IMG/VR virus record: IMGVR_UViG_3300042515_001753
Span: 169,887 to 233,886 of that record
Reading direction: 5' to 3' (one strand)
Length of the DNA: 64,000 nucleotides
Part shown: positions 1-64,000 of the stretch, one piece after another
How the letters are laid out: each line of letters starts with the position of its first letter
Position numbering within the stretch: the first letter of the stretch is position 1
Translations under genes and position numbers: made by a program
The notes under the pieces: model-generated
Told to the model about the DNA's origin: nothing
Databases searched by the model: none
What the model saw: the letters and a program-made list of their open reading frames with translations, nothing else

Positions 1-349
1 CAGTCCAAAGTGTGGAACCTATGAAATTCCAATCTTGGATTTTCACCACACTATTTTCCATCAGGTGAATACCATCAGGTAGATGCTCTGCAAGAACATT
101 CCAAGTTCCTTCGTAGTTGTATCCATATGCTTCGTGGTTTCCTGCAAGATACAGAACCCAATCAAAGTTATCTACACACCTTTGTAGAAAGTCCTTATAA
201 ACTTTCTTAAGAGGTCCGTCCTTCTTAAAATGACGAGCACATAGAATGTCCCCACCAAGAATTAGGACTTCACCTTCTCCCAGATCAGGAACACCGTGAC
301 CGTGCTCGCAACACTCTAAATGTAAATCCGAAATCACGCGCACTCTCAT
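1..349 (-). CDS. Calcineurin-like metallophosphoesterase (runs off the window edge; 3' end missing)
   Basis: Not in the ORF track. Hand translation from ATG at 349 gives MRVRVISDLHLE...LILGGDI...YLAGNHEAY, which carries the DxH, GD and GNHE motifs. ATGA overlap with the upstream ORF stop. Confidence 0.85.
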   Translation of the reverse strand, partial: MRVRVISDLHLECCEHGHGVPDLGEGEVLILGGDILCARHFKKDGPLKKVYKDFLQRCVDNFDWVLYLAGNHEAYGYNYEGTWNVLAEHLPDGIHLMENSVVKIQDWNFIGSTLWT

Positions 350-564
350 AATACCTCCCAGTGTGCGTCAGCTTTGTCACCAAAACGATTTACACCCTCA
401 CGAGTTGATACCCAAAAAAAGTATTTGCGATTTGCTGATGCGAGAAACAACTCACCACCAGTATCCTGTTCTACAACACACAGAGGATTACCCTCCATCG
501 TGTTAGCAAGACGGTTCTTTGCCTTACTGGATTTGGGTTTGACTGTGACTAATCGGCGGTTCAT
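346..564 (-). CDS. Small hypothetical phage protein
   Basis: 72-aa ORF just downstream of a TATAAT promoter element, coupled to the next gene by ATGA. Confidence 0.7.
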   Translation of the reverse strand: MNRRLVTVKPKSSKAKNRLANTMEGNPLCVVEQDTGGELFLASANRKYFFWVSTREGVNRFGDKADAHWEVL

Positions 565-585
565 CGGTCTGTTTTAGATATACTC

Positions 586-630
586 ATTATAGGGGTAGTT
601 TCACCCATTTTGGGGGTGGTTGTGCCAGTT
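586..630 (-). promoter_or_regulatory. Early promoter element: TATAAT plus upstream AACTGGCACA box (copy 1)
   Basis: Plus strand ATTATA at 586-591 and TGTGCCAGTT at 621-630. Same arrangement recurs at 2438, 3058 and 6797. Confidence 0.65.
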
Positions 631-645
631 CTTCAATTGGATTAG

Positions 646-843
646 TCATTCCGATTTTAGCATAGAAAAATACATCTTATAGTATTTTTTCTTGAGTTGA
701 GTTATGATCTCAAAGTCTTCTTCATCAATACAATCAAGTAAGTATGAAACTCCCTCAAGCTCACTCAATAATCTTGCTATTGTTGTTGAGTTCAGTTGCT
801 TTACATTCCATTTCTGCCTGAAGTTCTCTTGCGAGTTTTTCAT
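646..843 (-). CDS. Small hypothetical protein (true start may be further downstream)
   Basis: 65-aa ORF; overlaps the upstream ORF by 83 nt as called. Confidence 0.5.
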   Translation of the reverse strand: MKNSQENFRQKWNVKQLNSTTIARLLSELEGVSYLLDCIDEEDFEIITQLKKKYYKMYFSMLKSE

Positions 844-1033
844 ACTTCCATTTCATCATCAGGTTTGTAATAGGATTTTTTGGATGAAGTCTTATCATCC
901 ATAACATTCTTTCGGTATTGATTTTTATAATTTTGAAAATAAGAGTCAAATATACTGCTATATTTTCATCTACCCATATAAGGTATGCAAGTATTCCAAA
1001 TATTACCACACAGGCAGATTGAAATGGAGTCAT
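761..1033 (-). CDS. Hypothetical protein with N-terminal hydrophobic segment
   Basis: 90-aa ORF; residues ~5-35 are hydrophobic; abuts the upstream gene. Confidence 0.6.
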   Translation of the reverse strand: MTPFQSACVVIFGILAYLIWVDENIAVYLTLIFKIIKINTERMLWMIRLHPKNPITNLMMKWKYEKLARELQAEMECKATELNNNSKIIE

Positions 1034-1034
1034 T

Positions 1035-1601
1035 TTAGTCCCAAAAAATTTCTAGTGATTTGAGAGCACGAAAGAATTGCCCTGCATAATATGTATCAGG
1101 ATTAGACATCTGCTGTAATTCTTTGATGTATGCAATGATACCTTCTGTGGCAGGATTTATCTCAAAATACTCATAAAACCGAAAGACATCAAACTTCTCA
1201 TTATATTGGAACATCGTATTCCAGTTTTCTTGATATCCTTTGGTATAAACATCTTCTCTTTCAATATTATTGAGATTTATGAATTCAAGAGGAATCAGTT
1301 TTGAATCATCTTCACTTCCTTCTGGTTCATCATACTTCATTTCATCAAATAAATCCTTCCCTGTCCTTTTGTTAATCATACGAAGACCATCAGAATACTT
1401 TTGATGAAGGTCTAAATCCTGAACAATCTCAGACTTTTTCCATTCTTTAGACTCATTCAGAAATCTCTGCTTTGTGCTGTAGTATTCATCATCAGTATCA
1501 GATGCACGAAAAACAAGGTTGATACGATAGCAACCTTGTTCGTGATATGATTTCCACTTTCTTTGAGAAAAGTGAAGTATTTCAAATGAGGATTGAGTCA
1601 T
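1035..1601 (-). CDS. Hypothetical protein
   Basis: 188-aa ORF in a co-oriented run with phage-like AT-rich codons. Confidence 0.7.
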   Translation of the reverse strand: MTQSSFEILHFSQRKWKSYHEQGCYRINLVFRASDTDDEYYSTKQRFLNESKEWKKSEIVQDLDLHQKYSDGLRMINKRTGKDLFDEMKYDEPEGSEDDSKLIPLEFINLNNIEREDVYTKGYQENWNTMFQYNEKFDVFRFYEYFEINPATEGIIAYIKELQQMSNPDTYYAGQFFRALKSLEIFWD

Positions 1602-1626
1602 TATTCCATTTTATAAGCGAGTATAT

Positions 1627-1833
1627 TTAGAACCCGACTGCCTTAGATTTCTTTTTAGGTTTATCAAGGGCATTTACATAATCCAAATAATCGGGGATTT
1701 GATTGTGAACGAACCAATACCCCTGAACGCCCTCCCAATCGTCAAAAAATACGGTTTTGCCACTTTTCAGGACAAGTTCGTAGTTATGACGGTCATATGG
1801 GACATCAGAGGTTTGTTGAAATACTTCCATCAC
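1627..1833 (-). CDS. Small hypothetical protein
   Basis: 68-aa ORF with a 4-nt overlap with the upstream gene. Confidence 0.65.
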   Translation of the reverse strand: MMEVFQQTSDVPYDRHNYELVLKSGKTVFFDDWEGVQGYWFVHNQIPDYLDYVNALDKPKKKSKAVGF

Positions 1834-2030
1834 TGAACTCCATCAAACTGACGAACGAACCGAAGACACTGTTTAAATTTTTGGAATTCAGCATCCGAAA
1901 AATTATCAGAAGCATAAGGAATGCCCACAATTGCGGCACAAACCCGATTCACATTCACAGTAATCATCATCTCATTTGCCGATGCCGGTTGAATGAACAG
2001 AAGAGGCAGAAGAAAGACAATCTTTTTCAT
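1830..2030 (-). CDS. Small protein with predicted signal peptide
   Basis: MKKIVFLLPLLFIQPASA resembles a Sec signal peptide with an AxA cleavage site; 4-nt overlaps on both sides. Confidence 0.65.
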   Translation of the reverse strand: MKKIVFLLPLLFIQPASANEMMITVNVNRVCAAIVGIPYASDNFSDAEFQKFKQCLRFVRQFDGVQ

Positions 2031-2281
2031 AGATAGTTCTCAAGACTGGATGATGAACTCCGCTTTCGTGGAGTCTGTTTGACTTTTTTCTGAATGTAAT
2101 CCTTGGCAGTTGTGAGATTGTTTGAGGTATGAACCTGTTCACCATTACAGATAATGACGAACTTATTACCCCAAGGAACTGCTGCCCATTTTCCGTCTTT
2201 AGTTACATAACCGGCAGGGTCTGAAGGTTTATTATTCAGAATATCATAATTAGGAGTATTTGGTATTTTAGGGGTCAGCAT
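2027..2281 (-). CDS. Small hypothetical protein
   Basis: 84-aa ORF coupled to its neighbours. Confidence 0.65.
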   Translation of the reverse strand: MLTPKIPNTPNYDILNNKPSDPAGYVTKDGKWAAVPWGNKFVIICNGEQVHTSNNLTTAKDYIQKKVKQTPRKRSSSSSLENYL

Positions 2282-2409
2282 GTGACATTCACAACTCTGG
2301 CGTTTGGATTTCGTGCCTCAATAACTCTTTTTGCCTCAGCAGGATTGTTAGCATATACTTCTTCTGTTTGGCGTTGATTACCGGCAATAAAAATCACCCG
2401 ATACTTCAT
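2275..2409 (-). CDS. 44-aa hypothetical early protein
   Basis: Below the ORF-track cutoff. Hand translation MKYRVIFIAGNQRQTEEVYANNPAEAKRVIEARNPNARVVNVTC*; GAGG-type RBS (plus strand cctc ~2418-2421) and a promoter directly upstream. Confidence 0.7.
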   Translation of the reverse strand: MKYRVIFIAGNQRQTEEVYANNPAEAKRVIEARNPNARVVNVTC

Positions 2410-2437
2410 TTGAGTTTCCTCTTTTGGTTACTTGTGT

Positions 2438-2492
2438 ATTATAGCAGGAAAGGGGTCCGTTGAGAACCCCCTGTGCCAGTTTGAAAAGTGTC
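2438..2492 (-). promoter_or_regulatory. Early promoter element (copy 2): GACACTT..AACTGGCACA box, TTCTCA-17bp-TATAAT with TG extension
   Basis: ATTATA 2438-2443, TGAGAA 2461-2466, TGTGCCAGTT 2472-2481, AAGTGTC 2486-2492. Confidence 0.75.
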
Positions 2493-2499
2493 TTAAGGT

Positions 2500-3036
2500 T
2501 TAAGGAATAAGATCAGAATTACCTCCATCAATCCAAAGATTATCATCTACTTGAATATAACCAATTTCATTTACATTTTCATAATGTTCTTGGAGACGGG
2601 CAACCTTATTTTTCAATCCAATACTTTCGATAACATATCCTTCAAGTGTTTGAGTCGTAACATCCGGATCATCACTAAGTTCTTCCAAATGATGACGTTC
2701 GTTATTATCTACAAGAGGTGCAAGAGTTTCCCAAGTGTTACCAAAACCATTTGCAAGACAAGGATTACAGTTCAACTTATACATTAAATTAGATACCATC
2801 ACCATAATATTTTTAGCATTTGGATTATCAAGTGTATATTCAAATGCTTCAGAAAATCCAAGTCCAGATTGACCCGTTCGAATTACATCAATTTGATTAC
2901 CATCATCATCATAGTTATCACTATAATCAATTGATTGCTCACAAAGTTCTGGTTCGTTGCGAAGTAATTCCCAACAAAACTCAAGAATATTGCAAAGTGT
3001 ATCATATTCAGTTGGAGACAAAATTGGTTTAGTCAT
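2500..3036 (-). CDS. Acidic hypothetical protein flanked by near-identical promoter repeats
   Basis: 178-aa ORF lying between two 46-bp repeats. Confidence 0.7.
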   Translation of the reverse strand: MTKPILSPTEYDTLCNILEFCWELLRNEPELCEQSIDYSDNYDDDGNQIDVIRTGQSGLGFSEAFEYTLDNPNAKNIMVMVSNLMYKLNCNPCLANGFGNTWETLAPLVDNNERHHLEELSDDPDVTTQTLEGYVIESIGLKNKVARLQEHYENVNEIGYIQVDDNLWIDGGNSDLIP

Positions 3037-3057
3037 AATGTTTTGAAGTGCCTGGAT

Positions 3058-3115
3058 ATTATAGCAGGAAAGGGGTCCCTTGAGAACCCCCTGTGCCAGT
3101 TTTTAATCTGGACAC
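3058..3115 (-). promoter_or_regulatory. Early promoter element (copy 3)
   Basis: 3057-3102 matches 2437-2482 at 45 of 46 nt; followed by CTGGACAC at 3108-3115. Confidence 0.75.
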
Positions 3116-3594
3116 CCAGCACCATATTTTATGGCAACTGAAAAACGGTGTCTATCATAAAAAGATGTTGCTTTATGAAGTAAACTTGCATTAAAAGCAA
3201 CTAGACGATTTGGAATAGGCAGAATTCCATAAAGTCTTTCATCAATAAAAAATTGAGTTTCTCCACCATCATCCAAATCCCAAGTTTCATTTGGATAATA
3301 TAAAAATGTAACTTCTTCACTACTTCCATCAGTATGAAAATAAGGATTTTCTGATGGAGCAAAACAATTTATGTACATCCTGTACAATTTGAGATTTGTA
3401 ACAAACTCTTTAGTTTTAGTTTTAAATAAATTATAAATTGGTTCGGTTTCTGAAATGTTATGAACCATTCCAGTAGGCGGATGATTTTCATCATCTGCTT
3501 CACCATAGGTATACACAGAAGATTTACAATATTCCAAAACAAAATCAAATTGTTCTTGTGATAGAAAATTATCGGTCACTTCAATCATATACAC
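3103..3594 (-). CDS. 2OG-Fe(II) oxygenase (prolyl-4-hydroxylase-like)
   Basis: FHTD ... DGGET ... PNRLVAF ... LHKA ... RFS: HxD...H...R signature. Confidence 0.85.
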   Translation of the reverse strand: MYMIEVTDNFLSQEQFDFVLEYCKSSVYTYGEADDENHPPTGMVHNISETEPIYNLFKTKTKEFVTNLKLYRMYINCFAPSENPYFHTDGSSEEVTFLYYPNETWDLDDGGETQFFIDERLYGILPIPNRLVAFNASLLHKATSFYDRHRFSVAIKYGAGCPD

Positions 3595-4175
3595 TCCTCA
3601 TAATGAATACCGTACTTTATGGCAATTGAAAAGCGATGCCGATTACGAAAAGGTGTTGCCGTATGTTCTAAATTAGCATCAAATGAAATTAAACGATTTG
3701 GAATGGGTGGAATTCCATAAAATCCCCCATCAATAAAAAACTTGGTTTCTCCACCATCATCTAAGTCCCAAGTTTCATTTGGATAATATAGAAATGTAGT
3801 TCCAACCTCTCCATCAGTATGAAAATAAGACTTTTCTAATGCGGCAAAACAATTGATGTAAATTCTTGTAATATCTTTTGTTTTATACTGTGTAAATTGA
3901 GTTTCTATTGAACTTGAAAATAGATCAAACAATTTTTTTTGATTAACAATTTTTGAAGGGTCTCCTCCAATTAAATGTGATTCATCTGATAATGGATTAT
4001 CCTCAGTGTGATGATAAACTTCGTGAACTAATCCAGTACAGTATTTAAAATTAGTTGGAGAATTAGAATCTGAACCGCCACCTTCTCCATAAAAATAAGA
4101 TGCTTTGATACAATAGTCAAGAATAAAAAGATGTTCTTCTTCAGTAAAAAAATTATCATAAACATCAATACTCAT
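3585..4175 (-). CDS. 2OG-Fe(II) oxygenase, tandem paralog of the previous gene
   Basis: FHTD...EHTA...RFS; shares FLYYPNETWDLDDGGET with 3103-3594. Confidence 0.85.
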   Translation of the reverse strand: MSIDVYDNFFTEEEHLFILDYCIKASYFYGEGGGSDSNSPTNFKYCTGLVHEVYHHTEDNPLSDESHLIGGDPSKIVNQKKLFDLFSSSIETQFTQYKTKDITRIYINCFAALEKSYFHTDGEVGTTFLYYPNETWDLDDGGETKFFIDGGFYGIPPIPNRLISFDANLEHTATPFRNRHRFSIAIKYGIHYEECI

Positions 4176-4828
4176 ATTGATTCATCTCCGTACTGCAAAA
4201 CCTTAATATTCATAGCAATTGTTATACGAGGATAATCTTCAGTATAAGCACAAGGTTCTACCGAATGTCTAAGATACGATGGAAACATTATAAAATCTCC
4301 CTCTTGAATTTTTGGTTTATATTTACTATCATATTGATTTCTATTAAACTCTAGTGAAAAACATCTTAATTGCTCTAAAGGGTCTCTAAAAATAGGAGGT
4401 TTATGTCTAGTTTTATCAAATGAAAGAAAATGAATGCAAGAGAAGTGAGTGCTTCTAAAAATATTTCCCAGATGATCATGGTCTTCCTGATATTCTCCAT
4501 TAGTATAGCAATTGTACCATATCTCATCAATCATAATTTGATATGTTGAGTCAAAAAAACTGTCAAGACATTTGGCATATTTTTTTTCTAAAATTGATTG
4601 ATATGTATTGTCTTCTCCAAAAAATATTTCTTCTCCTGGTTTTTCCCCAGAAAAAGATGTTTTAAGTTTATTAGTAAACCATCCTTCGGGAATTGAAAGT
4701 TCCTCAGAATCCTTAAGAATCTTTGGTACTAACATTTCTTTTATTTCATCATTATTTTCAATTTTACTGTGAAAAAATGATACTGGAAAAATAGGAATCC
4801 TACTTTGGTTATCAAAATCTTTACCCAT
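4172..4828 (-). CDS. Putative 2OG-Fe(II) oxygenase (TIGR02466-like)
   Basis: WYN..YQEDHDH ... EGDFIMFPSYLRHSV ... RITIAMN. Confidence 0.8.
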   Translation of the reverse strand: MGKDFDNQSRIPIFPVSFFHSKIENNDEIKEMLVPKILKDSEELSIPEGWFTNKLKTSFSGEKPGEEIFFGEDNTYQSILEKKYAKCLDSFFDSTYQIMIDEIWYNCYTNGEYQEDHDHLGNIFRSTHFSCIHFLSFDKTRHKPPIFRDPLEQLRCFSLEFNRNQYDSKYKPKIQEGDFIMFPSYLRHSVEPCAYTEDYPRITIAMNIKVLQYGDESI

Positions 4829-5513
4829 CTATATCATCCTCAATTTTTACTACAATATTTCCAGAAATACTTATCCTATAGTCGTCAGAAGTATAAAATG
4901 GATAAACACTATGATTTAACCAGGATGGAAACATTACCATAGTTCCCTCCCAAGTTTTATCTATAAACAAAGGCAAAGTCTCCATATTTCCATTTGGGGA
5001 AATAAAATGAAATTCAAATAAAGAATTTAAGGATTCATTTGAATTCCTACAATTTTTATGATCTAATTCATTAGTTAAATCATAAGGAATACGCATCCAA
5101 ATTACAAATGAATAATCTCCTGCGTGAGAATGTCGTGGATTAAACTCATATTTTTTTTGCAAGTTAATCCAAAGACTTTCAAGTTCATAATTAATTTCTC
5201 TCTCAAAAAAGTTATTATCGTGGTCAAATTTTTTAACGGGATTTAGTTGCTCGTCTTCTACTACCCGAAAATAACTTTTAGCAACATCAATAGAAAAATT
5301 CTCAATTAAATGTGAGGATTCAGTAGAAAGTTTATATTCTTCTTCAATATTTCCTGCCAAATAATGATTCCATTTTATAAGATTAGATTTATTCTCTAAA
5401 ATAAAATCAATATCTTCATTTATTTTTTCAAGAATATCTTCTGGAAGTTTTGTTCTAACATAATATAAAGATGTAATTGGTTCGGCATATATTTTAAGTT
5501 GTTCTTCATCCAT
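4821..5513 (-). CDS. Putative 2OG-Fe(II) oxygenase (TIGR02466-like)
   Basis: WINLQKKYEFNPRHSH ... MFPSWLNHSVYPF ... RISISGN. Confidence 0.8.
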   Translation of the reverse strand: MDEEQLKIYAEPITSLYYVRTKLPEDILEKINEDIDFILENKSNLIKWNHYLAGNIEEEYKLSTESSHLIENFSIDVAKSYFRVVEDEQLNPVKKFDHDNNFFEREINYELESLWINLQKKYEFNPRHSHAGDYSFVIWMRIPYDLTNELDHKNCRNSNESLNSLFEFHFISPNGNMETLPLFIDKTWEGTMVMFPSWLNHSVYPFYTSDDYRISISGNIVVKIEDDIDG

Positions 5514-5546
5514 AATTAATTTGTTCTATAAGTTAATTATATCACA

Positions 5547-6782
5547 TCAGCGATTGATTGTGCTGACTGCAACGTCTCCCTGCTTAAAGATGATGTCCAC
5601 CACGTTCTGGACCTTCTGTGCGGTGCCCGTAGATGCCTTGTCAAAGGTCGGGCAGATGACCAGACCATAGGATTTGGTGTAGGAGTCCAAAGCACCTGCC
5701 TGAAGGGCACCAGAGCGGATTCCAGCGGCATCTGCAGGGTGAAGGCGCAGCGTCCGCCCAACGGTCTGACCGATGCCCACGATGTCCATAGAGCGCATAA
5801 ACACGACCGCTTCCAGAGCAGAGATGTTGATGCCTTCTGCCAAAATGCTGTGATGAAGAACCACAAACTTCTTGTCTGCATCCTTACCCCATTCGTTGAG
5901 AGTGTCAAAGAACACCTCACGATTCACCTTATCACCATCAATAAATGCACCGTGCTTAGAAGTGATGTGCATCACAGAATAACCTTCCTCTGCCAGTTGT
6001 TCGGCAAAGTCAGTTTCGGAAAGCAAACCAATAATGTGCTTGGTTGCCTTGGCACAAATCAGAATCTTATCAACGGGATTGTCCTGAATGGTCTGAAGAA
6101 GATACTCACAGTCACGCTGAGCAATATCCTCACCCTTGACAGAAAGGCGCATTTGAGTTGCAATCACCTTAGGAGGAATGATGTAACCGTTCTGAACCAG
6201 TTGAGGAGCAGGAACCTTAGCGATGATGCTACCGTAGACCTCAGTATCATTCATACCTGCCTTACCAATTACATTACTGTATTTGGGAGTGGCGGTGAAG
6301 AAGAAACAACGCTCTGCCTCTGCACTGAAATACTCTACCGCAGGGAAGAAATGGCGTTGAATGCTATTGTGCGCCTCATCAAACAAAGTAGTGTTGACTT
6401 TAATATCAGCACGTTGAAGTTGCTGTAGAGAATTATAGGTAGTGAAGATAAGTTTGTGACCTTGTGTTTGTTCGTACCAAGTACGAATTACACTAGGTTT
6501 CGTGGTGCTAAAATGTCTAGTTTCTCCCGAGTGGATATGAAGAACAGAAGCGTTGGTGATGAACTCCAAATATTCACTAGAAAGTTGTTCTGCCAACAAA
6601 ATACGAGGACTAACAACTACAATAGTCTTAGGAGCATCAGACTTGAATTGCTCCATCGCATCAAAGATACCAACGTTGGTCTTACCACCACCGGTAGGAA
6701 ACACACAGATACCTTTAGAATGCTGTTGCAGAGCATTCAGGGCATCTTGCTGGTGGGGACGGAGTTGAATCACGTTTCTCAT
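5547..6782 (-). CDS. Superfamily 2 DExH helicase (type III restriction Res/ResIII-like)
   Basis: LRPHQ Q-motif, PTGGGKT Walker A, FDEAH motif II, TATP motif III, LAEGINI motif V, QTVGRTLR motif VI. Confidence 0.9.
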   Translation of the reverse strand: MRNVIQLRPHQQDALNALQQHSKGICVFPTGGGKTNVGIFDAMEQFKSDAPKTIVVVSPRILLAEQLSSEYLEFITNASVLHIHSGETRHFSTTKPSVIRTWYEQTQGHKLIFTTYNSLQQLQRADIKVNTTLFDEAHNSIQRHFFPAVEYFSAEAERCFFFTATPKYSNVIGKAGMNDTEVYGSIIAKVPAPQLVQNGYIIPPKVIATQMRLSVKGEDIAQRDCEYLLQTIQDNPVDKILICAKATKHIIGLLSETDFAEQLAEEGYSVMHITSKHGAFIDGDKVNREVFFDTLNEWGKDADKKFVVLHHSILAEGINISALEAVVFMRSMDIVGIGQTVGRTLRLHPADAAGIRSGALQAGALDSYTKSYGLVICPTFDKASTGTAQKVQNVVDIIFKQGDVAVSTINR

Positions 6783-6796
6783 TTGCTTATAGGATT

Positions 6797-6851
6797 ATTA
6801 TACAGCAAAAAAGGGGTCTGTGCGGACCCCTGTGCCAGTTCTTAAAGTGTC
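6797..6851 (-). promoter_or_regulatory. Early promoter element (copy 4) upstream of the helicase
   Basis: ATTATA 6797-6802, GGGGTC..GACCCC inverted repeat, TGTGCCAGTT 6831-6840, AAGTGTC 6845-6851. Confidence 0.7.
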
Positions 6852-6882
6852 TTAGTATCTCATCTTCAACGGAGACAAACCT

Positions 6883-6911
6883 AGTCTACAGCGATTTAGA
6901 GATTATGTCAA
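6883..6911 (-). promoter_or_regulatory. Sigma70-type promoter TTGACA-17bp-TAGACT
   Basis: Plus strand AGTCTA 6883-6888 and TGTCAA 6906-6911 with exact 17-bp spacing. Confidence 0.6.
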
Positions 6912-6916
6912 GCCCC

Positions 6917-8917
6917 TTATGGAACTACAACTGTACTAAGAACTCCTGTATTACTTACAAACAATCTATACTTAGTTCCATTAGCAGATGTAAGAATTAA
7001 ACCAGTAGAAGTGTTTATACCAACAGAAACATCACCACCAATTACTCTTGCTGGTCCGTTTACCAGTAATCTTGTTCCTAAGGGATTATCTACGTTTGTG
7101 GTTCCAATACCAACTGTACCAAAAACTGTGTCTACTTCTGAGGCATCAATACCAAGACCAAATCTAATTGAAGTTGTTCCAATTCCTATTCCAGATGAAT
7201 TAATAACTACTGCATCTTCTGGAGTTAATAAATAATTTCCACCAATATGCAAAGGTTCTAATGGAATTGTATTTCCAATACCAACTTTTTGTTCAAAAAA
7301 TCCATGATTAGTCACATTAATGTCATAGAAAGTTGATATTCCAGAAGTTGCATTTACATTTTCATCACCTACACTCATGATTTGATTTCCATTAGCATCA
7401 AGAAGTCCAGATTGACCGTCTAAAATATAAAGTGTTCGAACACTCGTACTGGTTGCTGCTCCAGTTGCAACAATATCTTGAGATACATTTAAAGAAGAAA
7501 CACTTACATCTCCAGAAACCTGAAGTTTACTTGTAGGATTCGTAATACCAATTCCAAGATTTCCTCCATAAGTTAATGTCATCAAAGGATTTGAAGCATC
7601 TGGAGCATAAATCCAGTTAAAATCTCCAATATTTCCACTACCTGCACTATAATTGAGGTAATGATTTAAATTTCCAGTACCATAATTAATAACATCCAAA
7701 GTTCTTGAATTACTGTAGGGATATACTCCAGAAGTATTTCCAAATCTTAGAGCACCATTATTCCCAGTAAGAGTTGTGCTTCTACCTACTGCAACAATTG
7801 CCTCTGCAGTATCACTCGTAACTTGTAATTTAGATGTGGAACTTCTTCTGATATGAATATCACTTGAAGGAGAGTTTGTACCCACTCCAATTGACTCCGC
7901 ATAAAGTCTTGTGGAGACAGTTGAGATTCCTATAGATGATGATTGACTTATAATACTTGAAGAGGTTATAATTCCTATATTATTAATATTTGAGGAAGTT
8001 ATATTAGATACTGTAATATTAGGAGATCCACTAATGCTGGTAGCGGTTGTGGCAGTTCCAGTTACATTTCCTACAAATCCTCCAGTTGAGGTTGTAACCC
8101 CAGAAACTAAAAGTCTAGATGCGTTTGCTACACCAAGGGTTGCAATTCCTGTATTATTTAAATTAGTGTTTGTTAATGAAGTAATAACTCCATTACTTGC
8201 GGTAATTATTCCAGTAATACTAATATTTTGAGGTAATCTAGAATTATCTAAGGTTCCATTAGTGATATTGGTGGCATTAAGTCCCTGTAAATTTGTTCCG
8301 AATCCACTAAATGAGTATGCCGTTACAATACCAGAGACATTAATATTTTGTGACAATCTGGCATTATCTAGTGTTCCGGATGCAATATTAGATGCATTTA
8401 AATTAGTAATATTAGTTCCTAAACCACTTAAACTAGATGCGGTTATAATTCCAGTTGTATTTACATTTCCCGTAATCTCATCAACAGATAATCCATTTCC
8501 TGTGAGAGGATCTAGACCAACTTGTAAAGAATAATTTGGAATATCTGTTCCTACACCAACTTTTGATGTTGTAGAAATATTTCCTGCACTAATATACCAT
8601 CCATCAACAGCAATTGCATAAATGTCAGTAAGACCAGAGGCACTTCCATAAAATGCCGTGGCACTTACAATTCCCGTAGAGACATTAAATGTAATTGCAG
8701 AACCAACCTTTACATCATTATAAAAAGTGGAAACTCCGGTGATTGTTAGATTGGTTGCCGTGACTAATCCAGTAACCTTTGCGGTTCCGTAAACATCCAA
8801 AAACTCTGTTGGAATTGATGTTCCGATTCCAACCAGACCATTTGCATTTACAATAAAGTTGTCATCATCAACCTGAACTCCATTTCTAAAATTAAATGAC
8901 TTATTATAATTTGCCAT
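6917..8917 (-). CDS. Tail fibre / virion structural protein
   Basis: 666 aa, Gly/Ser/Thr/Asn-rich with repeated VGIGT and GIITA motifs typical of myovirus fibres; late promoter upstream. Confidence 0.75.
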   Translation of the reverse strand: MANYNKSFNFRNGVQVDDDNFIVNANGLVGIGTSIPTEFLDVYGTAKVTGLVTATNLTITGVSTFYNDVKVGSAITFNVSTGIVSATAFYGSASGLTDIYAIAVDGWYISAGNISTTSKVGVGTDIPNYSLQVGLDPLTGNGLSVDEITGNVNTTGIITASSLSGLGTNITNLNASNIASGTLDNARLSQNINVSGIVTAYSFSGFGTNLQGLNATNITNGTLDNSRLPQNISITGIITASNGVITSLTNTNLNNTGIATLGVANASRLLVSGVTTSTGGFVGNVTGTATTATSISGSPNITVSNITSSNINNIGIITSSSIISQSSSIGISTVSTRLYAESIGVGTNSPSSDIHIRRSSTSKLQVTSDTAEAIVAVGRSTTLTGNNGALRFGNTSGVYPYSNSRTLDVINYGTGNLNHYLNYSAGSGNIGDFNWIYAPDASNPLMTLTYGGNLGIGITNPTSKLQVSGDVSVSSLNVSQDIVATGAATSTSVRTLYILDGQSGLLDANGNQIMSVGDENVNATSGISTFYDINVTNHGFFEQKVGIGNTIPLEPLHIGGNYLLTPEDAVVINSSGIGIGTTSIRFGLGIDASEVDTVFGTVGIGTTNVDNPLGTRLLVNGPARVIGGDVSVGINTSTGLILTSANGTKYRLFVSNTGVLSTVVVP

Positions 8918-8927
8918 CTTCTGGATA

Positions 8928-8943
8928 CTTTTTAGTTATTTAT
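8928..8943 (-). promoter_or_regulatory. T4-type late promoter (ATAAATAACTAAAAAG)
   Basis: Same 16-mer at 44963-44978 (+) and 59911-59926 (-); the core resembles the T4 late consensus TATAAATA. Confidence 0.7.
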
Positions 8944-8956
8944 TGACTTTATGAAG

Positions 8957-9931
8957 TTAGGTTGGAGTAGTATTATAAAGTATTGGTCCAGATATGGAAC
9001 CTCCGACGTTTGATATAGATGTTCCGCTTCCATCGTTGTAGATAATAATTGCTCTTCCTTGCGATCCTCCGGCATTTCCAGTTCCGCTAGCACCATTACC
9101 TCCATTAGATCCTCCGGCACCTGCGGCATTTCCACTTGTTCCTCCAGCACCACCAGTAGTCAACCCACCTGAAGCACCAGCACTTCCATCGTTGCTTGCA
9201 TTTCCACCACCAGCACCCCCGTTACCGCCAGGATATCCAGAACCTCCACCACCCCCAGCTCCTGCTGTGCGTACTTCTGTTCTGCGCCTTGTAATAGACC
9301 CTGTTCTTCTAGATTGATTAGTCCAAGAACCTCCGCCGCCGCCTCCACCACCGGATTGGATGTATCCTCTATTTGTAACGATTGTTGGATATTGAATTCC
9401 TAAGGCACTACTTCCATCACCACCTACGGTTGAATTGGTAAGAGTACTGTCTGCTCCTTTTCCACCATCTCCCCCAGAACCATAAAGTTGCCCACTTGGT
9501 CCAATTTCAAGTTCTAATTGCGTATTTGCTTCCCATTCGCCAGTTGTTAGTGCCACATTATTAATTGATGCCTTATTAGATCCAATAATTTTATTTACAT
9601 TAATAATAATTCTTGTATTTGCACCACTTGCTGGTCTAGTTTTAAATTCACCAATCACAGTCACGTTTTGATTATTATACCTAACACGAGCACTCAAACG
9701 TTGAGCAATGAATGAGGTATCATAAAAACCAACGACAACATTTAATTTTTTAGAATAAAAATCACTAAATGCGATAGGTCCAGATTGAGGAATTCCAGTA
9801 TCTAAGGGAAGATTTGATAATGTTCCAACAGTTTGACTAACTCGGTAAGCTCCAAAACTTATATTTGTAGTTGGTCCAAACTCTCTTGAGATATCTGAAG
9901 CAGATATTGAACCCGATGCTTGTAGCGCCAT
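8957..9931 (-). CDS. Glycine-rich virion/tail protein
   Basis: N-terminal MALQASGSISASDI..EFG motif and C-terminal GGGGG / GAGG-rich domain. Confidence 0.7.
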   Translation of the reverse strand: MALQASGSISASDISREFGPTTNISFGAYRVSQTVGTLSNLPLDTGIPQSGPIAFSDFYSKKLNVVVGFYDTSFIAQRLSARVRYNNQNVTVIGEFKTRPASGANTRIIINVNKIIGSNKASINNVALTTGEWEANTQLELEIGPSGQLYGSGGDGGKGADSTLTNSTVGGDGSSALGIQYPTIVTNRGYIQSGGGGGGGGSWTNQSRRTGSITRRRTEVRTAGAGGGGGSGYPGGNGGAGGGNASNDGSAGASGGLTTGGAGGTSGNAAGAGGSNGGNGASGTGNAGGSQGRAIIIYNDGSGTSISNVGGSISGPILYNTTPT

Positions 9932-9933
9932 AG

Positions 9934-12900
9934 TTACTTAACTCCTTTGAGTTCGTTGATTTCTGCTTTGAGTTCTTTGATTGCCTCAATCAGTAGAGGA
10001 ACAAGTTTTTCGTATTGAACCGTAATGTAGTTAGAATCTACAGGAGCAGGTTTGACTGCTTCTGGAAGAACTACCTGAACTTGTTGTGCAGATACGCCCA
10101 CATAACGAACTAAACCATCAAAACCAAGTGACTGCCCAATCTCATTAAAGTTATATGTAAATCCGCTCAGAGCAAGAACTTTATCTAGAGCATTTTCTAG
10201 TGGTTGAATATTTGTTTTGAGTCTTTCGTCGGAAGCAAAAGCAGTAATATCTCCACTTACAGATAAATTCGTTCCATCAAAAACTAAACTAGATGAAGTG
10301 GTAGCATTATTGGAACCATCCTTAAAGACAACTTGATTGGCAGAACCGAAACTTAAATCGGCGGCAGTAGAAGCAGAAGTCGCATTACCAGATAATGTGG
10401 CAGTAATGGTTCCAGCACTAAAGTTGTTAGAAGCATTACGAGCAACAATAGTTGATGCCGTGTTTGCTGAAGTTGCATTAGAAGTTACAGTAAATGTGGC
10501 AGCACCGGAATTATTAAATGTTGCGGATCCAGATAATCCAGTACCAGAAGTATTAAGTGTTAATAAATTACTAAGAGTACCAACAAATGTAGATGCTGTT
10601 AAAGCATTAGTATTAGCATTATAAGTCAATCCAGAATCAATAAACGGACTTTGATTACCTGTTGATTGATTTGCAACTAATACTATTGAAGTTGTAGTGT
10701 CTGATGATGTAGTAGAGGAAATGTTTATATTATTTGCATTAGTTGCAGTTCCAGTCACATCACCGACTATGTTACCAGTTATATTACCGGTCACATTACC
10801 AGTAATAGTTCCAGTTACATTTAAATTTCCACCTACATTCAGGTTCTGAGCAATACCGACACCACCACTTACAACTAGTGCTCCATTTGCCGTGGTTGTG
10901 GACGGAGTATTAGAACTTACTTTTAATTGTGATTTAATATTTACAGCATTTGTAAACTTAACTTCCTTATTAAATGTAACCGGACCATCAAATTGAGAAA
11001 GAATCGTGCCAGAATTACCACCCTCAACAACAAGACGTTCTTTAACGGTTACTTCATCAAATACGGCACTTAATCTAGATGGGTCTTCACCGGTAACCGT
11101 TGGAATTGGATTATCATATGTAACTTCCTCACCAGTTGATGAAGATGTTTTACGATTACCAATAAAGGAGTCACCATTATTATTCATACCAGTATAAACA
11201 ACAATACCACCAGACCTTTCCTGTGACTGTACCAAGAACTCTTCTCTTTCTGTCAAAGTTACGGTCTGAACCTGAGGCAATCCTGTTGAGTAGTTTCCTG
11301 GACCATATCCAAGATACTCAAAAGTATGCCCCGAAGCTCTAACAATTGAAGGTCTTCTGAATTCAATTGAGATTGGTTTAATCTTTCTGATAAGTGAACC
11401 ACTATCGTGAGCGGTTTGTTTCGTGGATAGAGCACCACGAATCACCGTAATCTCATTTCCTCCACCACCACTCAGAGTGCTACTCGCAACTCTCATAATC
11501 TCTTCATCAATCTGAATATAAGAACCAAGTGGGAATCTCTTGGTGATTGCTGCTGCACTTACAGGGCTTGATACTGCAACTGTGAGAGAAGTGGTGGTAA
11601 TTCCACTAGCGGCAACAAGTGTTTCCTTATCAAATAATGGAATACTTCTGATTCCTAGATTTTCTGCTGTAGAATCAGAACTGGCATTATTTGCAGAAAG
11701 CCCGTGCTTCAGTACATATCCACCATTCACACTCAGAGAAGGTGTAAGTGCCGTAAATGCATTTACACTAACTCTATCTTTTACAATATAATCTCCTCTA
11801 TTATTATTTGAGGAATCAATCACTCTAAATCTATTACCGGCAACTAATCCGTGAGGTGCAGAACAATTAAAGGTACTTATCCCAGACCCAGAAGAATAAC
11901 TGGTGGTTGTAATCCGAACCGAAGGTCCAACGATAAAGGCATATTGATTTGCCGTAACTACAGAGTCTCCTGCTGTCTTGGCAATTGAAATCTGATTGTC
12001 TGCCGAAACTGCCGTAATACGGTGATATGTGTCTGAGGTTGTTCCATCACCCGTAAATTGAACCACATTACCAATTGCCGTTGTAATTCCTGATGTGATA
12101 ATATTAAATCTTGCATTACCATTACCATTACCTATCACAGAGGCATCAAAATATAATGCACCGGCAGAATATCCAGATCCAGAAGAAACAACATCTGCAG
12201 AAATTACCGCTCCACCAGATACCACAACTTTTGCAGTTGCTCCTCTCCAGGTTCCAGTCTGAGAAGTATTGAGAAGTTTGAGGTTTTGATATGTTCCAGA
12301 ATTATAAGATGCACCAGCAACTAAAGTACTGAAGGTTACAATACCGGCAAGACCGTGCTCTCTTGCAAAGGTAATCGTTGCACTTGATGTAGAGTTAGAT
12401 ACTGAGGATACATCAAGACCAACTCCTAGATTTGTGAGTAAGGTATCGGTCGATTCTTTTGTAATACTCTTCTTAAGGTCACTTGTTACGACATCACCAA
12501 TCGGGGACCTCTTTGCAAATGTTTTGGCAGATGTTGGAGTATCATTAACATTATCTCTGTCTAACTGAGGATAAAGGTCAACAACATTCTGACTATACTT
12601 AATGTTTGTGAACTCCGTTGGAATTGCCTTATTGGCACTTAAAGTATAGATATGATAAACACCATCCTGAATACCACTAATGTATGAAGTAATTACTTCG
12701 CTTCTATAATTGTAAAGATTTGATTGTAAGTTATTTCTTTCAAATCTTGGAGATGAGGTTGTTCTATTGGAGGTTACATTTGTGAATAATGCGGGAGTTC
12801 TTGTTGTGGTATGAGTAAAGGTCATATCATCAACAACTGATGCAACCGTAAAGGTTCCGTTATAACCAAGATTATCTTCACCAGTTGTGTTAGTACTGTC

Positions 12901-15495
12901 CGTTACATTTTTAATAATAATACTATCACCAACCTGAAGATTGTGTGGAAGTTCAGAAATTACAGTTACGGTTGAGGATGCACGAGAGCAAGTACTAATA
13001 AATCTTGAATTTCGGTTATACTCATAGTCGGATTCCGTAAGACTCGAAAGACTAAAATCACTATTATTACGATACCCAGTTGAACTTGATTCTTGAATTA
13101 CAAATCCGTCTTCTGGATTTTTAGAACCCACAAGTTCTTTTGGAATTACAACTCTAATTTTATAAAGTTTTTCATCCAAACTTCTGGTGTCTTCAATTCT
13201 TTTTACATAAGAAGGTTCGGTTCTTTCGGTCAATACAGCAACACCTAATGCAACAATTGCCGTATAAATGTCACTACTTACATTTGTGTTAATGTACCAC
13301 TGACTATTTGTAGTATCATATTGTACTGGATGTCCAACATCTCCGGCAATCTTATCAGATACTCTGCTCAGAATTCTTAGATTAGTTCCTTTATATACAT
13401 CAATTGCAGTTCCACTTACAGCTGCCGACTCTGAAGAAGCAAGTTTAATTTGAGTGGAAGATTGTCTGATTGCATAATAAACTGTATTTTCTACAATATT
13501 TTCTGGCAAATCACCATCGTCACTTAGAATAATAACTTTTTCACCCGTTTGGATGTTATGAGTACCAAGTGTAAAAATATTAGATGATGGTATGGATGAT
13601 GTATATTCTTTAACAGAACTTGTAATACCATCGGACATTAAAATATTTGCCGAGTATTCTGTTCCGTTTCCAACGAAATATAGTTTGTCACTTACTTTTG
13701 CACCAATTCTATATCCTTGAGTAAGAATTGGGGGGATATCATCTTGAGAAGTAAATCCAAAGAGATATAATCTGGTGCTGTTTGCGACTGATATAGTCTT
13801 TGTAACATCTAATGAAATCCAATCAATATCTTGCTCATCTTCCACTATTGCTCTTGGAGCAATAATTGAGGTAATGAATGCCTTATTGTCTTTATCAAAT
13901 GCTTCTTTCTTAAATCCAGAAGATGTAAGTGAAATCTGACCGAAGTTGGAGTTTGAGTTGGTGATACTTAGGTCAGCACCAGTTTCTGCATCAAAGTGCT
14001 TATTGAATCCAATCGCAAAGACGGATACAATCTGAATAAAGGCATCATTCGTTGCCTTAATATGACTTGATTCCCATCCACTTCTATAAATTGATAGTGG
14101 ATCTAGGTGATAAACCGTTCCGAGTGAAGATGATTGGGAAGATAAAGTTGCTCCTGCAACTCTGGATATAGTAATATTATCGGAATAATCTCTATTTGTT
14201 GGATTGTATTTTACAAATGCACGGTCGTCTTTTTGTAGAGATACGCCCGTGAATTGTGCCACAACCATCGAACGGAAACCCGATGCCTTACTACCATCGG
14301 CAAGCATTCCGTTCATACCATAAACAGAACGCAAGGAAATATTAAAGATATATGGAGATGCTCCAGATACGGTATCAGTTTCAATTGTTACAAATCCACT
14401 CGATGCATTTCCTGGTGTTGCCAGATTGGGTGGAAAACTTGGGAGTAAGTATGTAAATACGGTTGGATCAGTTGCACTAATACTCTGAACTTTTGTTGAG
14501 ATATTATATTCTACTGGAGAAACTCCACTAATCTTGATTGGGGTTCCTGCCGTGAATTCGTGAGCTACTGCAGTTTTGACCGTGACCTGATTAGTTGCGG
14601 TTCCACCAGACCCAGACTCAATTGTAGAAATCTGAAGAGGATCTGCGGCAAAGGCACCTACAATTTCCCATTCTGGTCTCTGCTTCTCAAAACCAAGAGA
14701 ATCAGCGGGGTACTTTTGATCAATATCTCTACCAGATGCAAGATTAAATGCATTAGAGAGTTTTGCATAATACATATCAAGGTCAGTCAGACCCGTATCT
14801 TCATATAGATTTACTCCATCAGCATACTCAAAGCAGGTGAGTTTGTGGTGAGAAAATATTGGAGTTGATTGGTTATTGACGGAGAAATCTGCTGGGTCAG
14901 TATAAACAGTACCCTCTGTGCTACCATCAAAGATACAGAACTGCCAGAAATAGCAGGCACCGGTAATTCTAAAAATTGCCGAGTTTGGAACAGCAGAATC
15001 TGTTGGGTTCGGAACATATTTTGGGCGAATCTTGGTCTTTCTTAAATCTAGACCAACAATTGAGGTTCCTCTGGGTACAACAACCCCGCCGTTTGCACTA
15101 TTAAACTTATAAAGAATATTATCTTCTTGTGTAAGGTCGAATACTGATTCAAGTGTGAGTGATAATGTGCTCGATGCTGGAGATGTTGTTCCACTCGGAG
15201 ATGTTACTGTTGCTGTTCCACCAACATCCTTTATAGAAAAACCCGGACGATTATCAACAGTATGCTGCCCAGGCATCAAGAGAATTGTGGTTTTCTCTAC
15301 TTCATCATTACTATTTCCTCTTAGATAGGAAAATCTTGCTGCCTCTAAAAGTGCTCTCTGTAGCGTCTTAAAGGGTTGAGCAAGTGAGTTACCCTGATTA
15401 CTGATGCTATCTGTGGAATCAAGGTCACTAGGCGAAACATAAAGAATGCGACCTTCTGTGTTCTTTATGAAATTATCTAATTTGTTCAGACCCAT
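9934..15495 (-). CDS. Large tail fibre with C-terminal intramolecular chaperone (peptidase S74-like)
   Basis: 1853 aa; N-terminal ILYVSP..D..N.G.S...PFKTLQRAL motif; C-terminal SDERLKTNI...VQYEKLVPLLIEAIKEL. Confidence 0.85.
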   Translation of the reverse strand: MGLNKLDNFIKNTEGRILYVSPSDLDSTDSISNQGNSLAQPFKTLQRALLEAARFSYLRGNSNDEVEKTTILLMPGQHTVDNRPGFSIKDVGGTATVTSPSGTTSPASSTLSLTLESVFDLTQEDNILYKFNSANGGVVVPRGTSIVGLDLRKTKIRPKYVPNPTDSAVPNSAIFRITGACYFWQFCIFDGSTEGTVYTDPADFSVNNQSTPIFSHHKLTCFEYADGVNLYEDTGLTDLDMYYAKLSNAFNLASGRDIDQKYPADSLGFEKQRPEWEIVGAFAADPLQISTIESGSGGTATNQVTVKTAVAHEFTAGTPIKISGVSPVEYNISTKVQSISATDPTVFTYLLPSFPPNLATPGNASSGFVTIETDTVSGASPYIFNISLRSVYGMNGMLADGSKASGFRSMVVAQFTGVSLQKDDRAFVKYNPTNRDYSDNITISRVAGATLSSQSSSLGTVYHLDPLSIYRSGWESSHIKATNDAFIQIVSVFAIGFNKHFDAETGADLSITNSNSNFGQISLTSSGFKKEAFDKDNKAFITSIIAPRAIVEDEQDIDWISLDVTKTISVANSTRLYLFGFTSQDDIPPILTQGYRIGAKVSDKLYFVGNGTEYSANILMSDGITSSVKEYTSSIPSSNIFTLGTHNIQTGEKVIILSDDGDLPENIVENTVYYAIRQSSTQIKLASSESAAVSGTAIDVYKGTNLRILSRVSDKIAGDVGHPVQYDTTNSQWYINTNVSSDIYTAIVALGVAVLTERTEPSYVKRIEDTRSLDEKLYKIRVVIPKELVGSKNPEDGFVIQESSSTGYRNNSDFSLSSLTESDYEYNRNSRFISTCSRASSTVTVISELPHNLQVGDSIIIKNVTDSTNTTGEDNLGYNGTFTVASVVDDMTFTHTTTRTPALFTNVTSNRTTSSPRFERNNLQSNLYNYRSEVITSYISGIQDGVYHIYTLSANKAIPTEFTNIKYSQNVVDLYPQLDRDNVNDTPTSAKTFAKRSPIGDVVTSDLKKSITKESTDTLLTNLGVGLDVSSVSNSTSSATITFAREHGLAGIVTFSTLVAGASYNSGTYQNLKLLNTSQTGTWRGATAKVVVSGGAVISADVVSSGSGYSAGALYFDASVIGNGNGNARFNIITSGITTAIGNVVQFTGDGTTSDTYHRITAVSADNQISIAKTAGDSVVTANQYAFIVGPSVRITTTSYSSGSGISTFNCSAPHGLVAGNRFRVIDSSNNNRGDYIVKDRVSVNAFTALTPSLSVNGGYVLKHGLSANNASSDSTAENLGIRSIPLFDKETLVAASGITTTSLTVAVSSPVSAAAITKRFPLGSYIQIDEEIMRVASSTLSGGGGNEITVIRGALSTKQTAHDSGSLIRKIKPISIEFRRPSIVRASGHTFEYLGYGPGNYSTGLPQVQTVTLTEREEFLVQSQERSGGIVVYTGMNNNGDSFIGNRKTSSSTGEEVTYDNPIPTVTGEDPSRLSAVFDEVTVKERLVVEGGNSGTILSQFDGPVTFNKEVKFTNAVNIKSQLKVSSNTPSTTTANGALVVSGGVGIAQNLNVGGNLNVTGTITGNVTGNITGNIVGDVTGTATNANNINISSTTSSDTTTSIVLVANQSTGNQSPFIDSGLTYNANTNALTASTFVGTLSNLLTLNTSGTGLSGSATFNNSGAATFTVTSNATSANTASTIVARNASNNFSAGTITATLSGNATSASTAADLSFGSANQVVFKDGSNNATTSSSLVFDGTNLSVSGDITAFASDERLKTNIQPLENALDKVLALSGFTYNFNEIGQSLGFDGLVRYVGVSAQQVQVVLPEAVKPAPVDSNYITVQYEKLVPLLIEAIKELKAEINELKGVK

Positions 15496-15522
15496 TTTAT
15501 TATCTATAGACCTATTATGTTT

Positions 15523-15529
15523 TATTTAT
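15523..15529 (-). promoter_or_regulatory. Late promoter core ATAAATA
   Basis: TATTTAT on the plus strand ~28 nt upstream of the 1853-aa fibre start. Confidence 0.55.
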
Positions 15530-15834
15530 GAAGATAAGTCCTGCCGCAAAAACTCATAACCTTCATCTGGAAGGTCTTGGGGGTTTTCTAGGTCCATATC
15601 AAAAAGTAATGGGTGTGCTTCCTCGTCTATAAGATAGAATGAGTTTTTAAATAAATCATCTGGTTCAAATGCACGATACTTATCTGCCGTTCTACAGAGG
15701 TCTTCATCGTATAAGTGCCCATCAGGTAATTCATCGAAGGTAAATGGAATCTCGTTGATGAAGTACATTTTCACAATCATACTTCCGTTATTATACCAAC
15801 AATATGACTGACTTATTTTATACTTGAAAGACAT
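15526..15834 (-). CDS. Hypothetical acidic protein
   Basis: 102-aa ORF preceded by ATAAATA (plus strand TATTTAT 15855-15861). Confidence 0.7.
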   Translation of the reverse strand: MSFKYKISQSYCWYNNGSMIVKMYFINEIPFTFDELPDGHLYDEDLCRTADKYRAFEPDDLFKNSFYLIDEEAHPLLFDMDLENPQDLPDEGYEFLRQDLSS

Positions 15835-15857
15835 TTGAGTATCTCAATATCTTATAT

Positions 15858-16571
15858 TTATTTTAACCATTTACGAATAGAATTATCACTAACTCCATAT
15901 TTTTTACCTACAGCAAGATAAGAACTTTCTTTTACTTCTTGTAATAATTGTTCTTTAGAAGGTCTTTCAACTTTTCTTTGGGATTTTGAATAGCAACTAT
16001 TACAAAGACCAGTTTTGCAGTTTGTTTTCAATTCAACCCCACAAGAAGAACATTTATGAATTTTTTTGGTTAGTATTGTTTGGATTTTATTTTTTATTGT
16101 TTGTGAGTTTTTATTTTTCTTATTTTTACCACGATATGTTGGAGTTTTAGCGTGACAATTTGGGCATAAGATTTTTAAATTTTCTAATATATTGTTATAA
16201 TGGTCTCCATCAATATGATCTAATTCTAAAGGTATTGGTTCTTCTAACCATTCACTCAATCCGCAGCATTCACATCTATGATTCTTTAATCCCTCTATAA
16301 TTAATCTTTTTCGCAATTTGTTAGAATTGTACTCATAATTCTTAACAAGGATTTCACTTAATGGTGTTGTATTAAACTTATGAGTTTTTCCCTTTAGATG
16401 TCCTTGACCTGTAAAATGTGAAGTGTCTATTCCATAAAGTTTTTCAAATTTTTTAAATACTCTATAGTTTCCACCTCTTGGAGATAATCCAAGTTTTGTA
16501 AGTGCTTGTGCTATGGAATAACTTTCTTCTACTGCTTTTTTAAATTCTTCTATGCTATATGAATGTCTCAT
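15858..16571 (-). CDS. Free-standing HNH homing endonuclease with zinc-finger and C-terminal HTH-like segments
   Basis: CECC...LELDHIDGDHYNNILENLKILCPNCH (HNH core); second CxxC...CxxC; C-terminal YLAVGKKYGVSDNSIRKW helix-turn-helix-like segment. Confidence 0.9.
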   Translation of the reverse strand: MRHSYSIEEFKKAVEESYSIAQALTKLGLSPRGGNYRVFKKFEKLYGIDTSHFTGQGHLKGKTHKFNTTPLSEILVKNYEYNSNKLRKRLIIEGLKNHRCECCGLSEWLEEPIPLELDHIDGDHYNNILENLKILCPNCHAKTPTYRGKNKKNKNSQTIKNKIQTILTKKIHKCSSCGVELKTNCKTGLCNSCYSKSQRKVERPSKEQLLQEVKESSYLAVGKKYGVSDNSIRKWLK

Positions 16572-16614
16572 ACTGGTAAACTTATTGTATAGTTATTTAT
16601 ATAAGTTTACCAGT
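16572..16614 (-). promoter_or_regulatory. Perfect 14-bp hairpin enclosing late promoter TATAAATA and abutting the HNH start codon
   Basis: ACTGGTAAACTTAT (16572-16585) and ATAAGTTTACCAGT (16601-16614) are exact reverse complements; TATTTATA at 16594-16601; ATG at 16571-16569. Confidence 0.85.
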
Positions 16615-16617
16615 TCA

Positions 16618-16888
16618 TACCCGTGAGTGGATTCGAACCACCGCTTGAGAGATTTTCTTACCACTATAGTTTTCACTACCCTTTCGGTTTGTGGTCTGGA
16701 CTATACCTTCATCATACCTTTCGGTTTAGATGTTCCCCGTCTAGTCTCTACACCTTCATCTTACGATGCTTGGCTCGGTATTGCCATTTTACAGGTTTCA
16801 CCGAATTTGAGGAATTGCACTCATAAGGTTTCCCAAATGAGGCTCAATTTTCATAAGTCTCTTGCCTCTTCCGCTGGGCTACACGGGC
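16618..16888 (-). tRNA. trnL: tRNA-Leu(UAA), split by a group I intron (exon 1 16888-16855, exon 2 16656-16618)
   Basis: Joined exons GCCCGTGTAGCCCAGCGGAAGAGGCAAGAGACTT|AAAATCTCTCAAGCGGTGGTTCGAATCCACTCACGGGTA fold into a cloverleaf with stem AGAGA/TCTCT, loop CT-TAA-AA and T-loop TTCGAAT. CCA is not encoded. Confidence 0.9.
16657..16854 (-). ncRNA. Group I self-splicing intron (IC3-like, trnL type), 198 nt, no ORF
   Basis: 5' exon ends in U and intron ends in G; IGS ATTGAG; P element AAATTCGGTGAAA, Q AATACCGAGC, R GTAGAGACTAGA, S AAGGTATAGTCC; P3 TTCCTC/GGGGAA; P7 GACTA/TAGTC; GNRA-capped P2, P6a, P8 and P9 stems. Confidence 0.92.
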
Positions 16889-16902
16889 TTGTGTATGAGA
16901 CT

Positions 16903-16931
16903 ATTATAACTCAAAGAGTCCTAATAGTCAA
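16903..16931 (-). promoter_or_regulatory. Sigma70-type promoter TTGACT-17bp-TATAAT directly upstream of tRNA-Leu
   Basis: Plus strand ATTATA 16903-16908 and AGTCAA 16926-16931. Confidence 0.75.
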
Positions 16932-16932
16932 G

Positions 16933-17006
16933 TGCTCATTGTGGGAATCTAACCCACCTTCGGCGCTTTATGAGAACGCTGCATTCAAACAGATTGCTAA
17001 ATGAGC
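16933..17006 (-). tRNA. tRNA with CAU anticodon (Met, or Ile2 if lysidine-modified); non-canonical D and T loops
   Basis: GCTCATT/AATGAGC acceptor stem, GCGTT-CTCATAA-AGCGC anticodon arm, GTGGG-TTAGATT-CCCAC T arm. Confidence 0.8.
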
Positions 17007-17035
17007 ATTCGCTATTCGCAAATGACGAATAGCAA

Positions 17036-17123
17036 TACGAGTGCCTGGATTCGAACCAGGTCAAAGCCGCTAATCTGGCGGAAAGGCGTTATAAGTGCCC
17101 TCTGACTACCAAGTCTCACTCGC
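17036..17123 (-). tRNA. tRNA-Ile(UAU)-like, with long variable arm and very small D arm
   Basis: GCGAGTG/CACTCGT acceptor stem, GACT-TGGT-AGTC D hairpin, CT-TAT-AA loop, CCGC..GCGG variable stem, CCTGG-TTCGAAT-CCAGG T arm. Confidence 0.7.
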
Positions 17124-17171
17124 ATAAAAGTTGCCTTGAAGCAACATATAAGACCTATAAGTTGCCTTGAC

Positions 17172-17354
17172 TCAACAACCTTCTTCGTGGTCGGTGTGTA
17201 TTCGTATGAGGTCGTCTGCTTCTTTGTATTGTCTATAAGGAATCATCATAGCATCTCCGTGTTCGCTAGTAACAATAAAAGACTCTCCATTTTCCACTCT
17301 TTCTAGTAGATTATCAAAGTCTTCTTGAAATTCTTCTACCGTAAACTTTTCCAT
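17172..17354 (-). CDS. Phd/YefM antitoxin-like small protein
   Basis: MEKFTVEEFQEDFDNLLERVENGESFIVT..G.AMMIP resembles the Phd/YefM N-terminal pattern. Confidence 0.6.
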   Translation of the reverse strand: MEKFTVEEFQEDFDNLLERVENGESFIVTSEHGDAMMIPYRQYKEADDLIRIHTDHEEGC

Positions 17355-17357
17355 TTA

Positions 17358-17543
17358 TCAAAGAGGATTTGAGTATGCAAGACAATCATCACTTACCTGA
17401 GCACGAACCACTTCCAGTACATTCATAAACTGGTCTGGAGTTTCACAATTCACAACTCGTTCACCACCCTCACTCGAATACAGATAGAACTTACGAGCAA
17501 GCGTATCGACAACACAACGGGTCAGGGTCTCTTCGGCAGGCAT
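17358..17543 (-). CDS. Small hypothetical protein
   Basis: 61-aa ORF directly after a consensus promoter. Confidence 0.7.
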   Translation of the reverse strand: MPAEETLTRCVVDTLARKFYLYSSEGGERVVNCETPDQFMNVLEVVRAQVSDDCLAYSNPL

Positions 17544-17569
17544 CAGGCGTTTCGTTTGATTACCTAGGT

Positions 17570-17598
17570 ATTATAGGGCATCTGGGGGCAGGTGTCAA
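17570..17598 (-). promoter_or_regulatory. Consensus sigma70 promoter TTGACA-17bp-TATAAT driving the small-gene/tRNA operon
   Basis: Plus strand ATTATA 17570-17575 and TGTCAA 17593-17598. Confidence 0.85.
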
Positions 17599-17653
17599 GG
17601 GGTTTTGGGCACCAAATTGAGTTATAATACATAGTATAGAAAAAATAATAAGT

Positions 17654-18232
17654 ATGAGTGATTTTGTAAAAAAAGGTTGGTATTATCTTCCAAATATTAT
17701 TACCAAAGAAGAAGCAATACAAATCAAATATCAAAACTTATGTGGTGCTATAAATGATTTAGGTTCTTTAGAGGGACATTGGGACCCAGAAAGAGGTAGA
17801 GTTTTGACTTGTTATGCTCCACCTTCTTGCACCTTTGTAATGAAGAGAATTCAACCAGTTCTTGAAGATTTACTAGGTGAAGAACTCATTCCAACATATT
17901 GGTTCTCCACAACTTATCATAATGGTGGATGGATGAACTGCCATACTGATCGTCCTTCTTGTGAAGTATCAATCACTATGAATATCTGTGGTGATGCTTC
18001 TTGGCCAATTAAAATCAAAGACCTGACTGGTAAAACAATTAAAGCAGTTACACCAGTTGGAGATGGAGTTGCATACTTAGGAACACTTGTAGAGCACTGG
18101 AGAAGTCCTCTGAGAACTCACAATAATGATCGTTTTATGCAACTATTCCTACACTTTGTACGAAAGAATGGTCAGTACGTTGATTATGCTTATGATAAAA
18201 ATGAAAAATGCTATCAGTTACTCAACAGATAA
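17654..18232 (+). CDS. 2OG-Fe(II) oxygenase-like protein
   Basis: CHTDRPSCEVSIT ... GDGVAYLG...EHWR ... QLFLHFV; related to 59926-60579. Confidence 0.8.
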   Translation: MSDFVKKGWYYLPNIITKEEAIQIKYQNLCGAINDLGSLEGHWDPERGRVLTCYAPPSCTFVMKRIQPVLEDLLGEELIPTYWFSTTYHNGGWMNCHTDRPSCEVSITMNICGDASWPIKIKDLTGKTIKAVTPVGDGVAYLGTLVEHWRSPLRTHNNDRFMQLFLHFVRKNGQYVDYAYDKNEKCYQLLNR

Positions 18233-18748
18233 GGGGTCATTAATCATAGGAATCTGAGAAACTTCAGACCACCTATCATAAAGTCTTAAAACTTCTGAAT
18301 TGTCTTTTACAATTAGTGGTAATGGCGGAAATCCTTTGGGAAATGTTTGTGAAGAAGGAAGGTCTCTTAGTTCTTGTCTCCAGGTTTTAAAGTCAACGTC
18401 TAGTGATATTTCTTGTTCGGTTCCTTTAATTACAATCCAATCTGTAGTTGCAAGAATTTCATCACGAATTATACGAATTAAATCATATCTTTTCTTTTCT
18501 TCTCTTGAATCATAGAGATTTATTTCATTATCCCATTCTGATTGAGTCAATATCCAGAGTCCTTCTGTTGGATTTACAACAGTCTCATCAGGACAAGTAG
18601 ATAGTGAATATGGAACATTATTTTCATCTGTTAAGTCATAAATTCTTTCTAAACCTTCAATATTTGGAATCATATATCCTTGTGCTGGTGTTATCGCATA
18701 TTGACCAGTATCACGATTTATCCAATAGTGCTTAAGAAGTTTAGACAT
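18218..18748 (-). CDS. Tail fibre assembly chaperone-like protein
   Basis: C-terminal IRDEILATTDW...WRQELRDLP pattern typical of phage fibre-assembly proteins. Confidence 0.6.
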   Translation of the reverse strand: MSKLLKHYWINRDTGQYAITPAQGYMIPNIEGLERIYDLTDENNVPYSLSTCPDETVVNPTEGLWILTQSEWDNEINLYDSREEKKRYDLIRIIRDEILATTDWIVIKGTEQEISLDVDFKTWRQELRDLPSSQTFPKGFPPLPLIVKDNSEVLRLYDRWSEVSQIPMINDPLSVE

Positions 18749-18752
18749 ATCT

Positions 18753-19415
18753 CTAGTAAACTTTTATTCCATATTTATCTTCAAGTTCTTTATCTTGCTC
18801 TGCTTTGGTTTTAATTCCTTGTATAGTCATCCAATTTACCATAGCATAACGAGTTCCTGAAATGACTGGTTCTACCTGATGAAGATAATATTGTGTTGAT
18901 GGAAAAGCAATAAGAAGCCCTGGTTCTGGACGTACTCTAATTCTTAAATCTGGAAATACAAAGTCTCCTCCCTCAAACTCATCATTTAGAAAAAGAACCG
19001 TAGATAAATCTCGTTCAACAGATTTTTTCCAAATGATAGTTCCATCTGGATTTTTCCACTGTGCTACTGCATCATAATGAGGTTTATAGTGACCTCCTTG
19101 TTCATAGACAAGAAGTTGTGGAAGTTCACTATCTCTTATCTTGAAATCATAAAAAGGATTAATAACGTGATGAACTATATTATCATAAAGTTCCTTAATC
19201 TGTGGCAATATTTCTATTATATCTGCAGATTTTACATCTCTGGAAGACCTATCAACTTTTCCGGGATTATCATCAAAAGTTTTATTTGCTTTATCTGGAT
19301 CAAATACACCCATTTGTTCTTGTGAAGAATTATTTGCGTGATTGATTAGGAAATCAATTGCATCTGATGTAAGAACTTTTGGTTGTATTAAAATATTTGC
19401 AAGAGTGTCATTCAT
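18753..19415 (-). CDS. 2OG-Fe(II) oxygenase (prolyl-4-hydroxylase/PKHD-like)
   Basis: YKPHYD ... LSTVLFLNDEFEGGDFVF ... LHQVEPV.SGTRY. Confidence 0.88.
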   Translation of the reverse strand: MNDTLANILIQPKVLTSDAIDFLINHANNSSQEQMGVFDPDKANKTFDDNPGKVDRSSRDVKSADIIEILPQIKELYDNIVHHVINPFYDFKIRDSELPQLLVYEQGGHYKPHYDAVAQWKNPDGTIIWKKSVERDLSTVLFLNDEFEGGDFVFPDLRIRVRPEPGLLIAFPSTQYYLHQVEPVISGTRYAMVNWMTIQGIKTKAEQDKELEDKYGIKVY

Positions 19416-19439
19416 ATAAAGATGATATAGTTGTTGTAT

Positions 19440-20462
19440 TTAGACTGATTGTCCTCCTGAAGTTGCTGCTATATTCTGTTTTGCTTGAGATAATTTAGGT
19501 ATTGGTACAAATACTGTTTCTGTAGAAAAATCTAAGCGATCAATTGTAGAAACATTAGTAAGAGGAGCGTCATTCCCACCACCAAAGTAACCATAAGAAA
19601 AATTTGAGGTTGCTGTTATATTAGATCTTCCCTGAGATAACTTAGGAGTTGGGGTTGTTACGATGTCTGTAGAGAAATCTAAACGATTTATGGTAGAAAT
19701 TAGAGTCGGTGCAACATAACCACCACCAAAATAAGCATAAGAAGCACTTGAGGTTGCTGCTAAAGTGGAATTTGTTGTAGATAACTTAGGCGTTGGAGTT
19801 GTTACAGATTCTGTAGAGAAATCTAATCGGTCTATGGTGGAAACATTATTAGTAAGAACAAAACCACCACCAAAGTAACCATAAAAACTACTTGAAGTTG
19901 CTGCTATACTCTGTTTTGCTTGAGATAACTTAGGCGTTGGAGTTGTGACTGTTTCTGTAGAAAAATGTAAACGGTCTATTGTGGATCTACGAATAACAGG
20001 AGGAAAAGTAAGTCCACCACCAAAGTAACCATAAAAACTACTTGAAGTTGCTGATAAACTGGTTCTGGCCGCAGTTAACTTAGGAGTTGGAGTTGTTACA
20101 GATTCTGTAGAGAAGTCCAGACGGTCTATGGTACTGAAAAGCAGGGGTCCAGCGCCGCCTCCACCAAAGTAACCGTAAAAACTACTTGAGGTTGCTGCTA
20201 AATTGGATTTTGCTACAGATAACTTTGGTGTTGGAGTTGTTATGATTTCTGTTGAAAACTCTAAACGGTCTATGGTACTGTTGGTGGGCAGCTGGCCACC
20301 ACCAAAATATCCAATACGAGCCTGCTCAGGCCAAGAAGCAAATTTATTATTTTGCTCTACGTTTTCTACTTGTTTTTCATAGACATCTCTTAGTCCAAAG
20401 ACATCTCCTACAAAATTTCCATATCTAGAAGGATTACCACCACTACCTCGAATGACTGGCAT
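19440..20462 (-). CDS. Kelch-like beta-propeller repeat protein (paralog 1)
   Basis: About six repeats of YGYFGGG...STIDRLDFSTE.VTTPTPKLS. Confidence 0.75.
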   Translation of the reverse strand: MPVIRGSGGNPSRYGNFVGDVFGLRDVYEKQVENVEQNNKFASWPEQARIGYFGGGQLPTNSTIDRLEFSTEIITTPTPKLSVAKSNLAATSSSFYGYFGGGGAGPLLFSTIDRLDFSTESVTTPTPKLTAARTSLSATSSSFYGYFGGGLTFPPVIRRSTIDRLHFSTETVTTPTPKLSQAKQSIAATSSSFYGYFGGGFVLTNNVSTIDRLDFSTESVTTPTPKLSTTNSTLAATSSASYAYFGGGYVAPTLISTINRLDFSTDIVTTPTPKLSQGRSNITATSNFSYGYFGGGNDAPLTNVSTIDRLDFSTETVFVPIPKLSQAKQNIAATSGGQSV

Positions 20463-20468
20463 TTTACG

Positions 20469-21317
20469 TTACTTCTTAAGCTCTGAATTAAATAACGAAC
20501 TTGTAATTTGTTTTGCTTCTTTTTGCTCAACACCAGAAAGAAGTTGCCGACTCATTCCTGTAATTTCTTCAATACCAGCAGCAACATTTTCTTGAAGTTT
20601 ATTTAAGAAATCAAGAGGATCAGTTGGATCTCCAAATGTTCCCTTTGTTCTATTTAAATCATCATCCATTACTGTGGGGGCACTTGCACGTCTCATAGAA
20701 CGAATATTACCAGCATTTACGCCAGTTTTTGCTTGAAGTAAATCATCTAATGCCTGATTAGACAATCTACGTTCCCAATAAACTGGTTGATCTTCAATAA
20801 ATTGTTCTCTTGTAATTAATTTTCCACCATTCAATTCAATCAGACGATTAATCAGTTTATCAAAAAACTCAAGTTCGTGTGCATAACACTTGAAGTTCTT
20901 AATTAAACCTTGAAGCATTCTATTAAAGTTAAATTCCTCAATATCATACCAACATAACTCTTCACCACCTTCACGAGTCTTCCACCAAATTGGTTGTGTC
21001 TTATCCTTCCCATCCCACTTATAATGAAATTCCCTTGCTTGTTTCTTTGCGTCAATAATTTGTTGAAGTAGTCCTTCTGCAGAACTTTTACGATTCACAA
21101 GTGCTGATTGAAATGCAGATGGAATTGTAAAGTTATCGTGAACAATAAATTTTTCAATTTGAAACTCTGAACGAGTATGTGATAATTCAGTTTCACTCTC
21201 ATTCCAACGATCTACTTCGTTGAGAACCTTAAACATAAACTCATTATTATCATCTAATACTTCTTTAGGAGTTGCAAGAGCAATTACCTCATAGTTATTT
21301 TGCATAGTGTTGTTCAT
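20469..21317 (-). CDS. Hypothetical protein
   Basis: 282-aa helical-looking ORF inside the island. Confidence 0.7.
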   Translation of the reverse strand: MNNTMQNNYEVIALATPKEVLDDNNEFMFKVLNEVDRWNESETELSHTRSEFQIEKFIVHDNFTIPSAFQSALVNRKSSAEGLLQQIIDAKKQAREFHYKWDGKDKTQPIWWKTREGGEELCWYDIEEFNFNRMLQGLIKNFKCYAHELEFFDKLINRLIELNGGKLITREQFIEDQPVYWERRLSNQALDDLLQAKTGVNAGNIRSMRRASAPTVMDDDLNRTKGTFGDPTDPLDFLNKLQENVAAGIEEITGMSRQLLSGVEQKEAKQITSSLFNSELKK

Positions 21318-21322
21318 TTATT

Positions 21323-22876
21323 TTATCTTTTGGTATTTAGATTGTTTTCTACACAGAAGAATCCAGTCGTTTCATTATACTTTTGAACTTTTGTAATCTT
21401 AAAGTTTTTATTTTCTAAAAATTCAAACAAATCTTTAGATGTTTTATCACTCAAATCATTATGATACTCACCTACAATCTTTTCAACTTTAAATAATAAC
21501 TTTGATTTCATTAAAATTTCATATTCAGATCCTTCGGCATCTACTTTAAGTAAAGAAACCTTAGGAAAATTAATCAAAATATCATCAAGTCCTACAGTTT
21601 TGACTTTAGTTTTAAATTCACTTTTCTGATAAAAAGAGTGCATTCCAGTATTACTTCCAGGAATTATAGTAAGTTCTTTCTCTCTTTTCCTATCTAATAC
21701 TGCAAGATTATATGCCTGAAAACACTTATAATCTTTCAAATTATTCATAAGTTCTTCAAAATTCTTTGGTTCTGGTTCAAATGAATGAATTTGTTTGCAA
21801 CCTTTGTCCATACACAGTTGAGTGAAGTATCCTTTATGTGCTCCAATATCAATTACAACATCTTCTGGTGAAAAACTTTCTACCTGATATTCATTCTTTT
21901 GGTAGACTTGTTCATAAATCCAATTATCACCACAAACAAATTTTTGATTTGAGAACTGACCAATCAATTCTTTCCATACAGATGCCGACTTATTCCAATC
22001 ATAAGTTTCTCTTGTGAGTTTTGATAGGTCTTTTGTTGCATTATAAAAAGTCTCTGGTTCTTTATCAAAAAACTCAAAGCATCTTGAAACTTCTTCTGCA
22101 AACTCATTTATAAACTGAGATGATGGTTTCCATCCTGTTGGTGTATTCTCACCAGTCATAGAAATATATTTTCCTTTACCAAATGAAACTTCTGGAAGTG
22201 CTCCAATATTACTTGTAATTGGATAACAACCACAAGACATAGCCTCTGCTAATGAAAGACAGAAGGTTTCTTCCCATACATTTGGATGAACAAAGAATGC
22301 AGCATCCTGAATATGAGATACCAATTCTTCTCTTTCAATACAAGGTGAGTAAAGAACATTTGGAAGTGTCTTTAATTCTTGAATTGCTTCCAAGAACTCC
22401 TCTGTTTCTTGTTGAGTACTTCCAGCATTCTCATACAAAGACATAGAGGAGAAGACTTTAAGATGAGCATCTGGATGATTTTTAATCACTTGTTTCCAGA
22501 TTTTTGGAAGGGGTGTAATTCCTTTATGAGGAGCAGAAAAGAAGATTGCGGTCTTTGATTTGGGTTTTGATGATGGGACAAATATTGAATCTAATCCATA
22601 ATAAATCACCTTCAGTTTTTCTTCTGGTGCTCTTTTGTATTTGATATATTTCTGCCTTTCCCATTCCGAAAGACATACAATCGCACTTAACTGATTTGCG
22701 ACTGCAGGTAAATTTGCGTGTATTGGTTGGTCACAATTATCGTGTGCCCAGAGTATCTTAATTGGTTTTGATGATTCTAGAAGTTCTTGCGATGACCTTG
22801 CAATATGAACTTCTTGTGGAATATTGAGATGTTGTGAAAGATAATAAAAAGAACTTTCAGTTGCTCCAGACTTCAT
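21323..22876 (-). CDS. GT-B (GT4-like) glycosyltransferase fused to an FkbM-family methyltransferase
   Basis: WEETFCLSLAEAMSCGCYPITSNIGALPE (GT4 signature), then VIDIGAHKG..FEP..LLKVDAEGSE (FkbM). Start MKSGATE at 22876 is preferred over the track start 22960, which overlaps the upstream gene. Confidence 0.85.
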   Translation of the reverse strand: MKSGATESSFYYLSQHLNIPQEVHIARSSQELLESSKPIKILWAHDNCDQPIHANLPAVANQLSAIVCLSEWERQKYIKYKRAPEEKLKVIYYGLDSIFVPSSKPKSKTAIFFSAPHKGITPLPKIWKQVIKNHPDAHLKVFSSMSLYENAGSTQQETEEFLEAIQELKTLPNVLYSPCIEREELVSHIQDAAFFVHPNVWEETFCLSLAEAMSCGCYPITSNIGALPEVSFGKGKYISMTGENTPTGWKPSSQFINEFAEEVSRCFEFFDKEPETFYNATKDLSKLTRETYDWNKSASVWKELIGQFSNQKFVCGDNWIYEQVYQKNEYQVESFSPEDVVIDIGAHKGYFTQLCMDKGCKQIHSFEPEPKNFEELMNNLKDYKCFQAYNLAVLDRKREKELTIIPGSNTGMHSFYQKSEFKTKVKTVGLDDILINFPKVSLLKVDAEGSEYEILMKSKLLFKVEKIVGEYHNDLSDKTSKDLFEFLENKNFKITKVQKYNETTGFFCVENNLNTKR

Positions 22877-22916
22877 AAAGAATAATGTAGTTGTTGTATT
22901 TAGATTGATTAGGTAC

Positions 22917-23942
22917 TCAAGATATATCCGTACCTCCTCCTTGAGAACCATTAGCGACACCTGTTGATTGAGCTCCTGAGGTTGATCCTATGTTAGATTT
23001 TGATTGTGCTAATACAGTTGCTAGAGTTAATCTAGTTTCTGTAACGAAATCTATACGGTCAATAGCGTTTGTTCGAACCAGAGGTGCTGTTTGCCCACCG
23101 GCAAAATAACCATAAGAAAAGTTTGAGGTTACTGCCATACCAGATTTTCCTATAGATAAGGTAAGAGTTGGAGATGATGTTACGGTTTCAGTAGAAAAAT
23201 CTAAACGATCTATAGTAGAAAGATAAGTAAGAGGAGGATTGAAATATCCACCACCAAAGTAACCATAAGAACGACTTGAGGTTGCCGATAAAGGAAATTT
23301 TGATTGAGTTAATTTAGGAGTTGGTGTAGAAAAAGATTCCGATGATAGATCCAAACGGTCTATGGTGGAAATACCAAGAGCCGTAACACGACCACCAGCA
23401 AAGTAACCATAATAATTAGTTGCGGTTGCTCCTGCACCAGATTTTGCTATAGGTAGATTATTAACCGAAGATGCTACGGTTTCTGTGGAAAACTCTAAAC
23501 GGTCTACGGTGGAACGCAAAGTACCCCCAAGAGCAGTACTTCCACCACCACCAAAATATCCATAATAACTACCTGAGATTGCTGCCGTATTATTTCTTGC
23601 TTGGGTTAGCACAGGACTTGGAGTTGTTCTGATTTCTGTGAAGAAATCTATACGTTCTATTGTAGAATAATTAGTACTAATAGTATAACCACCACCAAAA
23701 TATCCATATAACACACTTGAGACTCCTGACATAAATCCTCTTGTTGCAGGCAAATTAGAACCCGGAAGTGTTATAGTTTCATTTGAAAAATTTATACGTT
23801 CTATTGTAGAGACATAGGGGATAATACCACCCACATAATATCCTCTAACAGAACCCTCAGGCCAAAAACTAAATTTTGCATCATTAAAGGATACATTCTT
23901 GACTTGTTCTGCTCTAGCTTCTTGAAGTGAGAATACTGACAT
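22917..23942 (-). CDS. Kelch-like beta-propeller repeat protein (paralog 2)
   Basis: Repeats of YGYFGGG...STIDRLDFSTE. Start MSVFSL at 23942 overlaps the sulfotransferase stop (TAATG); the ORF track extends it to 23984. Confidence 0.75.
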   Translation of the reverse strand: MSVFSLQEARAEQVKNVSFNDAKFSFWPEGSVRGYYVGGIIPYVSTIERINFSNETITLPGSNLPATRGFMSGVSSVLYGYFGGGYTISTNYSTIERIDFFTEIRTTPSPVLTQARNNTAAISGSYYGYFGGGGSTALGGTLRSTVDRLEFSTETVASSVNNLPIAKSGAGATATNYYGYFAGGRVTALGISTIDRLDLSSESFSTPTPKLTQSKFPLSATSSRSYGYFGGGYFNPPLTYLSTIDRLDFSTETVTSSPTLTLSIGKSGMAVTSNFSYGYFAGGQTAPLVRTNAIDRIDFVTETRLTLATVLAQSKSNIGSTSGAQSTGVANGSQGGGTDIS

Positions 23943-24769
23943 TACAGACCAAAGATAGGATATTTTGAAGTTTCCTTTTTCCAAAACTCCATATGATCGT
24001 ATTTATTCATTACATACTCAGAAAGGTACTTTGAGTTATCACGATATATCTTCTCTACTCTATTTCTTACAGTATGCATATTCTCTAAACGATAAACCTC
24101 ATCGTTCTCATTTGCCTTTGGAGTTACATTCTCAAAGATATGAGAGTAACTTGGTAGATTTAGAAACTCATAAATCCGATTGAGTTCTCTTTGTGGTTCT
24201 TGAACTAGATTATCATACTCAATAAGTAACAAGTTGTTCTCATATCCCTTACGAAAGGCTTCTTTAAGTGCGTGATAAGATTGCCCTATGATACCTTGTG
24301 AAGACATTAGATAATCGCAACGATTATTATCTGTAATTTCTATTTGATTTTTGAGTAATACTTCGTCAATAAAGGAGATTGTTTTTGATTTGCGAATCAG
24401 TAGCATAAAGGAAGACAAAATATCTTGAATAGACCTTACAGGACAGATAATCTTTGGATCTGGTGTAATGTAATCTTGAATATGTTGAATTTGATTGACC
24501 CAACCTCTTGACTTATCAATAATAATATTCTGAGAAGTATGAAAGTAATAGTTATCAGGTATGGATGATAGAACTCTATGTGCTCCTTCTGGATTTGGTG
24601 TTGCCTTATATTGCTCTGAATTGTGTAAAAGGTACTCTTCGGTATAGTGAATGGTATCCAGAAGTGGAGAGTTTGTGGATGCGTGTATCTCTGGGTTCTG
24701 ATTTAAAAGAGCAGTCAAAAGTGTGGAACCTGAACGTGGAAGTCCAGACATAAAATAAAAGGTTCTCAT
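23942..24769 (-). CDS. Sulfotransferase (P-loop, PAPS-dependent)
   Basis: MSGLPRSGSTLL 5'-PSB motif; IIDKS; KIICPVRSIQDILSS 3'-PB region; LLIEYDNLVQEP. Confidence 0.88.
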   Translation of the reverse strand: MRTFYFMSGLPRSGSTLLTALLNQNPEIHASTNSPLLDTIHYTEEYLLHNSEQYKATPNPEGAHRVLSSIPDNYYFHTSQNIIIDKSRGWVNQIQHIQDYITPDPKIICPVRSIQDILSSFMLLIRKSKTISFIDEVLLKNQIEITDNNRCDYLMSSQGIIGQSYHALKEAFRKGYENNLLLIEYDNLVQEPQRELNRIYEFLNLPSYSHIFENVTPKANENDEVYRLENMHTVRNRVEKIYRDNSKYLSEYVMNKYDHMEFWKKETSKYPIFGL

Positions 24770-24772
24770 AAA

Positions 24773-25708
24773 TTATACTGATTGCCCTCCATAAACAGCA
24801 GCTGCTAAATTTCTTACAGCAAGTAAATTGGCACCTGTTACTGCAGTCTCAGCAGAAAAATCAAATTTTTGTATGGTGGTTGGAGTTCCGGCATAAAAAC
24901 CATAACTAAAGCTTGATACAGCAGCTCTACCACCGAATGCAGATGAAGCAACGGCAGGAAGTGTTGTTAATGTCTCATTTGCGAATTGTAAACGTTGAAG
25001 AAATCCACTATAACCATCATTAACATATCCATTAGCAGCACTTGCAAATGATGTGTTTTGGGGTGCTCCTACTGGTAAATTTGCTACAAATTTTACAGAT
25101 TCTGTTGAATAATCTATACGATCAATTGAACTTATAGGATTTGGATCGCTTACTCCTGCATTAAAATATCCAAAGTTTGTACTTGAAAAAGCGGAGAACT
25201 TATATCTATTTCTATTGATTGGTGTACTGAGGGATTGAACAGTTTCGGTTGAAAAGTTTAATCTGGTTATGTTAGATGAACCAGCATTTGGTGCAGTTGG
25301 ACTAGGAGCTCCTCCAGCAAAATATCCATAAGAACCTTTATTAGTTATTCCGGCAAGCCAACCTCTTGCTGCTGGTAAAACTGCACTTAATACTGATGTG
25401 GCATTTGTTGCATAATCAATCTTATTTATTTCTGTTACTGTAGGTGCTCCACCACCAAAATATCCAAAAAATGGAGCACTTATTGTCCCCTGAGCTGCTC
25501 TTCCTGTCGGTAAATTTCCTACAGATGTTACGGTTTCTGTTGAAAACTCTAATCTATCTATACTAGATAATACTGTAGATGGAGGAGTAAGTCCTCCTCC
25601 CCAATAACCCTCAATAGCACCTTCAGGCCAACTAGTAAAGTTCTTATCTTTTACATTCTGAAACTGTCTTTTATAAACCTTGTTAAGACTAAAGATTCCA
25701 GTAGCCAT
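24773..25708 (-). CDS. Kelch-like beta-propeller repeat protein (paralog 3, diverged)
   Basis: GYFGGG / GYFAGG and IDRLEFSTETV repeats; shared N-terminal motif. Confidence 0.7.
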   Translation of the reverse strand: MATGIFSLNKVYKRQFQNVKDKNFTSWPEGAIEGYWGGGLTPPSTVLSSIDRLEFSTETVTSVGNLPTGRAAQGTISAPFFGYFGGGAPTVTEINKIDYATNATSVLSAVLPAARGWLAGITNKGSYGYFAGGAPSPTAPNAGSSNITRLNFSTETVQSLSTPINRNRYKFSAFSSTNFGYFNAGVSDPNPISSIDRIDYSTESVKFVANLPVGAPQNTSFASAANGYVNDGYSGFLQRLQFANETLTTLPAVASSAFGGRAAVSSFSYGFYAGTPTTIQKFDFSAETAVTGANLLAVRNLAAAVYGGQSV

Positions 25709-25714
25709 TTTTAT

Positions 25715-26383
25715 TTACTCTTCCTGAAAGACATGAGATCCAACATGACTAAGATGAATAGTTGTATCTAACCAAGACTTATATCCAACACTTGATGCTC
25801 TCTCAAAGAATGAAAAATCTTCCGGTAGAAAGTGCATATCTTTTTTCATTTCAAGAAAATAATGATAAGAATTATTATACTCTTTTTCTGTTACTGGATA
25901 GTTTGAGTTATTTAGAGTGGGGTAATACTTCAATTCTTCTCCATAGTGATTTTGAATGCTCTGAAAAACTTTTCTACGAATACAACAAAATCCAAAACCA
26001 ATATTTTCTATCTGAACTAGACTATCTTCTGCAACTGGTGGAGATGATATATTGTAGTTATATCTCAAAGGAATACTCTTCATCGGATATGCTCCACATA
26101 TAATCTCCTTATCAGATAAAATAAGATTCAATGCATCTTCTGATGCAAATCCAACATCAGCATCAATAAATAAAATCTTTTCATACTCAGTATTATTCAT
26201 AAAAAAATTAGCAATTCTAGATCTACCCTTTGTGATAAGACTTTCATTAGCAATAGTCAAAAATCCATGATCTATTGATTTAGTTCTCAAATCCTTCCCA
26301 AGATTAAACAGTCCCTTTACAGTTTTATCACTAACCATTCCACCATAACAAGGCATTGCAATTAAAACTGAGTTCATAATCAA
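25715..26383 (-). CDS. GT-A fold glycosyltransferase-like protein
   Basis: LIAMPCYGG ... ESLITKGRSRI ... ILFIDADV (DxD) ... GFGFCCI ... PEDFSF ... LSHVG. Confidence 0.75.
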   Translation of the reverse strand: MIMNSVLIAMPCYGGMVSDKTVKGLFNLGKDLRTKSIDHGFLTIANESLITKGRSRIANFFMNNTEYEKILFIDADVGFASEDALNLILSDKEIICGAYPMKSIPLRYNYNISSPPVAEDSLVQIENIGFGFCCIRRKVFQSIQNHYGEELKYYPTLNNSNYPVTEKEYNNSYHYFLEMKKDMHFLPEDFSFFERASSVGYKSWLDTTIHLSHVGSHVFQEE

Positions 26384-26399
26384 ATACTTTATTGAATTA

Positions 26400-29300
26400 T
26401 TATACTATGTATTTACCGGAAACACAAACTGTTAAACTGTTAGTATAACTCGAAAATGCTCTGATCGTTTCTAAAATACCAAGTCTTGTTGGTCTTTCTA
26501 AAATTTCAACAATACTGTTTTTCGGAATAGTGAGATTACGAACTAGAAATCCAACTCTAACTCCAGAACTATTGAAGATAGAAATACTAGCATTAATATC
26601 TATGTTTAGATTATAATTACACAGACGAATTGATTGAATAACTGAAGGATATGTTGTAGATGTAAAAACTGTTTGAGTACCACTTAATATAATAGCACCA
26701 GTTCCAAAGAAATTAGTATCAGTTTTAGTTGAAAAAGTGATAAATGTACTTAGACCATTATTGATACCAATAGAAGAAGTGGTTGTACCATTTAGTGCCT
26801 GGAATCTCAAAATATCTGATGGTCCTGCAACCATTGGTTGTTGTATTAGTTCTACGGATCCTTCATAAGGAACAATTAATCTATTTGCTATAGGGACATT
26901 AGAACCACCACTAAAATCATGTCTAGCTGCTAAGTATAAGTCATCGGTGTAAATATTTGCAACGTAAATAGACTCAATTATATACCTACTACCAACAGTT
27001 GATGGAAATGTATAAATTGCTGTTGGTCCAGTAGTAATATCAGTTCCAGAACCTGCAGTTACATCAACAAATTCCCTGTTTGTAAGGTCAGTATTAAAAG
27101 CTCCAGATCCTCCACCACCGGCACCGCCGGAACTTCCTTGAACACCTTGATTACTTAAACCTTGAGTACCTTGAAGACCCTGAGTACCTTGACCGGCATT
27201 TTGTCCCGCTATTCCCTGAACACCTTGAGTTCCTTGGCGACCCTGAAGACCCTGAAGACCCTGAGTACCTTGACCGGCATTTTGTCCCGCTATTCCCTGA
27301 ACACCTTGAGTACCTTGAAGACCCTGAGTACCTTGACCGGCATTTTGTCCCGCTATTCCCTGAACACCTTGAGTTCCTTGGCGACCCTGAGTACCTTGAC
27401 CGGCATTTTGTCCCGCTATTCCCTGAACACCTTGAGGTCCTTGAGTACCTTGAAGACCCTGAGTACCTTGACCGGCATTTTGTCCCGCTATTCCCTGAAC
27501 ACCTTGAGTACCTTGAGTACCTTGAAGACCCTGAAGACCCTGAGTACCTTGACCGGCAGTTTGTCCCGCTATTCCCTGAACACCTTGAGTTCCTTGGCGA
27601 CCCTGAAGACCTTGAAGACCTTGAAGACCCTGAGTACCTTGACCGGCATTTGCACCTGAAGTTCCTTGAGTACCCTGACCTTGAGGTCCTTGAGTACCTT
27701 GAAGACCCTGAGTACCTTGACCGGCATTTTGTCCCGCTATTCCCTGAACACCTTGAGTACCTTGAGTACCTTGAAGACCCTGAGTACCTTGACCGGCATT
27801 TTGTCCCGCTATTCCCTGAAGACCCTGAGTTCCTTGGCGACCCTGAAGACCCTGAAGACCCTGAGTACCTTGACCGGCATTTTGTCCCGCTATTCCCTGA
27901 ACACCTTGAGTACCTTGAGTACCTTGAAGACCCTGAGTACCTTGAGTACCTTGACCGGCATTTTGTCCCGCTATTCCCTGAAGACCCTGAGTTCCTTGGC
28001 GACCCTGAAGACCCTGAAGACCCTGAGTGCCTTGAGTTCCTTGAGTACCCTGTGTACCTTGAGTGCCTTGAAGACCTTGAAGACCCTGAGTACCTTGACC
28101 GGCATTTTGTCCCGCTATTCCCTGAAGACCCTGAGTTCCTTGGCGACCCTGAAGACCCTGAAGACCCTGAGTGCCTTGAGTTCCTTGAGTACCCTGTGTA
28201 CCCTGTGTACCTTGAGTGCCTTGAAGACCTTGAAGACCCTGAGTACCTTGACCGGCATTTTGTCCCGCTATTCCCTGAAGACCCTGAGTTCCTTGGCGAC
28301 CCTGAAGACCCTGAAGACCCTGAGTGCCTTGAGTTCCTTGAGTACCCTGTGTACCCTGTGTACCTTGAGTGCCTTGAAGACCTTGTGAACCAGAAGTACC
28401 TTGAGTGCCTTGGCGACCTTGAAGACCCTGAGCACCCTGAAGACCCTGAGTGCCTTGAAGACCTTGAAGACCTTGAAGACCTTGAAGACCTTGAAGACCT
28501 TGAAGACCTTGAAGACCTTGAAGACCCTGAGTACCTTGAGTACCCTGAGTGCCTTGGAGACCTTGGGTTCCTTGAGTACCTGTACCTCCCGTTACTCCAG
28601 CAGTACCTTGAAGACCCTGAGTACCTTGAGTGCCTTGAAGACCCTGGGTTCCTTGAGTGCCTTGAAGACCTTGAGTACCTTGAAGACCCTGGTTCCCCTG
28701 AGTTCCTTGCGTACCTTGAGTACCTTGAGTTCCTTGGCGACCCTGAAGACCTTGAAGACCCTGAGTACCTTGACGACCTTGAGTTCCTTGGAGACCTTGA
28801 GTTCCTTGAAGACCTTGATTACCTTGAAGACCCTGAGTACCTTGAAGACCTTGAAGACCGGCGGCAAAGGAAGGAGTCCAACTTACGCCTATGCCAGTAG
28901 AAATCAATACAGATCCGGCAACACCTACATTATTATAAATGTCTCTAAGAGTTGAATCTAGTTCAATTCCCCCAGTAAAAATAGAATCTCCACCAACATT
29001 TAGATTTTTTTCAATTCCAACTCCACCTTCTGTAATAATTGATCCAGTATTTTTATCTGTAGATTCTGTTGGGTCGTTTACATAAATTGCATCATTAATT
29101 TGAGTTGTTCCAGCACTTGAGTCTAAAATCAGATTTCCAACATTTGTACTGACCGTGTTTGTATCAAGTTTAATATTATCAAATGTACCTACTCCAGTAA
29201 CATTTAGATTATTAACATTAACTTGAGAACTAAATGTGGAAACACCAGATACATTTAATCGATTGAGTGTGGTTGATTGGTAAACCTGAAGATTTTGAGT

Positions 29301-30398
29301 TGTGGTAAGACCAGTAACTCCTAAATCACTATTAATATTAACTTTTTGTAAGAGTGTTGAAACTCCAGTTACATATAAATTTGTTATATCAAAACCACCG
29401 ACAAATTTTAATGCTGTTACAATACCCGTAAAGAAAGCACTTGTTCCGGTAACAAATCCAACTGTAGTAATTCCAGTAACTTGAAGATTTCTAGTTGTTG
29501 TAGTTCCAGTTACATTAAGATTATCAATCGTGGTTCCACCCTTAAAACTAGATATTCCTAAAACATCTAGTAAAACCTTTGGTTGAGTGCTTCCAACTCC
29601 AACTCTACTATTAAGGTCATCAAATACAAAATTAGGGGCACCATCAACTAATCCAACATTATTATTATATTGAATATTTGTATAAGTTCCACCAGCTCCT
29701 GATCTAATTGTTGATTGATTAGTCCAATTTAATCCACCAAAGGCATTTTTAACTAGTATATCCTGAGTTACTCCAGGTTGATTATTAGAATCATAAATTG
29801 TTCCTGTAAGTCTAATATCTCCTTGAACGTGTAATTCTTGTGTGGGATCTGTGGTTCCTATACCAACTAATCCATCTGGTTTTACCGTAAAAATTGATCC
29901 ACCAGTTCCAACATTTAATCCGTTACCAATTGTTAAAATGCCAACAGAACTATTGAAAACTAAACTTGAAGATGTTGCAAAATCATTATTTTCTTTGAAT
30001 AAAACTCCCCCATTATTTCCAGGAGGAGATACTGTTATAGTAGCAGCAATTCCAGGAGATCCATCAAAATTTAAGTAACCCTGAACCGCAATTGCACTTC
30101 CTTTGAAATTGAGTTGAGAGATGCTACTAATACCTCCAGCAGGTGTTATAATACCTTCTTCATAGACACTAATTGCTCCAGGAATCAATCCTCCACCAAC
30201 AGGAATCCAATATCTTTCTCCCGGTCTTTCCAGAAGAGATATAACCTGATATTGAGTTCCTACCGGTATTAATTCTCCAGGTACTTCAGGATCTCCAAGA
30301 TTTGGTTCTGCTTGATCTAAGTCTAGATATCTATATCTATCCGTAGAAAGTCCAGATTGGGGAGTTCTTTTAACTCTATTACTAAGATATCTTGGCAT
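26400..30398 (-). CDS. Collagen-like tail fibre protein
   Basis: 1332 aa; fibre-type N-terminus (VGIGTT motifs), a long uninterrupted-looking Gly-X-Gln tract and a globular C-terminus. Confidence 0.85.
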   Translation of the reverse strand: MPRYLSNRVKRTPQSGLSTDRYRYLDLDQAEPNLGDPEVPGELIPVGTQYQVISLLERPGERYWIPVGGGLIPGAISVYEEGIITPAGGISSISQLNFKGSAIAVQGYLNFDGSPGIAATITVSPPGNNGGVLFKENNDFATSSSLVFNSSVGILTIGNGLNVGTGGSIFTVKPDGLVGIGTTDPTQELHVQGDIRLTGTIYDSNNQPGVTQDILVKNAFGGLNWTNQSTIRSGAGGTYTNIQYNNNVGLVDGAPNFVFDDLNSRVGVGSTQPKVLLDVLGISSFKGGTTIDNLNVTGTTTTRNLQVTGITTVGFVTGTSAFFTGIVTALKFVGGFDITNLYVTGVSTLLQKVNINSDLGVTGLTTTQNLQVYQSTTLNRLNVSGVSTFSSQVNVNNLNVTGVGTFDNIKLDTNTVSTNVGNLILDSSAGTTQINDAIYVNDPTESTDKNTGSIITEGGVGIEKNLNVGGDSIFTGGIELDSTLRDIYNNVGVAGSVLISTGIGVSWTPSFAAGLQGLQGTQGLQGNQGLQGTQGLQGTQGRQGTQGLQGLQGRQGTQGTQGTQGTQGNQGLQGTQGLQGTQGTQGLQGTQGTQGLQGTAGVTGGTGTQGTQGLQGTQGTQGTQGLQGLQGLQGLQGLQGLQGLQGLQGTQGLQGAQGLQGRQGTQGTSGSQGLQGTQGTQGTQGTQGTQGTQGLQGLQGRQGTQGLQGIAGQNAGQGTQGLQGLQGTQGTQGTQGTQGTQGTQGLQGLQGRQGTQGLQGIAGQNAGQGTQGLQGLQGTQGTQGTQGTQGTQGLQGLQGRQGTQGLQGIAGQNAGQGTQGTQGLQGTQGTQGVQGIAGQNAGQGTQGLQGLQGRQGTQGLQGIAGQNAGQGTQGLQGTQGTQGVQGIAGQNAGQGTQGLQGTQGPQGQGTQGTSGANAGQGTQGLQGLQGLQGRQGTQGVQGIAGQTAGQGTQGLQGLQGTQGTQGVQGIAGQNAGQGTQGLQGTQGPQGVQGIAGQNAGQGTQGRQGTQGVQGIAGQNAGQGTQGLQGTQGVQGIAGQNAGQGTQGLQGLQGRQGTQGVQGIAGQNAGQGTQGLQGTQGLSNQGVQGSSGGAGGGGSGAFNTDLTNREFVDVTAGSGTDITTGPTAIYTFPSTVGSRYIIESIYVANIYTDDLYLAARHDFSGGSNVPIANRLIVPYEGSVELIQQPMVAGPSDILRFQALNGTTTSSIGINNGLSTFITFSTKTDTNFFGTGAIILSGTQTVFTSTTYPSVIQSIRLCNYNLNIDINASISIFNSSGVRVGFLVRNLTIPKNSIVEILERPTRLGILETIRAFSSYTNSLTVCVSGKYIV
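27136..28858 (-). repeat. Collagen-coding 9-bp tandem repeat with higher-order QGIAGQNAG blocks
   Basis: Plus-strand units such as ccttgaaga and ccttgagta; recurrent block accggcattttgtcccgctattccctga. Confidence 0.95.
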
Positions 30399-30400
30399 AA

Positions 30401-31069
30401 TTAGGTTGTACTATTCTCAAGAATGCTACAAATAAATTCCATTTGAAGCGGTCCCACTTCCCCCCCACTTAAGTAAGTATGAGCAATACCGACAACTTTT
30501 CCAGAATTAGTAACAAAAGTTTTTGATGTTCCAACACTTCCGATTATAGAATCAATAGTAAAAGATTGTTGAGGTGATGGGAAAATAGATGTGGTTAATC
30601 CAAATGATCCACTACAAGTAAATGCCAATCCACTCATAGTGACTTCATCATTTACATTAAAATTATGAGGGCTAATTGTTGTAATTGTTGTAATTCCACT
30701 ATTATTATCATATAAACAATTAGTAATTGATACAATACCTGCCTGAGTTCCTTCCACCACAACCGAATCATTAATTATGGCAGTTCTTTCTAATACTAAT
30801 CTCCCATCAATAATTACCACCGCATCATTTGGTGGTATTTCTACATCTTTAACGACTCTAATACTTCTAGTATTACCAGCAGTTCTTGCCGATGAACTTG
30901 TTCTTCTGTGTGTAAGAGATACTGTCGGAAAAGTATTAACCCCCACATTTGCAACCTGAGCATAAAGAAGAATTGCAGAAACTCCAATCGGAGTTGTATA
31001 TACTATTTGCTCTCCCGGAGCAACTGGAACTGCAATAGTTAAAAATTTATTAAGTGGTGCGACTGCCAT
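30401..31069 (-). CDS. Virion structural protein (probable)
   Basis: 222 aa, beta-rich, within the late structural run. Confidence 0.6.
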   Translation of the reverse strand: MAVAPLNKFLTIAVPVAPGEQIVYTTPIGVSAILLYAQVANVGVNTFPTVSLTHRRTSSSARTAGNTRSIRVVKDVEIPPNDAVVIIDGRLVLERTAIINDSVVVEGTQAGIVSITNCLYDNNSGITTITTISPHNFNVNDEVTMSGLAFTCSGSFGLTTSIFPSPQQSFTIDSIIGSVGTSKTFVTNSGKVVGIAHTYLSGGEVGPLQMEFICSILENSTT

Positions 31070-31072
31070 ATC

Positions 31073-34003
31073 TTATCTCAGTGCAAGTATGAGTGGCGTA
31101 ACTTCTGCCTGTATTGCCTTACTAAAATCTCTTCCTCGTATTGTTGCTGATGGTTGATTAATTTGAAATCCCTCACCAATATCAAAATTACCTTTTTGAT
31201 CGGTACTTGTAAATGGAATTTGTGCTCCATCCAAGGCAACAACTTCATTTTCTTTAATAGAAACACCACCCTTAAATGGCGTTGATGTATTTATGTTAGT
31301 TCCAGTTCCAATATATTCAAAGGAATGAGAACTTGTAAGAATACGAGTAATCCTCTTTAATGATACTTCTTCTCCTCCAAATAATTCATATGGAATAAAT
31401 TGATTAAATGTGACGGTTGTAATTCCAGTAACGGAAGTTGTTTCCGTTGCAGAATCAATTGTAAAGTAAATCGGTTGAGTAACAATTGTCGCCGCTGCCC
31501 CTCCTGTACCATCAATAAAAACTTCTAAATTCTGCGTCGGTAAATAATTTCTTCCACTATTTACAACATCTATTGATATGATTGCTCCAGAAACTTCATC
31601 AACAGTCGGACTTAATTCTGCAATAATTCCTTGAGGACCTTTTGGTTGTTGAGATAGGTCACCAGAATCACGGATAATTATAGTTGGAGGATTTGCCGAA
31701 CTATATCCAGACCCGCCATTTGTAACCGTAATTGACTGTATTTGTATCATCGGTTCCTGAAGTATTCCACTTCCTTGAGCATCCGGATAATTATCTAAAT
31801 TAATCTCAAAGAAAAGTGCCTGACCATCATAAGGTCTTCTAACAAGATTAAGAGAGTCTTTCATATTAGCAAATGTAACTTTATCACTTCCGGCATCAAC
31901 ACCAGGTTGTGTTCTTGTTGGAGGAAATGTGCTTACAATTCCAGTAAATTCAGTACTACCTAATCCAACGGCAACCAATCCAAAATTACCAAAAGATGAG
32001 TTAGAATTAGTAAGGTCACAAGAACCACCACTGTCCGCATAAATTCCAATATCACAATTAATTGTAAAGATAGAAACTAACTGGGCATATCCATTATTTG
32101 TAATAGAAACTCCAATACCTGCCTCATTATATTGTGTAAATGAATCACAAACCATACACTTCAAATCGGCACCAATTGTCGATGCAGTTGCGTGATTACC
32201 ATCAATTTTCATACCAATACTTTTAGTCATAAAGTTGGTACAGTTTCTTATGTATGGACTTCTCCATCTTCCGCTTGGACCTTCATTTGCTGGTCCTGGG
32301 GCAATATAACCAGAAACTGCATAATTTGAAGGATTTGTAGGTGGAAATGCTACTGCACCGGCACCAGTATGAGCAATAGAAATATTAGAACCAGAAAAAT
32401 TTACATTTTCTATTAGACATCCTCGTCTTACGTGAAATACATCTTTAGTTACATTATTTGGAACAATAGTAACTAATCTTAAATCTTGCCCGGAAACTGA
32501 AACATCAGTTCTCAAACCAATTGGATTATCTTCAAAGTAAACACCGGAACGAACAAAAATTGTATCTCCATCTTGAGCAACAGATGCAGCTGCACCAATA
32601 GTTCTTTTAGAATCTCCTTCCAAATATCCAGTATTTAAATCATTTCCATCCATCGTAACCCAAATAGCATTTTGTGTCTGAACTCCCGGTGGTCTCCAAG
32701 ATACACCAGTTCCTACAGATGATAAGCGATAATCAAATTTTCCAGTTGCTGTACTATTATTGATATCAATAAGAGATGAATTTAGTTCTACAGTATTTTG
32801 AAATACTGATACTCCATCAACAGTTAGGGTACTAGCAAGTGTAGTAGCGCCGCCAACATTTAAGGTACTAGCAAGAGAAGTAGCACCGCCAACAATTAAT
32901 TGATTTCTTAAAGTTGCAATACCAATTACATCTAAGGTACTAGCAAGAGAAGTGGCACCACCAACATTTAATTGATTTCTTAAAGTTGTAATACCAATTA
33001 CATCTAGAGTATTATTAAGTGTGGTGGCACCATCAACATCTAAAGTATTATTAAGTGTAGTGGCACCATCAACATCTAAAGTACTATTAAGTGTGGTAGC
33101 AAGGTCAACATCCAGAGTATTATTAAGTGTGGTAGCAAGGTCAACATCCAGAGTATTATTAAGTGTAGTGGCACCATCAACATCTAAAGTACTATTAAGT
33201 GTGGTAGCAAGGTCAACATCCAGAGTATTATTAAGTGTAGTGGCACCATCAACATCTAAAGTACTATTAAGTGTGGTGGCAAGGTCAACATCCAGAGTAT
33301 TATTAAGTGTGGTAGCACCATCAACATCTAAAGTTAAATTTAAAGTAGTATCACCATCAACATTTAGAGTTGAATCAAAATCAACTGCTCCGGTTGCGTG
33401 GACTGTTCCAGTAATATCTAAAGTTGAGGATGGGACAGTTATTCCAATTCCAACGTTAGATATCCTGTAAATATCTGAACCAGATAAAGACCATCTATCA
33501 GAAATAACAATATTTGCAAAACTTGTATTAACACCAGAAATAGTAGCACTTACAAGATTATTTGGGTCGTTTCCATCAAGAAAATTTAGATTAGAAACTG
33601 TTCCTTGAAAGTTAGTCTCATCATATATTCCAATTGTTTGCAACGGAGTTCCAATTCCAGAGACATCACCCCAAAAAACACTATTACCATCACTTAAAAG
33701 AACTTGTCCCAGAGTTCCTTTATTTCTAAATTTATCTCGAAGAGGTCCGTCGAGATAAATGTCTTGATTAAATGTAGTAACACCAGAAATTAAAGCATTA
33801 CCAATTACTTCGAGTGCTCTTGATGGAGTTGTGGTTCCGATTCCAACTTTATCATATACAATTAAATTATCAGCGAGTAAATTAATTAAGTCCTGTGGTG
33901 GTTTATAAGTTTCACCAAAATCGGCATCCGGTTCGGGTACAAACTCTATTTCTGGAGAAACAAAATACTTTTTTGCGTAGGTGAAAGTACTAAATGCTGT
34001 CAT
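31073..34003 (-). CDS. Tail fibre/spike protein with 13-aa repeats and a pectate-lyase-like beta-helix region
   Basis: LNNTLDVDLATT repeats; IWVTMDGND...KRTIGAA..GDTIFVRSGVY; GGYSS.NPPT repeats. Confidence 0.75.
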   Translation of the reverse strand: MTAFSTFTYAKKYFVSPEIEFVPEPDADFGETYKPPQDLINLLADNLIVYDKVGIGTTTPSRALEVIGNALISGVTTFNQDIYLDGPLRDKFRNKGTLGQVLLSDGNSVFWGDVSGIGTPLQTIGIYDETNFQGTVSNLNFLDGNDPNNLVSATISGVNTSFANIVISDRWSLSGSDIYRISNVGIGITVPSSTLDITGTVHATGAVDFDSTLNVDGDTTLNLTLDVDGATTLNNTLDVDLATTLNSTLDVDGATTLNNTLDVDLATTLNSTLDVDGATTLNNTLDVDLATTLNNTLDVDLATTLNSTLDVDGATTLNNTLDVDGATTLNNTLDVIGITTLRNQLNVGGATSLASTLDVIGIATLRNQLIVGGATSLASTLNVGGATTLASTLTVDGVSVFQNTVELNSSLIDINNSTATGKFDYRLSSVGTGVSWRPPGVQTQNAIWVTMDGNDLNTGYLEGDSKRTIGAAASVAQDGDTIFVRSGVYFEDNPIGLRTDVSVSGQDLRLVTIVPNNVTKDVFHVRRGCLIENVNFSGSNISIAHTGAGAVAFPPTNPSNYAVSGYIAPGPANEGPSGRWRSPYIRNCTNFMTKSIGMKIDGNHATASTIGADLKCMVCDSFTQYNEAGIGVSITNNGYAQLVSIFTINCDIGIYADSGGSCDLTNSNSSFGNFGLVAVGLGSTEFTGIVSTFPPTRTQPGVDAGSDKVTFANMKDSLNLVRRPYDGQALFFEINLDNYPDAQGSGILQEPMIQIQSITVTNGGSGYSSANPPTIIIRDSGDLSQQPKGPQGIIAELSPTVDEVSGAIISIDVVNSGRNYLPTQNLEVFIDGTGGAAATIVTQPIYFTIDSATETTSVTGITTVTFNQFIPYELFGGEEVSLKRITRILTSSHSFEYIGTGTNINTSTPFKGGVSIKENEVVALDGAQIPFTSTDQKGNFDIGEGFQINQPSATIRGRDFSKAIQAEVTPLILALR
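33001..33370 (-). repeat. 39-bp (13-aa) tandem repeat
   Basis: Alternating LNNTLDVDLATT and LNSTLDVDGATT units, nearly identical at DNA level. Confidence 0.9.
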
Positions 34004-34006
34004 TTC

Positions 34007-34714
34007 TTATAAATTACTTTTTTTATCATAATGATAACCAACAATAGACCTTTCAGAATTATCTCCCGGATAATCTTCTATGTCCCCTTCATATTCTACT
34101 ATTAATTTTTCAGTATCCATTCTTTCCCCAAATATATGATAAAAACAGCATACTGGAGTATTTTCTGCAGATTCTAATACAATTTCTTTACTATCAAACT
34201 CTTTCACAAAAATATTCTGATGAGAACCAATTGGAGTAACCGAGATTGTGATTGTATTCGGATCCACAAGTTTTTCCCAGTATTCGGGAAGTTTAATTAT
34301 ATTTGTATTTATTAATTTTCCCCGAACATATACTGCCGCTTCTGGACCCTCAAGACAACTATGAGTCAGTCTCCAACCTTCCTTTGTTGGGTGAGGAATA
34401 TCAAAGTTTTTCTTTGATGAAAGTCTATGTTTTCCATTATTTGAATAAACTTCTCCTTTTGCCTTAACATTCTTTCCTACATTTACATTTCCATCTACAT
34501 TAACATCTTTTTTGACATTCACATTCTTCTTAACATTCACATTACCATCAGTATTGATATCAGGAGTTGTGGGTTCATCTGGACTTTTGATTACATTCAG
34601 AGTTCCATAAAGATTAGAATCCGCCCCATTTCCTGGATAAACTTCCATTCCAGACCACATTATTGGAGCCTTATTGAAGTTTATTTCTTTACTTAGATAG
34701 GTCTTGTCTGCCAT
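34007..34714 (-). CDS. Baseplate/spike-associated structural protein
   Basis: VNVKKNVNV beta-helix-like run; KKNFDIPHP..GWRL.HSCLEGPEAAVYVRG domain. Confidence 0.6.
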   Translation of the reverse strand: MADKTYLSKEINFNKAPIMWSGMEVYPGNGADSNLYGTLNVIKSPDEPTTPDINTDGNVNVKKNVNVKKDVNVDGNVNVGKNVKAKGEVYSNNGKHRLSSKKNFDIPHPTKEGWRLTHSCLEGPEAAVYVRGKLINTNIIKLPEYWEKLVDPNTITISVTPIGSHQNIFVKEFDSKEIVLESAENTPVCCFYHIFGERMDTEKLIVEYEGDIEDYPGDNSERSIVGYHYDKKSNL

Positions 34715-34718
34715 ATGA

Positions 34719-35297
34719 TTATCCTATCGCTCCGTATTTATTTGTGCCACCGGCATTAAAAGTTTCTGCAACATTATCATCACCACAGGGAGAACCAGCA
34801 GGAAATATTTTTTCTCCGCTAGAGGTTCCTTTAGGAGCGAGATTGCCAGTCTTTGCTATACAGTCCGCCTGATTTGATTGAGTTACAACACGAGAACCAG
34901 CCTTAATATTTACATTTTTACCTGCCGTCAGGTTAATGTTTTCATCGGCATCAAGAATTATATTTTTTGCTCGGATTCTAACATTACCATTTCTTTCTGC
35001 CGTGATTGTTATATCTCCATTCTTACCGGCAATTACAATATCTACTCCACCACCTGAATTATTTTGCCCCGCAACAATTTCTATTGAACGGTCATTATAA
35101 ATCTTAAAGAGACCGTTACCATTACTTAGACCGAGTGTATTAATATCCTTATCATCGGTAACTCCGTACATAGTATAAACATCTGGACCATCCAATCCCA
35201 ACTGCGGATTTTTAACATCTATTCCGAAGTTGGGTCCCAGTTTCCAATAACTTCTTTCTTCCCAGTTTGCCTCTCTAGCCATTTTTATACCACACAA
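34719..35297 (-). CDS. gp5 C-terminal beta-helix-like spike protein
   Basis: GDITITAE.NGNVRIRAKNIILDADENINLTAGKNVNIKAG repeats typical of gp5/VgrG needles. Confidence 0.6.
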   Translation of the reverse strand: MCGIKMAREANWEERSYWKLGPNFGIDVKNPQLGLDGPDVYTMYGVTDDKDINTLGLSNGNGLFKIYNDRSIEIVAGQNNSGGGVDIVIAGKNGDITITAERNGNVRIRAKNIILDADENINLTAGKNVNIKAGSRVVTQSNQADCIAKTGNLAPKGTSSGEKIFPAGSPCGDDNVAETFNAGGTNKYGAIG

Positions 35298-37390
35298 TCA
35301 ATAACTTGTTTTACTTCACCTTGGAATAAAGTTCTAAATCCAAATACTGGTTTTAATTTCGCTCCAGAACCAGTTTTACTTATCACTCTAATAATTGGCA
35401 AATCTGTAATATCAGTAATATTTATCGGAGTAATGCTAATGATCGATCCATTATCAATCACAACATCATATTCATTTCCAAAGTTGTCAGTTACAGTATC
35501 TCCGTCTTGATAATTATATCCAGGATTTTGAATTAAAACTTCAGAAATTGTGATGTTCTGTTGGTCCGTGAGTGTAATACCATCTCCAGCACCTCCAGTA
35601 CCACCAGCACCAGCAATATCACCTCCAGTACCACCAGCACCCCCAGTACCTGTACCAGTAATATCACCAACTTGTGGTTGATTTCCTAATGTATAACCTT
35701 CACCATCAGAATTGATTAAAATTGCGGTAACCTGCCCGTTCTCAATAACTGATTGAGCCACAGCACCATATCCTTTTCCACAATTATCAGTAATTGATAC
35801 AAATGGCGGATAGGCATAACCAGAACCTCCTGATGTAAGAATTGCACCAATAATACTTCCAGTACCTTCACTAATCGATCCAAAGATTGGAAGTGCCGAT
35901 GCTCCAGAACCACCGCCACCAAAAATATTAATAGATGGAGGATTACATACGGTTGGCGCTCCACCAAAACAATTACTCAATCCACCACCAATAAAGTCAG
36001 GGTCACTAATTTCTGGATTTAAGAAATCAAGAGGTCCTATAATACCTTCAATACCAGATAATCCAGATTCTGGGTCAGAAACAATAGCATTAGCATTATT
36101 TGCCAGTTCTAAAATATCATCTATATCAAATGGTGGGGATTGTGTTGGTCCAGAACCAATCGTCCATTTCTCAACACCCGGATCAGTTTCTTCTTCTCCG
36201 CAATTGAGTGATAATGGAATACCAAGAAGACCTTCTGCATTTTGTCGTATACTGCGTCCAAGATTAAAATTGCTAAAACTTAAGAGTAAAGAAAGAACTC
36301 CAAGAACTCCAGACATTCCTGCTATAATTAAATCAATAATTCCGTTGAGTAGTCCTCCGAGAAATTGATCGATAACACAAGACACAACATTCGTAACATT
36401 TTCTAATAACGCACAAACCATATCACTTATAAGACCTCCAAGACTTTCTATAATACTTGAAATCAAACAAGGAATTAGTTTTTGTAATTGTTTTACGGGT
36501 TCAATTGTTGCTTTCTGTGCTTCTACGCCTGCCAAATGTGCCGTGGATTTACTTTGAGTTGCCGCCTTTGTTGCGGAGTTTACCGTATCATATACTTGTT
36601 CTGCACCTTGCTGCAAAACCGGTTGCAATTCTTCGTAAGTACTATTAACAACTCCGGAAACTATTTCTGTGGTAATTCCTTGTATTTTTTGAGAGATTTG
36701 TTCGCACAATTCCTCAACTTTAATATCAATCCATTCTTGTGCCAGATTTGGAAATGATTTTAAGTCCTGCAGATACTTAATCGCATTTTCAAGTTCTGTG
36801 GAAATTTTTTCCATTTTTGACCCAGGTTTTGCAGTCCCGAGTTGAAGTGTGTCTCCAGTTCCACTAAACCAGGCAAGTTCGTTAATACCATTTGCGGTTT
36901 GTGGTGGTAGATAATATGGAGACTTTTGTGCTTCTGTTGTCTGTTCGTTTTGTTCGTTTTTCTTTATCCGGGAACCATCATTTGTAATTCGTGTGGTGTA
37001 TCCAGTAAATGGTATAAACGGGCTAACATAATCTTCACTTGGAACCTGACTTGTTTTTCCAAAACACCCAGAGATAACAGGGATTTGAGCGTTATCACCA
37101 TCCAGAAAAAATCCAAATACAATATCACTCGGTCTTACTTTATGGCTTGTTGCGTAGTTTGATGACCCGGTTCCATCTGATGTAGATAGAAGAACTTGAG
37201 CCCAAGGAAGGTCTTCATTTGGTAGTTCTGCGACACTATAAGGATGATATCCCATAATGCGAACTTTAAGTCTATTTCCCCATCCATCTTTATTGAGTTG
37301 CTTCTGAACTTCTTCCGGCGCAACCTGCCCTATCCACCAACGGAATCCGTCTCTTCCCAGAAAATTACTTTTGAGTAGTGATTCTTCCAT
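35285..37390 (-). CDS. gp5: Baseplate hub protein gp5 (N-terminal OB fold)
   Basis: GRDGFRWWIGQV ... RLKVRIMGYH ... DLPWAQV ... VFGFFLDGDNAQIPVISG matches the gp5 N-terminal domain. Confidence 0.8.
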   Translation of the reverse strand: MEESLLKSNFLGRDGFRWWIGQVAPEEVQKQLNKDGWGNRLKVRIMGYHPYSVAELPNEDLPWAQVLLSTSDGTGSSNYATSHKVRPSDIVFGFFLDGDNAQIPVISGCFGKTSQVPSEDYVSPFIPFTGYTTRITNDGSRIKKNEQNEQTTEAQKSPYYLPPQTANGINELAWFSGTGDTLQLGTAKPGSKMEKISTELENAIKYLQDLKSFPNLAQEWIDIKVEELCEQISQKIQGITTEIVSGVVNSTYEELQPVLQQGAEQVYDTVNSATKAATQSKSTAHLAGVEAQKATIEPVKQLQKLIPCLISSIIESLGGLISDMVCALLENVTNVVSCVIDQFLGGLLNGIIDLIIAGMSGVLGVLSLLLSFSNFNLGRSIRQNAEGLLGIPLSLNCGEEETDPGVEKWTIGSGPTQSPPFDIDDILELANNANAIVSDPESGLSGIEGIIGPLDFLNPEISDPDFIGGGLSNCFGGAPTVCNPPSINIFGGGGSGASALPIFGSISEGTGSIIGAILTSGGSGYAYPPFVSITDNCGKGYGAVAQSVIENGQVTAILINSDGEGYTLGNQPQVGDITGTGTGGAGGTGGDIAGAGGTGGAGDGITLTDQQNITISEVLIQNPGYNYQDGDTVTDNFGNEYDVVIDNGSIISITPINITDITDLPIIRVISKTGSGAKLKPVFGFRTLFQGEVKQVIDCVV

Positions 37391-38773
37391 TTATGATTGT
37401 CCGGTGTTCGTTCCGTAATTGCCAAATGTATCTCTAATTAATGTCATAGAAGTATATGAACCTTCTGTATCAAAATGATGACATAATTCTTTTATCATAT
37501 ATAGACCACTTTGTTCGTCGTCATATGTTGCACCATCTTCTCTGGAAATTTTAGGAAACTTACAGGTTATGATATCACCAGCTCTTAAATTAGTGTTTGA
37601 GGGTACGGTCATACTCAAAGTTTGAGTAAAGAGTATGTTGTATCTCATAATCGCCTGAGATTGATACTTAAGTGGGTCAGAGTTTCCTTCCGTTGAAACT
37701 CCAACCTCCACAGTACCAATGTCCAAAACCTGAGTTAAAATTCTTGAGGGTGAATCTCCAAGACTTACATTAGAACTACTTGAAATCTTCGGTAGTTGAA
37801 GTTCTTGCCCCAAATTATTCATACCACTCACATAATTACTTAACTTAAAGGTATTAAAAGTTCCTTTCTCTGGTGGTGTAAACTCAAAGGTTAGTGGATT
37901 ATAAAACATTCTATAACTGGAATATACACCCAATCGAAGTTTCTCAATTAGATTTTGATTTCTATTTGTGGTATATTGTAGAATATTGAAATCATTTTGT
38001 GTATTTCTTTCATTTCCGGACTGATTTACATCGGTATAGATATAAACAAATTCTTTATCATTAAAAGATTTTCTTGGAGGTTGTGAGATTAGGTTATCAA
38101 TTGACCTAAAGTTAAATCCATCTTGAGTTTGGTAGAATACACACCCTGCCGTTGCGTCTTTCTTTGAGGAATCAGGTACTCCTTTGGATGCCAACCATAC
38201 TAATACGGTAAAGGGTTTTCTTAGGTTACCAATAAATCCATATTTGTTCTGTGTCTTATCAATCTTATCAATCTTATCGGTTTTTAGATACTCTTTGATA
38301 ATGCTTTCTACAGAATCACTAATTGATTGACCGGGTGGAAACCTTTTTGGAACTCTTATGGTTTCATTCGTGATTGCTTCTCTTGAAACTAGATTGAGTT
38401 CAAAGAATTCTCGTTGAGATTCTGAAATAACATTTGTAATACTAGAAACATAAAGATAATCTTTCTCGTCCGTTGCAAAATCTAGTCCTGGATTTGTTCC
38501 AGAATTTCCGGCAATCTTTAGAGAAACTCTCTCACCACCTCTTAGAGGAAGACCATTATAAATTGACTGAAATTTTCCTGTGGCATTTCCTTCATTATCC
38601 TGTGCCTGAATAGAATCTCCGGTATTTCCTACCTGAATCTTTACGGTAATCGTGGGTGAGAAAATATCCTCATAGTAATCAATAGAAACCGTACCAGTTC
38701 TAATATCAACGGTCCTCTTCTGGTCGTTGGATTCAAGTATAAGTTCTTCGTAAATTGACTTTTTAATTGACAT
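37391..38773 (-). CDS. Baseplate hub protein (gp27/GpD-like)
   Basis: IDYYEDIFSPTIT ... FYQTQDGFNFRSIDNL ... VPSNTNLRAGDII ... SGLYMIKELCH; located next to gp5. Confidence 0.65.
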   Translation of the reverse strand: MSIKKSIYEELILESNDQKRTVDIRTGTVSIDYYEDIFSPTITVKIQVGNTGDSIQAQDNEGNATGKFQSIYNGLPLRGGERVSLKIAGNSGTNPGLDFATDEKDYLYVSSITNVISESQREFFELNLVSREAITNETIRVPKRFPPGQSISDSVESIIKEYLKTDKIDKIDKTQNKYGFIGNLRKPFTVLVWLASKGVPDSSKKDATAGCVFYQTQDGFNFRSIDNLISQPPRKSFNDKEFVYIYTDVNQSGNERNTQNDFNILQYTTNRNQNLIEKLRLGVYSSYRMFYNPLTFEFTPPEKGTFNTFKLSNYVSGMNNLGQELQLPKISSSSNVSLGDSPSRILTQVLDIGTVEVGVSTEGNSDPLKYQSQAIMRYNILFTQTLSMTVPSNTNLRAGDIITCKFPKISREDGATYDDEQSGLYMIKELCHHFDTEGSYTSMTLIRDTFGNYGTNTGQS

Positions 38774-40749
38774 TATGTGTATGCTAAGTCTAGTAAAAGT
38801 TTCTTTGTGATGAAACTATTTAACGGATTAATTATGATAGGAATCATCATCGCTCCTCCACCACCAATAGAACCTTGTGGTTGTGGTGCAGGAGGTTCTT
38901 CTTCTATTATAATAATACTAGGTCCTGCTGGTTGTTGTGCCAATTGTTGAGATGCTTGTCTTCTTTGTTGAGTTCCTGATGGTGTTATTTGTGCTTGTGT
39001 TGGGGTTGATATTTGTGTCGGTTGCCCTGAAAGTCCAGTAAGTTGTTTTCCGATTGAAAGAAGTCCTAGATATGGTCTTGGGTTTATAGAATCTCCACCT
39101 CCTGGTCTTACTTCAAAGTGAAGATGTATTCCTGTACTTCCCCCAGTACTTCCAATTTCACCAATTGTTGCTCCATTATAAGTCTGCCCTTGCTTTACAT
39201 ATACCTTTGCCAAGTGAGCGAAGCGATATATGGTATTTCCAGATTTAATATCAACATAATTTCCGTAACCTCCAGAATCAAAAGCAACAAGATTAACCTT
39301 ACCAGAAAGTTTTAATGCAACATAATATCCACGACCCGCTGGAGCTATATCAATTCCATGGTGCATTCTATATTTACCAGATGTGGGACTTAATCTCATT
39401 CCTCTTTCTGATGTAATTATTCCTGCTGCTCCTCCCGGTTTTCCTTTGAATTGGTCTATAACTGATGTTGTAACTGCTGGCGTTGTTTGGGTTGCTCTTG
39501 GTGTTGATGGTGCTTGCGGTGCTTGTTGAGTGGCACCACTTTTAACAGATTTAAGTTTTGATAATCTCTGGTCCCAAGTTCCTTTTGATGCATTTCCACC
39601 AGCATATCTATCGTTATAGGTAGAATTTGGACTTCCACCCAATCTTGCAGCATTTTTTGGACCTTGGGGAATAGCTCTCCAAGTTGGTGCTAATTTGCCA
39701 AGAAAATCTTCATCACTTAATTTGCCAGATTTCCAGGCATCGTATGAATGTGAAGTTTTTAAAAAGTGTAAAGTAATTTTATCTTGAACTTCGGGAGTGA
39801 ACTTTGTATTTGCATTAAATCCAGCTGCTTGTCCTCTTTCTAATAAGTATTCTGGCATATGTTGATATCTGCCGATAGCACCTTGAGCATTTTGTGCTAA
39901 CCACCCAATTGTTTTATCTGTTGCTCTCCCTTGAGTTTTTCCTCTTGATGTATTAAATCCACCATAAGGGTCACTCTGACTTGCTTCTCCATCTGCAATA
40001 AAATCCAAAACTTTTTTATCTACATTATCACCAGAAACTGCTCTACCACTAGAACTACCAGAAGGTTGCTCCTGCATACTTTCATTTTCATATTGAGTTC
40101 CAAAAGGTTGTGCGTCTTCTCCACTTACAACTCCTTCCCCAAGAGATGTTGTGAGTAACTTAAATCCTTCATCAAACTGACTTTGCATATCATCAAAAGT
40201 ACCACCCAAGTCCTTTAAGGCGCCATCAACTCTTCCCTTACTATCAGTAAAATCAAAAGTTAAAATATTTTTACCAACGGCACTTAGAAGTTTTCCAAAT
40301 CCTTTAAACAAATTCACGGTATTATTAAAAAATCCAGTTACAATAGTATAAAGTCTTTGTATTCTGGCAATCAATTCCTGTGCCATCGTAATAATTGATG
40401 GCAAATTGGTAAGTAACCAACCAACTAACAGAGTTCCTAAGAAGTCCATAATTCTTCCCAAGAATCCTTTAGTACTTGAAGCAACTGCCTTTGCCTGCCT
40501 CTTAAACACTCCACCAATACTTGATGCCTCTAAAAGGTCTTCTTTATTTTTTCTTCTTTCTTGTTCTTGTCTTCTTTGAGAAAGTATATAATTTCTTGCT
40601 ATTGATTCTCTTTTTACTTTTGTTTTTTTCAACATAACATCATTAAGATTTCCGGCATTCTTTCTAAGACCAGAAAATGAATTCTTTATTGACTTAATGC
40701 CAGAACGAATATTAAGAAGACTATTAGATGGTTTTACTGCTACTGCCAT
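38773..40749 (-). CDS. Tail-associated protein with lysozyme-like and M23 peptidase domains
   Basis: LDFIADGE...YG...AIGRYQ (lysozyme-like); MHHGIDI ... YRFAHL ... GSTGGSTGIHLHFEV (M23). Confidence 0.8.
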   Translation of the reverse strand: MAVAVKPSNSLLNIRSGIKSIKNSFSGLRKNAGNLNDVMLKKTKVKRESIARNYILSQRRQEQERRKNKEDLLEASSIGGVFKRQAKAVASSTKGFLGRIMDFLGTLLVGWLLTNLPSIITMAQELIARIQRLYTIVTGFFNNTVNLFKGFGKLLSAVGKNILTFDFTDSKGRVDGALKDLGGTFDDMQSQFDEGFKLLTTSLGEGVVSGEDAQPFGTQYENESMQEQPSGSSSGRAVSGDNVDKKVLDFIADGEASQSDPYGGFNTSRGKTQGRATDKTIGWLAQNAQGAIGRYQHMPEYLLERGQAAGFNANTKFTPEVQDKITLHFLKTSHSYDAWKSGKLSDEDFLGKLAPTWRAIPQGPKNAARLGGSPNSTYNDRYAGGNASKGTWDQRLSKLKSVKSGATQQAPQAPSTPRATQTTPAVTTSVIDQFKGKPGGAAGIITSERGMRLSPTSGKYRMHHGIDIAPAGRGYYVALKLSGKVNLVAFDSGGYGNYVDIKSGNTIYRFAHLAKVYVKQGQTYNGATIGEIGSTGGSTGIHLHFEVRPGGGDSINPRPYLGLLSIGKQLTGLSGQPTQISTPTQAQITPSGTQQRRQASQQLAQQPAGPSIIIIEEEPPAPQPQGSIGGGGAMMIPIIINPLNSFITKKLLLDLAYT

Positions 40750-40750
40750 C

Positions 40751-42448
40751 TTATGTCACCACATTATAATTTACTTGTGAATAAAGCACATAGAAATTAT
40801 CTGGATTTGATGCTGATATTGATGGAACTTGATTTACGGGTCCGCCAGTAGGAGCGGCACCCGACCTTTGTTGTGCAGAAGACCCAACTCTTCTGTAAAT
40901 TACATTTGGTGCTGGAGCAGGTGCAGGACCAACATTAACTTGAGCAGGAACTCCATTAGTTTGTGCCGGTAGTGGTCTTATATTTACTTGACTTGATTGA
41001 GATGAAACCTGATTACCTTCTTCTGGTGTTATATTAACTTCTCCGTATTGTGGTGCCTGAGTGAAATCAATTGAATTTGCCTGTGCCTTTAAATCACCCA
41101 TTTGCTGCTCAAATGGTTTATCACTTACAGTGGCGGCCACAGTAGTTGATGGTGGTTTTGTGGATGGTGGTATGACTTGACTTTGTGGTTTTGCCGCTGA
41201 TGTTTTTGCCGATGCAGAAGAAGTTGATGCTGGTGTTTGTGGTTTATTATCAGTTCCACCTGCTATTCTTGTTCCTTCAAGACCCAATCTTCCAAGAGTT
41301 CCTACCCAACCAACAGGTCCAGGAATAATTCCAATAGTATTTAAAGCACCTCCAAGAATATCTCCTTTAGAAAAATCATATAAAGCAGCAGCTCCAGAAA
41401 TAACCGATCCTACTCCAGGAACGAATCTTCCTCCAGTTTTTGCAGCTGCTTTAGCGGCAACTTTAGATGCATCATCTGCAGAAGATGCAGCAGCAGCAAC
41501 TCCTGCTCTGGTAGCGGGGGCAGCCGCTGCTGCTCCTGCTGCTGCTGGTGCCGCTGCTTTTGCTCCTGTTCCTGTTATTGCTGCTATTCCAGCCTTTGCA
41601 GTTGAAACTATTGCATTTCCGGCACCCTTTAGAAGACCTCCAAGTGCTCCAAAAAATCTACCTACAGTATTCTTAAGTAACCATCCACCAATTTTAAGAG
41701 ATAATCTTGCAATAGTTCCGGCAATTGCAAAAAATCCACCGTTCAATAAGAATAATGTTGCGGCACCAATTCCAAGAGCCTTTAGAACATTATCTCTGAT
41801 TTCTATTAATTTTTTACCATTATCTTCGGAAATTGCTCTAAGAGTTTCAATTCCTTGATTCGTCAACCATCCAAGTAATAATGTTCCAAAGAACTGTGAT
41901 AATCTACTTAGAATGGATTGTGTTTTCTGTGCGATTGCCTGAACCGGAGCAATTAATGCACTTTGTATTGCTTTTTCTAAAAGACTTTCTCTACCTACTC
42001 TTAGTCCTAATTCTGTTGCTCTTCTTTGCTCCTCGTTTTCTTGCTTTATACGATTTTGTTCTAAAACACTATCATTAGTAATTGCCTTTGTAACATTATT
42101 TAAAGAAGCATTAAAGCCAGTAACTTCACCTCTCAAACTTCCAACTAGTTCTTGTACTCCGTTTATCGTCTGTGTCTGAATGAATATTACTTTATTTAAA
42201 TTAGCAACTTCGGAACTTAAAGTATTGACCTGACCTTGTAAAGAAGTTATTGATGTGGATTGCGACTTTACAATTGATAAGGTCTCTGGGTCCGATTTCT
42301 TACTAATAGGAACAAGTGCTCCTCCACCACCAAAAATATTTGATGATACTTGACTTCTCTTGAATAGTGCCTTTCTTCTTTCCGCAGACAAATAGGACCC
42401 TGATATAGGATCTACCCCACTTTGAGCTACTTGTGCTAAATCAGCCAT
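40751..42448 (-). CDS. Tape-measure-like/baseplate hub protein
   Basis: Coiled-coil N-terminus, Ala/Gly-rich middle, Pro/Gln-rich tail, NPDNFY C-terminal motif. Confidence 0.55.
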   Translation of the reverse strand: MADLAQVAQSGVDPISGSYLSAERRKALFKRSQVSSNIFGGGGALVPISKKSDPETLSIVKSQSTSITSLQGQVNTLSSEVANLNKVIFIQTQTINGVQELVGSLRGEVTGFNASLNNVTKAITNDSVLEQNRIKQENEEQRRATELGLRVGRESLLEKAIQSALIAPVQAIAQKTQSILSRLSQFFGTLLLGWLTNQGIETLRAISEDNGKKLIEIRDNVLKALGIGAATLFLLNGGFFAIAGTIARLSLKIGGWLLKNTVGRFFGALGGLLKGAGNAIVSTAKAGIAAITGTGAKAAAPAAAGAAAAAPATRAGVAAAASSADDASKVAAKAAAKTGGRFVPGVGSVISGAAALYDFSKGDILGGALNTIGIIPGPVGWVGTLGRLGLEGTRIAGGTDNKPQTPASTSSASAKTSAAKPQSQVIPPSTKPPSTTVAATVSDKPFEQQMGDLKAQANSIDFTQAPQYGEVNITPEEGNQVSSQSSQVNIRPLPAQTNGVPAQVNVGPAPAPAPNVIYRRVGSSAQQRSGAAPTGGPVNQVPSISASNPDNFYVLYSQVNYNVVT

Positions 42449-42614
42449 TTGCTTGATTCTTTAGGTTTTCTTCTTCAATATAATTTTGTAAGAGAGTTAT
42501 ATAAATTTCCCTCTCCCAAGGCAACATATCTTCAAGTTCAGTCAAAGAGTATTTATGATGCTGCATCAGAGCAAAGTTTGTCTTGTAGTATGACGCAAGA
42601 TCAGTATGCGCCAT
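42441..42614 (-). CDS. gp51: Baseplate hub assembly catalyst gp51-like
   Basis: Not in the track. Hand translation MAHTDLASYYKTNFALMQHHKYSLTELEDMLPWEREIYITLLQNYIEEENLKNQANG*; directly downstream of gp26. Confidence 0.8.
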   Translation of the reverse strand: MAHTDLASYYKTNFALMQHHKYSLTELEDMLPWEREIYITLLQNYIEEENLKNQANG

Positions 42615-42616
42615 AC

Positions 42617-43336
42617 CTACACGAAAAAAGCCGACAGACCCTCCAATACAACTTCACTTTCTACACCAGTTTTTGGATTTTTAATCTTGATTGTATGAGA
42701 AAGTTTAGGCATAGTCTCAAAGAACTTTTCAACTTCTTTGAATTGTTTGGAACTTAATTGCTCTACAAATTCTAGTAGTTCTTTTTTAGTAGAATCACTT
42801 GCAGTCCAAGATTCTTCTTCCGAATAAATCTGTTCAATACAGGATATAATTAAATCAAAAGTATCATCAACACTTACACCATCGCCAGAATCAAAATTAT
42901 TCTTGATAAATTCAGTCATAGATGGATATCTCATTCTCAAAGTCAGAGTATCATCTAATCTAATATCACGAGAATGTTTTGGGTCAACTTCAACAGTAAT
43001 CTCATCCAAATTAATACTCATCGGAACCTGAGTTGTTTCATCATCAGGGCAAGTAATTAAAACATCTACAGTTTCCCCAACTGACTTACCTCTGATATTG
43101 AGGAACAAATATTCAATATCAAATGTGGATAAGTCTTCTACTTTAACACCTTTAGTTAAGATGCAATTTGAAATAACGTTCTTAACCGCATTTGCAATTT
43201 GCTTGGAATCTTCACTTTCCAAAGCAATAATCAGAATTTTTTCTTCTTTAACCAGAAAGGGTCTATATCTAATTTTCTTTTTTAATGATGGAATTTCCAA
43301 CTCATAAATTGGAGTTGCAATCTTTGGTAAAGGCAT
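42617..43336 (-). CDS. gp26: Baseplate hub subunit gp26
   Basis: MPLPKI.TP.YELEIPS.KKKIRYRPFLVKEEKILI ... FDIEYLFLNIRGKSVGE. Confidence 0.9.
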   Translation of the reverse strand: MPLPKIATPIYELEIPSLKKKIRYRPFLVKEEKILIIALESEDSKQIANAVKNVISNCILTKGVKVEDLSTFDIEYLFLNIRGKSVGETVDVLITCPDDETTQVPMSINLDEITVEVDPKHSRDIRLDDTLTLRMRYPSMTEFIKNNFDSGDGVSVDDTFDLIISCIEQIYSEEESWTASDSTKKELLEFVEQLSSKQFKEVEKFFETMPKLSHTIKIKNPKTGVESEVVLEGLSAFFV

Positions 43337-43374
43337 AATATCCTATAAAGTTCAGTTAAAATTATTTAGACGAC

Positions 43375-44145
43375 TTAGGCAACCCCAACAGGTCTTGGAT
43401 CATCTAGTCTACCGGTTCCAAGATTGAGGTTTCTATTAATCAACTCATCTCTTCCTGTTGCAAGTCTATTTTGTCTATTTACTTGATTTATGGTACTGTT
43501 GACGACAGTATTAGAAATTTTATTATTGTTGTTATTTCGTGTGAAGTCCAAACTTAATGTTCTGCCACAAACATATCTTTCATAATTAAATGTGGCACTC
43601 ATCTTGAGCGTGTCAGAACCATTATAGTTTACTGGTATGGAATTTAAAGAGAGTGGGAAAAGTCCAAAAAAGTTATATTCAATTTCTACATTATAATCTC
43701 GGTCAAATTTAATAATCTTAGTCATATCACTCTTATAATCTCTTGGATATCTCATTCTAAAGTAATATCCTTCTCTAGATGGATTCTCATTAGATCCGCT
43801 GGCAATAAACTCCATCCAGTGCTCTATGAATTTTAAAGTGGTATAATTACTATCAACATAAAACTCCAGACCAATTTCTGTAAAGATTCTGCGATGAGCA
43901 ACTCTTTCGTTTACTCCTGTATAATTATTGGTAATATCTGCGGTTGCTAATGTAGTTCCTGGTAGTGATGCCGAAAAACAAAGTAATCCAGCATCATTAG
44001 CAACAAATAACGGGTCAACTCCTCTTATCGCAAGATGTGATAAAAGTGGACCGGGCAAACCACCAAATATGACCTGAAAGTGTGAACTCTGAGCGAGATT
44101 CGTAAAGAGTGGTTTAAAATCTGATATTCTGCGGATACTAGGCAC
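43375..44145 (-). CDS. Tail-tube-fold protein (T4 gp54/gp19-like tube initiator)
   Basis: LCFSASLPG ... FYVD..Y..LKF.EHWMEFI ... FPLSLNSIPVNY ... F.YERY; GTG start. Confidence 0.7.
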   Translation of the reverse strand: MPSIRRISDFKPLFTNLAQSSHFQVIFGGLPGPLLSHLAIRGVDPLFVANDAGLLCFSASLPGTTLATADITNNYTGVNERVAHRRIFTEIGLEFYVDSNYTTLKFIEHWMEFIASGSNENPSREGYYFRMRYPRDYKSDMTKIIKFDRDYNVEIEYNFFGLFPLSLNSIPVNYNGSDTLKMSATFNYERYVCGRTLSLDFTRNNNNNKISNTVVNSTINQVNRQNRLATGRDELINRNLNLGTGRLDDPRPVGVA

Positions 44146-44146
44146 T

Positions 44147-44186
44147 CTAAATACCTTTTATGAGTCTTATTAGTATAAGTATTTAG
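44147..44186. promoter_or_regulatory. Pair of crossing late promoters (CTAAATA on each strand)
   Basis: CTAAATA at 44147-44153 (+) and TATTTAG at 44180-44186 (-) in the 41-bp gap between divergent genes. Confidence 0.6.
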
Positions 44187-44630
44187 ATGTCTTATAAAGG
44201 AAAATTTAAACCATCATTTCCAGAAAAGTATCTTGGTGACCCGACTAACATTATATACAGGTCTTTGTGGGAATTGAAGTTTCTGAAATATTGCGATACG
44301 AATGAAAATATTTTAGAATATGCCTCTGAAGAACTTGCCATTCCTTATCGTTCTTCTGTAGATGGCAAGGTTCATAGATATTTTCCGGATGCTTATATAA
44401 AGGTCAAAGAACCAGATGGAAGCACTAAAAAATATTTGATTGAGATTAAACCTTATAAGCAAACGATGCCACCACCCAAACCAAAAAGGCAGACCAAAGG
44501 ATATATCTATGAGGCATATGAGTATGCCAAGAATCAATCAAAATGGGAGGCAGCAAGAGAATATTGTAAGGACAGAGGATGGACCTTCAGAATTTTGACG
44601 GAAAATGAGCTTGGAATTGGTAAAAAATGA
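44187..44630 (+). CDS. gp4: Head completion nuclease gp4 (TnsA-like PD-(D/E)xK)
   Basis: YKGKFKP..PEKY.GDPTNIIYRSLWE ... HRYFPD ... LIEIKP. Confidence 0.9.
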   Translation: MSYKGKFKPSFPEKYLGDPTNIIYRSLWELKFLKYCDTNENILEYASEELAIPYRSSVDGKVHRYFPDAYIKVKEPDGSTKKYLIEIKPYKQTMPPPKPKRQTKGYIYEAYEYAKNQSKWEAAREYCKDRGWTFRILTENELGIGKK

Positions 44631-44974
44631 ATCGTATCAAACCCCTACTTAAAAACTTATACGGAACAGAAGATGCGGAGGATTTGATGTTAGAAATACT
44701 TGATGTATTGAAAGAAACCACAAGGTCTCCACAGGCAGGTAAGTTTTATACTTTTGTTTATAGACCAAAGACCCCTCGTGTAAGGTATGATGCAAATCCT
44801 TTTGTTGCCGTTACAAATGTTTATTCCTGGGGATTTAGTGGTATTAACTTTCACTGGGGAGAACAACGTCAATATACTCTTGAAGAAGTGATTGGACCTC
44901 TACATATTGTAGATAAAAATGAAGTAAGTGATTTGAGAAGAATACCTTTCGGACAAATCAAGATAAATAACTAA
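44627..44974 (+). CDS. gp2: DNA end protector gp2-like
   Basis: GKFYTFVY.PKTP..RYDANP ... GINFHW; located after gp4. Confidence 0.7.
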   Translation: MNRIKPLLKNLYGTEDAEDLMLEILDVLKETTRSPQAGKFYTFVYRPKTPRVRYDANPFVAVTNVYSWGFSGINFHWGEQRQYTLEEVIGPLHIVDKNEVSDLRRIPFGQIKINN

Positions 44975-44982
44975 AAAGATAA

Positions 44983-45951
44983 ATGGTAAACGGATTTAAC
45001 ATATCAAGAAGTTTATCACCGAATGCGGAAAGAATTGCTGGAGATGCTTCTGCTAAACTTTCTTCGTCTGCGGCACCTCTTAGATATCCACAAAAAAGTA
45101 TTGGTAAGGACGACGATTACCTAGAAATAGGTGTGATTAAGTATGTTCCTCCTGGACTTGAAACTGGAACAAATAATCTTAAGTTGCAGACAGGGACTGA
45201 AAAAAATTCAAAACAAAAAGCAGAAAAAACAATACAATTACCAATACCATCAAATATTGGAGACACAAATCAAGTCAATTGGGGTGATGATAGTTTGAAT
45301 CCTCTTGCCGCTTTTGGTGCTGAACAAGCAGGAAAAGTTCTTAATAGTGGTAACTTTGGAAAAGGTCTTGTTGATGCTGCTAGAGAAATTGGAAACACTG
45401 GACGTGAAATTGCAACCAAAGGTGGTGGGCAGGATTTAATCACAAAGTATTTTCAATCAAAACTAGTTAATGAATTGGGAGCAAATACGTCTCCAGAAGG
45501 ATTATTATCAAGAGCCAGTGGAAATGTTTTAAATCCAAATCTAGAACTATTATTCCAGGGTGTCAATTTAAGGTCTTTTGCCTTTGATTTTGATTTTGCT
45601 CCAAGAGATGAGAAAGAATCTAATGTAGTTAAAGAAATTATAAGAATCTTTAAGCAATCTATGGCACCAAAAACTGGTAGCAATACTGAAGGTGCTGGTT
45701 TATTCATTTCAGCACCAAATATTTTCCTTCTAAAATATAAGAGTGGAAGTCAAGACCATCCTTACCTAAACAAATTCAAACCCTGTGCTCTGACTAGTAT
45801 GGGTATGAATTATACGGGTTCAGGTTCATATGCTACTTATGCTGATAAAACTCCGGTTCATATGAAATTGTCTCTTAGTTTTACCGAACTGAATCCGATT
45901 TATAATGAAGATTATAATAGTAGTATTGGTCAACAAGCAGTAGGTTACTGA
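44983..45951 (+). CDS. gp48: Baseplate tail-tube cap gp48
   Basis: LRYP ... LNPNLELLFQGVNLRSF.F.FDFAPR ... LSFTEL.PI; late promoter at 44963-44978. Confidence 0.85.
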   Translation: MVNGFNISRSLSPNAERIAGDASAKLSSSAAPLRYPQKSIGKDDDYLEIGVIKYVPPGLETGTNNLKLQTGTEKNSKQKAEKTIQLPIPSNIGDTNQVNWGDDSLNPLAAFGAEQAGKVLNSGNFGKGLVDAAREIGNTGREIATKGGGQDLITKYFQSKLVNELGANTSPEGLLSRASGNVLNPNLELLFQGVNLRSFAFDFDFAPRDEKESNVVKEIIRIFKQSMAPKTGSNTEGAGLFISAPNIFLLKYKSGSQDHPYLNKFKPCALTSMGMNYTGSGSYATYADKTPVHMKLSLSFTELNPIYNEDYNSSIGQQAVGY

Positions 45952-45952
45952 T

Positions 45953-46600
45953 ATGTCTTACTTTAGAGAGCTTCCAGATTTAGAGTACCAATCACCCTTT
46001 GTGGATAGTAATTCTTCACAGAATTATGTAAGAGCAAAGAATCTATTTCGTCGTGTAAAACTTCGTGATGACTTAAAGAATGTTTTTACTCTGTTTAATA
46101 AGTATCAGATTCCGGAAGGAGCAAGACCCGATACTGTTGCCGAAGAAGTTTATGGAAAGGCAGATTATGACTGGGTTGTTATATTAACGGCAGGTATTGT
46201 ACATATCAGAGATGAATGGCCTCTTTCTAATAGGGATATCTATAGATACTCGGAACAATTATATGGAAATGACTTAAATGCAATACATCATTATGAAACT
46301 AAAGAAATCAAAGATTCTAATGGAAGACTCATACTTCCTAGTGGTAAAATTGTAGACCCAACATTTACTATTCCAGACCCTAATATTTCCATACAAACTT
46401 TAAATCCTGTTGTCGGTATTAGTAACTATGAATATGAAACTAGAAAGAATGAGGAAAAGAGGTCCATCTATCTACTAAGAACGGAATATCTACAACAATA
46501 CTTAAATGATATGAGAAGGATTATGTATTATGATAGGTCTTCTCAATATATTGATAAAAAATTAATTCGCACCGAAAACACAAGAGTCACGATGCCATAA
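45953..46600 (+). CDS. gp53: Baseplate wedge subunit gp53
   Basis: YFRELPDLEY ... RPDTVAEEVYG...DWVV ... EWP ... HHYET ... SNYEYE. Confidence 0.9.
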   Translation: MSYFRELPDLEYQSPFVDSNSSQNYVRAKNLFRRVKLRDDLKNVFTLFNKYQIPEGARPDTVAEEVYGKADYDWVVILTAGIVHIRDEWPLSNRDIYRYSEQLYGNDLNAIHHYETKEIKDSNGRLILPSGKIVDPTFTIPDPNISIQTLNPVVGISNYEYETRKNEEKRSIYLLRTEYLQQYLNDMRRIMYYDRSSQYIDKKLIRTENTRVTMP

Positions 46601-46601
46601 A

Positions 46602-46625
46602 AAAGAGGAGATTTCTCTCCTCTTT
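46602..46625. terminator. Rho-independent terminator between convergent gp53 and gp32
   Basis: AAAGAGGAG-atttct-CTCCTCTTT; followed by a U-tract on the minus strand. Confidence 0.8.
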
Positions 46626-46630
46626 ACCTA

Positions 46631-47545
46631 TTATTCCGCTAGGCGGGCAAAATATGATAAGGTTTCATCAGAATCCTCATCATCATCAACCGCAACAGAA
46701 CGAGTCGGTTTCAGGTTGCTAAGTTCGGTACGCAGGTCTTCAGTCAGAGAAGGAGCAGGACCACGATAGTCATCCTCATCCTCAACTTCAGAATCAGTAC
46801 GGGATGTTTTTCCACCTAAGGCAACTTCAAGACGCTTCTTCATTTCTTCATAGGACTTGAACTGGTCAGGAGAAACAAACTCGGAAAGAGAAAACTGCTT
46901 CTTCCAGATTGCTTCCATAGCATCATCATCATTCAACAAAGCACCCTGAGCGGCAAATTCGCTGGAATCATAGTTCCTATAACCAGCAACACTCTTTGCC
47001 TTCAGTTTGAAATTAGCACCAGTCCAGAAATCAAACGGATCGATGGCAGTTTCATCTTCAAACTCAGGTTGCATCGCTTCCGTGAGTTTGTCAAAGATTT
47101 TCTTACCATACTTGAAGAGAAAGACTTTACCCTCATTATCAGGATTAGCAGGGTCCTTGACAACATAGATATTACTCATATAAGTCAGTTTACGCTTCTG
47201 CTTACGGGCAACTTCCTTATTGGAGTCTATACCAGAGTTCCACAATTGACCGTTGTGCTCACATACGGGGCACTTCTGGTTGAGAGTAGTGAGACACGAG
47301 TCTATCAACCAACCTCCGGGTCCCTGAAAGGCGTGAGAATAGACTTTGACGAATGGTAGGTCTTCACCATCAGGAGCAGGAAGGAAGCGAATGACGGCAT
47401 AACCATTATTTGCTTTATCACATTCCAATTTCCACAGACGGTCATCAGAAGAATTACCAGAATTATTCATTTTTTCGACTTCTTTCACCAGTTTTTCGGT
47501 GAGAGAACCAAGTTTAGATTGTTTTTTTAAGTCCGAGAACGACAT
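46631..47545 (-). CDS. gp32: Single-stranded DNA-binding protein gp32
   Basis: DDRLWK ... GYAVIRFLP ... CLTTL...CPVC ... GKVFLFKYGKKIFDK ... NYDSSEF; acidic tail. Confidence 0.95.
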   Translation of the reverse strand: MSFSDLKKQSKLGSLTEKLVKEVEKMNNSGNSSDDRLWKLECDKANNGYAVIRFLPAPDGEDLPFVKVYSHAFQGPGGWLIDSCLTTLNQKCPVCEHNGQLWNSGIDSNKEVARKQKRKLTYMSNIYVVKDPANPDNEGKVFLFKYGKKIFDKLTEAMQPEFEDETAIDPFDFWTGANFKLKAKSVAGYRNYDSSEFAAQGALLNDDDAMEAIWKKQFSLSEFVSPDQFKSYEEMKKRLEVALGGKTSRTDSEVEDEDDYRGPAPSLTEDLRTELSNLKPTRSVAVDDDEDSDETLSYFARLAE

Positions 47546-47587
47546 AAGATTTTTTAGGATAGTTTGGATTTGTTGGATTACTTAGAT

Positions 47588-47616
47588 ATTATAGCAAAAA
47601 ATCACTCATTAGTCAA
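47588..47616 (-). promoter_or_regulatory. Sigma70-type promoter TTGACT-17bp-TATAAT for gp32
   Basis: ATTATA 47588-47593 and AGTCAA 47611-47616. Confidence 0.75.
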
Positions 47617-47938
47617 GATACTTTTTGAGTGATTCAATTGTTTTTGTCATACTACTGAAAAGTATATTCATATCAGTCTCTGGTGGAAATCCCATCAGAG
47701 CAACTGACCTTCTTAGATTTTCTTTCATCTCAACTGCTTGAGGGTCATCGGAAAGAGAAAGTCTTGTGTACATAATACGCTGCTTTTCAAGCAGTATTGT
47801 CATTTTATCAATATGTTCCAGTTTATCTTCACGAGGCATCATACCAAAAGTTAAAATACTATTGTATATAAACTCTTGAAGTTGATTGATTTCTTTTAGT
47901 TCATCCTGAATAATATCAGAATCAAAAAAACTACTCAT
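47609..47938 (-). CDS. Conserved T4-like cyanophage protein (DUF1825-like)
   Basis: FFDS.I.Q.EL ... LLEKQRIMYTRLSLSDDP.A..MK. Confidence 0.75.
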   Translation of the reverse strand: MSSFFDSDIIQDELKEINQLQEFIYNSILTFGMMPREDKLEHIDKMTILLEKQRIMYTRLSLSDDPQAVEMKENLRRSVALMGFPPETDMNILFSSMTKTIESLKKYLD

Positions 47939-48518
47939 TTATAATGTCCCGTAAAAGTTTTTTGTACTGGAATATATCAATATGTATAAAGGGTTTGTAT
48001 TTCTTAATTTTTAAACTTACGGTTTCCCATACTGGGTCCAGAAGTTTCTTGTCAAACTCACTAATATACGAAAATATTTTATCATAGATTACCATTATTT
48101 CGGGTGCCAATTCACTTTTTAGAAATGTTTTGAGAAGAATTGGATGACCTTTCGAGCAGTCGAATACATTCTCTAATTTTGCCTGAGAGAACAATTCTGT
48201 CGATTGCTCCTTGAATAAGTAAGTCAGACTCTGCTGCCTTTTCATCCATTCTTGGTAGGTTCTTTCTCCAGAATTGATAATTTCGCCAATCCATAAGTTA
48301 CTCGTATTGTCTGCTGCTACAAAGTTTGATACTAGAAAATTAACAATTTCTTTATCATTATATTTTCTTGAAGATTTCTCGAAGAAATATTTGTCTTTGC
48401 GTTTATTGAAGGAAGTTAGTGTTGCTCTTGTTTTTTTATATTTAAAGTAATCATATTTGGGATTAGAAAAGTGATTCTTGATTCCCAAATAAGCCTGATA
48501 AGTTTCAAAGGGTGACAT
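47931..48518 (-). CDS. gp59: Helicase loader gp59
   Basis: Y..YL.IKNHF..PKYDYFKY ... F.KRKDKYFFEK; sits between gp33 and gp32 as in T4-like phages. Confidence 0.85.
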   Translation of the reverse strand: MSPFETYQAYLGIKNHFSNPKYDYFKYKKTRATLTSFNKRKDKYFFEKSSRKYNDKEIVNFLVSNFVAADNTSNLWIGEIINSGERTYQEWMKRQQSLTYLFKEQSTELFSQAKLENVFDCSKGHPILLKTFLKSELAPEIMVIYDKIFSYISEFDKKLLDPVWETVSLKIKKYKPFIHIDIFQYKKLLRDIINE

Positions 48519-48832
48519 CAGATAGGCAGTTTTGCTTTCGAAATTCGCTTCATAAAATTCAAATTAATCGCATCATACTTCAATCTTTCTTTAAGAGGTT
48601 TGGAAACTAACTTAGTAACTGATTCAATATCAATACCATTAATTTCACAATAATGACAAATTGCATCGATATAATTGCAGTTTTCTTCGGCAACTATTTT
48701 TTCGATTTCTATAGCAAACTTAGAAGGTGTAAGAAACTTATCTTCAATTGCCTTCTCTAATTCTTTATTCGATTCGGGTGATTCCATATCTTCTATATTA
48801 ATCTCTAGAAATGTCGCTAGTATATTTGTCAT
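48518..48832 (-). CDS. gp33: Late transcription co-activator gp33
   Basis: KF..EIEKIV......YIDAI.HYCE.NGI..ESV.KL.SKPLKERLK.DA..LNF. Confidence 0.85.
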   Translation of the reverse strand: MTNILATFLEINIEDMESPESNKELEKAIEDKFLTPSKFAIEIEKIVAEENCNYIDAICHYCEINGIDIESVTKLVSKPLKERLKYDAINLNFMKRISKAKLPI

Positions 48833-48853
48833 AGTTTAGCAGTAATAATATGT

Positions 48854-48882
48854 ATTATAAGATATAATAATCAATTAGTCAA
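48854..48882 (-). promoter_or_regulatory. Sigma70-type promoter TTGACT-17bp-TATAAT for gp33
   Basis: ATTATA 48854-48859 and AGTCAA 48877-48882. Confidence 0.7.
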
Positions 48883-49556
48883 GTAGACATCAATTCGAGT
48901 TTATCATTCACAAACTTTTTGATGTATTGGACCACGAGTTTCATATACTTGTTTAGGTCTCTTTCTTCGTAAATGACACATTCTCCGTTCTCGCAGGTCA
49001 TAATGATTACTAGTTTCTTAATCCGAATACCAGTCATCTCATAGAGTGCCATTCCATAGAACATCGCCTGAACGAAATAATTCTCAATCCATTCTCTGGG
49101 TTTGGGTTTTTTAGAAGTCTTGAAGTCAATAACCGAAAGTTCTCCATCAAACTCGGCAATACAATCAGTTGTCCCTGCCACACCAAGTTGCTTACTGTAT
49201 AAGGCACCTTCTAGGCAGTAAATATTATCAATTTTATTCAGTTCAGTTTTAGCAATCTTAAAAAGAAAATCCGATATGGGTTGAACTGTTGGAAGGTCTC
49301 TATTATAAAGATAATTCTCTACCAGAGTATGTAAGTCGGTTCCACGACTTGTTGATGACTTGGTGATTCGGTCTGCTTCCTCATTACCGACTCTTTTACG
49401 CCATTTGACAAAGATTTCCTTATTAAAATGACTGGTTACTGAGGTAATGGAGACCAACTTGAGTAGTTGGTCCTCATCGGGAATAGAATAGTATCGGACC
49501 CCATCAATCGTTTCTCTTTCAAGTTGAGGAAGTACATTATCAAGATGATTAAACAT
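48879..49556 (-). CDS. PD-(D/E)xK exonuclease (RecB/Cas4-like superfamily)
   Basis: RGTDLH ... VAGTTDCIAEFDGELSVIDFKTS ... YFVQ...Y. Confidence 0.85.
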   Translation of the reverse strand: MFNHLDNVLPQLERETIDGVRYYSIPDEDQLLKLVSITSVTSHFNKEIFVKWRKRVGNEEADRITKSSTSRGTDLHTLVENYLYNRDLPTVQPISDFLFKIAKTELNKIDNIYCLEGALYSKQLGVAGTTDCIAEFDGELSVIDFKTSKKPKPREWIENYFVQAMFYGMALYEMTGIRIKKLVIIMTCENGECVIYEERDLNKYMKLVVQYIKKFVNDKLELMST

Positions 49557-50308
49557 TAAAAACCTGCTTCTAGTTTCGCAATAATATATTCTTTGACAAG
49601 TCCAGAACGAACAATATCATCGACACCAAATTCAATTATATCAAAAGATGTCATTTTACGCAAGACTGTCATAAAATCAATAATACCATTTCTCTCATTA
49701 GTTTTTTGTAAATCTGACTGAGACGCATCTCCACAAAACATAATTTTAGAGTTTTCACCAACACGAGTGATAATAGAATCAAGTTCGTGATATGACATAT
49801 TTTGGAATTCATCCACAATAATAATAGAATTATCAAGCGTGGTTCCTCTGAGGAATGAAGTACTCCAGAACTTAATGGTTTCCTGTGCCTTGAGATTGCC
49901 ATAAAGCATCTCAAATTCAGCATCAGAAGGCATCTGGAACATATACTTAACCATATTCTTATAAGGAATTTGGTAAATATCCGACTTGTCATCATAAGAA
50001 CCGGGAAGAAATCCAATCTCTCTTGTGGCAACTAAAGAACGGACAAGATAGATTTTTTCGTAAGGTGTTTTTTCATCTAAAACCTCACGAAGAGCATTAT
50101 AAAGAGTAATAAAAGTTTTACCCGTACCGGCACACCCATAGGCAACTAAATGTTTCTGTTCCGCATAAGAATCAAAAAGTTTTCTTTGATTATCTGTAAG
50201 TGGGTCAATATCTACTAGATATTCACCACTTAAGGGTTTTTTACGCTTTGTTTGACGAGTGGTAAGACCAACATCATTTTGTTGCTCTGCTCTTTTTCTT
50301 CTTGCCAT
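49556..50308 (-). CDS. phoH: PhoH-family ATPase
   Basis: GCAGTGKT ... RSLV...IGFLPG ... FLRGTT ... IVDEFQN ... GD..QSDL ... DIVRS. Confidence 0.95.
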   Translation of the reverse strand: MARRKRAEQQNDVGLTTRQTKRKKPLSGEYLVDIDPLTDNQRKLFDSYAEQKHLVAYGCAGTGKTFITLYNALREVLDEKTPYEKIYLVRSLVATREIGFLPGSYDDKSDIYQIPYKNMVKYMFQMPSDAEFEMLYGNLKAQETIKFWSTSFLRGTTLDNSIIIVDEFQNMSYHELDSIITRVGENSKIMFCGDASQSDLQKTNERNGIIDFMTVLRKMTSFDIIEFGVDDIVRSGLVKEYIIAKLEAGF

Positions 50309-50314
50309 AAGTGT

Positions 50315-50557
50315 TTATAGTTTTTTTACAGTTGAACCGGGCATTTTCTGAGCTTGTCCGAGTACATCATTCCACGAAGGATGTTTGGAGGTTAGTTTAT
50401 TTCTCCAATCCCCCACTTCACCAACATTCATTTGTGTTGGTATAAGAGGTTTCATATGAGTATTTTCTTTGAGATATGGGTCTTTGTCTGCCATAAGCAT
50501 CCATTTCTCAAAGATTTCACCTGTTTCTGTATTCTCAAATCTATAAGTTGGGCACAT
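50315..50557 (-). CDS. FmdB-like small regulatory protein
   Basis: PTYRF.N..TGE.FE pattern. Confidence 0.6.
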   Translation of the reverse strand: MCPTYRFENTETGEIFEKWMLMADKDPYLKENTHMKPLIPTQMNVGEVGDWRNKLTSKHPSWNDVLGQAQKMPGSTVKKL

Positions 50558-50581
50558 AAGGTATAATAATTTACAAAATAT

Positions 50582-51337
50582 TTAGGGAGAAAGTCGTGCT
50601 TTGTGTAGACGCTTTTCTTCATAATAACTGAAGATTTCTGGGACCCATTCTTTCATTACTGGCACCATCGATTCACATAATGCCTGAATCTCTACTTGAG
50701 CATCAAGTTTAGCACGAAGGTCCAGAAAGTGAAGTGCGGCACGGAGCGAGAACGAAACCACAAAGTTCTGGCGAATGTTTTGAGGAAGATAATCACGAAG
50801 ATGTTCCTCTGCCATACCACGAGTATCATAACCCTCTGCATACCTCTCAGATGCCGCCAGACAGAACTTTAGTTGCCTTTCGTAATCTTCCTTCGTCCAT
50901 TCGTACTTGTGCCCTTTACGGTCAAGGTAGAGACCTTCTGGACGCACATAGAAAACCTCTTCGGGTTTCAGGTCCCCAGTCGCAACCTTTAATACACGAC
51001 GACCAGTATAACGCTGAGACTGGACATCAAAGGAAACTCCAACACGGTGAGTCCTTGCCTGAACCATTACATTATGAACAAACCCAACACAGTCCAGAGA
51101 AATGGCAGGATGCTCCAGTGGACCCCAGTGTCCTCGTTCATTTGCAAGTAACTGTTCAATTACCCATTTACCACATTCTTTTTCCGCAGGAGGAAACTTG
51201 GTGTGAATAGGGTCTTCACTATAATCATTCTTACCTGCCTGCCAAACAAGAGTTTGTGGAAGTTGTGTCTGACGAATCATCACAACTTGCATATAACGGT
51301 CAAGTTCTAAAAGGTCTTTTGCTTTAATTGGTTTCAT
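50582..51337 (-). CDS. thyX: FAD-dependent thymidylate synthase
   Basis: HWGPLEH ... QARTHRVGVSFDVQSQRY (ThyX RHRxxxxxxxSxR-like motif) ... LRAALHFLDLR...AQ.EI. Confidence 0.9.
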   Translation of the reverse strand: MKPIKAKDLLELDRYMQVVMIRQTQLPQTLVWQAGKNDYSEDPIHTKFPPAEKECGKWVIEQLLANERGHWGPLEHPAISLDCVGFVHNVMVQARTHRVGVSFDVQSQRYTGRRVLKVATGDLKPEEVFYVRPEGLYLDRKGHKYEWTKEDYERQLKFCLAASERYAEGYDTRGMAEEHLRDYLPQNIRQNFVVSFSLRAALHFLDLRAKLDAQVEIQALCESMVPVMKEWVPEIFSYYEEKRLHKARLSP

Positions 51338-51498
51338 TTTCCAAATCCTTTTGATGTTTTTGCTTCTAGTTCTGCAAGTTCTTCTTTCACAACTCGCAAT
51401 TGTGATTTCATTTGCTTAAGTTCTTCATTAGAATATAGATGGTCCTGTTTAATCAATCTTTCCAACAGTTTTACAAGTTTCTTTGCTCTTAAAGACAT
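51334..51498 (-). CDS. 54-aa coiled-coil hypothetical protein
   Basis: Hand translation MSLRAKKLVKLLERLIKQDHLYSNEELKQMKSQLRVVKEELAELEAKTSKGFGK*; ATGA-coupled to thyX. Confidence 0.7.
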   Translation of the reverse strand: MSLRAKKLVKLLERLIKQDHLYSNEELKQMKSQLRVVKEELAELEAKTSKGFGK

Positions 51499-51501
51499 TA
51501 G

Positions 51502-51645
51502 TTAAAAAACCTCATCATAGTCAATTTCTTCTGGACGAATATCATCATACTTATATTGTTTAGTGTCTGGATATACTTCTGCCTTGAGTGCATCCAAGAG
51601 CAGTTCCATATTCCGAATAATTAATTTAATTTTTTCTTGGTCCAT
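51502..51645 (-). CDS. 47-aa hypothetical protein
   Basis: Hand translation MDQEKIKLIIRNMELLLDALKAEVYPDTKQYKYDDIRPEEIDYDEVF*; directly after a promoter. Confidence 0.7.
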   Translation of the reverse strand: MDQEKIKLIIRNMELLLDALKAEVYPDTKQYKYDDIRPEEIDYDEVF

Positions 51646-51666
51646 TTAGATTAATATTCTTTTTTC

Positions 51667-51704
51667 ATTATACAAAAAAAGAGAGGACTTGTCAATCCTC
51701 TCTT
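51667..51704 (-). terminator. Rho-independent terminator overlapping a TTGACA-17bp-TATAAT promoter
   Basis: Minus strand AAGAGAGGA-TTGACAAG-TCCTCTCTT-TTTTTG-TATAAT. Confidence 0.8.
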
Positions 51705-51758
51705 GAAAACCTTTTTGGGTGAATTTTTTGGGGGATTTTTTTCCGCCTTTCTAGGAAA

Positions 51759-52127
51759 TCACTTTCGCTTTTTCTTTTCGGGTGCTCTGTATCCCCACAT
51801 TCTAGGAGATATTCTACCATAACCCCAATCAATTTTTTTTACTGCACCGGAACCAAACTTATCATAGTACATATCAAAGATTTTAACTCTTGTTCCACGA
51901 CACAAATCCATATAAGAATTTTCGTTTACTGTATACCATACAATATATGCATCATTAGGAAAGGATGGGTCTTTAATCTGAGAAACAGTTCCATTCTCAA
52001 TTAGAATCTCACATCCATAACGAGGAGGAATATCTTTTTTTTCTTCTGGAGTCCATTCCACAGTAGTCTTATCCTCGATTGTATTGCTTTCTACATTACG
52101 AACTCGACTCACGAACGACCTCCCCAT
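51759..52127 (-). CDS. Conserved hypothetical protein
   Basis: 122-aa ORF ending in a basic tail; coupled to the upstream gene. Confidence 0.65.
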   Translation of the reverse strand: MGRSFVSRVRNVESNTIEDKTTVEWTPEEKKDIPPRYGCEILIENGTVSQIKDPSFPNDAYIVWYTVNENSYMDLCRGTRVKIFDMYYDKFGSGAVKKIDWGYGRISPRMWGYRAPEKKKRK

Positions 52128-52690
52128 GAAATTTCGGGATAGGCTTGGGCAACAATTTCTTTCGTGATTTTATATTTAGTCTCAAGTTTCTTATCTTTGA
52201 CCAAACATAAAATCTCTGCCTCTAAAGGATGAAGACCCTGAAGAATATTAATGAACATCGTTTCTCTACGAAGAGAAGTCAGACTATCATTTCCACCTTT
52301 AATAAAGTTATAGAACTTTGTATATTCTTTGCGGATTGAGGAAAAACCTTGGTCTTGTGAACCGAGTGAATTAGAACCAATTTCACTCATTTTTCCCACG
52401 GCATCATCAATCTTCTCACTCAAAGTTCCACTAAATGAACCCTGTTCCCCAACACTTGAATAGGGAACAATACCTTCTGGAAGACAAGAAAATACACTCT
52501 CATCAAAGTTCCAGATAAAAATTGCCCTGAGTGATGGGTCATTATATTTTTGTAGAACCTCAACTTTTTTAATATTGGTTCTTTGCTTTGACACTAAATT
52601 CAGAACCTCAAAGATAAAAGGATTTGCTGGCAAATCAATACTTACCGATGGGGTTGTTTTTGTTTTTGGTTTTGCTTTTGTCGCAGTCAT
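52109..52690 (-). CDS. Conserved T4-like phage hypothetical protein
   Basis: LRAIFIWNFD...LPEG.VPY ... RRETMFINILQGLHPLEAEIL; CTAAATA late promoter at 52723-52729. Confidence 0.75.
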   Translation of the reverse strand: MTATKAKPKTKTTPSVSIDLPANPFIFEVLNLVSKQRTNIKKVEVLQKYNDPSLRAIFIWNFDESVFSCLPEGIVPYSSVGEQGSFSGTLSEKIDDAVGKMSEIGSNSLGSQDQGFSSIRKEYTKFYNFIKGGNDSLTSLRRETMFINILQGLHPLEAEILCLVKDKKLETKYKITKEIVAQAYPEISWGGRS

Positions 52691-52732
52691 AATTGTTTAA
52701 TATGTAATCACAATTGTAATGGTATTTAGAGA

Positions 52733-52978
52733 TTATTCTTCATCATCTTCGAGATCTTCATCTCCATCATCAAAGTATCCTGGCTCAAATCTTACCGAAA
52801 CAATTTCTTCGTCAATAAGATCGCCGTCCTTATTATAAAACTCTGGATGATAGGCAATTTGCTTTGGTCCTTCCTGATGTGTCATCATATATTCTCTACC
52901 GACCCAACCTAATAATAGACCCATTATAAAAAATAGTACGGTTAAGAATGAACCTATAACTAAACTAGTTGCCAACAT
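52733..52978 (-). CDS. Small membrane protein
   Basis: N-terminal transmembrane helix followed by an acidic tail. Confidence 0.7.
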   Translation of the reverse strand: MLATSLVIGSFLTVLFFIMGLLLGWVGREYMMTHQEGPKQIAYHPEFYNKDGDLIDEEIVSVRFEPGYFDDGDEDLEDDEE

Positions 52979-52996
52979 TTTTGTTCTCCTAGGAAA

Positions 52997-53173
52997 CTAC
53001 TCGACTTTCCTTGACTTTATCGAAAATTCAAGATAGATGGTTACTTCTCGTTTGAAAAAGAAAATCATCTTCTCAAATATAAGATGAAAAAGTTTAGGTT
53101 GTTTTCTTTTTCCTCCAGTAAGTATAAGTTCTACACCACGATTCGGTGTTATATCATTATTTATGTCTGGCAT
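52997..53173 (-). CDS. Small hypothetical protein
   Basis: Start MPDINN at 53173 overlaps the glutaredoxin stop; the track extends it to 53218. Confidence 0.55.
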   Translation of the reverse strand: MPDINNDITPNRGVELILTGGKRKQPKLFHLIFEKMIFFFKREVTIYLEFSIKSRKVE

Positions 53174-53409
53174 TATATCATTTGCTGTTCCTTGAGAAAC
53201 TTGACGGTATCGGTACAACCACCCAATCTCTTATCGTCACAGAGAACCTGTGGAAATGTGGAACCTTCTCCAAACTCACTATAGAACTCTTCTTTAGTAA
53301 AGTCCTCTCCCAAATTATACACCACAAAGTTATTATTTGTCAACTCCAAAACAGTTTTAATCTTGTGGCAATATGGACAATCGTCCTTTGAATATACGGC
53401 AAAGTTCAT
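53173..53409 (-). CDS. grx: Glutaredoxin
   Basis: CPYC active site; TFPQV ... GGCTD. Confidence 0.92.
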   Translation of the reverse strand: MNFAVYSKDDCPYCHKIKTVLELTNNNFVVYNLGEDFTKEEFYSEFGEGSTFPQVLCDDKRLGGCTDTVKFLKEQQMI

Positions 53410-53435
53410 TTTATTTTCTCCTTTGTTGAATATGT

Positions 53436-56306
53436 TTAATTTATATTAGAATCATCTTCGTGCCAAGAACAAACATCCAAATATGATTGAATTGTAAATC
53501 CTGGTTTGCAGGTCCAATCAAAATCTATACATTTTCTTGAAAAAGACTTGAACATTAAAGGAGTTATTCTATCACTAAAATCCTTAGCATCTTGCCAATT
53601 AATTGCATCATCATAAAGGTATTTCTCAGGTTCAATCAGCATTTTCTTAACACAATCATCAAATCTGGCACAGTAGTGTGCTCCAATATAAGTTTCAGGT
53701 CGTGTCAAATAGTTTGCATACTGTGCAAGTTCATATTTTCCAATACGAACTTTATCAGCAATACTATTGTACTCTAAAGGAATATCAAACAATTGATGCA
53801 GATTTTCCGTTGTACCCCAATAAATGTGATCTCTTGGATGGAAAAGTAAAGATGGGAACATTCCCGCAACAAAAATATTACCTTCAATATGATTTTCCAT
53901 AAGAAATTCATACATATTCACCATACTATTGTAATTATATTTTTGGTCAGATCTCATCTTTGCAGAAAACTTTGTTTTACAGAGTTTGATTCCAGCAAAA
54001 GATGTTGTAATCTGTAAGTTTTTATTGCAAGTTCCTGGAGTTAATGGATATACACTTCTGACATATTTAACTTTTGATGAATGATAATGTTCTGGTCTAT
54101 CATCATCCCAACAAGAAACAATTACATTATTTACGAAAGGAACTCTTAAATACTCATCAATAATCTCATCAGTATATTCGCCGTATTTTCCCTGAAGGAC
54201 GATATCCATTTTCTCACTTTCACTAACTTCAACAACATCTACACTACTTTCGGTTGAATTATTAAGGGTAAAGTAGATAATAAACTGTCCGAGATAAGTG
54301 TCCTTCCAGTATTCTTTAAATCCATAGAGATAATTATTATTAAAAATGTGTTCGGTAACTTCCTTACCGCTTCTTTCATAAACATGAAATAATTTGCATT
54401 TGGTGAGATATAAGTCTCTGAATTCAATAAACTTTTCTATAGCATTCTTATGGTCATTAATATGCCATTCGCCCGCACAGTGTCCAACATTCTTAATAAT
54501 GAAATCATAATTTTCTTTAGTGAAAATAGAATACTCCCCACCTTCACAATCAAACTTCAAGAAATCAATTCTAGTAATGTTATTTTCTTCAACAATTTTT
54601 TTGAATGTTGTTGTGGGATATTCGTTTCCATCATTTTCATAGATATAAACACCCCTTTCAGCAATAACTTTATTATCCTCTTCGGCATCAGAAATAGCCT
54701 TGTTGATAAAAGTTACAGGACCGTGACCAACATTCTTTTTCAGAGAATGAATAAGAGTATTAGAAGGTTCAACACAATAGACTTGCTTTGGTTTTTTATC
54801 CAGAATTGAATAAGTAAAGGATCCACAGTTTGCACCAGCATCAAATACAACATCTCCTGCTTTTATTGGACACCATTTTTCATATGTCCTTTCAATAAAA
54901 TTCTCTCTTGAGAACATTTCTGCATATTCTGGATCTGTACTACCCCAATCAAAGTTAGATGGCACTAAAAGATTGGGAAAATATTTCTGAATATTATCCA
55001 AAACTGCATTACGATATCCTTCTTGCATCCGATAATTCTCGTGCAAATCCTTCAAGATTGAACCAGACTCCTCGTTTTTACCCCACCACCATCCTGAGAT
55101 TGCTTTTTCAAATAACAATCCATAATCTCCCGGATATCCAATATCATTTCTAAATGGTTGCAAATCCTTTTCCGCCAGATTCAGACCCTGAGTTGCGACA
55201 AGATAAGTATCAGTCCACTGCTCTCTCTTACTATGAAACCTGGCAAGAAAATAATATGCTTCTGGACGATTCGGCAAAACATATAATGCGTGTTGAACTA
55301 AAGTACGAGCAGTCAAATCTCGGGTTCCTTGCATTTCATAGCAAAGATGAGCCCATAGAAGAGCTTCATAAGCAAGATGTGGATCTTCTGCTCTTTCGGC
55401 ACATCTTAAAAAGTATGAGAGTGCCGGTGCAGTATGCTTTTGATTCCAATACCAAGCACCGAGTTTAAGATTGTTCTCGGCATTTTCTGGGTCATTAGCA
55501 TACTCCCCAAGAAGATATTCAATTTCATTCATCATAAAAACTTTAGGTTCTTCTTTTTTATTAATTGCAAAAGGTTTATTTTTATTTTTCCAATAATTTA
55601 AAACAGTTTCTCTTGCCCCATAATGACCCCCTTTCTGATTATTAACAACTTCCTTATCTTCTTCGGGAGAAAATGTAGTGGCAAACTTGACATCTTCTAC
55701 AAATAAAGGAACGGCAGCTCCACCTTTATTTACCGTTTCAAATAAAATATTCTCAACCAAAGGAACCGCATAATTATTAACACCAGGAATTTCAAGATGA
55801 AACTTCTTTTCACCCAAAGAATAACTATCAACTAGTAATTTTGCATATTCTCTTGTAAGAATATATGCCGTTGCTGCCCAGTCATCCCATAATTTTTTTC
55901 TAATTTCAAATGTTTCATAGTTATCTCGGATTAAAAGTAATTGAACATACAAAGAACCCTCAGGAATTGTTTCAATAAACTCTTCCCAAGTAAAGTCCCA
56001 ATATTGAATAGTTTCAAGACTTAAATCATCCTCACAGAAAAATGCATATTCTTCATCAGTTTCTTCATACCACTTACGAATTGCTTTAATGTGAGAGACC
56101 GCACAACCGATTGTTCCCCCATTCATTTGATCCAAAAACTTTCCGGTGATTTCATCATCAGACTCACTATATCTTTTGGATATGATTGCGGTGGGAGTTA
56201 TTCCATATTCGGCAAACTGCTTTTCCAGATTTTTTTGACGGTCTGTACTTTCTTCAAGAGAAATATAATAGACTGAGGGAAAATTTTCAAGTTTGTTCTT
56301 TTTCAT
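53436..56306 (-). CDS. Multidomain protein: GT25-like glycosyltransferase + TPR + FkbM methyltransferase + WavE-like domain
   Basis: YYISL....DR ... GCAVSH ... FCEDD; TPR-like helices; VFDAGAN.G ... FLKFDCEGGE; C-terminal IVLQG ... K.RSDQ ... HPRDHIYWG. Confidence 0.8.
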   Translation of the reverse strand: MKKNKLENFPSVYYISLEESTDRQKNLEKQFAEYGITPTAIISKRYSESDDEITGKFLDQMNGGTIGCAVSHIKAIRKWYEETDEEYAFFCEDDLSLETIQYWDFTWEEFIETIPEGSLYVQLLLIRDNYETFEIRKKLWDDWAATAYILTREYAKLLVDSYSLGEKKFHLEIPGVNNYAVPLVENILFETVNKGGAAVPLFVEDVKFATTFSPEEDKEVVNNQKGGHYGARETVLNYWKNKNKPFAINKKEEPKVFMMNEIEYLLGEYANDPENAENNLKLGAWYWNQKHTAPALSYFLRCAERAEDPHLAYEALLWAHLCYEMQGTRDLTARTLVQHALYVLPNRPEAYYFLARFHSKREQWTDTYLVATQGLNLAEKDLQPFRNDIGYPGDYGLLFEKAISGWWWGKNEESGSILKDLHENYRMQEGYRNAVLDNIQKYFPNLLVPSNFDWGSTDPEYAEMFSRENFIERTYEKWCPIKAGDVVFDAGANCGSFTYSILDKKPKQVYCVEPSNTLIHSLKKNVGHGPVTFINKAISDAEEDNKVIAERGVYIYENDGNEYPTTTFKKIVEENNITRIDFLKFDCEGGEYSIFTKENYDFIIKNVGHCAGEWHINDHKNAIEKFIEFRDLYLTKCKLFHVYERSGKEVTEHIFNNNYLYGFKEYWKDTYLGQFIIYFTLNNSTESSVDVVEVSESEKMDIVLQGKYGEYTDEIIDEYLRVPFVNNVIVSCWDDDRPEHYHSSKVKYVRSVYPLTPGTCNKNLQITTSFAGIKLCKTKFSAKMRSDQKYNYNSMVNMYEFLMENHIEGNIFVAGMFPSLLFHPRDHIYWGTTENLHQLFDIPLEYNSIADKVRIGKYELAQYANYLTRPETYIGAHYCARFDDCVKKMLIEPEKYLYDDAINWQDAKDFSDRITPLMFKSFSRKCIDFDWTCKPGFTIQSYLDVCSWHEDDSNIN

Positions 56307-56340
56307 TATTTTATGTGCGTAGTAATTTTGTTCATTTTAG

Positions 56341-57690
56341 TCATTCTCTCATAAATTCTTCAATCGTAAGAATAGAACCAATATTTCTCCACCAATTTAA
56401 ATTATCTTGATAGGATTGATGATGGTATGAATTAACTGGTTGCTTCTTCCCTTCTTCCGTATTCGGGTCAAGGTACGAAGGCATAAAACTCAGGTCTTCA
56501 GTAAATAAAGGAGCACCATAAACTTTACCTAATGGAGAGAAGATAATGGTTTCAATCACGGGAACCTTAGCCCAGTCCTCTCTGAGATAAATGTCGGCAC
56601 CCTGTACATCTAAATGAAACTTACCATCATAATAATATGTATCAATTAGTTTTTTGGCAAATTCTCGTTTAATAAGATAAGCACAACCAGACCAATCACA
56701 CCAACAACGATTGCGGAATCCAATTTTAAATCTATCAAATTCTTCTTCACGCAACCAGGCAAGTTGAACAATCTCCCAGTCATCAGGAAGACTATTGTAA
56801 AAATCATCCCAAGTAAAGTTCCAGTACTGAACCAGTTCCATACTCAAATCATCTTCACAGAAAAATGCAACCTCTTCAGTAGTATTATCATACCATTCTT
56901 TGATTGCCTTAAGATGCGATGTGACAGGACCTCTACTTCCAATAGTCAAACGGTCAACGTATTCAGATATAATTTCGTGTTGAGTATCATCATACTTATA
57001 AAAAATATGAGGTGTGATACGATCAACACCAACCTCAGAGAACTTTTGATGTAACTTTTCTCTTCTTTCGGTACAGTAATCAACACTAATATAATGAACT
57101 GGGGGTAGATTATTAAGTTTAGATTTATCTGGTTTGTAATAAATCCAACACTTTTCATCTGGCGTAAATCCAGTCAGTAATTCATTTACTGCTCGTTTGA
57201 CACCAGGAAACCAATCGTATTCATCGTGATAATAATCGTGCCCTGCAATTATTCCACCTGATTTTACTTTAGGATACCAGGCAATAATATCATCTCGGAC
57301 ATCCTCATACTCATGAGAAGCGTCAATAAAAACAAAATCCAAAGATTCATCCTTGAATTTTTTGACTGCCTCAAGAGAAGTCATCTTAAGTGGAAAATAA
57401 TATTCACCAACAGGTCTCATATTGTCAATAAAGATATCATAGAGTTTAGATAACTCTTCCATTCCTTCGTGCTCAACACTTCCTTCCCAAGTATCTACAC
57501 AGAAGAACTCAATATCCTTATTGGAGTTGGCAATCTCAACACACATATATGCTGCTGATTTACCTTTCCAACAACCAACTTCCACAAAACGACTACCCGA
57601 AGGAAATCGTTTCACAATTCTAGAGTAAAGATTGGGATAAGAAAACCAACCTTCACCGAAATTATCACTTCCACAAATATGTTCCATCAT
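56341..57690 (-). CDS. Class I SAM methyltransferase fused to a GT25-like glycosyltransferase
   Basis: VEVGCWKGKS ... DFVFIDASHEY ... GGIIAGHDY; then YISVDY..ERR ... SHLKAI ... FCEDD. Confidence 0.82.
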   Translation of the reverse strand: MMEHICGSDNFGEGWFSYPNLYSRIVKRFPSGSRFVEVGCWKGKSAAYMCVEIANSNKDIEFFCVDTWEGSVEHEGMEELSKLYDIFIDNMRPVGEYYFPLKMTSLEAVKKFKDESLDFVFIDASHEYEDVRDDIIAWYPKVKSGGIIAGHDYYHDEYDWFPGVKRAVNELLTGFTPDEKCWIYYKPDKSKLNNLPPVHYISVDYCTERREKLHQKFSEVGVDRITPHIFYKYDDTQHEIISEYVDRLTIGSRGPVTSHLKAIKEWYDNTTEEVAFFCEDDLSMELVQYWNFTWDDFYNSLPDDWEIVQLAWLREEEFDRFKIGFRNRCWCDWSGCAYLIKREFAKKLIDTYYYDGKFHLDVQGADIYLREDWAKVPVIETIIFSPLGKVYGAPLFTEDLSFMPSYLDPNTEEGKKQPVNSYHHQSYQDNLNWWRNIGSILTIEEFMRE

Positions 57691-59327
57691 TTTAACTCAA
57701 GCAATACCGATTCTGAATTTTCATACAATCTACCATCCACCGCAATCTTATGAGTGGGAATATATTTCTCAACCAATTCAGGCCAAATAGTTCCCAGTTC
57801 ATCGTGAAATTCAATTGCAATATACTTGAAGTCCGCAAAACAAGTTGCATTTTCAAGAATATTTTTTTCTGCACCTTCAATATCAATCTTCAGAAAATCA
57901 TATTTGGGAAGATTTTCCAAAGTTATAGTAGGAATATCATTAAACTGAATCGTGTGATTATTGGAGTGCATATTATATCCACCCACATTACCATCAGATT
58001 GACCAAGTAAAATGAAATCTTGTCCGTAATATAGTGCCTTATTGATAACTTTAATACGATACTCGTTCTTAAATCTTTCTTGAATGAAGTTAAAATTCAC
58101 AGGAACTGGTTCAAGAATTAGTGCAGTATCAAGAGATGGAATTTTTGAGAACATAATTTTGGGAACTTCACCAGTACATCCACCCACATCAAGAACAGAT
58201 TTGATTTTCTTCTCTTTAAGAAACTCAATAATATTCACATAAAATGGTCGTAAAGTCCATTCCTCATTTGTATAATAGATATGACCTTCTAATGATTCTG
58301 TAGGATAACCAGTGAATGATGGGAATGCTTCCGGTTGTGGTTCAGATACAGTTTCAAGACCAATAAAGTCCAACACAAATTCTTTAGAAGCTCTTACCAA
58401 ATATGCCGCATTATCTTGAAATCCAAAAGTAATCAAATAATCACCTTTGTATTCTACCATACCTACGGCAAATTCAATCTCGGCATTCATAAAAGAAAAC
58501 TGCCTTGATACTTTAACGATGTTCCAGTCCTTGTCCCAGACCACAAAACGGTGACGATACACACCATCTTTTCTTCCGGCGGCACTTTGAGTCATATAAG
58601 TTTCGTGTGTCAGGCACATACGATACTCACCAACAGGAATAACCTGAGAACCACCACGAAGGTCAATCGTTCCAAAATTCTTCCAGTCTTTTCTTACAAC
58701 AGTTTCAGTTGTCCCTTTTTCTGGATTGTACTTAACAACTTCTGTACCATTCGTCCATTTCACATAATGATATGGCATATCCAGAATTGGCATCCAGTTC
58801 TTATTACAATATTCTTCATCTGGTGGAGGAGCAGGAATACGACGCTGGCTGATTTCTTTAACTCCACTTTCAGTAATTTCAATCTCCGAAAGTTCCATAC
58901 GACCAGTTCCAATCGTATCTAAGTCTCTTCGCACTCCTGTTACATAAAGTTTATCGTTCCAGCGAACAATACGACAATCTTCTAGTCCCACAAATTCCCA
59001 CAGTTCTTTATCTGGGAATTTTGAAGTATCAATATGATGATAAGATTTAATACTCATATCATCATTCATCTCGCACATAATGTTCCAAGTGCGAAGTCTC
59101 CAATCGTTCTCTGGATGAATATAAACTAGTGGTCCCCACTGGTTTTCATAAATCTTTTTTTCCGAATGATAAAGAGTATAGTTTATATTTCTTAGATTGA
59201 CTAGAATTCTACCATTATCATTATAAACCGAAGGATTTGTAATTGATGGTCCTTTGAGTTCTTCATGTGGAAGAATCAGGGGATGTATTGACCCACCATT
59301 ATCAAGAGCAAGTTTTACAAAGTTCAT
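57687..59327 (-). CDS. Five-bladed beta-propeller glycosidase/phosphorylase-like (GH130-like) domain fused to an FkbM methyltransferase
   Basis: NPSV ... GLEDCRI ... KNWMP ... LRGGS ... IEFAVG ... FG.QD; then LDVGGCTG ... KIDIEGAE. Confidence 0.7.
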   Translation of the reverse strand: MNFVKLALDNGGSIHPLILPHEELKGPSITNPSVYNDNGRILVNLRNINYTLYHSEKKIYENQWGPLVYIHPENDWRLRTWNIMCEMNDDMSIKSYHHIDTSKFPDKELWEFVGLEDCRIVRWNDKLYVTGVRRDLDTIGTGRMELSEIEITESGVKEISQRRIPAPPPDEEYCNKNWMPILDMPYHYVKWTNGTEVVKYNPEKGTTETVVRKDWKNFGTIDLRGGSQVIPVGEYRMCLTHETYMTQSAAGRKDGVYRHRFVVWDKDWNIVKVSRQFSFMNAEIEFAVGMVEYKGDYLITFGFQDNAAYLVRASKEFVLDFIGLETVSEPQPEAFPSFTGYPTESLEGHIYYTNEEWTLRPFYVNIIEFLKEKKIKSVLDVGGCTGEVPKIMFSKIPSLDTALILEPVPVNFNFIQERFKNEYRIKVINKALYYGQDFILLGQSDGNVGGYNMHSNNHTIQFNDIPTITLENLPKYDFLKIDIEGAEKNILENATCFADFKYIAIEFHDELGTIWPELVEKYIPTHKIAVDGRLYENSESVLLELK

Positions 59328-59389
59328 ATAACCATTCTAATTTATCTTATGTATCTATTTTACATCAAAATCAAAAATTATACAAGTGC

Positions 59390-59899
59390 TTATACGTTAT
59401 ATCCTTCTAATATGACGTTGATGTTACCGGCGTCAAAGGTGTCTGTGCCGTTCACGGTGGTGACTCGGATTCCTGTGACAGTGCCAGAAATAGTAACTGA
59501 ACCAGCTATGGTATTCATGTTGCTTATGTCAGAACGCGCAATATTTCCGCTTCCAATCCATTGGGTTGAGGAAAATTGCGTCAGCACCAAGTGACCATGG
59601 CGAACAGCGGCGGCGGCGGAGACTGTATCCGTAAATCCAGTAGTAAAAGCCCCACCCCCACCAGTGCCAAGGTAACCTGTACTAACAACACTTCCTCCGA
59701 CAATTAGGCGAATTTGTATAAAACTACTGCCACTAGTGCTGACTCCAGCAAGCATCACCGTAATTCGCTTTACCCAACTTGGAATACTTGCGTATTCAAC
59801 TGAGGTGCCTGTAGCAGATTTTGCTGTTTCAAGTCTCATTAATTCATAAAAAGAAGTCCCTACTACATCAGTTGCTTTATTTACAGCTAAAGTACTCAT
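59390..59899 (-). CDS. Short tail-fibre-tip-like protein
   Basis: MSTLAV N-terminus, beta-rich Ser/Thr/Gly body; late promoter at 59911-59926. Confidence 0.6.
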   Translation of the reverse strand: MSTLAVNKATDVVGTSFYELMRLETAKSATGTSVEYASIPSWVKRITVMLAGVSTSGSSFIQIRLIVGGSVVSTGYLGTGGGGAFTTGFTDTVSAAAAVRHGHLVLTQFSSTQWIGSGNIARSDISNMNTIAGSVTISGTVTGIRVTTVNGTDTFDAGNINVILEGYNV

Positions 59900-59925
59900 A
59901 TTTTTATAATCTTTTTAGTTATTTA

Positions 59926-60579
59926 TCAAGTTCTATCAAAAGCAAAGGGAAGATAAGGTCCATTTGCATTCACATAATGAAAAAAGATTTGATGATGGTA
60001 TGTATCATCTTTTTTAAACACTCTTTGAATTTTATTATATTTTGATTCTAAAGGATACCTCCAGTGCTCTCTTTCACATCCTTTGTAAATGACTGCATCA
60101 CCATTTTTCATATTTACAAAGCTTTCATTACTATTGGGTGTCTCAAACCAAATAGGCCAAGGTTCTTTTCTATTTGTACTGATTTGAAGAGTAACACTCA
60201 CTTCACAGGAAGGTCTATCACTATGTCTTTTCAATCCTTGTCCAGTAAAATAAAATCTATCAAAATAATAAGTAGGATATAAATCAATACCTAAAGTATC
60301 TTCTACTTCTTTTTTGACAAGATAATGAAGTTCTTTATATGGAGGAAAATTATATCTTGATAATGAACCTTGAACTTGTTTTTCTTCTGGTTCATAATTA
60401 GATTTATTTTTTCCAAAATAATTAATTTGCCCTCTTTCTTCTGGAACTGGTGAAAAAATCATTTCTGGATTTGTTACCATACCTGGAACAAAAAGATATC
60501 CATTTTTTTCAAATGACTGATGATTAGTCATTTGATAGGTTGGTAAGGTTTGTTTTTGTGGATATTGTCTTTCCATCAT
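59926..60579 (-). CDS. 2OG-Fe(II) oxygenase-like protein
   Basis: LKRHSDRPSCEVSVTL ... GDAVIYKGCEREHWR ... HQIFFHYV. Confidence 0.82.
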   Translation of the reverse strand: MMERQYPQKQTLPTYQMTNHQSFEKNGYLFVPGMVTNPEMIFSPVPEERGQINYFGKNKSNYEPEEKQVQGSLSRYNFPPYKELHYLVKKEVEDTLGIDLYPTYYFDRFYFTGQGLKRHSDRPSCEVSVTLQISTNRKEPWPIWFETPNSNESFVNMKNGDAVIYKGCEREHWRYPLESKYNKIQRVFKKDDTYHHQIFFHYVNANGPYLPFAFDRT

Positions 60580-60604
60580 AAAATCTCCTCATTTTTGTTG
60601 TTGT

Positions 60605-61231
60605 TTAGCGAAATCTTGGACCAATAATCCACCCAACTAAAGATTTTCTGACACCAGATTTTACTTTCTTTACTCTATGTGGTGTTCTTGAATCAAAAAA
60701 TGCAATAGTCCCTTTTTGCTTTGGCATAAAATAAGGTTTCCCAGAATTATCAAGAAACTGGACTTCACCTCCAGTATATTCATCAAAATTTGAAAGTTGT
60801 AAACTAAAAGAAAGTTTTCTTACATATTCTACATTTGTTGCAATAAAATCTTGTGGGTCATTAACACCAGAAGTTGTAATATTTTGTGGTTTGTAAGAAA
60901 CATCTATACCTGCATCAGTATGCCAATTATAAAATTCACCTTCTGAGTATCTTGTATATTGTAAATTCTCCCCATCAATACAAGTTAAATCATAAAGAAA
61001 ATTTTCTCTATTTGCTCTTGTGGCATAATGCCAAAGAAATCCACCAATCCAGTGTGTAGTAGGAATCCATACATTTTTACTATTTCTAATGCCCTTATTT
61101 ACTTCTCCCTGACCACCATATCCAATCACAGAATCCCCAAAATTATTTTCAAAGACTTTTAAATCTTTTTCTAAAATACTTATAATATCTTCAGGTAGAT
61201 TAGTATCATACCATAATGTCTGAAATGCCAT
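60605..61231 (-). CDS. 2OG-Fe(II) oxygenase (PKHD-type hydroxylase-like)
   Basis: QYTRY..GEFYNWHTD ... RKLSFSLQL ... YTGGE ... PHRVKKV.SGVRKSLVGW. Confidence 0.88.
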   Translation of the reverse strand: MAFQTLWYDTNLPEDIISILEKDLKVFENNFGDSVIGYGGQGEVNKGIRNSKNVWIPTTHWIGGFLWHYATRANRENFLYDLTCIDGENLQYTRYSEGEFYNWHTDAGIDVSYKPQNITTSGVNDPQDFIATNVEYVRKLSFSLQLSNFDEYTGGEVQFLDNSGKPYFMPKQKGTIAFFDSRTPHRVKKVKSGVRKSLVGWIIGPRFR

Positions 61232-61265
61232 AAAAAATCAAATCATTTGAACTATTTATTTTGAA

Positions 61266-62096
61266 TCAATCATATAAAACAAATTTTAAATATCCAATCC
61301 CTCCAGGACCACCAGTGCCAGTACCAGCACCACCGCCAGCACCCACTTGATATGAATATGGAGAACCTCCAGTTATAGTAAGTCTTGAATGAATTGCAAG
61401 TCCTCCACCACCTCCACCGGCGGCGACGGCGCCGAGGAGGACTGCTCCAGAACTAGCACCACCACCTCCACCACCAAAGGGACTTCCAGGACCTCCAGGT
61501 ATAGACGAAAGAGCAGCTGCTAGAGCAGCTGCTCCTCCTGCTCCGGATATTCCATTTGGAAATCCTCCAGCAGCACCACCAGTAGCAGTTGGAACAGACG
61601 GAACAATTACATTGTTACCACCCGCACCACCGGCACTTCCTGGTGTATTTGTTGTTCCTCCAGTTGCAGGTCCACCAGCCCCCGCAGTCGTAGACCCAGC
61701 TGGAGAACCTCCAACTCCTCCACCTCCAACAACAGTAGAAAAAAACGAAGGAGTTCCAGCTGTTCCAGTAACACGTGTTAAAGGACCGGAGAATCCACCA
61801 CCACCTCCTCCACCTCCAATAGCAAAAACATAAACTCCAGATACAATTGGATTTACAGTTACACTTCCACTTTGAGGTGTTTCAAGTATCACAGAAGCAT
61901 CTGTTTTTACACCCACAACAGTTGCTACATTTCCTTTACCACCAGTAGCACTTGAAAATGCTGTTCCTCCTGAAATAGTGAGACTTGTGCCACCTTCAGG
62001 AAAAACTCCAGTACCAAAAGTTTCATTATAAAGACTTGCTTGTGCAACACTAGTATCATCAAAAATTATAGTTGGTCCTGAAACTGTGATTGCCAT
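61266..62096 (-). CDS. Glycine-rich virion protein
   Basis: AIGGGGGGG...GGVGG...YQVGAGG...G.G glycine-rich domain; ATAAATA upstream of the next gene. Confidence 0.7.
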   Translation of the reverse strand: MAITVSGPTIIFDDTSVAQASLYNETFGTGVFPEGGTSLTISGGTAFSSATGGKGNVATVVGVKTDASVILETPQSGSVTVNPIVSGVYVFAIGGGGGGGGFSGPLTRVTGTAGTPSFFSTVVGGGGVGGSPAGSTTAGAGGPATGGTTNTPGSAGGAGGNNVIVPSVPTATGGAAGGFPNGISGAGGAAALAAALSSIPGGPGSPFGGGGGGASSGAVLLGAVAAGGGGGGLAIHSRLTITGGSPYSYQVGAGGGAGTGTGGPGGIGYLKFVLYD

Positions 62097-62174
62097 TTTG
62101 TGGTGGTGGATAAATTACTGTTTCTGGAAATGTGGAGATTTTGTGAGGTATATGATGATTTTTATGGGGGGTTC

Positions 62175-62576
62175 TTATCTGAAGATGGCGGCATTCACAG
62201 TGGCGTAGTCGTCCGCAACCCATCTGGCGTTGGTGGTGCCCTCTGGACCAGTGACAAAACGACAACTACCTGATGCTAAGAGTCGTGAAGCAGTTAATCC
62301 GTAATAGAGATTCGCTGATGTAGATTCATAGTTCGCAGAAAATACTGCCGAGTAATTCGCATCGGGCATCGCAGTCGTAAAGTTCACCGTATAGTCTCCA
62401 GTCCCATTATCAGTAATACTAAGTACATTAAAAGAAGCACGAGTAGCAACAACTCCACTACCATTAAAGTTCACCCAGGATCTACAAAAAGTTCCAATTT
62501 GAGTTCCAGCACTATTATTGATAGTTGGTGGAGAAGTAGTGTTACTTTGAATTGTACCTACACTTAAAGTACTCAT
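62175..62576 (-). CDS. Short tail-fibre-tip-like protein
   Basis: MSTLSV start; CRSWVNFNG....RASFNV.SITDNGTGDYTVNFTTAMPDANY motif common in fibre C-termini. Confidence 0.7.
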   Translation of the reverse strand: MSTLSVGTIQSNTTSPPTINNSAGTQIGTFCRSWVNFNGSGVVATRASFNVLSITDNGTGDYTVNFTTAMPDANYSAVFSANYESTSANLYYGLTASRLLASGSCRFVTGPEGTTNARWVADDYATVNAAIFR

Positions 62577-62579
62577 AGT

Positions 62580-62870
62580 TTATACCAGTGGATTTGGACC
62601 TAAAACATTTTCATTCCAAACTTGCTTGAGTTCTTCAGTCACTCCAAGAACATCAGTTGCTGTTGGAATTACATCATCAATAATTGCGGTTGCATCACGA
62701 AGTGCTTGTTTTTCTGTAGTAACTTCTGCAACTTTAGTAGAATTTCCTACTTCAAGTGCCTTCATAAACTCCACATCCTTTTGCTCAAGTAAAGGATTTC
62801 TTACTTCACGAATTTTATCTTTGTGAATTTCTTTTGCTTTATCTATATTAATTCCAATAGGCATTTTCAA
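62580..62870 (-). CDS. Tail fibre assembly-like small protein
   Basis: KIREVRNPLLE..D ... KQALRD pattern. Confidence 0.55.
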   Translation of the reverse strand: MKMPIGINIDKAKEIHKDKIREVRNPLLEQKDVEFMKALEVGNSTKVAEVTTEKQALRDATAIIDDVIPTATDVLGVTEELKQVWNENVLGPNPLV

Positions 62871-63058
62871 ACCTCCTCATAAGTCCAAGCATTTCTGTAA
62901 GTTCTATCATTAGGAATTTCCGAAATATCAACAACTTGATATGGTTTTCCTTCTGGTACACTTTCAATTAATTTTTCAAGTGAGAGACATTCCATAGTAG
63001 GAATTATTACAGAAACTCCACCTTCATCATTTGGATAAATTATTCTTGTATTAATCAT
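62867..63058 (-). CDS. Small tail-associated protein
   Basis: IIYPND.GGVSVIIP ... PND.TYRNAW; coupled to its neighbour. Confidence 0.55.
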   Translation of the reverse strand: MINTRIIYPNDEGGVSVIIPTMECLSLEKLIESVPEGKPYQVVDISEIPNDRTYRNAWTYEEV

Positions 63059-63068
63059 AATTCCTCAA

Positions 63069-63242
63069 TTAAACAATAACCCAACGAGCACCAGTATTTA
63101 TAGTGACTGTGACACCACTATTTATAGTTGTAGGACCTATTGTCATCCAATTATAGGTTGTAGTGAGAGTTTGATTGGCATCAATTGCAGTACTACAACC
63201 AACAAAAGCTCCTCCATTAGCTCCTATTACTACTGATGACAT
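63069..63242 (-). CDS. 57-aa small tail-associated protein
   Basis: Not in the track. Hand translation MSSVIGANGGAFVGCSTAIDANQTLTTTYNWMTIGPTTINSGVTVTINTGARWVIV*. Confidence 0.65.
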   Translation of the reverse strand: MSSVVIGANGGAFVGCSTAIDANQTLTTTYNWMTIGPTTINSGVTVTINTGARWVIV

Positions 63243-63248
63243 AATTCA

Positions 63249-64000
63249 TTAAGTTGATTTGTTTCTATTTATAATGCTGTATAAATTTTGAATTTGAACT
63301 TGTTGTTCTTTAATTGCTTCTATGAGTAATCCAACAAGATTTCCATAAGCAACTGATTTGTATCCATTACTTTCTATAACGAGGTCTGGATATACTGTTT
63401 CCAACTCTTGTGCAATCAAACCTATGGTGTGAACGTTAGTATCAATACGATCATATTCTACACCTCTAAGATTAATAACTTTTTCAAGTGCATTTTCAAT
63501 TGTATGAATATTAGTTTTTAGTCTTTCATCAGAGTTTGCAGTTATTGATCCACCAACTGTTAAGTCACCAGTGCTTGCATTAAATGTAAATGCCGTTGCT
63601 GTAGTTCTTACACTTGCGGTTTGGTTTGATCCTGCAGCAGCAACAAATACTGGATAAAATGTCGCATTTGTTGTTGTGTCTGTAGCATTAATAGTTGTTG
63701 ATGGTCCTGCCGATCCTTGAAGACCTTGAGTTCCTTGTGAACCTACCGTACCTTGTGAACCTACTGTACCTTGTGTCCCCTGAAGACCTTGACGACCTTG
63801 AAGACCTTGAAGACCTTGAGTTCCTTGTGAACCAACTGTACCTTGTGAACCTACTGTACCTTGTGAACCTACTGTACCTTGTGAACCTACCGTACCTTGA
63901 GTCCCCTGAAGACCCTGACGACCTTGAAGACCTTGAAGACCTTGAAGACCTTGAGTTCCTTGTGAACCTACCGTACCTTGTGAACCTACTGTACCTTGTG
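63249..64000 (-). CDS. C-terminal part of a second collagen-like tail fibre with peptidase S74-like chaperone (start outside window)
   Basis: QGTVGSQG / QGLQG repeats at ~63710-64000; ANSDERLKTNI ... AYGNLVGLLIEAIKEQQ; TAA at 63251-63249. Confidence 0.85.
   Translation of the reverse strand, partial: QGTVGSQGTVGSQGTQGLQGLQGLQGRQGLQGTQGTVGSQGTVGSQGTVGSQGTVGSQGTQGLQGLQGRQGLQGTQGTVGSQGTVGSQGTQGLQGSAGPSTTINATDTTTNATFYPVFVAAAGSNQTASVRTTATAFTFNASTGDLTVGGSITANSDERLKTNIHTIENALEKVINLRGVEYDRIDTNVHTIGLIAQELETVYPDLVIESNGYKSVAYGNLVGLLIEAIKEQQVQIQNLYSIINRNKST

What the first reader, a model, noticed from the sequence alone, without database searches (positions are those of the whole stretch)
16569..16614. 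Hairpin-over-late-promoter switch that gates HNH translation
A perfect 14-bp inverted repeat ends at the base immediately before the HNH ATG, and TATAAATA sits at the loop. Early read-through RNA from the tRNA promoter would fold the hairpin and bury the initiation region. Late RNA starting in or just after the loop would lack the 5' arm and be translatable. This matches the known control of T4 I-TevI and lysozyme e, and supports the HNH being a functional, toxic, late-expressed enzyme. The hairpin starts 3 nt after the tRNA discriminator, so it could also guide tRNA 3' processing.
Basis: partly seen in the sequence, partly recalled or inferred. Interest (0 to 1): 0.7.

Follow-up and report, generated by a model that had tools for sequence, protein, structure and literature searches.

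The report
Hairpin-gated late switch on phage HNH
A homing-endonuclease gene lodged behind a tRNA gene in a T4-like cyanophage carries a hairpin that buries its start site in read-through RNA and holds a late promoter in its loop, a known T4-style trick for making such nucleases only late in infection.

Summary
On the minus strand, a perfect 14-bp stem (16614-16601 / 16585-16572, 15-nt loop) ends one base before the HNH ATG (16571). It starts 3 nt after the discriminator of an intron-split tRNA(UAA). TATAAATA (16601-16594) fills the 5' side of the loop.

- TATAAATA behaves as a real late promoter in this 234-kb T4-like cyanophage. 21 of its 30 copies lie 18-37 nt before a start codon, and a gp55 homologue is present.
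- A near-consensus sigma-70 promoter sits just upstream of the tRNA, with no terminator before the HNH gene.
- Opening the start region costs about 17-18 kcal/mol in read-through RNA and about 4.5 kcal/mol in RNA started at the predicted late +1.
- The hairpin travels with the HNH gene, not with the tRNA.
- Close relatives keep a 10-bp basal stem, with a few compensatory changes.
- Across 67 independent relatives, start-occluding helices of 10 bp or more occur in 33%, against about 4% in controls.

No transcription start or translation data exist. The logic is already established for T4 I-TevI, gene e, segB and Aeh1 mobE, so this is a new member of a known kind. The most interesting by-product is that the tRNA carries a minimal group I intron of the cyanobacterial tRNA-Leu type.

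The parts
16903..16931 (-). Sigma-70-like promoter (TTGACT, 17 nt, TATAAT) just upstream of tRNA exon 1. It is the presumed source of early read-through RNA.
   Evidence: 11 of 12 consensus matches. A near-identical element (TTGACC, 17 nt, TATAAT) sits before the tRNA-Leu of S-SRM01. Its activity is inferred.
16855..16888 (-). tRNA(UAA) exon 1: acceptor, D arm and anticodon stem, up to U34.
   Evidence: Splice junctions come from the Rfam P1 U-G pair. The spliced sequence is called tRNA-Leu(taa), 73 nt, by ARAGORN.
16657..16854 (-). 198-nt ORF-less group I intron inserted between U34 and A35 of the anticodon.
   Evidence: RF00028, 64.4 bits, E 1.9e-15. It aligns with cyanobacterial tRNA-Leu(UAA) introns at the same insertion site and shares their core blocks.
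16618..16656 (-). tRNA(UAA) exon 2, ending in discriminator A at 16618. No CCA is encoded.
16601..16614 (-). 5' arm of the hairpin. It is present only in RNA started upstream.
16594..16601 (-). TATAAATA, the T4-type late promoter core, in the 5' part of the loop.
   Evidence: It is the top 8-mer in the -45..-10 windows of the genome's ORFs, 21 of its 30 copies lie there, and it ends 22 nt before the ATG.
16586..16600 (-). 15-nt loop. The predicted late +1 is near 16588, six nt after TATAAATA.
   Evidence: The geometry is inferred from T4 late promoters (established knowledge). The start was not mapped.
16572..16585 (-). 3' arm of the hairpin, covering positions -14 to -1 of the HNH initiation region.
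   Evidence: Opening costs 17-18 kcal/mol in read-through RNA and about 4.5 kcal/mol in the predicted late RNA.
15858..16571 (-). Free-standing HNH homing-endonuclease gene (237 aa).
   Evidence: phrog_10822, E 5e-56, full length. Invariant C100, C103, H119, N127, N131, C136 and C139, plus a conserved C-terminal block with a weak, sub-threshold Pfam HTH_23 match. dN/dS 0.10-0.15.

Best explanation
This is the portable expression-control module of a free-standing HNH homing-endonuclease cassette. The cassette has settled directly behind a strongly transcribed phage tRNA gene.

Proposed mechanism:
1. Host RNA polymerase starts at the sigma-70-like promoter in front of tRNA(UAA). It runs through the tRNA and its intron into the HNH gene.
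2. In that RNA the 14-bp hairpin forms and occupies positions -14 to -1 of an SD-less initiation region. The 30S subunit then has no single-stranded landing site, and the nuclease is not made.
3. After replication begins, gp55-directed polymerase starts about 6 nt downstream of the TATAAATA in the loop, near 16588.
4. That late RNA lacks the 5' arm, cannot form the hairpin, and is translated from a 17-nt unstructured leader like those of the phage's other late genes.

Shown by computation: the hairpin and its stability; the promoter-like behaviour of TATAAATA in this genome; the gp55 homologue; the upstream promoter-like site and the absence of a terminator; conservation of the arrangement; an intact nuclease gene under purifying selection.

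Inferred: the two transcription starts, the timing, and the effect on translation.
For: - Structure: 14 of 14 bp, -19.3 kcal/mol, z = -4.7. It is the longest start-occluding helix of 318 ORFs.
- Accessibility: opening -18..+12 costs 17-18 kcal/mol in RNA from the tRNA end or exon 2, and 4.7 kcal/mol in RNA starting at 16587-16589.
- Late promoter: 28 copies of TATAAATA on the gene strand against 2 on the other. 21 of 30 copies fall in the -45..-10 windows, which are 2.4% of the sequence, making it the top 8-mer there. Spacing to the ATG is 18-37 nt with a median of 24.5; for the HNH it is 22. A gp55 homologue scores E 4.9e-14. NATAAATA late promoters and g55/g33/g45 are reported for cyanomyoviruses (PMC2984593).
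- Read-through: promoter-like site TTGACT-17-TATAAT at 16931-16903, and no terminator-like site between it and the HNH gene. One metatranscriptome contig spans 16405-16685, which is weak evidence because it may be DNA.
- The module belongs to the HNH cassette: relatives with 76-96% identical HNH keep hairpin, TATAAATA and ATG behind tRNA-Leu bodies of different sequence, with both short and long variable arms.
- Close relatives: 13 distinct hairpins keep the 10-bp basal stem. Position 5 shows A-U, G-C and G-U; position 3 shows U-A, C-G, U-G and C-A.
- Family-wide: of 67 independent upstream sequences, 33% have a helix of 10 bp or more over the start. The figure is 3.6% for shuffles and 4.3% for neighbouring genes (Fisher p = 3e-8).
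- Convergence: an unrelated HNH in S-SRM01, inserted after a different tRNA, is also preceded by a hairpin with TATAAATA in its loop.
- Leader type: only 2 of 21 late-promoter genes have an SD core, so an SD-less short leader is normal here.
- Precedent: I-TevI/II/III, segB, Aeh1 mobE, and genes e and soc (PMC2988022, PMC3014915, PMC2330249), plus marine metagenomic homing-endonuclease genes with TATAAATA-bearing hairpins (PMC2677866).
Against: - There is no experimental start site, timing or translation measurement. The RNA-library contigs give no 5' ends.
- Covariation among the nine close relatives first aligned is not significant on its own: 2 pairs with double changes, and 44-213 of 500 shuffles do as well.
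- The window's perfect 14-bp stem is the exception. Relatives have 10 bp, a mismatch, then 3 bp.
- The AUG itself is not in the stem, and there is no SD to sequester, so the degree of repression is uncertain.
- In S-SRM01 the analogous hairpin ends 14 nt before the ATG and would not cover the start.
- One close relative (L005/L087) keeps the hairpin but has lost the TATAAATA.
- About half of the family clusters show no helix of 8 bp or more at the assigned start.
Confidence: 0.72

Rival explanations
1. The hairpin mainly serves the tRNA. It would act as a 3'-processing guide, an exonuclease stop, or a folding insulator that keeps downstream mRNA from mispairing with the tRNA and intron precursor. 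Any effect on HNH translation would be incidental.
For: The hairpin starts 3 nt after the discriminator. The tRNA has no encoded CCA and needs 3' processing. Most family members lie within 120 nt of a same-strand tRNA end. In S-SRM01 the hairpin also abuts a tRNA 3' end.
Against: The hairpin co-varies with the HNH cassette, not with the tRNA. The same hairpin follows tRNA-Leu bodies of different sequence. The tRNA-Leu(UAA) genes of S-SRM01 and S-SKS1, which have no HNH downstream, have no such hairpin. The distance from the tRNA end to the HNH start ranges from 30 to over 100 nt across the family. The 3' arm is positioned relative to the ATG.
Confidence: 0.1
2. The inverted repeat works in DNA, as a palindromic operator flanking the late promoter. 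The nuclease itself or another dimeric protein would bind it, giving autorepression like the I-TevI operator.
For: The arms bracket TATAAATA symmetrically. T4 intron endonucleases repress their own late promoters through overlapping operators (PMC2988022). The HNH protein has an invariant C-terminal block with a weak helix-turn-helix match.
Against: Across the family that invariant C-terminal block stays unchanged, while the stem sequences differ completely and only their complementarity is kept. Close relatives have about twice as many G-U pairs on the mRNA strand as C-A mismatches, 14 against 7. The I-TevI operator resembles its homing site and is not a palindrome (PMC2988022).
Confidence: 0.07
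3. The hairpin is a terminator or attenuator that ends tRNA transcription, or a chance or relic palindrome without function.
For: The stem-loop lies directly after a stable-RNA gene.
Against: The stem is AT-rich and is not followed by a T run; the scan reports no terminator there. The genome's evident terminators are GC stems with T7-8 tracts abutting late promoters. Chance is excluded by the z-score, by its rank in the genome and by its recurrence in relatives.
Confidence: 0.04

Closest known systems
T4 I-TevI (td intron) and T4 gene e (lysozyme) late-promoter/hairpin translational control
   Same: A stable hairpin covers the initiation region in early or middle read-through RNA. A TATAAATA late promoter sits so that late RNA lacks the 5' strand of the hairpin. 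A gp55-type late sigma is present (PMC2988022, PMC3014915).
   Different: Here there is no Shine-Dalgarno sequence to sequester; the stem covers -14 to -1 and leaves the AUG just outside. The gene is free-standing behind a tRNA, not inside an intron. The host is a cyanobacterium. Nothing has been measured.
T4 segB (GIY-YIG homing endonuclease in the T4 tRNA gene cluster)
   Same: A homing endonuclease sits inside a phage tRNA cluster and is co-transcribed with tRNA precursors. Its initiation region is predicted to be occluded by a hairpin of about -20 kcal/mol (PMC2330249).
   Different: segB is GIY-YIG, not HNH. The original segB paper found no promoter close to the gene, whereas here TATAAATA lies in the loop. 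SegB is shown to cut tRNA T-loop DNA; the target of this HNH is unknown.
Aeromonas phage Aeh1 mobE (free-standing HNH)
   Same: It is a free-standing HNH homing endonuclease whose RBS is sequestered by an RNA hairpin, with a late promoter that frees it (PMC2988022, citing Gibb and Edgell 2007, 2009).
   Different: mobE is inserted within a ribonucleotide reductase gene, not behind a tRNA, and its regulation has been tested experimentally.
Hairpins with TATAAATA upstream of free-standing endonuclease genes in marine 'fractured gene' loci (Dassa et al. 2009)
   Same: These are metagenomic, cyanophage-like loci. 15 of 16 endonuclease 5' UTRs carry hairpins, and 10 of them contain TATAAATA (PMC2677866).
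   Different: Those endonucleases are Vsr-like or GIY-YIG and split protein genes carrying inteins. This one is HNH and sits next to an intron-bearing tRNA.
Cyanophage S-PM2 psbA intron plus free-standing F-CphI (collaborative homing)
   Same: [quoted passage not shown]
   Different: The host gene here is a tRNA, not psbA. The endonuclease family differs. Cleavage at the intron insertion site has not been tested here.

Membership tests
T4-type late-promoter / initiation-region hairpin switch | A stable RNA helix covers the SD and/or start region in transcripts started upstream. | tested here: met
   A 14-bp stem covers -14 to -1. Opening costs 17-18 kcal/mol. The AUG lies just outside the stem and there is no SD.
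T4-type late-promoter / initiation-region hairpin switch | A late promoter is placed so that late transcripts lack the 5' strand of the helix. | tested here: met
   TATAAATA is at 16601-16594. T4 geometry predicts +1 near 16588, in the loop. RNA from there opens for about 4.5 kcal/mol. The start is predicted, not mapped.
T4-type late-promoter / initiation-region hairpin switch | The phage uses gp55-type late transcription from TATAAATA. | tested here: met
   A gp55 homologue scores E 4.9e-14. 21 of 30 TATAAATA copies lie 18-37 nt before ORF starts.
T4-type late-promoter / initiation-region hairpin switch | Early or middle transcription reads into the gene. | tested here: inconclusive
   There is a promoter-like site at 16931-16903 and no terminator-like site before the gene. 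One RNA-library contig bridges 16405-16685 but could be DNA.
T4-type late-promoter / initiation-region hairpin switch | Translation is repressed on long RNA and allowed on late RNA. | not testable with these tools
   This needs reporter, toeprint or time-course protein data.
Free-standing HNH homing endonuclease (phrog_10822) | An HNH (beta-beta-alpha-metal) catalytic core with zinc-binding cysteines. | tested here: met
   phrog_10822, E 5e-56, full length. C100, C103, H119, N127, N131, C136 and C139 are invariant in 22 relatives. Pfam HNH scores only 15.6 bits, below its cutoff.
Free-standing HNH homing endonuclease (phrog_10822) | Sporadic, cassette-like distribution among otherwise syntenic genomes. 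| tested here: met
   The gene is absent from the same site in S-SKS1. S-SRM01 carries an unrelated HNH at another site in the same tRNA cluster. A relative's contig replaces 1001 nt here with 244 nt, leaving no room for the gene.
Free-standing HNH homing endonuclease (phrog_10822) | Site-specific cleavage of the endonuclease-lacking allele, and preferential inheritance. | not testable with these tools
   This needs a cleavage assay and co-infection crosses.
Intrinsic (rho-independent) terminator | A GC-rich stem followed by a U tract. | tested here: not met
   The stem has 4 G-C pairs out of 14. It is followed by AUGAGAC. The terminator scan does not report it.
Group I intron of the bacterial tRNA (tRNA-Leu UAA) type | A group I core, insertion between U34 and A35 of the anticodon, and exons that join into a tRNA. 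| tested here: met
   RF00028, 64.4 bits. The spliced product is called tRNA(taa). It aligns with cyanobacterial tRNA-Leu introns at the same junctions and shares their core blocks, with about 70% identity over aligned columns. Self-splicing was not tested.

The most novel reading that the evidence does not exclude
The HNH cassette and the ORF-less minimal group I intron in the phage tRNA(UAA) may form a collaborative-homing pair. The nuclease would cut intron-less tRNA-Leu(UAA) alleles, or neighbouring tRNA-cluster DNA, of competing cyanophages, while the intron protects the carrier.

The promoter-inside-a-hairpin module would then be a family-wide adaptation that lets phrog_10822 nucleases live inside heavily transcribed tRNA arrays of very different phages. 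Some of these seem to use other promoter types in the loop.

Cyanophages would also be mobile carriers of the 'ancient' cyanobacterial tRNA-Leu intron.
Probability: 0.3. Interest if true: 0.6.

Novelty: new member of a known kind. Interest (0 to 1): 0.35.

Why it matters
As a regulatory device it adds little new principle. It shows that the T4 solution for keeping a homing nuclease silent until late also operates, in predicted form, in freshwater T4-like cyanophages with SD-less leaders. It also recurs across a large tRNA-associated HNH family.

It is useful for annotation in three ways:
- It marks the 5' boundary of a mobile cassette.
- It predicts a late gene.
- It explains why a nuclease gene can be tolerated directly behind a strong tRNA promoter.

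The neighbouring intron-split tRNA(UAA) is the more interesting lead. It bears on how the classical tRNA-Leu intron moves between genomes.

Tried and rejected
- Covariation on nine close relatives: too little divergence. It gave 2 double changes and no significance against shuffles, so I relied on independent family-wide recurrence instead.
- Metatranscriptome contigs from four RNA runs: they are undirected assembled contigs with no 5'-end information. They showed only one contig bridging the intron 3' end, exon 2, the hairpin and the HNH 5' part, together with HNH-less and intron-less relatives. They are not evidence for or against a late start.
- Pfam on the HNH protein: nothing above threshold. 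PHROGs gave the clear family.
- The only Rfam hit on the hairpin itself was a plant microRNA model at E 0.5, rejected as a chance match to any long hairpin.
- The genome search 'relatives' is not available for a virus record. I used one pattern scan of genome contigs instead.
- The Aeh1 mobE hairpin paper (PMC2655525) is not held. I cite it only through the review.
- Terminator and chance readings were considered and rejected.
- I ran no structure prediction, complex prediction or large protein database search. None would bear on the RNA switch.

Full report
**Context.** The window is the last 64 kb of a single-contig, 233,886-bp virus genome. Runs that hold it come from lake-water metagenomes. 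Its nearest cultured relatives at this locus are the T4-like cyanophages S-SRM01 (Kyanoviridae) and S-SKS1. Nearly all genes lie on the minus strand: 291 of 318 crude ORF calls.

The local gene order on the minus strand, 5' to 3', is as follows:
- a Phd-like small ORF (17354-17172)
- an 88-nt tRNA-like gene with a long variable arm (17123-17036)
- tRNA-Met (17006-16932)
- a tRNA with anticodon UAA split by a group I intron (16888-16618)
- the hairpin (16614-16572)
- the HNH ORF (16571-15858, 237 aa)
- a 102-aa ORF
- a 1853-aa tail-fibre gene

**1. The observation.**
- The arms 16614-16601 and 16585-16572 are perfectly complementary over 14 nt, with a 15-nt loop.
- The 3' arm ends at 16572 and the ATG is 16571-16569.
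- The discriminator A of the tRNA is 16618, followed by three spacer bases.
- TATAAATA is 16601-16594 on the minus strand. That is the last base of the 5' arm plus the first seven loop bases.
- The RNA folds at -19.3 kcal/mol, z = -4.7, with none of 200 shuffles as stable.
- It is the longest perfect short-range inverted repeat in the window.
- It is the longest helix lying over a start codon among all 318 ORFs of the genome.

This is why ARAGORN does not call the tRNA. Once the intron is removed, ARAGORN calls a 73-nt tRNA(UAA).

**2. Is TATAAATA a late promoter in this phage?** In the window alone the motif is not enriched: 4 copies against 6.3 expected. The whole genome settles the matter.
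- There are 28 copies on the gene-bearing strand and 2 on the other.
- 21 of the 30 copies fall in the -45..-10 windows upstream of ORF starts, which make up 2.4% of the two-strand sequence. This makes TATAAATA the most frequent 8-mer there.
- The distance from the motif to the ATG is 18-37 nt, with a median of 24.5. The HNH copy is at 22.
- A homologue of the T4 late sigma factor gp55 is encoded at genome position 77818-78090 (E 4.9e-14).
- This agrees with the literature: all cyanomyoviruses carry g55, g33 and g45 and use NATAAATA late promoters (PMC2984593).

By T4 geometry the late start should lie about six bases after the motif, near 16588. That is inside the loop, two to three bases before the 3' arm. 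This start is inferred and was not mapped.

**3. Is there read-through from upstream?** A near-consensus sigma-70-type promoter (TTGACT, 17 nt, TATAAT; 11 of 12) lies at 16931-16903, a few bases before tRNA exon 1. No terminator-like site lies between it and the HNH gene. A near-identical promoter-like element precedes the tRNA-Leu of S-SRM01. The hairpin itself is AT-rich and has no U tract, so it is not a terminator. One contig from an RNA library spans 16405-16685, covering the intron 3' end, exon 2, the hairpin and the HNH 5' part. It is compatible with read-through but could be contaminating DNA.

**4. What does the hairpin do to the initiation region?**
- Making -18..+12 single-stranded costs 17-18 kcal/mol in RNA that begins at the tRNA 3' end or at exon 2.
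- The cost is 4.7 kcal/mol in RNA that begins at 16587-16589.
- There is no Shine-Dalgarno sequence. That is normal here: only 25% of ORFs, and 2 of the 21 late-promoter genes, have an SD core.
- The likely effect is therefore loss of the single-stranded landing zone, not SD sequestration. The AUG itself sits just outside the stem.

**5. Comparative evidence.** Scans of viral and metagenome contigs gave 159 loci with relatives of the HNH protein.

(a) Close relatives, with 62-96% identical protein:
- All place the gene about 85-97 nt after a homologous intron in a tRNA-Leu(UAA).
- Nearly all keep hairpin, TATAAATA and ATG in register.
- The tRNA bodies differ. Some have a short variable arm and some a long one, and their acceptor stems differ. 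The cassette that starts at the hairpin stays alike. So the hairpin belongs to the HNH cassette, not to the tRNA.
- Among 13 distinct in-register hairpins the 10-bp basal stem next to the ATG is kept. Position 5 shows A-U, G-C and G-U. Position 3 shows U-A, C-G, U-G and C-A.
- The formal covariation test on nine sequences is not significant, because they are too similar.
- The window's fully perfect stem is the exception. The others have a mismatch at pair 11.

(b) Distant relatives, with 30-50% identical protein, come from very different phages, including contigs of 300-550 kb:
- After clustering the upstream regions into 67 independent groups, 33% have an uninterrupted helix of 10 bp or more over the start. 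The figure is 3.6% for dinucleotide shuffles and 4.3% for 161 neighbouring gene starts (Fisher p = 3e-8). At 8 bp or more the figures are 46%, 16% and 14%.
- The stems share no sequence. Only their complementarity and their position at the ATG recur.
- In several groups the 5' arm overlaps a TTCGA-type element and the loop holds a TATTTATAAT-like element. This would be the same logic with a different promoter type. It is my reading of the sequences and was not tested.

(c) S-SRM01 carries an unrelated HNH gene (best pairwise BLASTP E = 0.097), inserted after a different tRNA of the same cluster. It too is preceded by a hairpin (9 bp) with TATAAATA in the loop. There the 3' arm ends 14 nt before the ATG.

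(d) The tRNA-Leu(UAA) genes of S-SRM01 and S-SKS1 have no HNH downstream and have no such hairpin.

**6. The nuclease.**
- The ORF matches phrog_10822 (HNH endonuclease) over its full length (E 5e-56).
- It keeps every invariant residue of the family: C100, C103, H119, N127, N131, C136 and C139.
- It also keeps an invariant C-terminal block with a weak, sub-threshold Pfam HTH_23 match, probably a DNA-binding helix-turn-helix.
- Against six relatives of equal length, dN/dS is 0.10-0.15.
- The gene is therefore maintained as a working protein. Toxicity was not tested.
- 61 of the 67 family groups have a tRNA gene within 1.5 kb, and 36 have a same-strand tRNA ending within 120 nt upstream.
- This is a tRNA-cluster-resident nuclease family, the same niche as T4 SegB, which recognises tRNA T-loop DNA (PMC2330249).

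**7. [quoted passage not shown] It is predicted for segB (PMC2988022, PMC3014915, PMC2330249). Hairpins carrying TATAAATA upstream of free-standing endonuclease genes have also been described in marine, cyanophage-like metagenomic loci (PMC2677866). This case differs only in detail: an HNH behind an intron-bearing tRNA, an SD-less leader, and a freshwater cyanophage. I file it as a new member of a known kind.

**8. Rivals.**
- A role in tRNA 3' processing or precursor folding cannot be excluded as a secondary effect. It is disfavoured because the hairpin travels with the HNH gene and is absent from HNH-less tRNA-Leu genes.
- A DNA operator is disfavoured because the stems differ in sequence across a family whose invariant C-terminal block, the putative DNA-binding part, does not change. 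G-U pairs on the mRNA strand also outnumber C-A mismatches about two to one in close relatives.
- A terminator and chance are rejected.

**9. Side result.** The intron is a minimal (198-nt) relative of the bacterial tRNA introns.
- A 22-nt core motif from it recurs in many cyanobacterial, alphaproteobacterial, betaproteobacterial and acidobacterial genomes.
- An alignment with cyanobacterial tRNA-Leu(UAA) genes shows the same insertion point and shared core blocks, with the peripheral extensions missing.
- All close HNH relatives sit next to this intron, and some distant ones sit next to related introns.
- One relative's contig seems to have the intron without the HNH gene.
- This suggests, but does not show, a collaborative-homing relationship like psbA/F-CphI in cyanophage S-PM2 (PMC3984707, PMC6083498).
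- My two full-text searches for a group I intron in a phage tRNA gene returned no such report among the listed papers. That does not prove novelty.

**Verdict.** I put confidence in the mechanism at about 0.7 and interest at about 0.35.

Noticed in passing
window 16618-16888 (-); intron 16657-16854: A tRNA with anticodon UAA is split between U34 and A35 by a 198-nt ORF-less group I intron. The intron aligns with cyanobacterial tRNA-Leu(UAA) introns but lacks their peripheral extensions. ARAGORN misses the gene. My two full-text searches listed no report of such an intron in a phage tRNA.
   Followed up: partly
window 16618-16888 compared with L003:1340-1500 and L013:1190-1500: The spliced tRNA(UAA) here, like the one in S-SRM01, has a short 5-nt variable loop, unlike bacterial tRNA-Leu. 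Relatives L003 and L013 carry the same intron and HNH cassette in a tRNA(UAA) with a long variable arm. The amino-acid identity of the short form is unclear.
   Followed up: no
window 17036-17123 (-): An 88-nt tRNA-like gene has a long variable arm and a CUUAUAA anticodon loop. ARAGORN calls it tRNA-Ile(tat) in S-SRM01 and S-SKS1, but neither ARAGORN nor Rfam detects it in the window. Its anticodon stem differs from the S-SRM01 stem by paired changes. Metatranscriptome contigs end exactly at 17036/17037 and give it the highest depth of the region.
   Followed up: partly
L001:3897-3940 (-), Synechococcus phage S-SRM01: An unrelated HNH gene, inserted between tRNA-Ile and tRNA-Met, is also preceded by a hairpin (9 bp) with TATAAATA in the loop. 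Its annotated 3' end overlaps tRNA-Met by 10 nt.
   Followed up: partly
loci L003-L161 (relatives of the HNH protein): The phrog_10822 HNH family is tied to tRNA arrays. 61 of 67 independent loci have a tRNA within 1.5 kb, usually on the same strand and just upstream. Several sit on contigs of 300-550 kb.
   Followed up: partly
L081, L027 and L098 (upstream of the HNH gene); L047, L022, L139, L118 and L068 (downstream, L068 on the opposite strand): Distant HNH relatives (34-43% identity) also lie next to sequences similar to the 3' two-thirds of this group I intron. The nuclease-intron association therefore recurs beyond the close clade.
   Followed up: no
genome positions 42843, 44039, 50727 and 74502 (outside the window; G000:C1): Many late promoters directly abut a GC-rich stem plus a T7-8 tract, so terminator and TATAAATA are fused. 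This suggests tightly packed late transcription units.
   Followed up: no
genome ORF starts 44012 and 140202 (G000:C1, minus strand; outside the window): Two other genes (370 aa and 253 aa) have 13-bp and 10-bp helices over their starts, with an ATAAATA motif in or beside the 5' arm or loop. They may be further cases of the same switch.
   Followed up: no
window 63095-63273 (-): Three TATAAATA copies lie within 180 nt. Two of them fall inside a called ORF, just upstream of the next gene start.
   Followed up: no
window 16651-16872 compared with phage records: The intron shows about 75% DNA similarity to a stretch inside the annotated capsid gene of Pelagibacter phage HTVC120P and to unannotated huge-phage records (LR756501/03). 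This suggests related introns in protein-coding genes of other aquatic phages.
   Followed up: no
window 17172-17354 (-) and 17358-17543 (-): A small Phd/YefM-like ORF scores below the Pfam cutoff (25 bits). Its upstream neighbour on the same strand is a DUF7294 ORF, and a perfect-consensus sigma-70 promoter lies at 17598-17570. I noticed no toxin partner.
   Followed up: no

Follow-up and report, generated by a model that had tools for sequence, protein, structure and literature searches.

Several kinds of homing systems resemble parts of the locus that we describe here. In collaborative (or trans) homing, an intron that lacks an ORF is paired with a neighboring free-standing endonuclease gene, as in cyanophage S-PM2 (F-CphI with the psbA intron) and in Aeh1/T4 (mobE with the nrdB intron) (Zeng, Bonocora and Shub 2009; Bonocora and Shub 2009; reviewed in PMC3984707 and PMC2988022). 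These systems are from T4-like phages, and they have so far been described for protein genes. The model also predicts that the endonuclease later moves into the intron.

Other free-standing endonucleases are found in phage tRNA gene clusters, without introns. These include SegB from T4, which belongs to the GIY-YIG family, and the HNH proteins F-TflI, F-TflII, and F-TflIV (hegA) from T5. SegB recognizes the T-loop motif GGTTCRANTCC, which is universal in tRNAs, and cuts at the 3' ends of tRNA genes (PMC2330249). Homing by SegB replaces the neighboring tRNA genes.

Group I introns are also found in the anticodon loops of bacterial tRNAs. The intron of tRNA-Leu(UAA), inserted between U34 and A35, is the textbook ancient bacterial and plastid intron (Kuhsel et al. 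1990; Paquin et al. 1997; Rudi et al. 2002, cited in PMC3984707). It has long been treated as lacking an ORF and as mostly vertically inherited, and its patchy distribution and possible lateral transfer have been debated; it is not known to have a mobility enzyme. In contrast, the intron of the tRNA-fMet of Synechocystis encodes a homing endonuclease of the PD-(D/E)XK family, I-Ssp6803I, which is specific for the anticodon region (Bonocora and Shub 2001, cited in PMC3984707).

We examined a locus from a freshwater cyanophage that combines features of these systems: a tRNA(UAA) gene is split by an intron of the tRNA-Leu(UAA) family, and a free-standing HNH gene lies just after it. The locus is within a 64,000-nt stretch of the IMG/VR virus record IMGVR_UViG_3300042515_001753 (positions 169,887 to 233,886), which we refer to as the window. 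Unlike the described collaborative systems, the interrupted gene is a tRNA, the enzyme is an HNH protein from a tRNA-array family rather than an EndoVII-like protein, and the two partners are separable in relatives. Unlike the SegB and F-Tfl systems, there is an intron. Unlike the classical tRNA-Leu(UAA) intron, this copy is in a phage, in a tRNA with a short variable arm, and with an endonuclease gene alongside. We found no description of a phage tRNA-Leu intron with an HNH gene in the literature that we could search, although most subscription journals were outside its scope and so this is not proof of absence.

Features of the locus

An initial annotation, made from the sequence alone, proposed that a sigma-70 promoter, a tRNA-Leu(UAA) interrupted at the anticodon by a group I intron without an ORF, a hairpin with a late promoter, and an HNH endonuclease gene lie together on the minus strand. 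We confirmed that all five features are present at or next to the stated coordinates (Table 1). One correction is needed: the tRNA lacks the long variable arm of bacterial tRNA-Leu. It has the anticodon UAA and the discriminator A73, but its mature length is 73 nt, so its assignment as Leu rests on the anticodon alone.

Table 1. Features of the split tRNA locus, in coordinates of the window.
Feature	Coordinates	Strand	Description
tRNA-Met(CAU)	16932..17006	-	Upstream neighbor in the conserved tRNA trio
Sigma-70-type promoter	16903..16931	-	TTGACT-17-TATAAT; predicted to drive the tRNA(UAA) precursor
tRNA(UAA), 5' exon	16855..16888	-	34 nt, ending in GAGACTT
Group I intron	16657..16854	-	198 nt, no ORF; between anticodon positions 34 and 35; last base is G
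tRNA(UAA), 3' exon	16618..16656	-	39 nt, beginning with AAAATCTCT; 5-nt variable loop; discriminator A
HNH cassette	15865..16614	-	About 750 bp, inserted 3-4 nt after the 3' end of the tRNA; the empty site in relatives reads TA(T)TAAAATAAATATAAG; the last Lys codon and the stop codon of the ORF come from the flank
Leader hairpin	16572..16614	-	3' arm ends 1 nt before the ATG; TATAAATA (the T4-type late promoter consensus) in the loop at 16594-16601
HNH gene	15858..16571	-	237 aa; N-terminal helical module, HNH core (about residues 100-142, numbered on the full ORF), Cys4 ribbon, C-terminal helix-turn-helix
Conserved 102-aa gene (phrog_4134)	15526..15834	-	Marks the downstream edge of the insertion slot; used for the survey that was blind to intron and HNH

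The promoter matches 11 of 12 consensus positions, which was the best match in a 2-kb scan. It is conserved upstream of the tRNA in three relatives (L251, L229, and L235; L numbers refer to the stretches of DNA from relatives) and in S-SRM01.

ARAGORN with intron search places the tRNA at 16618-16888, and the exon junction is GAGACTT/AAAATCTCT, as the initial annotation had it. The boundaries of the intron are independently fixed by L235 and L238, whose uninterrupted tRNA is letter-for-letter the predicted spliced product, so exact excision would restore the gene. The 5' exon ends in CUU, and CUU/A can pair with UGAG 8-12 nt into the intron, which gives a U-G pair at the splice site (this pairing was worked out by hand). 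The intron ends in GGUAAG. No ORF of 40 aa or more lies on the intron's strand within the intron.

The hairpin has a free energy of -16.7 kcal/mol (z = -3.8), and structurally equivalent hairpins are found in the diverged cassettes of L016, L015, and L233. A stable hairpin that abuts the start codon, with a late promoter placed so that late transcripts would lack its 5' arm, is the design described for I-TevI/II/III, segB, and Aeh1 mobE (PMC2988022).

The HNH protein matches phrog_10822 (HNH endonuclease) over its full length (E = 5e-56). Pfam gave no HNH hit above threshold (E = 0.019 for HNH, below its cut-off). In an alignment of 21-22 homologs, C100, C103, H119, N131, C136, N138, and C139 are invariant, and H140 is present in at least 90% of rows (these numbers are positions in the first alignment row, window:15861-16571, rather than in the 237-aa ORF). 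The gene is intact and under purifying selection, with a dN/dS of 0.10-0.16 against 11 homologs, all of them intact. Searches of PDB by sequence, profile, and fold gave only weak matches to the HNH core (I-HmuI, McrA, and Cap5), which say nothing about specificity. The best profile hit was the nicking intron endonuclease I-HmuI (PDB 1U3E; E = 0.038, and E = 0.31 with Foldseek), which also has an HNH core with modular DNA-binding extensions, including a C-terminal helix-turn-helix. There is no significant global similarity, and I-HmuI is encoded within an intron in a DNA polymerase gene. An AlphaFold model, built without one alignment row from an annotated GenBank record, is confident locally (mean pLDDT of 84.8) but not globally (pTM of 0.44), so we did not interpret the packing of the domains.

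Mobility of the intron and the HNH cassette

Identical tRNA exons are found with neither intron nor HNH (L235 and L238), with the intron only (L229 and L099), and with both (the window and L251). Homology with L015, whose HNH protein is 64% identical, covers the cassette only. The nearest relative of the window is L205 (98% identical in the neighboring gene). Compared to L205, the window differs by a block that starts within 4 nt of the 5' end of the tRNA and ends at the stop codon of the HNH gene, where homology resumes, so the tRNA, the intron, and the HNH gene were swapped in together. This resembles the block replacement by SegB. Deletion scars of the cassette are seen in L177/L269 and L165. 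L177 and L269 retain 8 nt of the leader and the last two codons, which shows that some intron-only alleles descend from alleles with both elements. Thus, presence/absence polymorphism on identical exons, exact cassette boundaries, and scars all show that both elements are mobile.

We considered whether the intron and the HNH cassette travel as a single conversion block, but we rejected this as a general rule. Exon 2 is specific to each tRNA backbone, and it lies between the conserved intron and the conserved cassette, so the two parts cannot always have moved in one uninterrupted conversion tract. Also, L006 has a chimeric intron: it shares with the window only the last 59 nt of the intron through to the HNH stop codon, while the 5' part of its intron and its tRNA are unrelated to the window's. 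This implies recombination into an allele that already carried an intron. We considered whether the identity of these 59 nt reflects structural constraint alone, but we rejected this because the P9 hairpins in that stretch differ among other introns.

The same signature of intron plus 3' exon occurs in more than 120 viral stretches, often with an HNH beside or inside the intron, and in more than 120 bacterial stretches. (These and the other counts from scans of viral, genome, and metagenome sequences are samples and not censuses.) At least 87 of 120 bacterial genome hits are tRNA-Leu(UAA), and the copies from Rhizobium are about 80-84% identical to the window's intron. Four bacterial genome bins also have the HNH inside the intron. 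Every intron-bearing allele retains GACTT/AAAATC, while the other positions of the stem vary.

Association of the HNH family with tRNA(UAA)

The HNH protein belongs to a family that lives in phage tRNA arrays: 144 of 159 family ORFs lie within 200 nt of a tRNA gene, and these tRNAs have many identities (Gln, Trp, Asp, Glu, Pro, Leu, and others). HegA (F-TflIV) from T5 is a homolog, with 38.6% identity over residues 72-234. In the phylogenetic tree of the HNH proteins, a clade of 44 rows (SH-aLRT of 95) gathers most of the enzymes that are associated with tRNA-Leu(UAA), and it includes six that are encoded inside this intron. The window's HNH is linked to this intron family by descent: the nearest outgroup of its clade is an HNH protein encoded inside a tRNA-Leu(UAA) intron of a 595-kb phage (L004; 55% identical over residues 5-152). 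Intron-encoded members at the same intron site, as in L004, L088, and L025, are the end state that the collaborative homing model predicts.

All 13 distinct homologs with at least 76% identity, from IMG/VR and metagenomes, lie 15-48 nt after an intron-containing tRNA(UAA). These are on at least six tRNA backbones, both short-arm and type II. (At the syntenic position, relatives carry either the short form or a type II tRNA-Leu(UAA) of 82-88 nt.) In contrast, just 10 of 44 distinct alleles at the syntenic locus carry the intron. In a sample of loci that was selected for the intron and was blind to the HNH, 23 of 60 non-redundant loci have a family HNH inside the intron or within 400 nt of the tRNA.

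Independent distribution of intron and HNH among relatives had been named beforehand as evidence against a coupling, and this is partly what we found: intron-only alleles are common. Among the distinct alleles in the syntenic survey, 4 have both, 6 have the intron only, 4 have an HNH only (all short forms), and about 29 have neither. The association is positive but not significant (Fisher odds ratio of 4.8, p = 0.07); with phylogenetically independent pairs, p was about 0.25, but with just 9 pairs this test was underpowered. On the flank tree, the intron and the HNH each change state at least 8-10 times. The short forms (about 150 aa, 44-57% identical) sit after intron-less tRNA(UAA) genes whose sequences equal those of phages without the HNH (L254 matches L219), and one of these (L283) retains the GACTTAAAATC junction uninterrupted. 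The HNH of L015 lies between an intron-less tRNA-Leu(GAG) and an intron-less tRNA-Leu(UAG), 120 nt from an intron-less tRNA(UAA).

Possible explanations for the pairing

The initial annotation proposed collaborative homing: the HNH would cut intron-less trnL at or near the anticodon, and the intron would confer immunity. Our results support this interpretation only in part. We consider it the best explanation, but with a probability of roughly 0.45. In this view, the locus holds two selfish elements in a loose partnership, and it looks like a mobile intron caught half-assembled. The intron would remove itself from the precursor, so that the tRNA still works. The leader hairpin probably blocks translation of read-through transcripts from the tRNA promoter, and a late promoter in its loop would give an open message late in infection; this regulation is inferred from T4. 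The enzyme would belong to a subfamily specialized on tRNA-Leu(UAA) genes. During mixed infections, it would nick or cut the intron-less tRNA(UAA) gene of the other phage in or near the anticodon arm (the conserved GACTT/AAAATC). Repair from the donor would then copy the intron or, with longer conversion tracts, the whole tRNA and the HNH cassette. The donor's own copy would be spared because the intron splits the site. Later, the HNH would decay or be deleted, leaving intron-only alleles, while in other lineages the same kind of HNH would have moved into the intron, giving a self-sufficient mobile intron.

The anatomy of the locus, the mobility of both parts, the purifying selection, and the family relationships come directly from our analysis, whereas cleavage and its site, the immunity, the splicing itself, and the timing of expression are inferences. 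An intron-encoded enzyme must recognize the intron-less junction, so this specificity probably runs in the subfamily. On the other hand, the short forms and L015 beside intron-less tRNA(UAA) argue against this scenario, as do the separate movements implied by exon 2 and by L006. Also, characterized HNH intron endonucleases such as I-HmuI cut intron-containing DNA as well.

Alternatively, the two elements could be independent neighbors. This is less likely but remains a live possibility. The HNH would be an ordinary endonuclease of tRNA arrays, like SegB or F-TflI/II/IV, whose target is in the 3' half of the tRNA (the T arm or the acceptor end) or in the spacer that its own insertion disrupts. 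The intron would be irrelevant to its specificity and immunity, and the adjacency would then reflect both elements favoring the same conserved gene. The association of the whole family with diverse tRNAs, the homology to hegA, the recognition of the T-loop motif and the cutting at tRNA 3' ends by SegB, the short forms after intron-less tRNA(UAA), and the many separate changes of state are consistent with this. Also, the slot after tRNA(UAA) receives an unrelated small HNH in the intron-less phages L212-L218. However, this scenario does not explain why all 13 close homologs are next to an intron-containing allele, when only about 23% of alleles carry the intron, or why the same subfamily repeatedly ends up inside this intron.

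It is unlikely that the HNH is a parasite of the intron, which would recognize the intron's 3' end and exon 2 and home into intron-containing alleles that lack an HNH. The chimeric intron of L006 looks like conversion of this kind, and the close homologs occur only next to intron-containing alleles. But an allele with the HNH would still carry the target, so another source of immunity would be needed; the intron-encoded relatives imply recognition of the intron-less junction; and intron-only alleles with an apparently virgin flank are common and remain uninvaded (L099, L116, and L195). Finally, it is very unlikely that the HNH was co-opted for another function, such as break-induced amplification or exchange of the tRNA array (SegB is reported to promote segmental amplification of tRNA anti-defense loci; PMC13096335), or that it no longer acts on DNA at this locus: although the purifying selection is strong, sporadic presence, exact boundaries, scars, and movement between unrelated backbones are the signature of a selfish homing gene, not of a fixed host function.

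If the coupling is real, then a tRNA example with dozens of natural alleles in every intermediate state would allow a direct test of the proposed route from an ORF-less intron with a free-standing nuclease to a composite mobile intron. More speculatively, an HNH subfamily specific for the intron-less anticodon arm might drive the spread of the tRNA-Leu(UAA) intron and might appear in every stage of mobile-intron assembly: free-standing beside an intron-less gene, free-standing beside the intron, and inside the intron. We consider this doubtful, but it is not excluded. It would supply the missing mobility mechanism for this intron and would be a natural series for testing the Bonocora-Shub pathway on a tRNA gene.

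Detection of split tRNAs

Default ARAGORN and whole-contig Rfam scans miss these split tRNAs, so phage tRNA inventories are undercounted. In Rfam scans of the whole window, with either the gathering or the E-value mode, we found only tRNA-Met, because the speed filters removed the intron. When we searched just 2.2 kb, the intron matched Intron_gpI (RF00028) across the full model (1-253) with 64.4 bits, above the gathering score of 50 (E = 1.6e-15).

Structure of the locus

The window is a T4-like cyanomyovirus (IMG/VR contig 3300042515_001753; 234 kb), and its closest isolate is the freshwater Synechococcus phage S-SRM01, at about 75% nucleotide identity. Between a Phd-like ORF and the long tail-fibre gene, the minus strand carries a conserved trio of tRNAs, followed by a gene of 102 amino acids (phrog_4134).

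Coordinates of features in the window and in related loci
Feature	Sequence	Strand	Coordinates
HNH endonuclease ORF, 237 aa	window	-	15858-16571
tRNA(UAA), with intron	window	-	16618-16888
tRNA-Met(CAU)	window	-	16932-17006
Long-arm tRNA-like gene with anticodon UAU, 92 nt	window	-	about 17035-17126
Phd/YefM-like antitoxin ORF (60 aa) and adjacent DUF7294 ORF	window	-	17172-17354 and 17358-17543
Cluster of three TATAAATA motifs	window	-	63095-63273
Unrelated small HNH gene	L212-L218		about 3115-3440
Unrelated small HNH gene	L001 (S-SRM01)		3310-3729
Region with the chimeric intron	L006		2601-2953

Using ARAGORN with intron search, we found that tRNA(UAA) is a 73-nt tRNA split between positions 34 and 35 by 198 nt. 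This insert matches Rfam's group I intron model above the curated threshold (64.4 bits against 50, E=1.6e-15). Also, the exon ends in U and the intron ends in G. This score was obtained by searching 2.2 kb: Rfam cmscan on the full 64 kb missed the intron in both gathering and E-value modes, and ARAGORN with default settings misses the split tRNA, so routine annotation will overlook these genes. A near-consensus promoter (11 of 12 positions) lies 14 nt upstream.

An intact ORF begins 46 nt after the tRNA. It matches phrog_10822 ("HNH endonuclease") end to end (E=5e-56) and keeps every conserved Cys, His, and Asn of the motif. Immediately before its ATG is a 14-bp hairpin (z = -3.8) whose loop holds TATAAATA. 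This is the layout known to restrict translation of I-TevI, segB, and mobE to late transcripts in T-even phages (PMC2988022).

The initial annotation described a promoter, a tRNA-Leu(UAA) interrupted at the anticodon by a group I intron, a hairpin with a late promoter, and an HNH endonuclease, and we confirmed this observation in every particular. However, the tRNA has a variable loop of only 5 nt, so calling it tRNA-Leu rests on the anticodon alone. In closely related phages (loci L205-L283), the same slot holds either a short-variable-loop tRNA(UAA) of 73-77 nt or a type II tRNA-Leu(UAA) of 82-88 nt. Replacement of the whole tRNA therefore seems to be frequent, and the short form may not be charged like a normal tRNA-Leu.

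The first tRNA of the trio is also odd: it has a long variable arm (type II shape) but the anticodon UAU, as well as an A-C mismatch in the anticodon stem, and ARAGORN finds it only at a relaxed threshold. A long-arm tRNA reading AUA is unusual. Equivalents are conserved in S-SRM01, S-SKS1, and most of the syntenic loci, and one is annotated as tRNA-Ile in S-TIM54.

Mobility of the intron and the HNH gene

To examine the locus without regard to the intron or the HNH gene, we took the 80 IMG/VR loci that hold the closest relatives of the 102-aa neighbor. Nearly all of them have a tRNA(UAA) at this position, in either the short-arm or the type II form. We then counted distinct alleles.

Distinct alleles of the syntenic tRNA(UAA) locus, by presence of the intron and of a family HNH in the downstream slot
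Intron	Family HNH	Distinct alleles
yes	yes	4
yes	no	6
no	yes (all short forms of about 150 aa)	4
no	no	about 29

Most tellingly, the window's exons occur letter for letter in all three states: uninterrupted (relatives L235 and L238), with the intron only (relatives L229 and L099), and with both the intron and the HNH gene (the window and relative L251). This also proves the splice junction. The same three states exist for a type II allele (loci L234, L208, and L233).

Comparing empty and occupied sites shows that the HNH gene is in a cassette of about 750 bp that is inserted 3-4 nt after the tRNA. The final Lys and stop codons are borrowed from the flank. Two relatives, L177 and L269, keep only the first 8 nt of the leader, just after the tRNA 3' end, fused to the last two codons (TGAACTGG joined to TTAAAATAA), and another, L165, keeps 21 nt of leader followed by unrelated sequence. 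These are deletion scars, which shows that some intron-only alleles descend from alleles with both the intron and the HNH gene.

On a tree of the flanking gene, the intron changes state at least 10 times and the HNH gene changes state at least 8 times among 77 loci. When compared to 11 homologs, the HNH gene has dN/dS of 0.10-0.16 and no stop codons, so, judging from its sequence, it is a working protein.

The slot after tRNA(UAA) is not specific to this family. In phages L212-L218, an unrelated small HNH gene (about 110-140 aa, with its own TATAAATA) occupies the same slot after an intron-less tRNA(UAA), and in S-SRM01, it occupies the spacer between the UAU tRNA and tRNA-Met. The tRNA spacers are a hot spot for more than one endonuclease family.

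Extent of the shared blocks

We compared the window to four relatives to see how far the shared sequence extends. The nearest relative, L205, is 98% identical in the 102-aa gene, but similarity breaks within 4 nt of the tRNA 5' end and resumes at the HNH stop; L205 has an unrelated, intron-less type II tRNA-Leu(UAA) there. The whole module of tRNA, intron, and HNH was exchanged. With L016, a different phage with a type II tRNA, similarity runs only from the last 6 nt of exon 1 to the HNH stop. With L015, which has a more distant HNH, similarity covers the HNH cassette only. With L006, whose HNH is 96% identical, similarity starts 59 nt before the 3' end of the intron, and the 5' part of that intron and the tRNA are unrelated to the window's. 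The L006 intron (also found in loci L405 and L435) is a chimera of 270-278 nt, with its last 59 nt nearly identical to the window's. It appears to sit one base earlier (33/34), with a 3' exon starting TAAAATC, and ARAGORN miscalls the gene as tRNA-Leu(CAA).

Exon 2, which lies between the intron and the cassette, is specific to each tRNA backbone. The two conserved parts therefore cannot always have arrived in one uninterrupted conversion tract.

Distribution of the HNH family

Of the 159 family ORFs that we recovered, 144 lie within 200 nt of a tRNA gene, and these tRNAs have many identities. T5 hegA/F-TflIV, from the tRNA region of T5, is 38.6% identical over residues 72-234. This is a tRNA-array family.

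Within the family, a clade of 44 (SH-aLRT 95) holds most of the members that are associated with tRNA-Leu(UAA). Of these 44, 20 lie just after an intron-containing tRNA, 9 lie just after an intron-less tRNA (mostly tRNA-Leu(UAA)), and 6 are encoded inside the intron, with intron lengths of 688-993 nt. The intron-encoded enzyme of the 595-kb phage LR756511 (locus L004), which is 55% identical over residues 5-152, is the nearest outgroup of the window's clade.

With the addition of a metagenome scan, there are 13 distinct homologs with at least 76% identity. All 13 lie 15-48 nt after an intron-containing tRNA(UAA), on at least six different tRNA backbones. At 63-64% identity, one relative (L412) does the same, while the other (L015) sits between intron-less tRNA-Leu(GAG) and tRNA-Leu(UAG). 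The base rate of the intron is about 23% of alleles at the syntenic locus. If the six associations were independent, which is not established, then all of them falling on intron-containing genes would be unlikely by chance (roughly 1e-4). All intron-bearing alleles keep GACTT/AAAATC, where the slash marks the exon junction.

A different HNH, of about 200 aa and similar only over the core (residues 79-176), lies directly upstream of intron-containing type II tRNA-Leu(UAA) genes in other phages (loci L085, L086, L094, L104, L108, L120, L130, L134, L137, L143, L158, L162, L172, and L175). This is a second, independent pairing of an HNH with this intron-bearing gene.

Distribution of the intron family

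The signature of the intron plus 3' exon occurs in more than 120 stretches from IMG/VR and in more than 120 stretches from bacterial genomes; both counts are lower bounds. At least 87 of the 120 bacterial hits that we examined are tRNA-Leu(UAA) with an ORF-less intron. Copies from Rhizobium are about 80-84% identical to the window's intron. In four bacterial genome bins among these hits (L306, L311, and L326 from Bacteroidota and L332 from Chloroflexi), a tRNA-Leu(UAA) intron of 674-725 nt encodes a homolog of this HNH (42-48% identical), although these contigs might be chromosomal, prophage, or mis-binned phage. Among phage loci that were selected for the intron, 23 of 60 non-redundant loci with enough flanking sequence have a family HNH inside the intron or within 400 nt of the tRNA.

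The intron core is also 75-82% identical to sequences inside a capsid gene (Pelagibacter phage HTVC120P, MH598807), a hypothetical gene (Atu_ph07, MF403008), and a tRNA-Arg annotation (a Microcoleus phage, OR578706) of unrelated phages. This suggests that the same intron lineage occupies other host genes.

A possible partnership between the intron and the endonuclease

The best-supported reading is a loose partnership of the collaborative or trans-homing kind, to which we assign a probability of about 0.45. In this view, an HNH of a tRNA-Leu(UAA)-specific subfamily would break the intron-less gene of a co-infecting phage. Repair would copy the intron and, with longer tracts, the whole tRNA and the cassette, and the intron would protect the carrier. 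The proposal in the initial annotation, that this HNH cuts intron-less trnL at or near the anticodon and that the intron confers immunity, is only partly supported. Our evidence is comparative: the anatomy of the locus, the mobility of both elements, the purifying selection on the HNH, and the family relationships follow from it, while splicing activity, cleavage and its site, immunity, and the late timing of expression are inferred.

There are real counter-indications. Short-form relatives sit next to intron-less tRNA(UAA) genes that are identical to those of HNH-less phages, and one of these keeps the junction motif intact. In the survey that was blind to both elements, the statistical association between the intron and the HNH is weak. 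Also, the L006 chimera implies entry into an allele that already carried an intron.

The main rival is that the enzyme behaves like SegB, which recognizes the T-loop motif and cuts at tRNA 3' ends (PMC2330249), with the intron being incidental; we consider this somewhat less likely than the partnership. A variant in which the enzyme targets the intron is unlikely, and co-option of the HNH is more unlikely still.

The ingredients are all known: collaborative homing (psbA/F-CphI and nrdB/mobE), endonucleases in tRNA clusters (SegB and F-Tfl), a tRNA-intron endonuclease (I-Ssp6803I), and the tRNA-Leu(UAA) intron itself. In full-text searches of a literature library that lacks most subscription journals, we did not find a description of a phage tRNA group I intron with an HNH, whether free-standing or intron-encoded. 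The main value of this locus is the natural series of intermediate states and the possible link to the lateral spread of the tRNA-Leu intron.

Other features of the window

Near the tRNAs, the Phd/YefM-like antitoxin ORF (phrog_375; Pfam E=1.6e-5, which is below the cut-off) sits next to a DUF7294 ORF, with no obvious toxin partner. The pair is conserved in S-SKS1 and S-SRM01. Finally, three of the window's four exact TATAAATA motifs cluster within 180 nt, which may be a set of late promoters.

What the first reader, a model, noticed from the sequence alone, without database searches (positions are those of the whole stretch)
16657..16854. Very compact (198-nt) group I intron in a phage tRNA anticodon
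The insertion point (after U34 of UAA), the IGS (ATTGAG) and the P/Q/R/S cores match the cyanobacterial and plastid trnL(UAA) intron family. Peripheral stems are reduced to GNRA-capped hairpins (GAAA, GTAA), making it about as small as the Azoarcus tRNA-Ile ribozyme. Standard tRNA finders would probably miss or mis-call this gene. It implies transfer of the intron between host trnL and a phage tRNA, and is a candidate minimal ribozyme.
Basis: partly seen in the sequence, partly recalled or inferred. Interest (0 to 1): 0.8.

Follow-up and report, generated by a model that had tools for sequence, protein, structure and literature searches.

The report
Self-splicing intron in cyanophage tRNA-Leu
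A lake cyanophage carries a leucine tRNA gene interrupted in its anticodon by a real, very small (198-base) self-splicing group I intron; it belongs to a large family of such introns in phage tRNA genes that I found no paper describing, and it does not look like a recent copy of a cyanobacterial one.

Summary
On the minus strand, 16888-16618 is a tRNA(UAA) gene split after U34 by a 198-nt group I intron at exactly 16854-16657. Rfam Intron_gpI scores 64.4 bits (cut-off 50). ARAGORN in intron mode gives the same borders. One freshwater metatranscriptome contig is a perfect 198-nt circle joined at those two ends, so the RNA is cut out in nature.

The intron belongs to the broad bacterial tRNA anticodon-loop (IC3-type) family, which occurs in many phyla, not only cyanobacteria. 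Its nearest relatives (94-97% identical) are all in viral contigs. Sampled cyanobacterial introns form a separate clade and match 73-77% of its bases. Two isolated cyanophages, S-SRM01 and S-CREM1, have the same tRNA without the intron. An HNH endonuclease gene sits just downstream, absent from a syntenic relative, and its homologues cluster beside or inside these introns. Phage-to-phage mobility is therefore the better reading.

The tRNA is also odd: 73 nt with no long variable arm, seen in 9 of 37 phage and 0 of 48 bacterial genes sampled.

This is a new member of a known kind in a setting that a 2014 review said was unknown. Ligated exons, in vitro splicing and endonuclease cleavage were not shown.

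The parts
16855..16888 (-). 5' exon of the tRNA(UAA) gene: 34 nt, G1 at 16888, ending C32 U33 U34 at 16855
   Evidence: ARAGORN -i; sequence. An intron-less homologue in S-SRM01 matches 85%.
16657..16854 (-). Group I intron, 198 nt. A1 is at 16854 and the terminal G198 at 16657.
   Evidence: Rfam RF00028 64.4 bits; ARAGORN -i borders; 198-nt circular RNA contig in run X25; covariation over 112 introns.
16618..16656 (-). 3' exon, 39 nt: A35 A36, a 5-nt variable loop, the T arm, U72 pairing with G1, and discriminator A73 at 16618. No encoded CCA.
   Evidence: ARAGORN -i; alignment of mature tRNAs.
16843..16848 (-). Internal guide sequence (intron 7-12, AUUGAG). G10.U(-1), A11-U(-2) and G12-C(-3) form P1. 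U8 and U9 pair with intron A1 in P1 or with 3' exon A+1 A+2 in P10 (the P10 pairing is inferred).
   Evidence: cmscan alignment and direct reading.
16820..16841 (-). P2 hairpin (intron 14-35), 9 pairs including two U.U, with a GAAA loop
   Evidence: MFE fold; covariation, with up to 6 pair types per position.
16733..16814 (-). P3 (41-46 / 117-122), enclosing P4 (50-55 / 76-81), a stub of P5 (60-61 / 70-71, 8-nt loop), P6 and P6a (82-102, GUAA loop) and the 5' strand of P7 (107-113, A108 bulged)
   Evidence: Covariation: P3 paired in 105-110 of 112 sequences with 3-6 pair types per position. P4, P5 and P6a are likewise supported; MFE fold.
16711..16731 (-). P8 (124-144) with a GAAA loop and an internal loop, UCUAAA / UAUGA, that resembles the 11-nt GAAA-tetraloop receptor. 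It is the likely docking site of the P2 loop.
   Evidence: Pairs supported. The receptor reading is by eye against the canonical CCUAAG/UAUGG motif (own knowledge); relatives read CCUAAA/UAUGG.
16698..16703 (-). 3' strand of P7 (152-157), the pseudoknot partner of 107-113 and the guanosine-binding helix
   Evidence: Five of the six P7 positions keep essentially one pair type (one exception among 112 sequences). Position 113-152 shows four pair types.
16661..16694 (-). P9 (161-164 / 191-194) carrying two mini-hairpins: P9a (168-169 / 174-175, GAAA) and P9b (177-180 / 185-188, GAAA)
   Evidence: P9b shows compensatory changes even against the 94%-identical L093 intron. MFE fold.
16903..16931 (-). 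Sigma-70-type promoter TTGACT-17-TATAAT. Its -10 hexamer ends 14 nt before tRNA position 1.
   Evidence: 11 of 12 matches. The same hexamers are readable upstream of the S-SRM01 homologue.
16572..16614 (-). 14-bp hairpin immediately after the tRNA. Its 3' arm abuts the ATG of the endonuclease gene. It is part of the insertion that relative L093 lacks.
   Evidence: Inverted repeat picked up as a spurious miRNA-like hit. The L093 alignment breaks at 16614.
15858..16571 (-). Free-standing HNH endonuclease gene (237 aa), a candidate homing enzyme for the intron or tRNA locus
   Evidence: phrog_10822 HNH endonuclease, E 5.3e-56. Weak Pfam HNH at residues 100-142 and HTH at 216-237. Absent from syntenic L093 and L017 and present in L109, L050 and L118. 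32 of 36 homologues lie within 700 nt of the intron motif.

Best explanation
The window is part of a T4-like cyanomyovirus from lake water. In a small tRNA cluster (Ile-UAU-like, Met-CAU, Leu-UAA) it carries a tRNA(UAA) gene interrupted between U34 and A35 by a 198-nt ORF-less group I intron of the bacterial tRNA anticodon-loop (IC3) type.

Proposed mechanism:
- The gene is transcribed from its own sigma-70-type promoter.
- The intron folds into the standard P1-P10 core, held together by GAAA loops. L2 probably docks on a receptor-like loop in P8.
- External guanosine attacks after the U.G wobble that exon CUU forms with guide sequence GAG.
- The freed 5' exon then attacks after the terminal G198. 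This ligates the exons into a 73-nt tRNA reading UUA/UUG, and the intron also ends up as a full-length 198-nt circle.
- The tRNA serves the AT-rich phage: 36.7% G+C, with UUA making up 30% of Leu codons.

At the DNA level the intron is a mobile element circulating among phages. It is present or absent at the same site in related phages. It sits in two unrelated tRNA-Leu(UAA) gene types. It is accompanied here by a free-standing HNH endonuclease gene of a family that elsewhere lies inside or next to these introns.

Shown: identity as a group I intron, the borders, the structure, excision and circle formation in nature, presence/absence polymorphism, phage-clade membership, and the association with the endonuclease family.

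Inferred: the order of the chemical steps, exon ligation, leucine charging of the short tRNA, and homing driven by the endonuclease.
For: - Identity and borders: Rfam Intron_gpI 64.4 bits, full-length match. ARAGORN -i gives tRNA-Leu(taa) with a 198-nt intron at 34/35.
- Structure: over 112 related introns, P3, P4, P5, P6a, P7, P8, P9 and P9b are paired in about 90-100% of sequences, with multiple compensatory pair types. The MFE fold reproduces every non-pseudoknot helix, z = -3.1.
- RNA: intron sequence is present in four metatranscriptomes. In X25 a contig of depth 36.6 with 0-1 mismatches is circular with period 198, joined at the predicted ends.
- Phage origin: DNA similarity to Synechococcus and Prochlorococcus myoviruses. 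Source runs are lake-water metagenomes.
- Relatives: introns 94-97% identical in syntenic viral contigs. The intron falls in phage-only clades with 100/99 and 96/94 support.
- Intron-less alleles of the same 73-nt tRNA in S-SRM01 and S-CREM1, scoring 56-59 bits on the Rfam tRNA model.
- Exon type changes 5 times on the intron tree, and a single clade for introns in short tRNAs is rejected, p 8e-63.
- Endonuclease.
- Promoter. Codon usage.
Against: - No contig or read with ligated exons of this exact tRNA was seen. Logan contigs are poor at capturing mature tRNAs.
- A full-length circle can also arise from the hydrolysis/circularisation side pathway, which leaves the exons unligated. The circle therefore proves cleavage at both sites, not ligation.
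- The circle contig differs from the window at one base, so it may come from a near-identical relative.
- The circle rests on one assembled contig in one run.
- The endonuclease is not strictly linked to the intron. L093 and L017 have the intron without it, and S-SRM01 has a different HNH gene nearby without the intron.
- The leucine identity of a tRNA without the long variable arm is untested.
- The phage and bacterial sets were fetched with different motifs. I controlled for this by keeping only sequences that hold both motifs.
Confidence: 0.88

Rival explanations
1. One reading: the phage captured the intron, or the whole gene, from its cyanobacterial host's trnL(UAA), so it is a member of the cyanobacterial/plastid intron lineage.
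For: The insertion site is the same, and the start of P1/P2 (UUGAGCCU) is shared with the cyanobacterial introns. The host range of the phage's relatives is Synechococcus/Prochlorococcus. Only about nine cyanobacterial introns, and no picocyanobacteria, were in my capped genome scan.
Against: Cyanobacterial introns form a separate, long-branched clade (100/100), while the window sits in phage-only clades. Only 73-77% of the window's bases match cyanobacterial introns, against 80-82% for other bacteria and 94-97% for phages. The 3' end (GUGGUAAG) and the P5, P7 and P9 regions follow the phage/proteobacterial pattern, not the cyanobacterial one (AGAAUG, extended P5). The exons are a short 73-nt tRNA, not the 84-88-nt class II tRNA-Leu of the cyanobacteria sampled.
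Confidence: 0.07
2. The intron is an inactive relic, and the interrupted gene is a tRNA pseudogene that yields no functional tRNA.
For: No ligated-exon RNA was seen. P1 has a U.U next to the splice site, and exon position -4 mismatches the guide. Full-length circles can form without exon ligation.
Against: All core helices are intact and evolve by compensatory change, even between 94-97%-identical copies. The exons are identical to those of L093 and remain a canonical cloverleaf. A precise 198-nt circle shows that both splice sites are reactive. The gene keeps a near-consensus promoter.
Confidence: 0.04
3. The spliced 73-nt tRNA(UAA) is not a leucine tRNA. Lacking the class II variable arm, it might be charged with another amino acid, or serve as a decoy or defence-evasion RNA.
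For: All 48 bacterial tRNA-Leu(UAA) genes sampled are 83-89 nt, while 9 of 37 phage ones are 73-75 nt. Phage tRNAs are known targets and counter-measures in tRNA-cleaving defence; for example, Septu is reported to cut the tRNA-Tyr variable loop (abstract of PMC13096335).
Against: The short tRNAs keep a Leu-like D arm (3-bp stem plus an N13.A22 mismatch, G18G19), and A73 is invariant. From my own knowledge, not tested here, E. coli LeuRS relies on A73 and tertiary structure rather than on the anticodon or the long arm. Heavy UUA use by the phage fits a Leu reader.
Confidence: 0.15
4. The circular RNA contig is an artefact, such as reverse-transcriptase template switching on abundant linear intron, a tandem DNA repeat or a de Bruijn graph quirk, rather than a true circle.
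For: It is a single contig in one run, held as Logan contigs rather than reads.
Against: Its length is exactly 198 + 30, as a closed unitig would give at k = 31 (the k value is my assumption). The junction falls at the independently predicted ends with no extra letters. Even template switching would need molecules ending precisely at both splice sites. No tandem copy exists in the window.
Confidence: 0.1

Closest known systems
Bacterial and plastid tRNA-Leu(UAA) group I intron (subgroup IC3), e.g. the cyanobacterial pre-tRNA-Leu introns
   Same: Identical insertion site (U34/A35), the same CUU/GAG P1 with a U.G wobble, the same P3-P9 core, and no ORF. The conserved stretches GGCAAUNCNGAGCCAAG and GGUGYAGAGACUNGACGG are shared.
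   Different: It lives in a phage. P5 is cut down to a 2-bp stub where the cyanobacterial introns have an extended P5. The P7/P9.0 and 3'-end sequences differ. It is 198 nt against 220-312 nt in the cyanobacteria sampled. The exons are a 73-nt tRNA without the long variable arm. It lies phylogenetically outside the cyanobacterial clade.
[quoted passage not shown]
   Same: A compact ORF-less intron in a tRNA anticodon loop, stabilised by GAAA tetraloops, that forms circles after splicing (PMC13168695). By my recollection of the Azoarcus sequence, not tested here, the J6/7-P7-P3 stretch is nearly the same.
   Different: Different tRNA and insertion position. It is 7 nt shorter. P9 here carries two mini-hairpins, and P5 has no 11-nt receptor.
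Cyanophage S-PM2 psbA group I intron with the adjacent free-standing endonuclease F-CphI (Zeng, Bonocora & Shub 2009, cited in PMC3037559)
   Same: A T4-like cyanophage, an ORF-less group I intron, and a separate endonuclease gene next door. This is the 'collaborative homing' layout.
   Different: That intron is in a protein-coding gene and, by my recollection, is of a different subgroup and its endonuclease of a different family. Here the host gene is a tRNA, and the endonuclease's target is untested.
Phage T4 SegB, a free-standing homing endonuclease in the tRNA gene cluster (PMC13096335)
   Same: An endonuclease gene embedded in a phage tRNA cluster. From my own knowledge, it promotes preferential inheritance of that region.
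   Different: SegB is GIY-YIG rather than HNH, and the T4 tRNA genes have no intron.

Membership tests
Group I intron (Rfam RF00028) | Covariance-model score at or above the curated gathering score, over the full model | tested here: met
   64.4 bits against 50, model positions 1-253, E 2.6e-15. The hit is lost by the speed filters when all 64 kb are searched.
Group I intron (Rfam RF00028) | Conserved core helices P3-P8 and P4-P6, with the P7 pseudoknot supported by covariation | tested here: met
   Pair counts over 112 introns. P7 is almost invariant, so only its last pair (113-152) gives covariation support.
Group I intron (Rfam RF00028) | A U.G wobble at the 5' splice site within P1, and a terminal G at the 3' end | tested here: met
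   U(-1).G10 in the cmscan alignment, and G198 as the last base.
Group I intron (Rfam RF00028) | Excision at the predicted sites in vivo | tested here: met
   A 198-nt circular RNA contig joined 16854|16657 in metatranscriptome X25. One contig, one run.
Group I intron (Rfam RF00028) | Protein-independent self-splicing with guanosine and Mg2+, giving ligated exons | not testable with these tools
   Needs an in vitro assay. No ligated-exon contig was seen.
tRNA-Leu(UAA) anticodon-loop intron family (IC3) | Insertion between U34 and A35 of a UAA anticodon | tested here: met
   ARAGORN reports 'gactt-Intron-aaaat'. The same junction occurs in 48 bacterial and 37 phage genes, the window's among them.
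tRNA-Leu(UAA) anticodon-loop intron family (IC3) | The host gene is a class II tRNA-Leu with a long variable arm | tested here: not met
   The mature tRNA is 73 nt with a 5-nt variable loop. All 48 bacterial hosts are 83-89 nt.
tRNA-Leu(UAA) anticodon-loop intron family (IC3) | Subgroup IC3 architecture | tested here: inconclusive
   The intron aligns throughout with bacterial tRNA introns, whose type the literature calls IC3 (title of a reference in PMC3984707). No subgroup-specific model was available.
   The cyanobacterial clade (100/100) is separate, and the window lies in phage-only clades. Cyanobacterial sampling was thin: five introns in the tree, none from picocyanobacteria.
Mobile group I intron with homing endonuclease | An endonuclease ORF inside the intron | tested here: not met
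   There is no ORF in the 198 nt. Homologues of the neighbouring HNH gene do lie inside related introns in other loci, e.g. L002.
Mobile group I intron with homing endonuclease | Intron-plus and intron-minus alleles of the same site in related genomes | tested here: met
   S-SRM01 and S-CREM1 carry the intron-less 73-nt tRNA. Intron relationships are decoupled from exon type.
Mobile group I intron with homing endonuclease | The endonuclease cleaves the intron-less allele near the insertion site | not testable with these tools
   Needs expression of ORF 15858-16571 and a cleavage assay on the S-SRM01-type tRNA gene.

The most novel reading that the evidence does not exclude
Phage tRNA genes are a large, essentially undescribed reservoir of minimal IC3 group I introns. 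More than 120 IMG/VR contigs hold one 16-nt motif, and the introns sit in Leu, Arg, Asn, Met and possibly other tRNAs (isotype labels other than Leu(UAA) are unchecked ARAGORN calls). They move between unrelated tRNA genes with the help of one HNH endonuclease family that exists both inside and beside the introns. If so, phages could be the vector behind the patchy distribution of the 'ancient' tRNA-Leu intron across bacterial phyla. In addition, a phage-specific tRNA-Leu without the variable arm may be an adaptation, for example to tRNA-cleaving host defences.
Probability: 0.4. Interest if true: 0.75.

Novelty: new member of a known kind. Interest (0 to 1): 0.62.

Why it matters
The tRNA-Leu(UAA) intron is the textbook 'oldest intron'. 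Whether its scattered distribution reflects ancient inheritance or lateral transfer has long been argued.

A 2014 review stated that every phage group I intron then known sat in a protein-coding gene, despite the many phage tRNA genes (PMC3984707). Here one sits in a phage tRNA, with RNA evidence of excision. The same family turns up in over a hundred viral contigs and in GenBank phages, where it is unannotated or labelled only as a long tRNA.

This has three consequences:
- It offers a concrete vector for lateral spread, and a natural series of very small ribozymes (178-212 nt) for structural and engineering work.
- It shows that routine pipelines (default ARAGORN, and Rfam at genome scale) miss both the tRNA and the intron, so phage tRNA inventories are undercounted.
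- The short tRNA-Leu lacking its variable arm raises a testable question about synthetase recognition, and possibly about evasion of host defences.

Tried and rejected
- Whole-window Rfam searches, in both gathering and E-value mode, found only tRNA-Met. The intron appears only when about 3.5 kb is searched. This is a filter effect, not absence.
- Default ARAGORN missed the gene.
- Pfam at E<0.01 gave nothing for the 237-aa ORF. PHROGs identified it as an HNH endonuclease. A PDB sequence search gave no meaningful hit.
- A megablast of 24 kb of the window against GenBank phages found no near-identical genome, so no depositor's annotation was available.
- Nine literature searches found no paper describing group I introns in phage tRNA genes. 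The library lacks most subscription journals, so this is not proof of absence. Al-Shayeb et al. 2020 does not contain the word 'intron'.
- I could not test picocyanobacterial hosts.
- I looked for ligated exons in four RNA runs and found none for this tRNA. A loose end in X15 at 16649 is an intron-less or spliced short tRNA of a relative with a different anticodon stem, so it is not evidence for this gene.
- The anticodon is UAA (reads UUA/UUG), not UUA, and nothing in this locus needed read-through.
- ARAGORN -i also called a 'tRNA-Phe' with a 91-nt intron at 36135-36319. It lies inside a 701-aa ORF, and I treat it as a false positive.

Full report
**Observation**

Reading the minus strand of 16560-17700 shows tRNA halves flanking about 200 nt of structured sequence. 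Default ARAGORN and the Rfam gathering-mode scan of the whole window reported only tRNA-Met(CAU) at 16932-17006(-).

A permissive Rfam scan of 15500-19000 gave Intron_gpI (RF00028) at 16864-16675(-). The score was 64.4 bits against a gathering score of 50, E 2.6e-15, covering the whole model.

ARAGORN run locally with its intron option called tRNA-Leu(taa) at c[16618,16888]. The mature tRNA is 73 nt, with a 198-nt intron between positions 34 and 35. Two core motifs each occur once in the window.

**Anatomy** (intron numbering; window coordinate = 16855 minus position)

- P1: exon C-U-U pairs with G12-A11-G10, with the U.G wobble at the splice site. Intron A1 pairs with U9.
- P10 (inferred): U8 and U9 can pair instead with the first two A of the 3' exon.
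- P2: 14-35, GAAA loop.
- P3: 41-46 / 117-122.
- P4: 50-55 / 76-81.
- P5: a stub, 60-61 / 70-71.
- P6 and P6a: 82-102, GUAA loop.
- P7: 107, 109-113 / 152-157, with A108 bulged.
- P8: 124-144, with a GAAA loop and an internal loop resembling the 11-nt tetraloop receptor.
- P9: 161-164 / 191-194, bearing two GAAA-capped mini-hairpins.
- Terminal G198.

The MFE fold recovers every helix that is not part of the pseudoknot (z = -3.1). In a MAFFT alignment of 112 distinct related introns, these helices are paired in about 90-100% of sequences, with several compensatory pair types at most positions. P9b changes compensatorily even between the window and the 94%-identical L093 copy.

**RNA evidence**

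The window's DNA is held by lake-water metagenomes. Many freshwater and marine metatranscriptomes hold 20-40% of the 31-mers of 16600-17010.

I laid the contigs of four RNA runs on 16300-17300. The intron is covered in all four. In X25, one 228-nt contig (depth 36.6, 0-1 mismatches) runs 16764-16853 and then continues at 16656-16793, listed as 'goes back 198' with one ambiguous letter. Its length of 198 + 30 is what a closed unitig would give at k = 31 (my assumption about the assembler). The junction can be read as 16854|16657, that is, the intron's last G joined to its first A: a full-length intron circle.

This fixes both borders independently and shows that both splice sites react in nature. 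It does not show exon ligation, and no ligated-exon contig of this tRNA was found.

**What the genome is**

DNA similarity is to T4-like cyanomyoviruses: S-SRM01, S-SKS1, P-SSM2 and others. The matching genes include tail fibre, baseplate and ferrochelatase genes. No near-identical genome is in the GenBank phage set. G+C is 36.7%. UUA makes up 30% of Leu codons and AUA 21% of Ile codons. This fits a phage tRNA cluster reading A/U-rich codons.

**Relatives**

ARAGORN -i found 78 intron-containing tRNA calls holding the motif, one of them the window's own. Of these, 37 are tRNA-Leu(UAA) genes split at U34/A35, again counting the window. The rest are labelled Arg(UCU/CCU), Asn, Met, Phe and others. 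Some isotype labels are ARAGORN mis-calls. I corrected nine 'Tyr(ata)' calls whose border was off by two.

In GenBank, a 735-kb huge phage (LR756501) has a class II tRNA-Leu(UAA) with a 205-nt intron. Microcoleus phage My-WqHQDG has an annotated 286-nt 'tRNA-Arg' that is an intron-bearing tRNA-Arg(CCU).

It gave 105 intron-tRNA calls, 48 of them tRNA-Leu(UAA) at the same site. They come from Pseudomonadota, Acidobacteriota, Bacteroidota, Chloroflexota, Vulcanimicrobiota and Cyanobacteriota. The family is therefore not specifically cyanobacterial.

**Placement**

The window's intron is 96-97% identical to introns in L017, L042, L092, L036, L081, L109, L076 and L117. It is 94% identical to L093. 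Most of these contigs are syntenic with the window: the same tRNA-Met and the same downstream large tail-fibre gene.

To remove the bias of using different fetch motifs, I kept only sequences holding both motifs, plus the cyanobacterial ones. In that tree the window lies in an 11-row phage-only clade (100/99) inside a 24-row phage-only clade (96/94). The five cyanobacterial introns form their own clade (100/100) on a branch of 0.86. Cyanobacterial introns match 73-77% of the window's bases, and the best other bacteria match 80-82%.

Picocyanobacteria were not sampled.

**The exons**

The spliced tRNA is 73 nt with a 5-nt variable loop, a G1.U72 pair and A73. Related viral contigs show two exon families carrying the same intron:
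- ordinary class II tRNA-Leu, 82-88 nt;
- a short 73-75-nt family: the window, L093, L072, L018, L020/L039/L110, L057 and L049.

The short family keeps a Leu-like D arm (3-bp stem, an N13.A22 mismatch, G18G19) and an invariant A73.

Isolated phages S-SRM01 and S-CREM1 carry this short tRNA without an intron. In S-SRM01 the gene is unannotated, and S-CREM1 annotates it as tRNA-Leu. These copies score 56-59 bits on the Rfam tRNA model. Short forms were 9 of 37 in phages and 0 of 48 in bacteria.

On a tree of the 40 phage introns labelled Leu(taa), exon type changes five times, and holding the short-tRNA introns together is rejected (delta lnL 118, AU p 8e-63). I read this as the intron moving between two gene types that share only the target ...ACUU|AAAAUC....

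**Mobility context**

The ORF at 15858-16571(-), 47 nt downstream of the tRNA, matches the HNH endonuclease phrog_10822 at E 5.3e-56. Pfam matches to HNH and a C-terminal HTH are weak.

Compared with L093, the stretch of about 750 bp from 16613 to 15865 (a 14-bp hairpin plus this ORF) is an insertion. L017 lacks it as well, while L109, L050 and L118 have it. By tblastn, homologues occur in 36 of 125 viral loci. Thirty-two of them lie within 700 nt of the intron motif. Some are inside the intron, as in L002 from a 595-kb phage. Others are free-standing just downstream of the tRNA.

This is the layout described for the cyanophage psbA intron and F-CphI. Cleavage specificity was not tested here.

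**Expression signals**

TTGACT-17-TATAAT at 16931-16903(-) lies just upstream of the tRNA. The same hexamers can be read upstream of the S-SRM01 homologue.

**Literature**

Hausner, Hafez and Edgell (2014) state that all phage group I introns then observed were in protein-coding genes, despite many phage tRNA genes (PMC3984707). Nine searches of the held library found nothing later that describes phage tRNA group I introns. The library is incomplete. The Azoarcus intron is given as 205 nt and forms circles (PMC13168695).

**Verdict**

The element is a known kind of ribozyme, an IC3-type tRNA-Leu(UAA) group I intron, in a setting not described in the literature I could search. It has in-nature RNA support and a clear population of phage relatives.

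What remains inferred: exon ligation, leucine charging of the short tRNA, and endonuclease-driven homing.

Noticed in passing
window 17036-17123 (-): An 88-nt tRNA-like gene with anticodon loop CUUAUAA (UAU, Ile) and a long extra arm (UUCCGCCAGAUUAGCGGCUU). Neither ARAGORN nor Rfam calls it here, probably because of an A31.C39 mismatch. ARAGORN calls its 90-92-nt homologues tRNA-Ile(tat) in S-SRM01 (L244 644-733) and L042. The anticodon stem differs from S-SRM01 by compensatory changes. An RNA contig in X15 covers 17036-17129. L093, L017 and L050 have an ordinary 72-75-nt tRNA-Ile(UAU) at this position. A class II-shaped tRNA-Ile is unusual.
   Followed up: partly
window 15858-16614 (-): An HNH endonuclease gene plus a 14-bp hairpin whose 3' arm abuts the ATG. 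Together they form an insertion of about 750 bp relative to L093. The hairpin could mask the ribosome-binding site or end the tRNA transcript.
   Followed up: partly
L244 (NC_070963.1, record positions 32943-33676): In the RefSeq record of Synechococcus phage S-SRM01, this stretch has no tRNA features. ARAGORN finds three tRNAs there (Ile-UAU-like, Met-CAU, short Leu-UAA), and Rfam confirms two.
   Followed up: yes
window 1-64000: Rfam misses a 64-bit group I intron when all 64 kb are searched, in both gathering and E-value mode, and finds it only in a 3.5-kb sub-search. Genome-scale annotation will therefore undercount this intron family.
   Followed up: yes
L049 1992-2244; L059; L141: ARAGORN calls even smaller relatives: 178 nt in a short tRNA-Leu(UAA) of a viral contig, 185 nt in a viral tRNA-Met(CAU), and 193 nt in a Magnetovibrio tRNA-Thr. 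In the alignment the 178-nt copy has a much-reduced P8 region. The L049 and L059 borders were not checked beyond ARAGORN and the alignment.
   Followed up: partly
L047, L105 (IMG/VR contigs): ARAGORN labels two intron-containing genes 'tRNA-Stop (tta)'. These could be ochre-suppressor tRNAs interrupted by group I introns. The borders are unverified and may be mis-placed.
   Followed up: no
L003 (OR578706.1, record positions 84823-85108): Microcoleus phage My-WqHQDG has an annotated 286-nt 'tRNA-Arg'. It is a tRNA-Arg(CCU) with an intron of about 213 nt related to this family. Rfam did not score it at E<0.01 in my search.
   Followed up: partly
window 17172-17598 (-): A perfect sigma-70 consensus promoter (TTGACA-17-TATAAT, 17598-17570) lies upstream of two small ORFs: DUF7294 (17358-17543) and a Phd/YefM-like antitoxin (17172-17354, below the Pfam cut-off). 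S-CREM1 also has a YefM-like gene just upstream of its short tRNA-Leu.
   Followed up: no
window 27134-28854 and 63700-63998: These stretches gave many overlapping, staggered blastn matches to L076 4860-6180. This indicates an internally repetitive coding region, probably fibre-like repeats.
   Followed up: no
window 36135-36319 (-): ARAGORN -i calls a tRNA-Phe with a 91-nt intron inside a 701-aa ORF (35285-37390). It is most likely a false positive of intron mode.
   Followed up: partly
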